Positions 1-7,524 of a stretch of 7,524 bases of DNA are shown here, in pieces. The position numbers were made by a program, and so were the translations under genes. This DNA is from a virus. Lineage: Duplodnaviria > Heunggongvirae > Uroviricota > Caudoviricetes. Below the pieces are notes generated by a model, which ran no database searches, was not told the origin of the DNA, and saw only the letters and a list, made by a program, of their open reading frames with translations. Positions within the stretch are counted from its first letter, which is position 1. Each line of letters opens with the position of its first letter. The stretch covers positions 1 to 7,524 of the IMG/VR virus record IMGVR_UViG_2693429642_000014; one strand, written 5' to 3'.

Positions 1-618
1 GCTGCATCTGTCCTTACGGATATCCGTGGTGGGTTTATCGAACTCATCCGCCACAGCCCCGCCCGTGTAACCACACTCATCAGAGCGGTAGGTCCACATA
101 CAGGTGTTCGCCAGCATGATACGACCGGGAAACAGCGCCCCGTCCGTCTCGGTCAGTGTGGCCAGCACAAACGAGGCCGTCATGGCTGTCAGCTGCGACA
201 TCTGCTCCACCACCCAGCGGTCACTCAGCTCCTGCTCCGGGTCCGCCTCCGGATTGCCCGCAACGAAATTCACCGCATCCAGAAAACGGGCATACACCCG
301 GCGGCGGACCACCGTGGCCCCCACCAGGCTCTGCAAATCCTCCGCCATTCCGGTGACAAGACCAAACAGATTGGACACCGTCAGCAACGGTCTGGCACTG
401 CTGCCCTTCCCGCTCATCTCAAAACCGCTACCGTCAATCGGGTATGCCTGATATTGCCGCCCCTGCCAGGTGACCGGCTCCCCTTTTTCATTCAGCTCAT
501 TGCAGAAAAAATACCGCTCACCGCCCTGCACCGTCAGGTCGATTTCCCAGAGCACCACCCGCGGTGACTGCTCTGATTTAACCGACTCGTTCAGACTTTC
601 TTCGTGAATATCCTGCAT
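1..618 (-). CDS. L: minor tail protein L (lambda gpL family); partial, C-terminal ~25 aa lie beyond the window start
   Basis: Reverse-strand translation from ATG at 618..616 gives MQDIHEESLNESVKSEQSPRVVLWEIDLTVQGGERYFFCNELNEKGEPVTWQGRQYQAYPIDGSGFEMSGKG...PGRIMLANTCMWTYRSDECGYTGGAVADEFDKPTTDIRKDRCS, open to position 1. Matches remembered lambda gpL (MQDIRQETLNE...VVLWEIDL...GERYFFCNE...KGEPVTWQGRQYQ...PGRIMLANTC.WTYR.DECGY) block for block. An alternative in-frame ATG lies at 630..628. Not in the ORF track because no stop falls inside the window. Confidence 0.85.
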   Translation of the reverse strand, partial: MQDIHEESLNESVKSEQSPRVVLWEIDLTVQGGERYFFCNELNEKGEPVTWQGRQYQAYPIDGSGFEMSGKGSSARPLLTVSNLFGLVTGMAEDLQSLVGATVVRRRVYARFLDAVNFVAGNPEADPEQELSDRWVVEQMSQLTAMTASFVLATLTETDGALFPGRIMLANTCMWTYRSDECGYTGGAVADEFDKPTTDIRKDRCS

Positions 619-630
619 ATATCCGCCCAT

Positions 631-654
631 AAAAAAGGGGCGCAGACGCGCCCC
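631..654 (-). terminator. rho-independent terminator (minus-strand sense), likely the porin moron terminator
   Basis: Plus strand reads AAAAAA GGGGCGC AGAC GCGCCCC. On the minus strand this is a perfect 7-bp GC-rich stem, 4-nt loop, then T6, about 175 nt downstream of the porin stop and directly abutting the L start region. Confidence 0.7.
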
Positions 655-749
655 GAACAATAAAAGTCCAATTTAAAATAAAACCAATAAAGGTAATAAC
701 AGAAAGTTAAATCAGCACATGCCAGATGGCAATTGCTGATCGCAGTGAC

Positions 750-772
750 CAATGAAAACTGTGTTTTCATTG
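750..772. repeat. perfect 10-bp inverted repeat (hairpin) in the porin 3' flank
   Basis: Plus 750..759 CAATGAAAAC and 763..772 GTTTTCATTG are exact reverse complements separated by 3 nt (TGT). No flanking T-run on either strand, so not a classical terminator. Confidence 0.5.
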
Positions 773-827
773 ATACAGGCCGCCTGTAAGGGCAGACGGC
801 CCGTATTTATTAACTTATCAGCAATAA

Positions 828-1991
828 TCAGAACTGATAAGTCATACCCACAGCAACGATATTATCTGTCGCAACACCGGCTTTCCGGGTAAATTCACTT
901 TCATCAATCAGGTTAATTTTATAATCAACATAGGTGGACATATTCTTGTTAAAGTAATAAGTCGCTCCGACATCAATATATTTAACCAGATCCTGATCGC
1001 CATGGTTCACACCACCAACCATAACATCCTGTCCGCGGGACTGAAGGTAGGCCAGGGACGGGCGCAGACCAAAATCAAACTGATACTGCAGTACCGCTTC
1101 AAAGTTTTGCGCTTTATCTGCAACTCCTTTATCACCAAAGGTCGTCAGATTCTGAGTTTCGGAATATGTTGTAGCCAGGTAAAGGTTGTCAGCATCGTAT
1201 TTTAGTCCGACTCCCCACATCTCAGCGTGTTTACCTTTTGCAACACTACCGGAATCAACAACGATCTGCTTTTCAGTCACTTTACCGGTTAAAGGATCAG
1301 TTTGTTCAATCGTCAGAGTACCATTCAGACCTTTTTCCTGATTATTGGTTCGGTCCGCATTAATATATGCGGCAACGATACCAAAACCTTCATATTCATA
1401 ACTGGCTGAGAAACCGTGACCATCACCATTAGCTTTCCGGAGATCACCCCGATCATTTTTACCCTGGTACTGTGCCGCAAAATTCAGGCCATCGACAAGC
1501 CCAAAGAAATCTGTATTACGATAGGTTAATACCCCGGAAGTACGGGCTGTCATGAAGTTATCGGTCTGGGTCCAGCCATCACCGCCAAACTCTGGTAATA
1601 CGTCAGTATAAGAACCAACATCGTACGCAATACCATAGTTACGACCATAATCAATGGTGCCAAACTCACCAAACTTCAGACCTGCAAATGCAAGACGGGT
1701 TTTATTACCCGCAGCACCCTCTGATTCAGCTTTATTACCAGAGAACTGATATTCCCACTGACCAAAACCAGTCAACTGGTCATTAATCTGAGTTTCACCT
1801 TTAAAGCCCAGACGTGCGTATGTCTTATCTCCATCATCCCCCTTATCACTGGAGAAATAATGGAGTGCAGTTGCACGCCCATACACATCAAGTTTATTGC
1901 CATCTTTATTGTATACTTCTGCAGCCTGCGCCCCCGCTGCAAAAATTACAGCTGCTGCCACAGCTGAAAGTGCCACTGTCATTTTTTTCAT
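828..1991 (-). CDS. outer-membrane general porin, OmpC/OmpF/PhoE superfamily, closest by eye to the NmpC/Lc/OmpD prophage-type porins; 387-aa precursor with predicted 23-aa signal peptide
   Basis: ORF with ATG start and AAGGA Shine-Dalgarno about 8 nt upstream. N-terminus [23 protein letters not shown]|[12 protein letters not shown] is a classic Sec signal with AQA cleavage site and porin mature start. Conserved porin blocks present: [108 protein letters not shown], and C-terminal YQF. Gene is markedly more AT-rich than the flanking tail genes. Confidence 0.92.
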
Positions 1992-2046
1992 GATTTAATC
2001 CTTATTTAAACTGAACTATTCATGCATAGAGATGTCATGAACAAAA

Positions 2047-2104
2047 CTCAAAATATTGTAAATTAAATTACGGGTTCAATTTTTATTTTGTTTCAAAATG
2101 TAAA
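2047..2104 (-). promoter_or_regulatory. putative OmpR-binding boxes and promoter region of the porin gene
   Basis: Minus-strand sequence TTTACATTTTGAAACAAAAT (plus 2104..2085) matches the first 16 nt of the E. coli ompC C1 OmpR site as I remember it (TTTACATTTTGAAACATCTA). A second similar element TTTACAATATTTTGAG lies at plus 2062..2047. Both sit 55-115 bp upstream of the porin ATG in an AT-rich intergenic region. The -35/-10 hexamers could not be placed confidently. Confidence 0.4.
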
Positions 2105-2197
2105 AAAACAACTTTGATAGCACTTTATGTCAAGACAAAACAAAAATAACAAGCAAGCAAATTAATAAACGATGCTTTTAGGTTTTTTCTCAAAAAC

Positions 2198-2539
2198 TTA
2201 TCTTATTACCTGTTCCATCATACAACTGAAATCGCTGTACCGGGCGTTATCCGTAACACTCCACTCCCGGCACACCACCCTGACCGTCCGGTTATGTTTC
2301 GGGGGCTTCCACAAAAAAGCCCGGTAACCACCATGCCATGACAGAAACGCGGACAGTGCCTCCCGCTCAGCATCCGTTGTCACCCGAAAAACCACCTGAA
2401 AGGTCTTCAGTTGCGCATTCAGTCCTGCCGGACGACGTTGCTGATAACCGTCGCCAAACTTCACCGTCATCACCGACGGTTTCTCCGTCACCTGCATCCC
2501 TTCCCGGGGACACCAGTGAAGGGTCTTAATCTCATCCAC
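2198..2539 (-). CDS. M: minor tail protein M (lambda gpM family)
   Basis: Translation ...IKTLHWCPREGMQVTEKPSVMTVKFGDGYQQRRPAGLNAQLKTF...HGGYRAFLWKPP...VVCREWS aligns with remembered lambda gpM (MKTFRWKVKPGMDVASVPSVRKVRFGDGYSQRAPAGLNANLKTY...HGGWKSFLWTPP...VTCAKWS). Start is GTG at 2539..2537 (in-frame TGA immediately upstream), preceded by GGAGGAA 6 nt upstream, and it overlaps the H stop codon. Confidence 0.9.
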   Translation of the reverse strand: MDEIKTLHWCPREGMQVTEKPSVMTVKFGDGYQQRRPAGLNAQLKTFQVVFRVTTDAEREALSAFLSWHGGYRAFLWKPPKHNRTVRVVCREWSVTDNARYSDFSCMMEQVIR

Positions 2540-5500
2540 TCAGCATTCCTCCGTCACGACGCATGGATAACATCACCGCCTGTACCCGCTGGTCAATCAG
2601 CTGCACAAGACTGCCTGCCGCCTCCGGCCCTATCTGTCCGTTAGCCCCGTCATTCTGAATGGCGATATGGTAGACCGGGGAATACACCAGACCGGCACTG
2701 CCGTTCATACTGCCCACCGCGCGTACACCCAGCGAGCCATCCGCCGCCCGGGTCAGGGGCATTATGGCTTCAGGTCCTGCTTCCCCCATCAGCCCGGCCC
2801 CTTTTGCAAAGGCAAAGTACGTGGGCGTATCCACAATACTGTTGCTGTACGCGCTCAGGTTTGCCGAGGTATACACGCCGCCTTTTGCATTGGCCACCGC
2901 ACCGCCCAGCCAGTCACCAATGCTGCCAATAAATCCTCCTGCACCGGACATACTGTTTGCCGCCGTCTTAATTCCGTTGACAATCGCGGCATTCATAAGA
3001 ACTTTTGATATTTCCTGCAGCACTGATGAGGCCCAGTTGCGCCATTCCACTTTATTCCCGTTCAGCATCTCCGTGATGTTATTCACCATCCCTGAGATAC
3101 CCTCCGTCGCAAGCTGTGCTGCCTGTGAGGCGTAATCGGACGCATTATCCACCCAGTTACTGAGCCCCTCCTGCAAGCCTTTCTGCCAGTCCGCACGCTG
3201 CACATCCGATTCGGCATAAAAGGCTGCCTGGTCCTTAAGGCGTTCGCTCAGATACTGCGCGTTCTGTGCCCGTGCCTGTCTGTAAAAATCCTCACTGATA
3301 TCCCCGGCCTGATACTGAGACTGAAGGTCCGCATCCTTCTGGCGGAAGCTGTCGCGGATCTGCTGCAACTCCCGCATGCGTTCCCTGGCTCGTTCTCCCT
3401 GCCCGTACCCCAGCAGTTCGGCTTCATTTGATGCACGCGCAGCCACATTATCATTCTTCAGGGTCTCTTCCCGGGATCGCAACTGTTCCCGGATTTTTTG
3501 CTGGTCAATCAGGGCCGCGTTACGCAGCAGTTCCTGCTTCTGCATCTCCGTCAGGGTTTTCAGTTCGCCCTGCGCAGTCTGGTACTTCAGCTTCACCAGC
3601 TCTGTATTCTGACCCGCCAGTGCCAGTTGCTCTTTCTGCTGCTTCAGTAGCCGGGAAAAACTGTCTTCCGCTTTTTCCGTCTCTGATTTTCCACCCCGGG
3701 ATTTGGGTTTGTTCGCCTCGTTATTACGCCAGGCTTCCAGAGCATTACTGATATAACGCTGTCTCGCCTCCTGATACGAATCCCCCACAAAACCAAGGTC
3801 ATCCGCCGCATACCCCAGCCGGGCACGCTCTTTTTCCTCCCCCTTCAGTCGGGACAGGGCCAGCTCACGTTCTGTTTTTGTCAGGGCGCTCTGCTGTTTA
3901 TCATCCAGGGTGGCCTGCGGCAGCCGTAACGGTACATTCACCAGTCCCTGACGCTGCTGAAGCAGTTCATTCCCCAGCCCCAGCAGACGGTTGAATTCCG
4001 TATGCTGGCCGTTCATGACCAGCAGTGACTGATACGCTTTATTCTGCTCTGCCGCCTGCTGACGAATTAACGCCACACGGCGATCTTCCAGTCCGGCAAG
4101 CACATCCTGAATGGACTGCGCCTTTTCCTGCATCTGTGCCAGACGGGACTGCTCAACAGCAAGCTGCTCTGTTGCCTGAGCAAGCCCTTCCGTTACAGTT
4201 TTCACCGAGGTCAGATGGTTTATCATGAATCCGTCACCGGTCGTCCAGCCCGGGTTCGCCAGAACATACTGATATCCTGCGATTTTTTCCTGCAGGGATT
4301 TCACCCGACTGGCCTGTTCATCAATCAGCCGGTTCTGCTCTGTCAGCGCCGCCCGTGTTCGTCCTTCATTATCTGAGGCTTCAGGCAAAGACATTGACGG
4401 CGTTTTATGCGCGATTTCATCTATCGTCAGTGCATACTGGCGCGCTGACTCCCTGGCCTGCTCCTGATTCTGGTACAGCGTATACCATGCTGCTGCCCCC
4501 AGCATCACCAGTCCGGGTACGCCACCAACCAGTCCCAACGCACCAGTCATCAGACGTGAGCCCACCGCCGTTGTACTGTTCAGCGCATTCTGGGCTGCGG
4601 TTCTGGCAGCAATATTTCTGTTCAGGCGTTCCTGTGTGGCCGCCAGACGGGCTTCTGCAGCAATCTGCATCTCCGTCCCGCGGGCTGCCGCCACAGCCTG
4701 CTGTGCACGGTACACGGCTGCCCTTGCCCGCGCCGTGGCAATCTGCGTCCCCCTGAGCTGTGCTTCCGCCAGTGCCACTTCATTACGTGCTGCCGTCACA
4801 AGTCCTGCCGTGGCAGACACCGCTCCGGAGGCCATATTGCCAAAGTACCGGGCAACCCCGACGGCAACCAGCGCACCCACGGCTGTTGCCACATTATCAA
4901 TCTGTCCGGCAACACCGTTCAGCACGCCGGAGAGCGTTTTTGTCACCCCGCTGGCCTCATTCGCGCCACCCACCCAGGCCATAAAGGCGTTTTCCACCTT
5001 TGTGATACTACCGGAAACCGTTTCCGGCATGGCCGCATATTCATCACGCAATACCCCCAGCTGGCTGATTAACGCAGGGACCACTTTATCCGCCGTCAGT
5101 TTGCCGTCGTCCGCCATCGCCTTAAGGTCTTTACGGGCCACGCCCATACCCGCAGCCAGTGCACGTACGATCCGATCTCCGCTTTCATTGACCGAATTAA
5201 ATTCCTCACCGCGTAACACCCCCTGTGCCAGCGCCTGGCTGAACTGGGTGATCACCGAGCCCGCCTCTGCCGTACTGGCACCGGAGATTTTCAGCCCCGT
5301 GGAAATGGCCTCCGTCACCTTCAGTACATCACCGGCACTGTAGCCATATTCACGCATTGAGGCTGCCGAGCGGGCAAACAGGGCCGCATTATCTGAAAAT
5401 GCCGTGCCCGTCCGCTGGCTGATATCCATCAGCACTTTCTGTGATGACGAAAATTCATCGGATGACTGCGACGCCTGTTTCAGTCGGGCATTCACGGAAC

Positions 5501-5774
5501 TCCATTCATCGGCCAGAGAAATCAGGTGCCCGGTGGCAAAGGCACCTGCAAATGCCCCCGCCGTTCCGGCAACTGAAGCGCGGATTTCCGTCAACTGGCT
5601 GTTCAGCTCAGCCAGGGCGCGTCGCTGCTCCCGGGCGACTGCGGCAGCCTGACGCCCGCCATTCTGCAGGGTCCGGTAATATTCACTGCCCATGCGGGCA
5701 GCCCGCTGGATCTCCGACTGGAATGACTGCGAATTTGCCGAAATTTTGATAATCAGTTCACGTAACGTCGCCAT
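2532..5774 (-). CDS. H: tail length tape measure protein (lambda gpH family), 1080 aa
   Basis: Long Ala/Gln/Arg-rich, coiled-coil-type ORF with an internal hydrophobic segment (GALGLVGGVPGLVMLGAAAW). C-terminal region ...NWASSVLQEISKVLMNAAIVNGIKTA...IAIQNDGANGQIGPEAAGSLVQLIDQRVQAVMLSMRRDGGMLSG aligns with the remembered lambda gpH C-terminus (...VVINNDGTNGQIGPAALKAVYDMARKGARDEIQTQMRDGGLFSG). ATG at 5774 is preceded by GGAGAAAGGTGA. Sits between the G/T chaperones and M as in lambda. Confidence 0.95.
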   Translation of the reverse strand: MATLRELIIKISANSQSFQSEIQRAARMGSEYYRTLQNGGRQAAAVAREQRRALAELNSQLTEIRASVAGTAGAFAGAFATGHLISLADEWSSVNARLKQASQSSDEFSSSQKVLMDISQRTGTAFSDNAALFARSAASMREYGYSAGDVLKVTEAISTGLKISGASTAEAGSVITQFSQALAQGVLRGEEFNSVNESGDRIVRALAAGMGVARKDLKAMADDGKLTADKVVPALISQLGVLRDEYAAMPETVSGSITKVENAFMAWVGGANEASGVTKTLSGVLNGVAGQIDNVATAVGALVAVGVARYFGNMASGAVSATAGLVTAARNEVALAEAQLRGTQIATARARAAVYRAQQAVAAARGTEMQIAAEARLAATQERLNRNIAARTAAQNALNSTTAVGSRLMTGALGLVGGVPGLVMLGAAAWYTLYQNQEQARESARQYALTIDEIAHKTPSMSLPEASDNEGRTRAALTEQNRLIDEQASRVKSLQEKIAGYQYVLANPGWTTGDGFMINHLTSVKTVTEGLAQATEQLAVEQSRLAQMQEKAQSIQDVLAGLEDRRVALIRQQAAEQNKAYQSLLVMNGQHTEFNRLLGLGNELLQQRQGLVNVPLRLPQATLDDKQQSALTKTERELALSRLKGEEKERARLGYAADDLGFVGDSYQEARQRYISNALEAWRNNEANKPKSRGGKSETEKAEDSFSRLLKQQKEQLALAGQNTELVKLKYQTAQGELKTLTEMQKQELLRNAALIDQQKIREQLRSREETLKNDNVAARASNEAELLGYGQGERARERMRELQQIRDSFRQKDADLQSQYQAGDISEDFYRQARAQNAQYLSERLKDQAAFYAESDVQRADWQKGLQEGLSNWVDNASDYASQAAQLATEGISGMVNNITEMLNGNKVEWRNWASSVLQEISKVLMNAAIVNGIKTAANSMSGAGGFIGSIGDWLGGAVANAKGGVYTSANLSAYSNSIVDTPTYFAFAKGAGLMGEAGPEAIMPLTRAADGSLGVRAVGSMNGSAGLVYSPVYHIAIQNDGANGQIGPEAAGSLVQLIDQRVQAVMLSMRRDGGMLSG

Positions 5775-5792
5775 TCACCTTTCTCCGGGCGT

Positions 5793-5813
5793 AAAAAAAC
5801 CGCCTCAGCGGTT
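5793..5813 (-). terminator. weak terminator-like hairpin between the T stop and H start (possible attenuator)
   Basis: Minus-strand sense reads AACCGC TGAG GCGGTT followed by TTTTT: 6-bp stem (4 GC pairs), 4-nt loop, T-run. Lies in the 47-nt gap between the T stop (5822) and the H ATG (5774). Confidence 0.3.
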
Positions 5814-5821
5814 CTCATCAT

Positions 5822-6136
5822 TCATGACTGTGCTGCAAAGCTCAGCGCGTCTTCCAGCGCCGCAAACGGATCCACCTCCGGCTTATCCTCATCCTCGCCC
5901 CAGCAGAGCATGGCGTCCTTCAGTGCAACATTCATCCCCTGTGCCCCGAAAACCGCTTTCACGATCTGTGCATTACGGATATCCCCGCGCTCATCACCCA
6001 GCGGGGATACCCTGTCGAACTCCATCCACATCATCGCCTCGCTCGCACTCAGGCTGTGCCGCAGTTCGGATAACGTGCGCCCCAGACGGAGCGCAAGTCG
6101 CATCAGAAAGCGTATTTCCGGGCGGGCTACTTTTTT
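5822..6136 (-). CDS. T: T portion of the G-T tail assembly chaperone fusion, reached by programmed -1 frameshift from G
   Basis: The -1 frame relative to G is open from the slippery heptamer through to TGA at 5824..5822. Shifting at A AAA AAG gives ...KKVARPEIRFLMRLALRLGRTLSELRHSLSASEAMMWMEFD..., continuous with the 93-aa ORF in the track (5822..6103). Position between G and the tape measure gene matches lambda G/G-T. Confidence 0.8.
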   Translation of the reverse strand, partial: KKVARPEIRFLMRLALRLGRTLSELRHSLSASEAMMWMEFDRVSPLGDERGDIRNAQIVKAVFGAQGMNVALKDAMLCWGEDEDKPEVDPFAALEDALSFAAQS

Positions 6137-6501
6137 CTGGCCGCCTCTCCATCGGCGATCAGATCCAGTGCCTGACGCAGCAACCGGGCATGTACCGGAC
6201 CATAGACGACCAGCACCTGCTCCCGATCGTCCGCAGTGAACACCCGCTGCAGATCCGTATCACACAGCACATCGCAGAACAGCGTCACATCCGCTTCCAG
6301 ATTACGGCGGGTTTTCGCCCCCCCCGACAGAGTTTCGTCACCCGTATCACCGTCATTAAGCACTTCCCGCCACAGATACCAGGCCTCTGCCGAAGGTTCC
6401 CGCAGCACCACGCTGACATTTTCCCATTCAGGCACCCGCACCGTTTTATGGCGAAACCCCGACAGTCTGGCCAGTGCCAGTGTTTTCAGATCCTTTTTCA
6501 T
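6127..6501 (-). CDS. G: tail assembly chaperone G (lambda gpG position)
   Basis: ORF ends ...GEAARKK* with the slippery site at its 3' end. I prefer the ATG at 6501..6499 (MKKDLKTLALARL..., GGGGA Shine-Dalgarno about 9 nt upstream, 14 nt after the V stop) over the track start at 6549, which would overlap V by 34 nt. Acidic, small protein as expected for gpG-like chaperones. Call rests on position and the frameshift architecture. Confidence 0.75.
   Translation of the reverse strand: MKKDLKTLALARLSGFRHKTVRVPEWENVSVVLREPSAEAWYLWREVLNDGDTGDETLSGGAKTRRNLEADVTLFCDVLCDTDLQRVFTADDREQVLVVYGPVHARLLRQALDLIADGEAARKK
6130..6136 (-). other. programmed -1 ribosomal frameshift slippery heptamer A AAA AAG
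   Basis: Plus 6130..6136 is CTTTTTT, i.e. A AAA AAG on the minus strand in the G zero frame. These are the last two sense codons before the G stop (TAG at 6129..6127). Same heptamer class as E. coli dnaX. Confidence 0.8.
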
Positions 6502-6515
6502 GATGACTCGTCCCC

Positions 6516-7247
6516 TTATCCGGCTGCTGCGCTCACAGTCACGGTGCATTCAACAGACGTCACACTCTGTGCCCTCTCTGCCGAATCGGTCACCACGCAG
6601 GTATATTTCCCCGCATCGGCGGACTGCGCGTTTGGCTTACTGAAGGTGTCAGCCGTCTGCCCCTCAACCGGCTGACCGTCCTTCTTCCAGGCGTATTTAT
6701 ACGGCGGCGTTCCCCCGTTGGCACTGACTGACATTGTCAGCAGCGCACCGGTATTCACGGTAAGTGTTTTATCCAGATTTTTCACAAACGCCAGCGGTAC
6801 CACAAAGGACACCGGTTTGCCTTTCAGACGCAGTGAAAACGTTGCTGCCACCACGCCGTTGGTACCGGATGACCAGGTGTGCTGACGCACTTCCGCCAGG
6901 AATTTAAAGCCCTTTCCGGACGGAAACTGCACCTTAAACGCATACAATGAGTCATTGTCATAGGCATCACGCAGGGCATTCTGGGCCTGATTCAGATAAA
7001 AATTACCCGACATGGAAATCTCGGACGATGCGCCCAGACCGTTGATGTTCTCCTGCTCCGTGGAGCAGAGCGTGGTCACATCAATATCCTGTTTCTGACC
7101 GGCGGTGAACTGGACTTCCTTGATGGAGCAGTCCAGGCGCAGATATTCCGCCTTCTCCATAGTTTCAGCAGTCGCCGGGGCAGATGAAATCATCACCTGC
7201 GTCAGCTGTGAACGTTCATACAAAGCAGACATTCGTAACCGGCTCAT
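6516..7247 (-). CDS. V: major tail (tube) protein with C-terminal Ig-like domain (lambda gpV position)
   Basis: First gene of the tail block, immediately upstream of G. The C-terminal ~80 aa (LTVNTGALLTMSVSANGGTPPYKYAWKKDGQPVEGQTADTFSKPNAQSADAGKYTCVVTD...) has the hallmarks of a bacterial Ig-like domain, as found at the C-terminus of gpV. No recognisable identity to lambda V in the N-terminal domain. Start is uncertain: ATG 7247 has GGAGG about 20 nt upstream (too far), with alternative ATGs at 7232 and further in. Confidence 0.7.
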   Translation of the reverse strand: MSRLRMSALYERSQLTQVMISSAPATAETMEKAEYLRLDCSIKEVQFTAGQKQDIDVTTLCSTEQENINGLGASSEISMSGNFYLNQAQNALRDAYDNDSLYAFKVQFPSGKGFKFLAEVRQHTWSSGTNGVVAATFSLRLKGKPVSFVVPLAFVKNLDKTLTVNTGALLTMSVSANGGTPPYKYAWKKDGQPVEGQTADTFSKPNAQSADAGKYTCVVTDSAERAQSVTSVECTVTVSAAAG

Positions 7248-7288
7248 TTAAACCGTCTGGTCTGTTTCCTCCGGCTCTACAAAAATAA

Positions 7289-7310
7289 TGTCCATCATTT
7301 TTAATGGACA
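7289..7310. repeat. 7-bp inverted repeat TGTCCAT(N8)ATGGACA just upstream of the transposase-like ORF (possible IS terminus or operator)
   Basis: Plus 7289..7295 TGTCCAT and 7304..7310 ATGGACA are reverse complements. Begins with TG, as IS termini often do, and lies 8 bp before the ATG at 7318. Confidence 0.3.
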
Positions 7311-7317
7311 CTATCGT

Positions 7318-7524
7318 ATGAAACACCGGACCTGGATCACTGAAGCTTTACGTCTTCACTTTGAAGAACATTTACCCCGGGTTGTGGCCGGGCGTCGCCT
7401 GGGTGTACCAAAATCAACAGTTTGTAGTATGTTCGTGCGCTTTCGGAGAGCTGGTCTTTCGTGGCCTTTGCCCGCAGGCATGTCGGAGCAGGAACTTGAT
7501 GCCTGCCTTTACGGACAATTTTCC
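7318..7524 (+). CDS. partial ORF (69 codons, open to window end): HTH N-terminus resembling IS21-family IstA transposase
   Basis: Translation MKHRTWITEALRLHFEEHLPRVVAGRRLGVPKSTVCSMFVRFRRAGLSWPLPAGMSEQELDACLYGQFS. The pattern (basic HTH with STV, then RA.AAGLSWPLP....EL...L) matches what I remember of IS21-family IstA N-termini, e.g. IS408-like ...STV.EYLRRAKAAG..WPLP..LDDAALEARLF. Divergent from the tail operon. No BLAST was possible. Confidence 0.5.
   Translation, partial: MKHRTWITEALRLHFEEHLPRVVAGRRLGVPKSTVCSMFVRFRRAGLSWPLPAGMSEQELDACLYGQFS

Follow-up and report, generated by a model that had tools for sequence, protein, structure and literature searches.

The closest described relatives of the locus reported here are Lc of phage PA-2 and NmpC of DLP12, two long-known phage porins. 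Major porins are dominant surface antigens and serve many phages, colicins and hydrophilic antibiotics as entry points. Lc of PA-2 is expressed in lysogens and is reported (Castillo-Keller 2006) to lower OmpC through the ipeX 3'UTR. Three papers credit IpeX with repression of ompC and ompF (PMC5745476, PMC3333887, PMC5069750), and one review states that it works without base pairing (PMC3617542).

We analysed a 7,524-nt stretch of DNA, hereafter the window, which spans positions 1 to 7,524 of the IMG/VR virus record IMGVR_UViG_2693429642_000014 and belongs to a lambdoid prophage that combines a head of the HK97 type with a tail of the lambda type. An earlier note on its sequence had proposed that a porin moron is inserted between tail genes M and L. 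The Pfam assignments of both flanking genes, a full-length porin match and the frequency of empty M-L junctions bear this out, and the features of the insert suggest that the prophage probably swaps the surface pores of the cell for its own.

Results

A porin cassette parts tail genes M and L

The genes of the window are ordered V, G, T, H, M, porin and L, every one on the minus strand. M and L overlap (TGATG) in related prophages without the porin, whereas here an AT-rich insert of ~1.59 kb parts them (Table 1). We set the boundaries of this insert (~2207 to 619) by aligning it with a junction that has the same M allele but no porin (L013). The empty junction reads ...GAGCAGGTGGTGAACTGATGCAGGAT, and the window reads ...GAACAGGTAATAAGATAAG[...]GGCGGATATATGCAGGAT. 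The alignment confirms the insert, previously placed at 631-2197, but shifts its upstream edge to a point 10 nt inside M, whose last three codons and stop (2198-2207) come from the insert (VVN* to VIR*). The downstream edge falls exactly at the ATG of L, and it is exactly from this codon that L shows 98% nucleotide identity to L of porin-less phages. The AT-richness that had been judged by eye is equally evident in windowed GC values, which range from 0.30 to 0.46 along the insert and from 0.57 to 0.62 in the flanks.

Within these edges, the cassette opens with a conserved upstream region that includes an OmpR-type box, continues with an OmpC-family porin of 387 aa, and closes with a 200-nt structured 3'UTR with a strong terminator, the last T of which stands 12 nt upstream of the L start codon. 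As the earlier note had described, the porin gene is complete and co-oriented with the tail genes, and is equipped with a Shine-Dalgarno sequence, a signal peptide and a strong intrinsic terminator. The purine-rich motif that the insert places upstream of L is retained in all alleles and probably takes over from the M-L translational coupling of empty sites. Being optional between otherwise adjacent conserved phage genes and deviant in base composition, the cassette agrees with a moron as Hendrix and Juhala use the term, for autonomous cargo of a late operon.

Table 1. Features of the porin cassette and its flanks, in window coordinates
Feature	Position	Strand	Basis or remarks
Whole cassette	619..2207	-	~1,589 nt; stands in place of 9 nt 'GGTGAACTG' of the empty M-L junction
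Tail gene M, 113 aa, upstream flank	2198..2539	-	Pfam Phage_min_tail 7e-33
Porin upstream regulatory region	1992..2197	-	blocks conserved in alignment of 13 distinct upstream regions
OmpR-type box TTTACATTTTGAAACAAAAT	2085..2104	-	conserved in all alleles; TTTACATTTTGTTAC in other alleles
Candidate promoter, -35 TTGAAC (2079-2074), 18-nt spacer, -10 TATTTT (2055-2050)	2050..2079	-	inferred; hexamers conserved in all alleles
Shine-Dalgarno AAGGA, 7 nt upstream of porin ATG	1999..2003	-	conserved in all alleles
Porin CDS, 387 aa + stop; signal peptide residues 1-23 = 1923-1991	828..1991	-	Pfam, NCBIfam, PDB, model
Surface loop L5, residues 214-254, extended and hypervariable	1230..1352	-	alignment of 11 alleles with Lc and OmpC
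IpeX-like 3'UTR, porin stop codon to terminator T-run	631..830	-	fold, covariation, model R1
3'UTR hairpin 1	773-806	-	
3'UTR hairpin 2	750-772	-	
3'UTR hairpin 3	710-741	-	
AU-rich single-stranded linker	655-709	-	
Linker motif TTAACTTTCTGTTAT against ompC mRNA -19..-5, including Shine-Dalgarno GAGGG	696..710	-	15 bp, 2 G-U
Linker motif TTATTACCTTTAT against ompF mRNA -16..-4, including Shine-Dalgarno	687..699	-	13 bp, 2 G-U
Terminator GGGGCGC-GTCT-GCGCCCC	637-654, T6 at 631-636	-	
Purine-rich GGGCGGA upstream of L ATG	622..628	-	insert-derived; every allele has GGGYGGA or GAGTGGA
Tail gene L, first 206 codons, runs off window, downstream flank	1..618	-	Pfam Phage_tail_L 1.5e-80

The cassette protein and its variable loop L5

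The porin matches Porin_1 (PF00267) along the entire profile (positions 1-337 of 337; 469 bits against a cutoff of 23.7, 1.3e-140) and scores 496 bits with the NCBIfam 'porin OmpC' subfamily model, thereby passing its cutoff of 484 and acquiring the RefSeq label 'porin OmpC'. It also matches the solved structures of OmpC, OmpF and PhoE over their full length (2.4e-128 for the PDB OmpC). AF2 models the protein as a 16-strand barrel (pLDDT 77.7), for which Foldseek returned OmpC 2j1n with a TM of 0.90 and 58% identity. In an alignment with K-12 OmpC, L3 retains its PEFGG motif, and the Arg, Asp and Glu residues that line the pore are kept as well, in keeping with a barrel whose L3 folds into the lumen and sets acidic residues opposite a basic cluster; the signal-peptide cleavage context, between AQA and AEVYNK, is of the same type as in OmpC, and the C-terminus YQF provides a beta-signal with an aromatic last residue. 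Collectively, the profile matches and the model identify the cassette protein as a general-diffusion porin of the OmpC/OmpF family with a constriction zone that is intact in sequence and model. Its grouping with general porins, anticipated in the earlier note, is further reflected in its nearest relatives, which are Lc/NmpC-type porins (68-69%) and chromosomal porins labelled OmpC or OmpD (up to ~70%).

Loop L5 exceeds that of K-12 OmpC by ~26 aa, and the model folds it into an additional beta-hairpin (residues 221-247), with strands at residues 222-231 and 238-246 and pLDDT of at least 81. Other alleles carry substitutions in this loop and, compared with the window, deletions that remove between 3 and 25 aa. 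Overall dN/dS between alleles is 0.06-0.13 at dS 0.6-1.3, which denotes strong purifying selection; by region, it amounts to 0.03-0.06 in the barrel and 0.15-0.26 in the external loops (dS up to 1.3). The reading frame is intact in all 36 loci examined (36/36).

A site-faithful clade at the M-L junction

Of 5,426 complete E. coli genomes, 110 (~2%) carry the cassette, and 1,183 have an empty M-L junction with the same M allele; a porin is thus far from universal at this site. In a sample of IMG/VR loci anchored on M, of which two without a normal L were viewed only briefly, the junction was empty in 52, held the porin in 25, and never held other cargo. For this sample, we therefore rejected the notion of M-L as a general cargo hotspot. 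Every porin examined that shares at least 78% identity occupies the M-L position. Indeed, among the IMG/VR loci that include upstream sequence and whose porin is at least 80% identical, M and L lie on either side in all 28, while one further locus starts at the porin and has L downstream. The M alleles at porin-bearing IMG/VR loci span 48 to 98% identity, and the M-porin-L arrangement recurs in a tail module of the lambda type with TMP_2 as well as in Citrobacter farmeri. Lc-clade loci of IMG/VR (69%) are without M and L in 51 cases out of 51, and a gap in identity sets the clade (at least 78% inside) apart from everything else (~70% or less). Together, these data define the M-L porins as an old, site-faithful clade, with dS of 0.6-1.3 between alleles, and insertion at the junction appears to be highly specific to one type of cargo. 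The location is unusual relative to described phages, as had been remarked, but with ~2% of complete E. coli genomes carrying this clade it is no one-off.

None of 50,697 deposited phage genomes has the M-porin-L arrangement, and a query with the M-porin-L stretch retrieved no record among the 42 phage entries that match a porin. The exact porin protein is indexed in 478 blocks of an assembly collection, and GTDB species-representative genomes contain no member of the clade (best match 69%). Close relatives with a species name are all from E. coli, plus the one from Citrobacter farmeri, and many of the listed carriers are STEC strains. E. coli G1/2 and SCU-104 are among the carriers, and GCA_011915165.2 is one of the assemblies with the identical protein. 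A literature search returned no paper on a porin at the M-L junction; two leads, a 'second OmpC' and an 'OmpC-like' protein, turned out to be unrelated. As a separate observation on the tail region, at a locus whose porin is identical, the C-terminus of J shares 99% identity with the J proteins of Stx-converting phages and PhiR5_1.

Upstream region and expression signals

The conserved upstream blocks are kept across alleles whose coding regions differ by dS ~1. Among them, the first 15 nt of the OmpR-type box, TTTACATTTTGAAAC (2104-2090), reproduce exactly a 15-mer found upstream of E. coli K-12 ompC, which we take to be the C1 OmpR site; this 15-mer occurs once in the window, against 0.02 occurrences expected by chance. 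By this identity the box is a putative OmpR-binding site; it lies 5 nt upstream of the candidate -35 hexamer. No tandem in-phase OmpR sites were recognised in the porin upstream region. The candidate promoter was proposed solely for its conservation; it fits 8 of 12 consensus positions and falls below the threshold of the promoter scan, which gave no consensus sigma-70 promoter for the region preceding the porin. The claim that the gene has a regulatory region of its own is supported by the conserved blocks and the OmpR-type box. A multiple alignment of the upstream regions with those of ompC, lc and nmpC was uninformative except for the common OmpR-type box.

A structured 3'UTR related to IpeX

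The 3'UTR folds with an MFE of -78.2 kcal/mol (z = -9.0) into three hairpins, a linker and the terminator (Table 1). Covariation within the clade includes 8 pairs with compensatory changes, and 99% of the cells are paired, against 37-45% when the partners are slid; across clades, the paired fraction is 95.9% of the cells, and compensatory changes occur in 24 of the 38 pairs. An Rfam scan of the window gave no match in the cassette at E up to 1, and we therefore compared IpeX directly. For that, a covariance model (R1) was built from the 3'UTRs of the M-L clade alone. R1 matches the ipeX regions of PA-2 (lc) and DLP12 (nmpC) at 34-44 bits (40.8 bits, E ~3e-7), with one full-length match each in PA-2, DLP12, E. 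albertii and a P1-like element. On 17 chromosomal porin loci from ~15 other species it yielded a single weak match, and none adjoining a porin. On the strength of these model matches, we regard the cassette 3'UTR as homologous to IpeX. A 59-aa ORF in this region (591-770, minus strand) was rejected as a gene, for it has no family match in Pfam or NCBIfam, traverses the hairpins and the terminator into L, and contains a 13-nt indel between alleles.

Linker complementarity to the ompC and ompF ribosome-binding sites

RNAduplex, run with the full UTR or the whole linker against the ompC, ompF and own 5' regions, produced long, non-specific AU-rich duplexes that did not separate targets from control, and we therefore resorted to the longest contiguous run of pairs, evaluated against shuffles. 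The statistics for the window are modest, since its score for ompC was reached by 9 of 1,000 shuffles and that for ompF by 40 of 1,000, the complementary stretches including the Shine-Dalgarno sequence in both mRNAs (Table 1). The homologous motif of DLP12 IpeX, AACCTTCTGTTATAT, pairs with ompC at -21..-7, a result that 0 of 1,000 shuffles reached. Complementarity to a ribosome-binding site is found at the homologous linker position in all clades, and alleles of the L001 type have lost the ompC motif and kept the ompF motif alone. The linker core TTATTACCTT is invariant across the clade, and AAC[CT]TTCTGTTAT is common to the linker and DLP12 IpeX, though their hairpin sequences differ completely. 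Against the 5'UTR of the cassette itself, the linker has a 13-bp run (31/1000 shuffles) located outside the Shine-Dalgarno sequence; it has no complementarity to the Shine-Dalgarno or the start codon of its own porin mRNA.

Discussion

We consider it likely that this moron serves lysogenic conversion as a self-contained unit, through which the phage's own porin takes the place of those of the host. The OmpR-type box beside a weak promoter would allow transcription of the porin from the repressed prophage, probably under EnvZ/OmpR control, and the product, endowed with a Sec signal peptide and a long variable L5, would be placed in the outer membrane of the lysogen. Pairing of the 3'UTR linker with the ompC and ompF ribosome-binding sites would likely repress translation of the host porins. 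As a net effect, the major porins of the lysogen would be partly replaced by the phage variant, which may alter both permeability and the use of the cell surface by phages, colicins and antibodies. In the lytic cycle, RNA polymerase modified by Q should run past the cassette terminator, as in other lambdoid morons, and after this readthrough L would be translated from the ribosome-binding site that the cassette supplies. The idea of receptor replacement put forward in the earlier note is strengthened, not proven, by the ipeX homolog in the 3'UTR. More tentatively, and with a little less than even confidence, we propose that phage porins travel with IpeX as a two-part 'porin-swap' unit, in which the linker would pair directly with the ribosome-binding sites of ompC and/or ompF and spare the Shine-Dalgarno and start codon of its own message. 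Such units may have settled in the Q-lysis region, in P1-like plasmids and at M-L, with alleles tuned to ompC, ompF or both.

Stable 3' hairpins are common stabilisers of mRNA, and the structure of the 3'UTR could be read in this way. The porin would then be all that matters, as an extra or alternative general porin for nutrients, permeability or antigenic variation, with the hairpins and terminator stabilising its mRNA and insulating the tail operon, and OmpC and OmpF left unregulated. The duplex-energy tests, which do not discriminate, the p-values of ~0.01-0.04 for complementarity in the window, and the review that denies base pairing by IpeX (PMC3617542) are all compatible with an idle 3'UTR. 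Nevertheless, we find it unlikely, because the linker motifs are conserved besides the hairpins, with TTATTACCTT invariant in the clade and AAC[CT]TTCTGTTAT recurring in DLP12 IpeX despite wholly different hairpin sequences. IpeX-like UTRs moreover accompany phage porins in three unrelated contexts and were not found beside the chromosomal porins searched, and repression of OmpC and OmpF is attributed to IpeX in the literature (PMC5745476, PMC5069750).

A role mainly in the lytic cycle, in which porin made from the late transcript would remodel or saturate the outer membrane and, for example, block virion adsorption to debris or exclude competitors, seems quite improbable to us. Since the cassette sits co-oriented inside the late operon, Q-antiterminated transcription should cross it, if lambda biology is a guide, and lambdoid tail regions do hold other surface-protein cargo, such as lom and sodC in related loci. 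The conserved upstream region with its OmpR-type box and the dedicated terminator, however, make up the classic layout of a gene expressed from a repressed prophage, as PA-2 Lc is in its lysogens. Besides, porins are assembled slowly relative to the late lytic period, and OmpC already in place is slow to turn over. Least probable, and strongly disfavoured, is a silent or decaying passenger devoid of current function. The inactivation of K-12 nmpC by IS5 and the annotation of the gene as two 'porin' fragments in one RefSeq genome speak for decay, but dN/dS of 0.06-0.13 at such divergence, the reading frame kept open at every locus examined, and the conservation of both the upstream blocks and the 3'UTR structure argue against it.

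If the conversion reading holds, a prophage porin combined with possible silencing of host porins would alter phage, colicin and antibiotic entry as well as surface antigens in a single step. If the porin-swap proposal is true, the hypervariable L5 hairpin would become a candidate outcome of an arms race with phages that bind porins. The analysis also gives defined seed sequences and targets for IpeX, whose action the literature describes inconsistently; direct pairing, if true, would endow it with an ordinary base-pairing mechanism, against at least one review. On the practical side, the RefSeq label 'porin OmpC' makes the cassette easily mistaken for a second chromosomal ompC in resistance and typing studies.

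Comparison with known systems

The cassette adds a new relative to the long-known phage porins Lc and NmpC; it is no new kind of system. Like it, Lc (PA-2) and NmpC (DLP12) are OmpC/OmpF-family porins of temperate phages with a signal peptide, 68-69% identical in amino acids over the full length. Their layout is alike, with an upstream box of the (C/T)TTACAT(C/T)TTGAAA type, the CDS and a 3'UTR of ~170-200 nt, which again contains three hairpins, an AU-rich linker and a GGGGCG-type terminator. This 3'UTR is matched by the covariance model from the M-L clade despite unrelated hairpin sequences, and its linker motif complementary to the ompC ribosome-binding site is held in common with the cassette. 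Differences concern the location, since lc and nmpC adjoin lysis genes (nmpC between Q and lysis) and the cassette lies between M and L; the Q-lysis location is a habit of the examples known so far and nothing that function requires. They also concern the strand, which in the cassette is that of the late operon and in nmpC is opposite to quuD and the lysis genes, and loop L5, which is ~20 aa longer than in Lc/NmpC and hypervariable. CRP sites are annotated for lc in the PA-2 record J02580, whereas none was identified in the cassette.

P1/P7-like plasmid prophages carry an NmpC/OmpD-type porin (61-66% identity) followed by an IpeX-like 3'UTR (50.6 bits), in which the linker shows complementarity over 17 bp to the ompF ribosome-binding site. 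There the porin belongs to another replicon, in a context of ddrB/ParB, SSB and lysozyme, and not to a tail operon. Chromosomal E. coli OmpC and the OmpC/OmpD-labelled porins of Citrobacter, Salmonella and Enterobacter share the fold and pore architecture; the cassette protein has a short L4 and a long L5, and K-12 OmpC the reverse. Unlike chromosomal ompC, the cassette is prophage-borne and strain-variable, lies away from the ompC locus and is without a divergent micF, and the chromosomal homologs searched have no adjoining IpeX-like 3'UTR. Finally, the lom, bor and sodC morons are likewise autonomous AT-rich cargo between late genes that encodes envelope proteins. They belong to other protein families and use other insertion points, with sodC between I and J and lom after J in related loci, and the RNA regulatory arm proposed here is particular to the porin cassette.

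An AT-rich porin cassette separates tail genes M and L

All window genes lie on the minus strand, in the order V, G, T, H, M, porin ORF and L. The earlier note had placed a porin moron between M and L; the observation was confirmed and its interpretation supported, as every listed element was found, that is, a complete porin gene, its Shine-Dalgarno (AAGGA, 7 nt 5' of the ATG), a signal peptide and a terminator. The AT-richness of the insert, judged by eye in that note, was borne out by computation (GC of 0.30-0.46 in the M-L interval vs 0.57-0.62 in both flanks). The last 247 nt of M were joined to the first 250 nt of L, and this artificial empty-site query retrieved contiguous matches from 1,183 of 5,426 complete E. 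coli genomes, with identities of up to 95.6%. At the empty junction, M and L overlap as TGATG, as they also do in lambda. Homology with the empty site stops on the M side after ...CAGGT (2208) and restarts on the L side exactly at the ATG (618), which delimits an insert of 1,589 nt (about 2207-619). The last three M codons are rewritten by the insert, which also provides the new M stop codon and a purine-rich GGGCGGA just 5' of L that presumably substitutes for the lost M-L translational coupling.

Elsewhere in the tail operon, the T-H gap (5793-5860, minus strand) gave an Rfam match below threshold, to the Hfq-binding sRNA isrK (27.1 bits vs a gathering score of 50, E = 0.009). The match ends as a hairpin and T7 run (AACCGCTGAGGCGGTTTTTTT) immediately 5' of the tape-measure start codon, and a terminator-like element at this place is odd in itself.

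Features of the window and linker motifs complementary to host porin mRNAs (last value, shuffles reaching the stated run)
Feature	Position	Strand	Details
Major tail protein V	6516-7247	-	C-terminal Ig-like domain (Ig_2, Ig_3, I-set; residues about 154-232)
Tail chaperone G	6127-6549	-	
Tail chaperone T	5822-6103	-	
Tape measure H	2532-5774	-	
Tail gene M	2198-2539	-	
OmpR-type box	2104-2090	-	TTTACATTTTGAAAC; identical to a 15-mer 5' of K-12 ompC
387-aa porin ORF	828-1991	-	
3'UTR hairpins, three consecutive	773-806, 750-772, 710-741	-	predicted by folding
3'UTR linker	between third hairpin and terminator	-	single-stranded, AU-rich, about 55 nt
Terminator	654-631	-	7-bp all-GC hairpin and T6; last T 12 nt 5' of L start codon
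Tail gene L	618 to window edge	-	
Window linker motif	710-696		TTAACTTTCTGTTAT; ompC -19..-5; 15 bp, 2 G-U; 9/1000
Window linker motif	699-687		TTATTACCTTTAT; ompF -16..-4; 13 bp, 2 G-U; 40/1000
DLP12 IpeX motif	L003 (DLP12 locus), about 4400-4415	-	AACCTTCTGTTATAT; ompC -21..-7; 15 bp, 1 G-U; 0/1000
P1-like 3'UTR motif			TGTTATTTATTACCCTT; ompF -14..+2; 17 bp; 2/1000
Motif of L001-type porin alleles			TTTATTACCTTCAT; ompF -16..-3; 14 bp; 6-7/1000

An OmpC-type porin under purifying selection

The ORF encodes a full-length general porin that matches Pfam Porin_1 across the whole model (1.3e-140), clears the NCBIfam 'porin OmpC' subfamily cutoff and hits solved OmpC, PhoE, OmpK36/37 and OmpF structures (E 1e-128 to 1e-109). 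It has an OmpC-type signal peptide (...AGAQA, followed by AEVYNK) and a C-terminal YQF. An AlphaFold model built with 63 input sequences (mean pLDDT 77.7) is a 16-strand barrel that Foldseek superposes onto OmpC 2j1n with a TM of 0.90, and the L3 PEFGG motif and the basic/acidic pore-lining positions align with K-12 OmpC. The main difference resides in the surface loops: L4 is short, and L5 (residues 214-254) exceeds its K-12 OmpC counterpart by about 26 aa and that of Lc by about 20 aa. Modelled with fair confidence as an additional beta-hairpin, L5 is the hypervariable part of the M-L clade (porins at least 78% identical to that of the window): its sequence has alternative versions, and compared with the window 3, 10 or 25 aa can be deleted.

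Pairwise Nei-Gojobori comparisons between porin alleles yielded a dN/dS of 0.06-0.13 for the whole protein, 0.03-0.06 for the barrel, periplasmic turns and L3, and 0.15-0.26 for the external loops (0.07 in one of nine within-clade comparisons). Such low ratios over the dS of 0.6-1.3 that separates most alleles exclude a decaying passenger, and the porin is, as read from these substitution patterns, maintained by selection. Loci L005-L010, prophages in which M is just 80-83% identical, encode exactly the window porin (100% identity), and the L001 allele matches it without a difference up to about residue 290 and then diverges; this mosaic pattern of M and porin alleles places recombination breakpoints inside and beside the cassette.

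The L005-L010 prophages bear further cargo within the tail module (about 12100-16500). In their L-K gap, genes for a ClpP-like protease and an Arc-family protein lie on the opposite strand, followed by another Arc-family gene and an antirepressor of P22 or KilA-N type. A Cu/Zn superoxide dismutase gene (sodC) occupies the I-J gap, and lom or a hok/gef fragment follows J.

The cassette is a site-faithful accessory module

At a coverage of 80% or more, the cassette was present in 110 of the 5,426 complete E. coli genomes (82-94% nucleotide identity) vs the 1,183 with an empty junction; the universal carriage that, in the earlier note, would make the porin a standard module was thus not found. 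Carriers came from humans, cattle, pigs, mice, deer, food and wastewater, with STEC designations on many of the strains listed. RefSeq labels the cassette porin 'porin OmpC'; in the index of the assembly collection, the exact window protein occurs in 478 blocks. Some RefSeq genomes have two copies, and in IMG taxon 643348545 an M-porin-L cassette sits on each of three distinct prophage contigs (L018, L022 and L023, that is, IMGVR_UViG_643348545_000009, _000013 and _000008).

Among 50,697 deposited phage genome records, none places a porin at the M-L junction; 42 carry a porin at 55-69% identity, and the M-porin-L stretch used as query matched none of these. Record annotation places the PA-2 and DLP12 porins next to lysis genes. 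The location is therefore unusual, as claimed, with respect to characterised phages, but not as a one-off, since about 2% of E. coli genomes carry the cassette. All 28 IMG/VR loci with upstream sequence and a porin at least 80% identical have M 5' and L 3', and one more such locus begins at the porin, with L downstream. The M alleles at these loci range from 48% to 98% identity to window M. A Citrobacter farmeri allele (84%) has the same placement, as does one at 78% whose tail module contains a lambda-type tape measure. Both M and L were absent from 51 of 51 IMG/VR loci of the Lc/NmpC clade (69%). An M-anchored IMG/VR sample contained 52 empty junctions and 25 with a porin, and no other cargo at this site. 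No M-L clade member appeared in the species-representative genomes of any species, and a literature search of open-access papers found no description of an M-L porin. Collectively, these data identify the M-L cassette as an old, recurrent, site-faithful accessory module. Both placement and site fidelity were unexpected, and the cassette's frequency is high enough to affect how 'second ompC' genes are interpreted.

In two of the 80 M-anchored IMG/VR loci, M is not followed by a normal L: L227 (4336-4683) has an L that begins at the usual overlap position but is shortened after about 115 codons, and in L235 the region concerned lies downstream of 1811.

A candidate promoter with an OmpR-type box

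Discrete conserved blocks are common to 13 distinct porin upstream regions. The most striking of them, the OmpR-type box of the window, has a chance expectation of 0.02 matches with up to two mismatches, and we take its K-12 ompC counterpart to be part of the C1 OmpR site. Other alleles carry TTTACATTTTGTTAC, presumably closer still to the general OmpR half-site pattern, and the PA-2 and DLP12 boxes resemble that of the window. Five nt 3' of the box begins a pair of conserved hexamers, TTGAAC and TATTTT, separated by an 18-nt spacer; a promoter scan called no promoter there at its threshold. The hexamers may act as a weak promoter that depends on an activator, from which transcription would start near 2043 and give a leader of about 52 nt.

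The 3'UTR is structured and homologous to the ipeX region

The 200 nt from the porin stop codon (830) to the terminator T-run (631) fold with an MFE of -78.2 kcal/mol (z = -9.0). Nine distinct M-L-clade 3'UTRs revealed compensatory changes in 8 pairs, with 99.1% of cells paired vs 37-45% with slid partners. The region downstream of nmpC (DLP12) and lc (PA-2) has the same layout (z = -8.2) and shares the linker motif and terminator sequence. A covariance model built from the M-L clade alone found exactly one full-length match per Lc/NmpC-clade locus, right after the porin stop codon (34-44 bits; rough E of about 1e-5 to 1e-7), and scored 50.6 bits at the equivalent region of a P1-like element; its sole match at 17 chromosomal porin loci, which represent about 15 other species, was weak (18.9 bits) and lay some 1.3 kb away from the porin gene. 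Compensatory changes across clades affected 24 of 38 pairs, with 95.9% of cells paired, in an alignment that was fitted to the model and so leans towards structure. Castillo-Keller and colleagues reportedly defined ipeX in 2006 as the untranslated stretch from the nmpC stop codon to the terminator, identical 3' of lc. By sequence and predicted fold, the window 3'UTR is an IpeX homolog. PMC5745476, PMC3333887 and PMC5069750 cite IpeX as a repressor of ompC and ompF.

In P1/P7-like plasmid prophages, a porin of 406 aa (61% identity) is followed by an IpeX-like 3'UTR (locus L177, 4001-5402); about 110 plasmid records of E. coli contain this porin. Phage porin plus IpeX thus forms a unit that recurs in three unrelated phage contexts.

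Linker complementarity to host porin mRNAs

We scored the longest contiguous linker complement (Watson-Crick plus G-U) to positions -40 to +15 of K-12 ompC and ompF, with 1,000 shuffles each. Both window motifs cover the target Shine-Dalgarno. The DLP12 motif, at the homologous linker position, is complementary to a stretch that includes the ompC Shine-Dalgarno, and the Shine-Dalgarno region of ompF is complementary to TATTACCCTT, which adjoins AACCTTCTGTTATAT in the K-12 IpeX region. The ompC motif is lost in L001-type alleles. The leader of lc itself showed complementarity at chance level, the window linker formed a 13-bp run with its own leader 5' of the Shine-Dalgarno (31/1000 shuffles), and whole-linker duplex energies were not discriminating. 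A 2013 review states that IpeX does not base-pair with ompC/ompF mRNAs (PMC3617542); another describes the regulation as base-pairing-dependent (PMC5069750). The most likely mechanism would be that the IpeX-like RNA occludes the ompC/ompF ribosome-binding site by direct pairing. The conserved complementarity renders the unclear IpeX mechanism directly testable.

Proposed role and relation to known phage porins

The porin would be expressed from the prophage under OmpR control, with host ompC/ompF repressed through pairing; during lytic growth, Q-modified polymerase would read through the cassette terminator. The selective benefit could be exclusion of porin-dependent phages or colicins, altered permeability or antigenic change. 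PDB 9wcb (2026; 'A8 gpJ central tail fiber with OmpC from E. coli EDL933') shows OmpC to be a possible receptor for tail tips of the J type, which bears on the exclusion hypothesis.

In its predicted elements, i.e., regulatory box, porin, IpeX-like UTR and terminator, the cassette corresponds throughout to its homolog lc/nmpC-ipeX. Rather than a new kind of system, it is a further instance of the known pairing of a phage porin with IpeX; it differs from lc/nmpC-ipeX in occupying another, very specific phage site and in forming its own clade with a long, variable L5.

Follow-up and report, generated by a model that had tools for sequence, protein, structure and literature searches.

The window, by which we mean the whole 7,524-nucleotide stretch analysed here, encodes a lambdoid tail module whose genes, assigned with Pfam, run in the order V-G-T-H-M-[porin]-L, with L represented by its start; every gene and sequence feature of the window described below lies on the minus strand. 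The stop codon of tail gene M (2198-2539) and the ATG of tail gene L (618-616) border a 1.6-kb cassette (about 619-2205) that holds the porin gene (828-1991). In phage vB_EcoS-569R3, which is free of the cassette, the stop codon of M and the start codon of L share bases (ATGA). The GC content is 25-48% within the cassette versus 56-63% in its flanks, and the insertion is discrete, deviant in composition and equipped with its own terminator, all of which are hallmarks of a moron. The cassette is thereby shown to be autonomous moron-type cargo between tail genes M and L. An initial sequence-only reading had called the porin phage-borne, in agreement with this position between two tail genes of a lambdoid prophage. 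Six further loci, whose tail modules differ, show the same M-porin-L order, and one of them carries an allele lacking the loop insert described below.

Several other elements were noted in the tail module. A tail assembly chaperone ORF (Phage_TAC_1, 6127-6549) is followed by a Phage_tail_T ORF (5822-6103); in lambda, such a G then T arrangement yields a G/GT product by programmed -1 frameshifting. The major tail tube protein (6516-7247) has a C-terminal Ig-like domain at residues ~154-232 (Ig_2, Ig_3, I-set), and its homologues are labelled 'fibritin' in one phage record and 'Hoc-like head decoration' in another. Between the T and tape measure genes, a stretch at 5793-5860 that ends in a hairpin and a U-run weakly matches isrK, an Hfq-binding sRNA family (Rfam, 27 bits against a gathering score of 50, E 0.009).

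The porin gene is the longest ORF over bases 1221-1361, the interval singled out by the sequence-only reading, and encodes a 387-aa precursor. Because residue 1 of mature OmpC aligns to residue 24 of the query, the signal peptide was assigned to residues 1-23 (1923-1991), with cleavage between AQA and AEV. The mature porin of 364 aa ends in YQF, and compares with chains of 346 aa for E. coli OmpC, 340 aa for OmpF and 330 aa for PhoE; a cleavable signal peptide and a C-terminal Phe, both expected of general porins, are thus present. The Pfam model PF00267 (Porin_1) is matched over all of its positions (1-337 of 337) with 469 bits against a cut-off of 23.7 (E 1e-140), the 337 profile positions being stretched across 359 residues of the protein, and PF13609 is matched as well. 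The best NCBIfam match is the 'porin OmpC' subfamily model, which is passed narrowly (496 bits against a cut-off of 484), and a phmmer search against 48 solved enterobacterial porins returned E-values of 1e-97 to 1e-128. The protein is a general bacterial porin of the OmpC/NmpC type.

Both of our AlphaFold2 models, one of the window allele and one of a divergent control allele, predict a barrel of 16 strands with eight external loops, and for the window allele Foldseek gave target-normalised TM-scores of 0.87-0.92 to the crystal structures of OmpC, OmpF and OmpK36. The constriction loop L3, with LPEFGGD at residues 132-138, is located between strands 5 and 6. Residues L132, P133, G136 and G137 of this loop are invariant in 65 sequences, as are R60, R99 and R150, which align to R37, R74 and R124 of OmpC; at the position of OmpC K16 the window porin has R39. 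In general porins, the pore arginines act as part of a basic ladder facing L3. With its barrel, L3 motif (PEFGGD) and pore arginines all conserved, the protein has the appearance of a functional diffusion channel.

The AT-rich region upstream of the porin gene (1992-2197, 25% GC) contains blocks that are conserved across seven loci. A 16-mer located 113 nt upstream of the porin ATG (2104-2089), TTTACATTTTGAAACA, recurs without mismatch ~180 nt upstream of K-12 ompC, at a site that we take to be the OmpR box C1. Together with the retention of TTTACATT in 7 of the 7 cassette loci, this shared element suggests that the phage porin may be under OmpR control. A scan for consensus promoters returned none upstream of the porin gene; weak but conserved candidate -35 and -10 elements, TTGAAC (2079-2074) and TATTTT (2055-2050), were read by eye.

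Downstream of the porin gene lies a structured, non-coding 3' UTR of ~200 nt (631-827), conserved in the seven loci as judged by RNAalifold and pair counts. It comprises helices at 806-773, 772-750 and 741-710, a U-rich stretch and a strong intrinsic terminator (654-637) followed by a T-run, located by a terminator scan. Across the seven loci, 98% of the cells are paired and compensatory changes are seen in nine pairs, a number matched by 0 of 500 shuffles and to be compared with 0-3 in slid controls. Neither Rfam nor the phage genome collection holds a match to the 3' UTR. IpeX, an RNA downstream of nmpC/lc, represses OmpC and OmpF (PMC8065619, PMC3333887). Identity of the 3' UTR with IpeX was rejected, since its similarity to the sequence that follows nmpC in DLP12 is confined to 35 nt at the terminator; by analogy, however, it may be an RNA with a similar regulatory function. 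RNA-RNA duplexes predicted for the 3' UTR with the translation-initiation regions of ompC or of the porin itself were full-length and unrealistically long, and were set aside.

Of 5426 complete E. coli genomes, about 106 contain a full-length homologue of the porin, the best at 95.9% DNA identity, and the carriers are frequently STEC, along with other isolates from humans or animals. The cassette is missing from every record of the phage genome collection, although a related tail module is present there without it; the porin query matched only P1/P7-type nmpC in this collection, with 73% identity over the first 540 nt. The wider prophage context of the porin is visible in the best-matching complete genome (locus L001, strain STEC2018-553). 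The portal gene of this carrier prophage is frameshifted (20754-23176 of L001), and the copy is therefore probably defective. The porin cassette may thus persist as domesticated cargo. An assignment of the carrier's receptor from the L001 J protein was rejected, since its tip is unrelated to those of lambda J and A8 gpJ: its similarity to lambda J ends at residue 1067, and its weak similarity to gpJ of A8, which binds OmpC, at residue 1128.

The sequence-only reading had proposed that the 387-aa precursor is longer than usual and that the extra residues fall between the EYEGFGI and GLKYDA blocks. Both statements are borne out. With EYEGFGI at residues 199-205 and the first residue of GLKYDA at 262, 56 aa lie between the two blocks, or 57 when the interval is measured by regular expression, which counts one residue more. 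By the latter measure, the same interval spans 31-36 aa in about 80 NmpC/Lc/OmpD/OmpC-like homologues, and NmpC/Lc, which might have been equally long at this point, have 36 aa versus 57 in the window porin. Bases 1221-1361 translate to residues 211-257, in agreement with the peptide quoted in the sequence-only reading; these residues make up most of the external loop L5. An exhaustive HMMER search supplied 86 full-length representatives of 50%-identity clusters, whose counterparts of residues 206-261 have a median length of 29 aa and are at least 56 aa long in one case; in 80 porin loci of GTDB species representatives the median is 30 and the maximum 42, so that in the pooled samples 1 of 166 is as long as the L5 of the window. 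The closest porins in the species-representative genomes are NmpC-like genes with 69% identity, and the hairpin described below is absent from all of these closest porins.

Solved structures gave a similar picture. The phmmer alignments to most of the 48 solved porins, which include OmpC, OmpF, PhoE, OmpK35/36/37 and Omp-Pst, split at about query residues 220 and 250, indicating that nothing in those porins matches the insert. Compared with the 86 representatives, the remaining loops are at or below the family median with the exception of L7, which is longer by four residues; the surplus length of the porin therefore resides essentially in L5. Taken together, these four independent comparisons show that L5 exceeds its counterparts in OmpC, OmpF, PhoE, NmpC/Lc and nearly every sampled relative by ~25 residues. 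Long L5 loops occur sporadically elsewhere in the family (64 aa in P0133, 52 aa in P0197 and 50 aa in P0087, as regular-expression intervals). We rejected the idea that a long L5 is a prophage trait as such, because the P0087-type porin, with a different 50-aa L5, sits in a non-phage island, where it adjoins a sulfatase-family gene and an IS element.

To place the surplus residues, the window allele was modelled with AlphaFold2 as a monomer from a 65-sequence alignment (mean pLDDT 73.7, pTM 0.73). DSSP analysis of this model and of the monomer model of the control allele P0012 (81% overall identity, with a different hairpin sequence) defined L5 as residues 214-254 (1230-1352), flanked by barrel strands 9 (203-213) and 10 (255-267). 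Strand parity puts these residues on the same side as L3, and the segment is therefore an extracellular loop. Neither a periplasmic turn nor a strand holds the insert; both models locate it in L5, as the earlier assignment to an extracellular loop had anticipated. In the model of the window allele, L5 is composed of a short helix (216-220), a regular two-stranded hairpin (223-246; 1254-1325) and a return segment, SGSVAKGK. The hairpin strands, 223-231 and 238-246, are joined by the turn DPLTGK (residues 232-237, 1281-1298); six-residue turns of the type (D/N)-P-x-T-G-K strongly promote hairpins, as in the designed GB1 hairpins. The P0012 model contains the same elements, with strands at 222-231 and 238-246. 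Model confidence is moderate, with mean pLDDT values of 69-74; in blocks of ten residues, the hairpin scored 65/85/63 in the window allele and 73/87/73 in P0012. Alignments show that the hairpin is absent from solved porins and from NmpC/Lc. We conclude that the tip of L5 is predicted to carry the surplus residues as a 'finger', a two-stranded beta-hairpin closed by the conserved DPLTGK turn.

We gathered 17 distinct porin alleles to compare the variability of this loop with that of the rest of the protein. The mean pairwise amino acid difference is 0.48 in L5, 0.16-0.26 in the other external loops and mostly 0.04-0.12, but up to 0.23, in the barrel strands; it is 0.04 in L3. L5 is thus the most variable element and the pore-lining L3 is nearly invariant. 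The L5 interval takes lengths of 32, 39, 41, 43, 47, 54 and 57 aa across the alleles. Three hairpin residues, D232, P233 and G236, are shared by every allele with the insert and four others, T227, T239, V245 and D246, by most, and positions 225-226, 228, 230-231, 237 and 242-244 vary freely. One face of the hairpin appears conserved and the other variable. Substitution rates were estimated by the Nei-Gojobori method in four pairwise comparisons of clearly divergent alleles with full-length or near-full-length loops. The dN of the insert is 0.23-0.54 versus 0.05 in the rest of the mature protein, a 5- to 12-fold excess, and dN in L3 is 0 in all four comparisons. The dN/dS ratio is 0.23-0.48 in the insert and 0.04-0.08 elsewhere, with dS ~1 and thus near saturation. 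The insert thus shows relaxed or diversifying change rather than demonstrated positive selection, because dN/dS remains below 1 and dS is near saturation. The proposal of the sequence-only reading that there is selection at the cell surface is accordingly no more than consistent with the data, namely with L5 being the most variable element and with its series of insertions and deletions.

Recombination has apparently contributed to this variability. Between the alleles of loci L004 and L006, dS is 0.20 in L5 versus 0.67 in the rest of the gene; the loops are much closer than their backbones, from which we infer that the loop was exchanged by recombination. This indicates that L5 is a hot spot of change, apparently swapped between backbones. 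The window allele is itself a mosaic: it is 100% identical in DNA to the STEC2018-553 allele up to about residue 300, beyond which identity to that allele falls to 77-85%, and past about residue 320 it is 97-100% identical to the alleles of L004 and L005 (strains 2012C-4502 and 2013C-3181). These values place a recombination breakpoint within the porin gene at residues ~300-320 (window ~1030-1090). In the allele of E. coli LZHX12 (L003, 2100-2200), a shorter L5 contains the perfect tandem duplication NGTQTV-NGTQTV, showing that slippage-type events generate length variants of L5. In another allele at the same M-L site (P0017; L012, 4001-5113), the L5 hairpin is missing and L6 carries the insertion ENIKKEDVN instead; cassette alleles therefore differ in which external loop is expanded. 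Since P0014 and P0017 occupy the same M-L site without the insert, the hairpin is dispensable for whatever role the cassette has.

We then compared the location of the finger with porin surfaces known to be recognized by phages. The adsorption of phage PP01 to O157 OmpC requires GVIN in loop 7, and Ser225/Pro226 of loop 5 cross-link to the PP01 receptor-binding protein (PMC12892980). That study uses precursor numbering, in which GVIN 303-306 corresponds to mature residues 282-285; with this offset of 21, Ser225/Pro226 are mature residues 204/205. In our alignment to EDL933 OmpC (PDB 9WCB), the break falls between positions 204 and 208 of the mature protein, so that the PP01 contact coincides with the insertion point of the hairpin. 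The hairpin is thus located on a surface that is used by at least one porin-dependent phage. In L7 of the window porin (residues 322-332, 996-1028), the four-residue surplus over NmpC/Lc is found in the MVGG region, where the alignment shows a four-column gap in NmpC-like sequences; this surplus aligns with the GVIN insertion of O157 OmpC, with MVGG opposite VING. Moreover, phage pressure on OmpK36 has selected changes in loops 4 and 5 (PMC12421954).

These observations lead us to a reading that we regard as reasonably probable, though well short of settled. In a lysogen, the cassette would be transcribed on its own and the phage-supplied porin would enter the outer membrane, where its variable and presumably outward-facing L5 finger would alter or sterically mask the L5/L7 recognition surface. 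Porin-specific phages, colicins, contact-dependent inhibition toxins and antibodies would be affected, and the channel would be left untouched. The outcome would be a lysogenic-conversion porin like Lc of phage PA-2.

Of the rival explanations, the strongest is a neutral polymorphism in loop length, given that alleles without the insert share the cassette; the hairpin would then be a functionless passenger fixed by drift and recombination. The M-L cassette houses short-insert as well as insert-less alleles, insertions are tolerated in the external loops of porins, and relatives such as P0133, P0197 and P0087 have sporadically acquired a long L5; the tandem duplication in L003 shows slippage to be a generator of length change, and the dN/dS of the insert is below 1. 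That same ratio, at 0.2-0.5 rather than ~1, nevertheless reflects measurable purifying selection. An ordered architecture, including D232, P233 and G236, is kept while other positions vary freely, the 57-aa frame (regular-expression interval) is retained even though alleles differ at about half of the hairpin positions, and the models of two divergent alleles agree on the hairpin. We therefore consider the neutral explanation rather unlikely, but one to be taken seriously.

A much less probable alternative is that the hairpin is an adhesin-like or protective protrusion beyond the LPS core, serving host-cell binding or serum resistance in the manner of OmpX, Ail or Lom. From its geometry, a two-stranded ribbon of nine residues could reach roughly 30 A, and the apparent conservation of one hairpin face opposite a variable one would fit such a role, as would the frequency of STEC and of human or animal isolates among the carriers. 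Lambdoid tail regions are moron sites for outer-membrane virulence proteins, of which Lom is one in lambda. However, we saw neither sequence or fold similarity to Ail or Lom nor a binding motif, and the high variability of the hairpin speaks against a conserved ligand. Least probable of all is a gating role instead of one in surface recognition, with the enlarged loop bent over the entrance of the pore so as to adjust the passage of antibiotics or bile or the translocation of colicins: some external loops of general porins do partly cover the channel entrance, and model confidence at the base of L5 is moderate, but a gating element should be conserved whereas L5 is the most variable segment, both models show a regular hairpin rather than a plug, and L3 and the pore arginines are unchanged.

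The reading in which the finger changes or masks the recognition surface of a lysogen's porin could be extended to a complete 'porin swap'. A structured RNA from the 3' UTR, with a role analogous to that of IpeX, would silence the host OmpC and OmpF, the phage porin would maintain permeability, and its hypervariable L5 finger, together with the long L7, would keep CDI toxins, colicins and phages that depend on porins from recognizing the new coat; recombination would shuffle finger alleles between prophages. This extension is speculative, and we hold it to be unlikely as a whole.

The susceptibility of an E. coli cell to phages, colicins, contact-dependent toxins and antibodies is governed by its porin loops. 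A prophage that supplies a complete alternative porin with one enlarged, highly variable recognition loop could change the host range of therapeutic phages and the epitopes used for serotyping or vaccines, and perhaps also how antibiotics enter, in about 2% of sequenced strains. As its RefSeq label is 'porin OmpC', it is easily confused with the chromosomal gene in predictions of receptors or resistance. The coincidence of the insertion point with the contact made on OmpC by a T-even phage adhesin provides a concrete, testable hypothesis. Prophage porins and porin-loop variation are already known, and what is distinctive here is the L5 loop and the unusual insertion site; we found no description of a tail-module prophage porin or of an L5 finger in the searchable literature, although such absence is not proof of novelty.

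Known systems close to this one include the insert-less alleles of the M-L site (such as P0014, P0017, P0009 and P0011), which occupy the same cassette position, are 85-91% identical to the window porin over the aligned residues and share the SGSVAKGK or a related L5 base, with an L5 interval of 32-41 aa. OmpC of K-12 and O157 (PDB 2J1N and 9WCB) has the same fold, with a target-normalised TM-score of 0.89 and 57-60% identity; the upstream 16-mer is common to both genes, and L7 of the window porin is O157-like. Unlike OmpC, whose L4 is long, the window porin has a short L4, and its hairpin sits at the S225/P226 position of OmpC-O157, which has no hairpin. The loci also differ: K-12 ompC lies between ftp and micF/rcsD, whereas the window porin lies between tail genes. 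We consequently rejected the possibility that it is the chromosomal ompC orthologue, given that it is not at the conserved micF/rcsD locus.

A close parallel is provided by Lc of lambdoid phage PA-2 and NmpC of the cryptic prophage DLP12, which are likewise prophage-encoded general porins of the OmpC/OmpF/PhoE family and constitute lysogenic-conversion cargo with its own regulatory signals, as the window porin probably does. Lc/NmpC-type entries (P0027, P0032, the 385-aa 'Lc/NmpC') are 68-69% identical to the window porin, from which they differ in their shorter L5 and in an L7 shorter by four residues. DLP12 nmpC is positioned between the Q antiterminator and the lysis genes (quuD-nmpC-essD) rather than between M and L, and is followed by ipeX, whereas the window has a different structured 3' UTR, with the terminator-proximal 35-nt stretch as the part that resembles the region downstream of nmpC. 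A further parallel is offered by lom and bor of lambda, autonomous late-region cargo encoding outer-membrane proteins that are expressed from the prophage. These genes belong to other protein families and occupy other insertion sites in the lambdoid late region, but they too are moron-type surface-protein cargo, and the cassette in the window shows the same moron hallmarks.

Follow-up and report, generated by a model that had tools for sequence, protein, structure and literature searches.

A predicted OmpR-type operator upstream of a porin moron in the tail operon of a lambdoid prophage

The tail region of a lambdoid E. coli prophage contains a porin gene that is a classic moron, an AT-rich cassette with its own terminator between the tail genes M and L, and upstream of the porin's own predicted promoter lies a strongly conserved sequence, referred to here as box 1, which we predict to be an OmpR-type operator. 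The material analysed is a stretch of 7,524 nt from IMG/VR record IMGVR_UViG_2693429642_000014 (positions 1 to 7,524), hereafter the window. Sequence comparison suggests an architecture consisting of a single consensus-like site in promoter-proximal position on an ompD/nmpC-type core promoter, and not the three-site array of ompC. That OmpR can control a prophage porin was known before, from nmpC of DLP12, and the value of the present case is incremental. If OmpR does drive the porin, however, the cassette would represent a horizontally moving porin under the host's main envelope two-component system, and a natural example of a moron gaining host regulation by means of a single consensus operator at an activating distance. 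The porin make-up of lysogens would then change in an environment-dependent manner, with a bearing on phage receptor availability, antibiotic permeability and antigenic variation.

Every gene in the window lies on the minus strand, in the order major tail subunit, chaperones, tape measure (5774..2532), M homologue (2539..2198), porin (1991..828) and the start of L. The cassette and its immediate neighbours comprise the following features.

2198..2539, minus strand: homologue of minor tail protein M, the upstream neighbour of the porin, which follows the tape measure gene and carries the annotation 'phage tail protein'.
828..1991, minus strand: porin gene, 387 aa, Lc/NmpC/OmpD clade.
631..827, minus strand: structured 3' region of the moron, about 200 nt from the porin stop codon to the terminator.
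654..637 (stem) and 636..631 (T-run), minus strand: intrinsic terminator of the moron, GGGGCGCGTCTGCGCCCC followed by T6.
1..630, minus strand: beginning of minor tail protein L, which follows the moron and runs off the window; possible ATG codons at 630 or 618.

In phage lambda itself, M and L abut. Here an extra cassette, co-oriented with the tail genes, stands between them, with its own terminator and a deviant base composition: G+C content is 54–64% in the tail genes, 36–49% in the porin cassette and 24.5% in the upstream spacer of 206 nt that separates the M stop codon from the porin ATG. No terminator-like site was found between M and the porin. The moron's own promoter is predicted from sequence as a conserved -35/-10 pair. 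Other morons of lambdoid tail regions likewise have deviant G+C content, their own terminator and a co-oriented position between conserved tail genes; the present cassette differs from them in its cargo, a general porin, and in a promoter apparently assembled from regulatory elements of host porins. The M-porin-L arrangement recurs in E. coli prophages, where the NCBI pipeline names the gene "porin OmpC". This name is marginal, the NCBIfam 'porin OmpC' subfamily model giving 496 bits against a cut-off of 484. By sequence comparison the protein is nearest to the Lc/NmpC/OmpD clade and not to OmpC, with identities of 73% to Lc of PA-2, 70% to OmpD of S. arizonae, 63% to K-12 OmpC and 62% to K-12 OmpF. 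The closest chromosomal porins are just 65–67% identical, and the nearest of these loci adjoin a SECIS-containing gene, which we take to mark the fdnG neighbourhood of ompD. Related genes in phage records carry the names OmpD or NmpC. A literature search on this tail-region porin, RefSeq protein accessions included, found no publication in the library covered, and the cassette spacer is present in 93 of 5426 complete E. coli genomes (about 1.7%), Shiga-toxin strains included.

The control region lies within the 206-nt spacer, where the following elements were distinguished, from upstream to downstream with respect to the porin.

2113..2141, plus strand: putative relic of the micF promoter and its marbox, ATAGCACTTTATGTCAAGA as read on the plus strand; 25/29 identical to K-12.
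2085..2104, minus strand: box 1, predicted OmpR (OmpR/RstA-class) operator, TTTACATTTTGAAACAAAAT, at about -61..-42 of the predicted start.
2074..2079, minus strand: predicted -35, TTGAAC, following box 1 after a gap of 5 nt; identity 0.90 over 16 alleles.
2047..2062, minus strand: second element, TTTACAATATTTTGAG, 42 bp downstream of box 1, overlapping the spacer and -10 of the predicted promoter.
2050..2055, minus strand: predicted -10, TATTTT, with an 18-nt spacer; identity 0.98 over 16 alleles.
2041..2045, minus strand: predicted transcription start zone (about 2043), placed from the -10 distance and by analogy with the mapped 69-nt ompD leader.
2019..2041, minus strand: predicted 5' leader hairpin, UUCAUG-N11-CAUGAA.
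1999..2003, minus strand: Shine-Dalgarno sequence AAGGA, invariant in 16 alleles, 7 nt before the ATG.

Read on the porin strand, the spacer has the order GTCTTGACATAAAGTGCTATCAAAGTTGTTTTT-TTTACATTTTGAAACAAAAT-AAAAATTGAACCCGTAATTTAATTTACAATATTTTGAG, and box 1 itself consists of tandem 10-bp half-sites, TTTACATTTT (half-site a) and GAAACAAAAT (half-site b). Its first 16 nt are an exact copy of the OmpR site C1 of K-12 ompC (NC_000913.3, upstream sequence gcaTTTACATTTTGAAACATCTAtagcg, containing TTTACATTTTGAAACATCTA), and the published C1 oligonucleotide carries the identical ompC stretch (PMC2586830); the original prediction had asserted this identity, and it proves to be correct. A C1-like match with up to 3 mismatches is expected by chance 0.07 times in the window, and the longest word in common with the K-12 ompC-micF spacer, at 16 nt, exceeds the 13 nt that was the most seen in 500 dinucleotide shuffles of the spacer. 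An OmpR matrix of 20 columns, trained on F1, F2, F3, C1, C2 and C3, all taken from K-12 sequence, gives box 1 a score of 19.3 bits, the highest on either strand of the 7.5-kb window, to be read in the light of the low G+C content of the spacer, since OmpR sites are degenerate and AT-rich and matrix matches are less specific in such surroundings. Box 1 still ranks first, at 16.2 bits, when C1 is withheld from training; the training sites range from 13.7 to 20.2 bits, and the matches ranking after box 1 in the whole window reach about 12 bits. Five other alleles were scored as well, and in four of them the best same-strand site likewise begins 113 nt upstream of the ATG (DETEC-P1056: at this position only with the full training set). 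ChIP-exo of OmpR in E. coli K-12 yielded the motif KWWGTTACAT and the repeat GTTACATTTTGTTACAT (PMC5438342), and box 1 agrees with this repeat in having tandem 10-bp half-sites with xxxAC cores.

Comparative conservation is the strongest argument for reading box 1 as an OmpR site. Spacers between M and the porin were collected from E. coli genomes and IMG/VR contigs as 35 copies, representing 16 distinct sequences, whose identity to the spacer of the window falls as low as 72–78%, and far lower in the allele L116. TTTACAT stands at the same place in all of them. Over the 16 alleles, mean pairwise identity is 0.97 in half-site a against 0.76 for the whole spacer; other peaks coincide with TTGAAC, TATTTT, the hairpin arms (0.98 and 0.94) and the Shine-Dalgarno sequence. 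Half-site b is variable (0.68), occurring as GAAAC, GTTAC, CTTAC and GTTGC, and the AC core is kept in all but the last of these variants. Many alleles carry TTTACATTTTGTTACAT at box 1, matching the published repeat at 16 of 17 positions. These 16 natural alleles may also serve as ready-made operator variants for testing.

The spacer of L116 (IMGVR_UViG_2711768044_000001, 638-1200) is 233 nt long and much diverged, and box 1, the -35, the -10, the hairpin and the Shine-Dalgarno sequence are all kept in it. The porin cassette of L116 stands behind a clearly distinct, lambda-like M, and the tandem repeat TTTACATTCT/CTTACATTTT is retained at the position of box 1, which suggests that the M-L junction is a recurrent insertion point, or else that the cassette travels together with its control region.

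Among the six alleles scanned by simple sigma-70 scoring, TTGAAC-18-TATTTT is the top-ranking pair in four and takes third or fourth place in the remaining two; in L116, a deletion of 2 nt from the spacer leaves TTGAAT-16-TATTTT. From the distance to the -10 and the analogy with ompD, we infer that transcription starts near 2043, which would give a leader of about 52 nt. The gap between the OmpR site and the -35 is 5 nt for box 1, 5 nt for F3 and 4 nt for C3, counting bases in the K-12 sequences, and given the predicted start box 1 would occupy the position of these promoter-proximal OmpR sites of ompF (F3) and ompC (C3). The leader hairpin folds in all four alleles tested, with an energy that is not significant (z about -1), and L116 keeps the pairs through G-U changes. 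An alternative core promoter, with AATAGT as -10 (2020..2015) and a weak -35, is less well supported and would place box 1 at about -96..-77, a C1-like position. From either predicted promoter, box 1 would lie within about -100 to -40 of a start with a weak -35, as OmpR sites do at promoters of the ompC/ompF type. An ompC-type layout on this promoter, with box 1 acting as C1 at -100, was demoted to an alternative because TTGAAC/TATTTT scores better; the latter pair is also more conserved and matches the mapped layout of ompD. No CRP-like site better than 3 mismatches, which is the chance level, was found in the spacer.

The TTTACA...TTTTGA element that had been proposed as a second OmpR site is indeed present downstream of box 1, but does not hold up in that capacity. 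Its best matrix score is 9.1 bits, a value also reached at several unrelated places in the window, as compared with 16–19 bits for box 1, and in other alleles its TTTACA reads ATTAAA, AGTAAA or TTTTAA. The conserved sequence at this place is AATATTTT, which would fit a -10, and the element is more likely to be part of the promoter than an OmpR site. C2-like and C3-like sites were sought at 20/21-bp steps after box 1, where matrix scores were at background. A model with three contiguous sites of the ompC type was rejected, TTGAAC being out of phase with the half-sites and no second or third site on the porin strand rising above background. What survives of the suggestion that the porin is wired into EnvZ/OmpR osmoregulation is one predicted site, for which the C1 identity, matrix rank, conservation, -35/-10 context and nmpC precedent speak; the two-site form of the suggestion falls away.

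The cassette resembles ompC in the first 16 nt of C1, in the order and orientation of the micF marbox relic and in a weak -35 abutted by an OmpR site. It differs in that ompC has three contiguous sites and a divergent micF, whereas the cassette has one site and no micF gene, and in that a C1-like sequence occupies a C3-like position. Furthermore, about 120 bp between marbox and C1 are missing, the predicted leader shows no recognisable similarity to that of ompC, and the porins are 63% identical. The absence of a divergent micF-like gene, anticipated from the short intergenic space, is confirmed: with only 206 nt between the two genes, Rfam gave no MicF match even at E<=10, whereas true ompC loci of other genera give 105–114 bits.

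The putative micF promoter relic, 29 nt at 2141..2113 and absent from the original prediction, lies 8 nt upstream of box 1 and reads GTTTTGTCTTGACATAAAGTGCTATCAAA on the porin strand, including a TTGACA, against GTTTTGTTTTGACATTCAGTGCTGTCAAA in K-12. It is the best local alignment of the spacer with the K-12 ompC-micF spacer, ahead of C1, and its score of 38 compares with a mean of 21.1 and a maximum of 31 among shuffles (0/500 reach 38). The matching K-12 stretch is the Mar/Sox/Rob box of the micF promoter. The relic fits a degenerate marbox consensus with 2 mismatches, a fit that taken alone is at chance level in the window, and its core TCTTGACAnAAAGTG is kept among alleles. In ompC-micF loci of Enterobacter, Lelliottia and others, the element is found about 130 nt upstream of the C1 16-mer with 0–2 mismatches, and in K-12 the distance is about 100 nt; the relic and the C1-like box have the order and orientation seen in these loci of several genera. 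With 8 nt between them instead of about 100–130, the two sequences suggest that the cassette holds two conserved ompC-micF islands in their original order and orientation, collapsed and joined to a promoter and leader of the ompD/nmpC type. On this comparison the origin of the element is unusual, being mosaic. The spacer was also compared with 80 genome loci that encode related porins, in search of a chromosomal donor, and no locus has similarity beyond the two short islands. The possibility that a micF promoter survives on the plus strand was considered and rejected for want of an acceptable -10 at a suitable distance, the candidate ATTAAT (2161-2166) not being conserved in the alleles when inspected by eye.

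Among prophage porins, nmpC of DLP12 is a previously characterised OmpR target, confirmed by ChIP-exo and repressed, with expression 2.4-fold up in an ompR deletion strain (PMC5438342 and its supplement). We converted the ChIP-exo peak coordinates to NC_000913.3 by our own arithmetic, using a 777-nt offset derived from the ompF entry of that paper; the nmpC peak then falls about 58–118 nt upstream of the ATG and covers CTTACATCTTGAAATAATCA. This sequence lies 91–72 nt upstream in nmpC and lc, is identical to box 1 at 14 of 20 positions and is conserved in 51 phage copies. In the multiple alignment, however, the nmpC/lc box falls on the -35 region of the window, one step downstream of box 1. 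Such a shift of position would fit repression in nmpC and activation at the cassette. The cassette shares with DLP12 nmpC and PA-2 lc a prophage-borne porin of the same clade (73% identity), an OmpR-like box, the leader motifs TGACATC and AATAGTTCA, and a structured 3' region with a similar terminator. It differs in genomic setting, nmpC and lc being placed beside Q and lysis genes and the cassette in the tail operon, and in its control region, which in nmpC/lc extends over about 570 bp and in lc includes annotated CRP sites (J02580), whereas no CRP site is detectable in the cassette. Homology to the lc/nmpC upstream region was considered and set aside, as the local alignment is not significant alone (score 22, equal to the shuffle mean) and the similarity consists of collinear short motifs only.

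The predicted promoter of the cassette resembles that of Salmonella ompD: in both, a -35 TTGAAC is separated by 18 nt from an A/T-rich -10, a GAAAC half-site stands just upstream of the -35, and the leader starts with a hairpin. The ompD leader has been mapped and is 69 nt long (PMC3333887); in S. arizonae, TTGAAC-18-TAAAAA is correctly placed for the published start and the leader opens with a hairpin. Besides the longer leader, ompD differs in having a CRP-like site, centred near -81.5 as read from the sequence, which the cassette lacks. Chromosomal ompD (S. arizonae L018, 2831-2889; likewise L009 and L010) carries ATGAAACTTATTATTGAAC directly at the -35, a GAAAC/GAAC direct repeat resembling OmpR-family half-sites. 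The literature examined offered no evidence of OmpR control of Salmonella ompD.

The mechanism that we favour, with a confidence about evenly poised between acceptance and doubt, is that in the lysogen the moron's own promoter is activated by phosphorylated host OmpR bound at box 1, with late read-through contributing in lytic growth. OmpR-P would bind as a head-to-tail dimer and recruit RNA polymerase to the weak TTGAAC/TATTTT promoter, and expression of the phage porin in the lysogen would thereby be placed under EnvZ/OmpR control. In the lytic cycle the porin would also be transcribed by read-through from the late tail operon, since it is co-oriented with the tail genes and has no terminator in front of it. 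A single high-affinity site at an activating position would be expected to permit expression already at low OmpR-P, unlike the high-osmolarity switch of ompC, and the predicted response is closer to that of the high-affinity sites of ompF. A different, and in our view unlikely, reading is that no regulator uses box 1 and that it is conserved as a UP-like element rich in A/T, or simply as a piece of a porin promoter inherited from a common ancestor, with expression either constitutive or confined to read-through. The extreme AT-richness of the region would be consistent with this, as would the orientation of the porin and the lack of a terminator before it, and AAAATAAAA beside the -35 resembles a proximal UP subsite. 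However, a UP element does not require an invariant TTTACAT with its fixed C, most variants of half-site b retain the xxAC core (GAAAC, GTTAC, CTTAC, with GTTGC as the exception), and a cassette with its own terminator and a conserved -35/-10 pair is as expected for expression in a lysogen.

Even where box 1 is accepted as a real OmpR site, control could be of either sign, because nmpC is repressed by OmpR. Repression of the porin, whether by blocking access to a promoter that lies upstream or overlaps the site, or in concert with H-NS on the AT-rich spacer, would have the precedent of a porin of the same Lc/NmpC/OmpD clade, OmpR-bound nmpC with its mRNA raised 2.4-fold in the ompR deletion strain (PMC5438342), and a possible target in the TTGACA upstream of box 1 (2133..2128, porin strand). 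A promoter from that hexamer was nevertheless rejected, as no acceptable -10 lies at a workable spacing. Moreover, box 1 abuts and does not overlap the conserved TTGAAC/TATTTT pair and stands at an activating distance from it, whereas the OmpR-like box of nmpC/lc overlaps a TTGAAA that MAFFT aligns with the -35 of the window, so that the geometry differs; we consider repression distinctly unlikely. It is more doubtful still that the operator serves mainly another regulator of the OmpR family, most plausibly RstA (PhoQP-RstBA; acid, low Mg2+), or RstA and OmpR jointly as at csgD. In several alleles the sequence is TACATTTTGTTACA, which agrees with the RstA box TACATNTNGTTACA at every position, and RstA and OmpR sites are reported to overlap extensively at csgD (PMC4117788), but the copy in the window has 2 mismatches to the RstA box, for which 0.39 matches are expected and which is not beyond chance, and is identical instead to the footprinted OmpR site C1. 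Activation by OmpR from box 1 is the reading that we retain.

The 3' region between the porin stop codon and the terminator has a minimum free energy of -79.6 kcal/mol, compared with -46.6 for shuffles (z = -8.1), and forms four or five hairpins, with compensatory changes from G-C to A-U in the first of them in the allele PS2C. Its location corresponds to that of the stretch downstream of nmpC/lc, with which it has its ends in common. That stretch encodes the small RNA IpeX, which lowers OmpC and OmpF. IpeX has been mentioned on phage PA-2 (PMC8065619). By its structure and position, 631..827 is a candidate 3'-derived sRNA. A more far-reaching idea, which we put forward as highly speculative and hardly probable, is that the cassette constitutes a phage-borne "porin swap" module assembled from captured host control parts: a consensus OmpR/RstA operator, a conserved marbox of micF origin that is still bound by MarA, SoxS and Rob and conveys stress signals to the porin promoter, and a strongly structured, IpeX-like 3' RNA that lowers OmpC and OmpF. 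Were this true, envelope stress would cue the lysogen to exchange its host porins for that of the phage; host porins serve phages as receptors and let antibiotics into the cell.

The porin coding sequence is mosaic in its turn. Compared with the allele of E. coli G1/2, whose upstream spacer is 100% identical to that of the window, the window porin differs at 13 amino-acid positions, every one of them among the C-terminal 75 residues (828-1052), and this segment is nearly identical to that of the otherwise diverged L116. The pattern points to recombination between porin alleles.

Follow-up and report, generated by a model that had tools for sequence, protein, structure and literature searches.

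The window analysed here, a stretch of 7,524 nucleotides, carries phage tail genes on the minus strand, and immediately before the major tail gene V there is a divergent reading frame that a preliminary description had assigned, from its motifs, to an IS21-family IstA transposase. The locus raises the question of which element this frame belongs to, where the element begins, and whether the tail genes next to it could still be used. The best explanation, which we hold with high confidence, is that positions 7235-7524 are the left end of an ISCro1-type element of the IS66 family, located in the spacer between the genes gp17 and V. The features of the window are as follows.

1-618, minus strand: minor tail gene L, first part
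828-1991, minus strand: OmpC-like porin gene
2198-2539, minus strand: M
2532-5774, minus strand: tape measure gene
5822-6103, minus strand: T
6127 to about 6501, minus strand: tail assembly chaperone G
6516-7232, minus strand: major tail gene V, lambda V-like, 238 aa, with a C-terminal Ig-like domain
7227-7234: 8-bp target AGACATTC, V-proximal copy, containing the V start codon (AGA-CAT-TC)
7233-7247, minus strand: five-codon V extension MSRLR, mostly IS-end sequence, not native
7235-7524, plus strand: left end of the ISCro1-type IS66-family element, 290 bp, cut by the window end
7235-7258: left terminal inverted repeat GTAACCGGCTCATTTAAACCGTCT, of which 17 of 24 positions match the reverse-complemented right end GTAAGCGACTCGTCAGAACCGTAT of the copy in locus L001
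7248-7310, minus strand: short frame CPLKMMDIIFVEPEETDQTV with its stop (given in the preliminary description as MMDIIFVEPEETDQTV with its stop), antisense to the left end of the IS
7285-7314: inverted repeat ATAATGTCCAT / ATGGACACTAT within the IS, overlapping the start region of tnpA
7288-7524, plus strand: 5' part of tnpA, IS66 accessory protein, 225 aa when complete (PGAP start at 7288)

The minus-strand order V, G, T, tape measure, M and start of L is that of a lambda-like siphovirus tail operon, and its tail genes are present as intact ORFs. The V protein matched the major tail protein family phrog_158 (E=2e-116) and contained the Pfam domains Ig_2/Ig_3 and Phage_tail_2. The V region showed about 96% identity with long-tailed Stx1a/Stx2c-converting phages and phage YYZ-2008, and the entire tail region showed 95-97% identity with prophages of many E. 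coli genomes. Many contigs were found to encode the porin or the 238-aa V protein, and the IS was absent from all those listed. Exact-protein searches with the tape-measure protein and with the 243-aa V extended by the IS gave no match.

Boundary and target site of the element

The comparison with intact relatives that the preliminary description had proposed showed both which gene normally precedes V and where the foreign DNA begins. In the relatives, V is preceded by the gene of tail completion protein gp17, with the C-terminus ...ATLEFQVTV, about 67 bp upstream; gp17 of 14 relatives belongs to PF11367 and to the tail terminator family phrog_347, and the window has the IS at that position. 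In all 14 uninterrupted relatives, the empty site reads ...CAAAGCAGACATTC followed directly by TGCCTCCTGATAATAAAAAACCCGC..., and in the window the same ...CAAAGCAGACATTC is followed by GTAACCGGCTCATTTAAACC...; that is, to the right of the target AGACATTC the relatives continue with TGCCTCCTGATAATAAAAAACCCGC and the window with GTAACCGGCTCATTT. The alignments of the tail genes with E. coli genomes, phage records and the loci that we fetched all stop at 7234. From these alignment ends and the empty sites, we placed the start of the element at 7235, where it reads GTAACCGG... and begins with GTAACC. The element was therefore inserted 2 bp before the V start codon, and tnpA is divergent from V.

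The octamer AGACATTC is single-copy in the 14 uninterrupted relatives, in which TGCCTCCTGATAAT follows. The search for terminal repeats and a target duplication, also proposed earlier, gave the left terminal repeat at 7235-7258 and the left target copy within the window; the second copy is outside it, and the duplication on both sides was seen in L001, which is the prophage of E. coli Z1322HEC0009 (NZ_CP148570). Six complete copies of the element were compared, each with a length of 2,699 bp, with the ends GTAACCGG...GCTTAC and with 8-bp direct repeats (AGACATTC, CAGCTGTG, GGCTTTTC, AGATAGTC, GATACAGT and GATTTAGC). The string 'aaagca', shared by the flanks of four of the six, was considered as a target preference and rejected as evidence, because the copies had been picked by BLAST extension into the flank of the window.

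An inverted repeat close to the in-frame TAG had been noticed before, and it is present. Its arms (7285-7295 and 7304-7314) are 11 nt long and 91% complementary, and as RNA it folds better than 200 of 200 shuffled sequences (z = -3.3). The proposal that its part beginning with TG (7289-7310) forms the end of an IS was rejected, as this palindrome is located about 50 bp inside the element end that the empty sites fix at GTAA... (7235), and the true terminal repeat is 7235-7258. The internal repeat might, as one possibility, act on tnpA translation.

Family of the element and the N-terminal domain of TnpA

The divergent frame was found as described, about 70 bp upstream of the first tail gene: from its ATG at 7318, the distance is 71 bp to ATG 7247 and 86 bp to ATG 7232. 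It reads MKHRTWITEALRLHFEEHLPRVVAGRRLGVPKSTVCSMFVRFRRAGLSWPLPAGMSEQELDACLYGQFS, includes ...VRFRRAGLSWPLPAGMSEQELDACLY... and exits the window on the plus strand; the helix-turn-helix and the AGLSWPLP motif (7450-7473) were correctly recognized. There is also an in-frame ATG at 7288, and the alternative start at 7318 stands two residues before the first residue aligned by the NCBIfam model.

Megablast of 7200-7524 gave matches in 2,760 E. coli records and 1,229 plasmids, and the best match was at least 99% identical in 2,067 of the E. coli records. In nearly every row listed, from E. coli and plasmids, the matched CDS was annotated as 'IS66-like element accessory protein TnpA'. The IS end of the window differs at one of 290 bases from the copy in locus L003 and at two of 290 from the copy in L001. 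The translated fragment is identical over 79 aa to WP_001339397.1 of L003, whose TnpC is named 'IS66-like element ISCro1 family transposase' by PGAP; the name ISCro1 rests on this PGAP label of near-identical copies, and IS679 and ISCro1 are not separated by sequence.

Protein models gave the same family. The 79-aa fragment matched NCBIfam NF038385 (IS66_access_TnpA) with E=1.5e-26 and 93 bits, residues 13-78 aligning to model positions 1-66; the score is under the 150-bit cutoff only because 66 of the 190 model positions fall inside the window. The 225-aa homologue at the same junction in L001 reached 293.9 bits (E=4e-88) against this cutoff. The fragment also matched the transposase family phrog_2422 (E=3e-23). 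In all six complete copies, tnpA is followed by the IS66 genes tnpB and tnpC, and in L001 these were recognized as PF05717 TnpB_IS66 (5e-40) and as a 523-aa protein with PF03050 DDE_Tnp_IS66 (1e-103) and NF033517 (3e-141). Pfam search of the full-length TnpA found only HTH_Tnp_1 (residues 102-159) and HTH_23, with no rve/DDE domain; for the 79-aa fragment there was no Pfam match at E<=0.01, with HTH_23 and Sigma70_r4 weak at about 0.05. A PDB sequence search with the full TnpA returned His-tag artefacts only.

The earlier reading, in which the frame is a fragment of IS21-family IstA, with the TG palindrome as the repeat at its end and the short frame on the minus strand as a remnant of the upstream gene, had a real basis in the first 60 residues, which do resemble IstA. 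When the 69-aa fragment was searched against 1.84 billion representative proteins, 471 matches were found at E<=0.001; of 53 that we scanned, 52 matched the IS66 TnpA model over its N-terminal part, and 37 matched the IS21 transposase model as well. With P0144, a 511-aa IS21 transposase (NF033546, E=6e-82), BLASTP gave 44% identity over 59 aa (E=4e-15), including the motif RFRxxGLSWPLPA, and the alignment is RFRASGLSWPLPADMADSELERRLF against RFRRAGLSWPLPAGMSEQELDACLY. However, neither the fragment nor the 225-aa protein matched the IS21 model NF033546 at E<=1, whereas the IS66 TnpA model matched; the full-length protein is without the rve/DDE domain, TnpB and TnpC follow it instead of IstB, and the short frame is IS DNA. 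We therefore give the IstA reading almost no chance. The word fragment was also not borne out, since the window merely ends 290 bp into an element that is complete in the only genome with the same junction. What held is the more general claim, that a transposable element stands immediately before V and cuts it off from its usual upstream genes and signals.

Judged from sequence, the HTH/GLSWPLP domain of TnpA and the N-terminal region of many IS21 IstA proteins are homologous, and the domain is without a Pfam family of its own. Because this module occurs in ISCro1-type TnpA as well as in a subgroup of IstA, the first 70 residues alone leave the family ambiguous, and the shared domain can mislead motif-based calls on short fragments.

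V start codon and expected effect on tail formation

The native V start is ATG 7232-7230 (CAT at 7230-7232 on the plus strand), in agreement with the PGAP annotation 'major tail subunit' in the relatives, and the identical 238-aa V protein, with its start at 7232, was found on at least eight other contigs. ATG 7247 was rejected as the native start, as the bases 7235-7247 are IS DNA and the relatives use 7232. A GGAGG lies 20 nt upstream of ATG 7247, too distant to serve that ATG. In strain ES5, where the IS is inside V, PGAP took the same IS-borne ATG as the V start.

The short minus-strand frame, limited by the in-frame TAG at 7313-7311 and by the TAA at 7250-7248 that abuts ATG 7247, had been rightly observed, together with both of its stops, and its interpretation as the end of the gene originally preceding V was rejected: the frame, ending ...EETDQTV before the stop, is wholly inside the IS and unrelated to the gp17 C-terminus. 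It is a chance frame, a spurious ORF antisense to the IS left end. For annotation, the element should accordingly be named IS66/ISCro1, the V start should be set at 7232 and not at 7247, and the adjoining small ORF should be taken as spurious.

Because the insertion lies 2 bp before the V start, the native AGGAGG Shine-Dalgarno sequence, the upstream hairpin and all the head and head-tail joining genes would now lie about 2.7 kb away, beyond the window. After the insertion, the 25 nt preceding ATG 7232 consist of IS sequence plus GA. The native leader ATTATCAGGAGGCAGA-ATG forms a duplex with the anti-Shine-Dalgarno sequence of -10.3 kcal/mol; the best duplex of the window leader GAGCCGGTTACGA-ATG is irregular, at -4.0 kcal/mol, and this leader has no usable Shine-Dalgarno sequence. 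Translation initiation of V is thus expected to be strongly reduced. V would presumably also be transcribed less, since late transcription would first have to read through 2.7 kb of IS in antisense. A promoter scan of the IS end gave no sigma-70-like promoter directed outward, and terminator-like sites inside the IS were in no excess over shuffled sequences, so these scans allow no argument on polarity either way. As V has lost its ribosome-binding site, a tail-defective prophage is plausible, and the prophage probably cannot make normal tails despite the intact tail ORFs in the window. Some V protein could be produced by leaderless-like or weak initiation, or by coupling to ATG 7247. Tools that judge intactness from gene content would score this tail operon as complete, though V is probably not made.

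From these data we propose the following course. An ISCro1-type element (complete length 2,699 bp, with tnpA, tnpB and tnpC) would have transposed into the spacer between gp17, which is lambda U-like, and V; the recipient would have been a lambdoid prophage related to the long-tailed Stx-converting phages, and AGACATTC, the 8-bp target, would have been duplicated in the process. Beyond the window one would expect the remainder of the IS and after it gp17, as in Z1322HEC0009. Such a simple insertion predicts an IS end ...GGTTCTGACGAGTCGCTTAC, then AGACATTC TGCCTCCTGATAATAAAAAACCCGC, with gp17 on the minus strand; this far junction may also be written as ...GACGAGTCGCTTAC, then AGACATTC TGCCTCC and gp17.

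Related insertions and comparison with known systems

The junction was detected in one of 5,426 complete genomes, that of strain Z1322HEC0009, which has the identical left junction, a complete IS and AGACATTC on both sides; beyond the IS there follow gp17, an HK97-gp10-like gene and the head closure, connector, portal and capsid genes. The exact 35-nt junction pattern had no match in GTDB species-representative genomes or JGI metagenome contigs. The tail genes of the window and of Z1322HEC0009 differ by about 7%, and the porin gene is absent from the latter; for these reasons the two are not the same prophage, and the far side of the window's element need not match. In the 200 bp before the junction there are two differences only, at 7127 and 7161. 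In the Z1322HEC0009 prophage, another IS66-family element stands between the capsid genes and the terminase genes, and several genes are frameshifted; in locus L007, an internal deletion reaches from the terminase region to within the tape-measure gene.

In strain ES5, the ISCro1-type element is inserted 24 bp further into V, in the orientation seen in the window and with the target duplication CAGCTGTG, and this insertion is clearly independent of that in the window and Z1322HEC0009. In ES5 as in Z1322HEC0009 the insertion is a simple one: the element is complete, and the target is present on either side of it. The landing site between gp17 and V adjoins a terminator-like hairpin, and a segment of 24 bp there holds two or three insertions, which share one orientation.

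Two further readings accept the ISCro1-type element and differ in its history. The IS end might mark the breakpoint of a rearrangement or deletion, or be truncated, the prophage then being a tail-only remnant. The element is numerous enough to serve as a substrate for IS-IS recombination (median 2, up to 18 matches to the IS end per E. coli genome), prophages of the same type are often decayed, as by the second IS and frameshifts of Z1322HEC0009 and the deletion of L007, and the right end of the window's copy lies beyond the window end, which comes after 290 bp. But the left side is a clean transposition junction at a target that is verified as an 8-bp duplication in Z1322HEC0009, both known insertions in the spacer and the 5' region of V are simple and complete with both target copies present, and the tail ORFs of the window are undamaged, so we regard this reading as quite improbable and retain the simple insertion.

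It is conceivable, though we incline against it, that the window and Z1322HEC0009 were hit independently at the identical target, which together with ES5 would make the region a hot spot of ISCro1. The 7% between their tail genes, the porin gene present in one and absent from the other, and the two differences in 290 bases between their IS copies would fit, as would the independent ES5 insertion 24 bp away; an ISCro1 site in the afa/dr region has also been described as an IS hot spot (PMC8764528). On the other hand, the divergence lies mostly far from the junction, a pattern consistent with a single insertion and later mosaic recombination, a process often seen among lambdoid prophages; a hot spot can hardly be claimed from three observations; and survivorship may play a part, as insertions that inactivate a prophage may be tolerated or favoured. 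More speculative, and in our view unlikely, is that the gp17-V junction is a preferred site of ISCro1, or that the N-terminal extension of TnpA was acquired from, or is shared with, IstA. If true, a preferred site would mean a recurrent disarming of the tails of Stx-type prophages while the rest is kept, and the extension of about 100 aa that distinguishes ISCro1-type TnpA from shorter IS66 TnpA would be a DNA-binding or regulatory module common to two IS families that are otherwise unrelated.

Taken as the single insertion of a known IS, the event is an ordinary one of an already-known kind. ISCro1 was first catalogued in Citrobacter rodentium ICC168 and is common on chromosomes and plasmids of E. 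coli. It has been reported as an expanded IS in C. rodentium, with 24 copies, and the annotation of this species lists IS679 and ISCro1 as separate elements (PMC3072379). In E. coli ST131, ISCro1 upstream of afaA reduced afaA transcription by 2.5 log2-fold, and the length given there is 2,824 bp (PMC8764528), against 2,699 bp in the copies measured here. With the copies labelled ISCro1, which have a length of 2,699 bp and an 8-bp duplication, the part of the element in the window shares the left end and the TnpA N-terminus; no difference was seen in the element itself, and only its insertion site, 2 bp before the V start, is particular.

The IS66 family was reportedly defined by Han and colleagues in 2001 and Gourbeyre and colleagues in 2010, with IS679 of the EPEC plasmid pB171 as a member. 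Its hallmarks are the genes tnpA-tnpB-tnpC, a length of about 2.7 kb, imperfect repeats of about 20-25 bp that start GTAAGCG-like, and an 8-bp duplication. Another member of the family was described with an 8-bp repeat and GTAAC/GTGAC ends, in a paper that cites both of these studies. The complete copies compared here likewise share with IS679 and IS66 the three genes, the length of about 2.7 kb, the imperfect repeats of about 25 bp and the 8-bp duplication.

Terminal inverted repeats of the IS21 family begin with 5'-TG. The ISCro1-type element has the N-terminal HTH/GLSWPLP domain in common with that family, but its complete copies are without the rve domain and IstB, its ends begin with GTAA instead of TG, and the remainder of its TnpA is the HTH_Tnp_1 typical of accessory proteins of IS66 and IS3.

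IS insertions contribute to the decay of lambdoid prophages in pathogenic E. coli, for example IS629 in O157 prophages. The present locus adds one more multicopy IS in the late operon of such a prophage, here a relative of Stx1a/Stx2c phages; it is unusual in that the coding sequence is untouched and the ribosome-binding site is removed. Unlike the interruption of a coding sequence, the IS here falls between the start codon and the ribosome-binding site.

The major tail gene and its upstream spacer

All uninterrupted relatives have a GC hairpin with a T-run after it, resembling a terminator, between gp17, the tail completion gene, and the major tail gene V, immediately 5′ of the V Shine-Dalgarno sequence. 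The insertion point of the ISCro1-type element is a few bases downstream of this hairpin, which was located in two relative loci (L001, from E. coli Z1322HEC0009, and L002):

L001 14761-14779 and L002 ~16240-16262, outside the window: gp17-V hairpin and T-run (AACCCGCCGCGTGCGGGTT TTTTATTATC, gene strand)

E. coli ES5 (NZ_CP133871) carries another ISCro1 insertion (L003 6069-8783), independent of that in the window and 24 bp further into V. It has the same orientation as in the window and a target duplication of CAGCTGTG, and PGAP places the start of V in ES5 at an ATG provided by the IS end, giving a fusion N-terminus. Taken together, the two sites hint that this region is a hot spot or that inactivation of the tail is selected for.

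The gene following V is predicted as:

Window 6127-6549, minus strand: tail assembly chaperone, longest ORF of 140 aa, with a 34-bp overlap with the end of V

Translation of the chaperone probably begins at the ATG near 6501, because the protein is annotated as 124 aa (375 nt) in relatives. T (5822-6103) comes next after the chaperone, the arrangement that would be expected of a putative G/T frameshift pair.

Cargo genes in the tail operon

The porin gene is inserted cargo between the tail genes M and L, and the features of this interval are as follows:

Window 828-1991, minus strand: OmpC-like porin gene, 387 aa (Porin_1/Porin_4; phrog_410; PGAP 'porin OmpC')
Window 619-827 and 1992-2197: non-coding flanks of the porin gene

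In some relatives (L001, L003, L010-14 and L017) the porin is absent and M directly adjoins L. Within the contig collection, 478 indexed blocks contain the identical porin protein. The porin-carrying prophages L004-L009, L015 and L016 contain additional tail-operon cargo downstream of L:

L-K interval, opposite strand or inserted block: ClpP-like protease, Arc-like repressors and P22-type antirepressor
I-J interval: Cu/Zn superoxide dismutase gene (Sod_Cu)

Possible decay in related prophages

The Z1322HEC0009 prophage contained a second IS66-family element (ISEc23 family; L001 21133-23549) in the capsid-terminase interval. Since its portal, tape-measure and J genes carry frameshift annotation, either this prophage is decayed or its assembly contains indel errors. 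In the gut metagenome contig L007 (8207-9460), there is almost nothing between the small terminase gene and the end of the tape-measure gene, after which M follows. This arrangement points to a deletion of about 13 kb, by which the head genes and most of the tail genes were lost.

N-terminal domain of the IS66 accessory protein TnpA

The N-terminal domain of the ISCro1-type IS66 TnpA (window 7318-7524) comprises about 65 aa with an HTH and a GLSWPLP motif. Pfam contains no model of this domain, and a limited literature search on it gave no result. Many IstA transposases of the IS21 family have a homologous N-terminal region; the proteins considered include P0144, a full 511-aa IstA, and P0061, P0115 and others. 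The IS21 model was matched by 37 of the 53 representative homologues of the domain, and comparison with a full IstA gave 44% identity over 59 aa.
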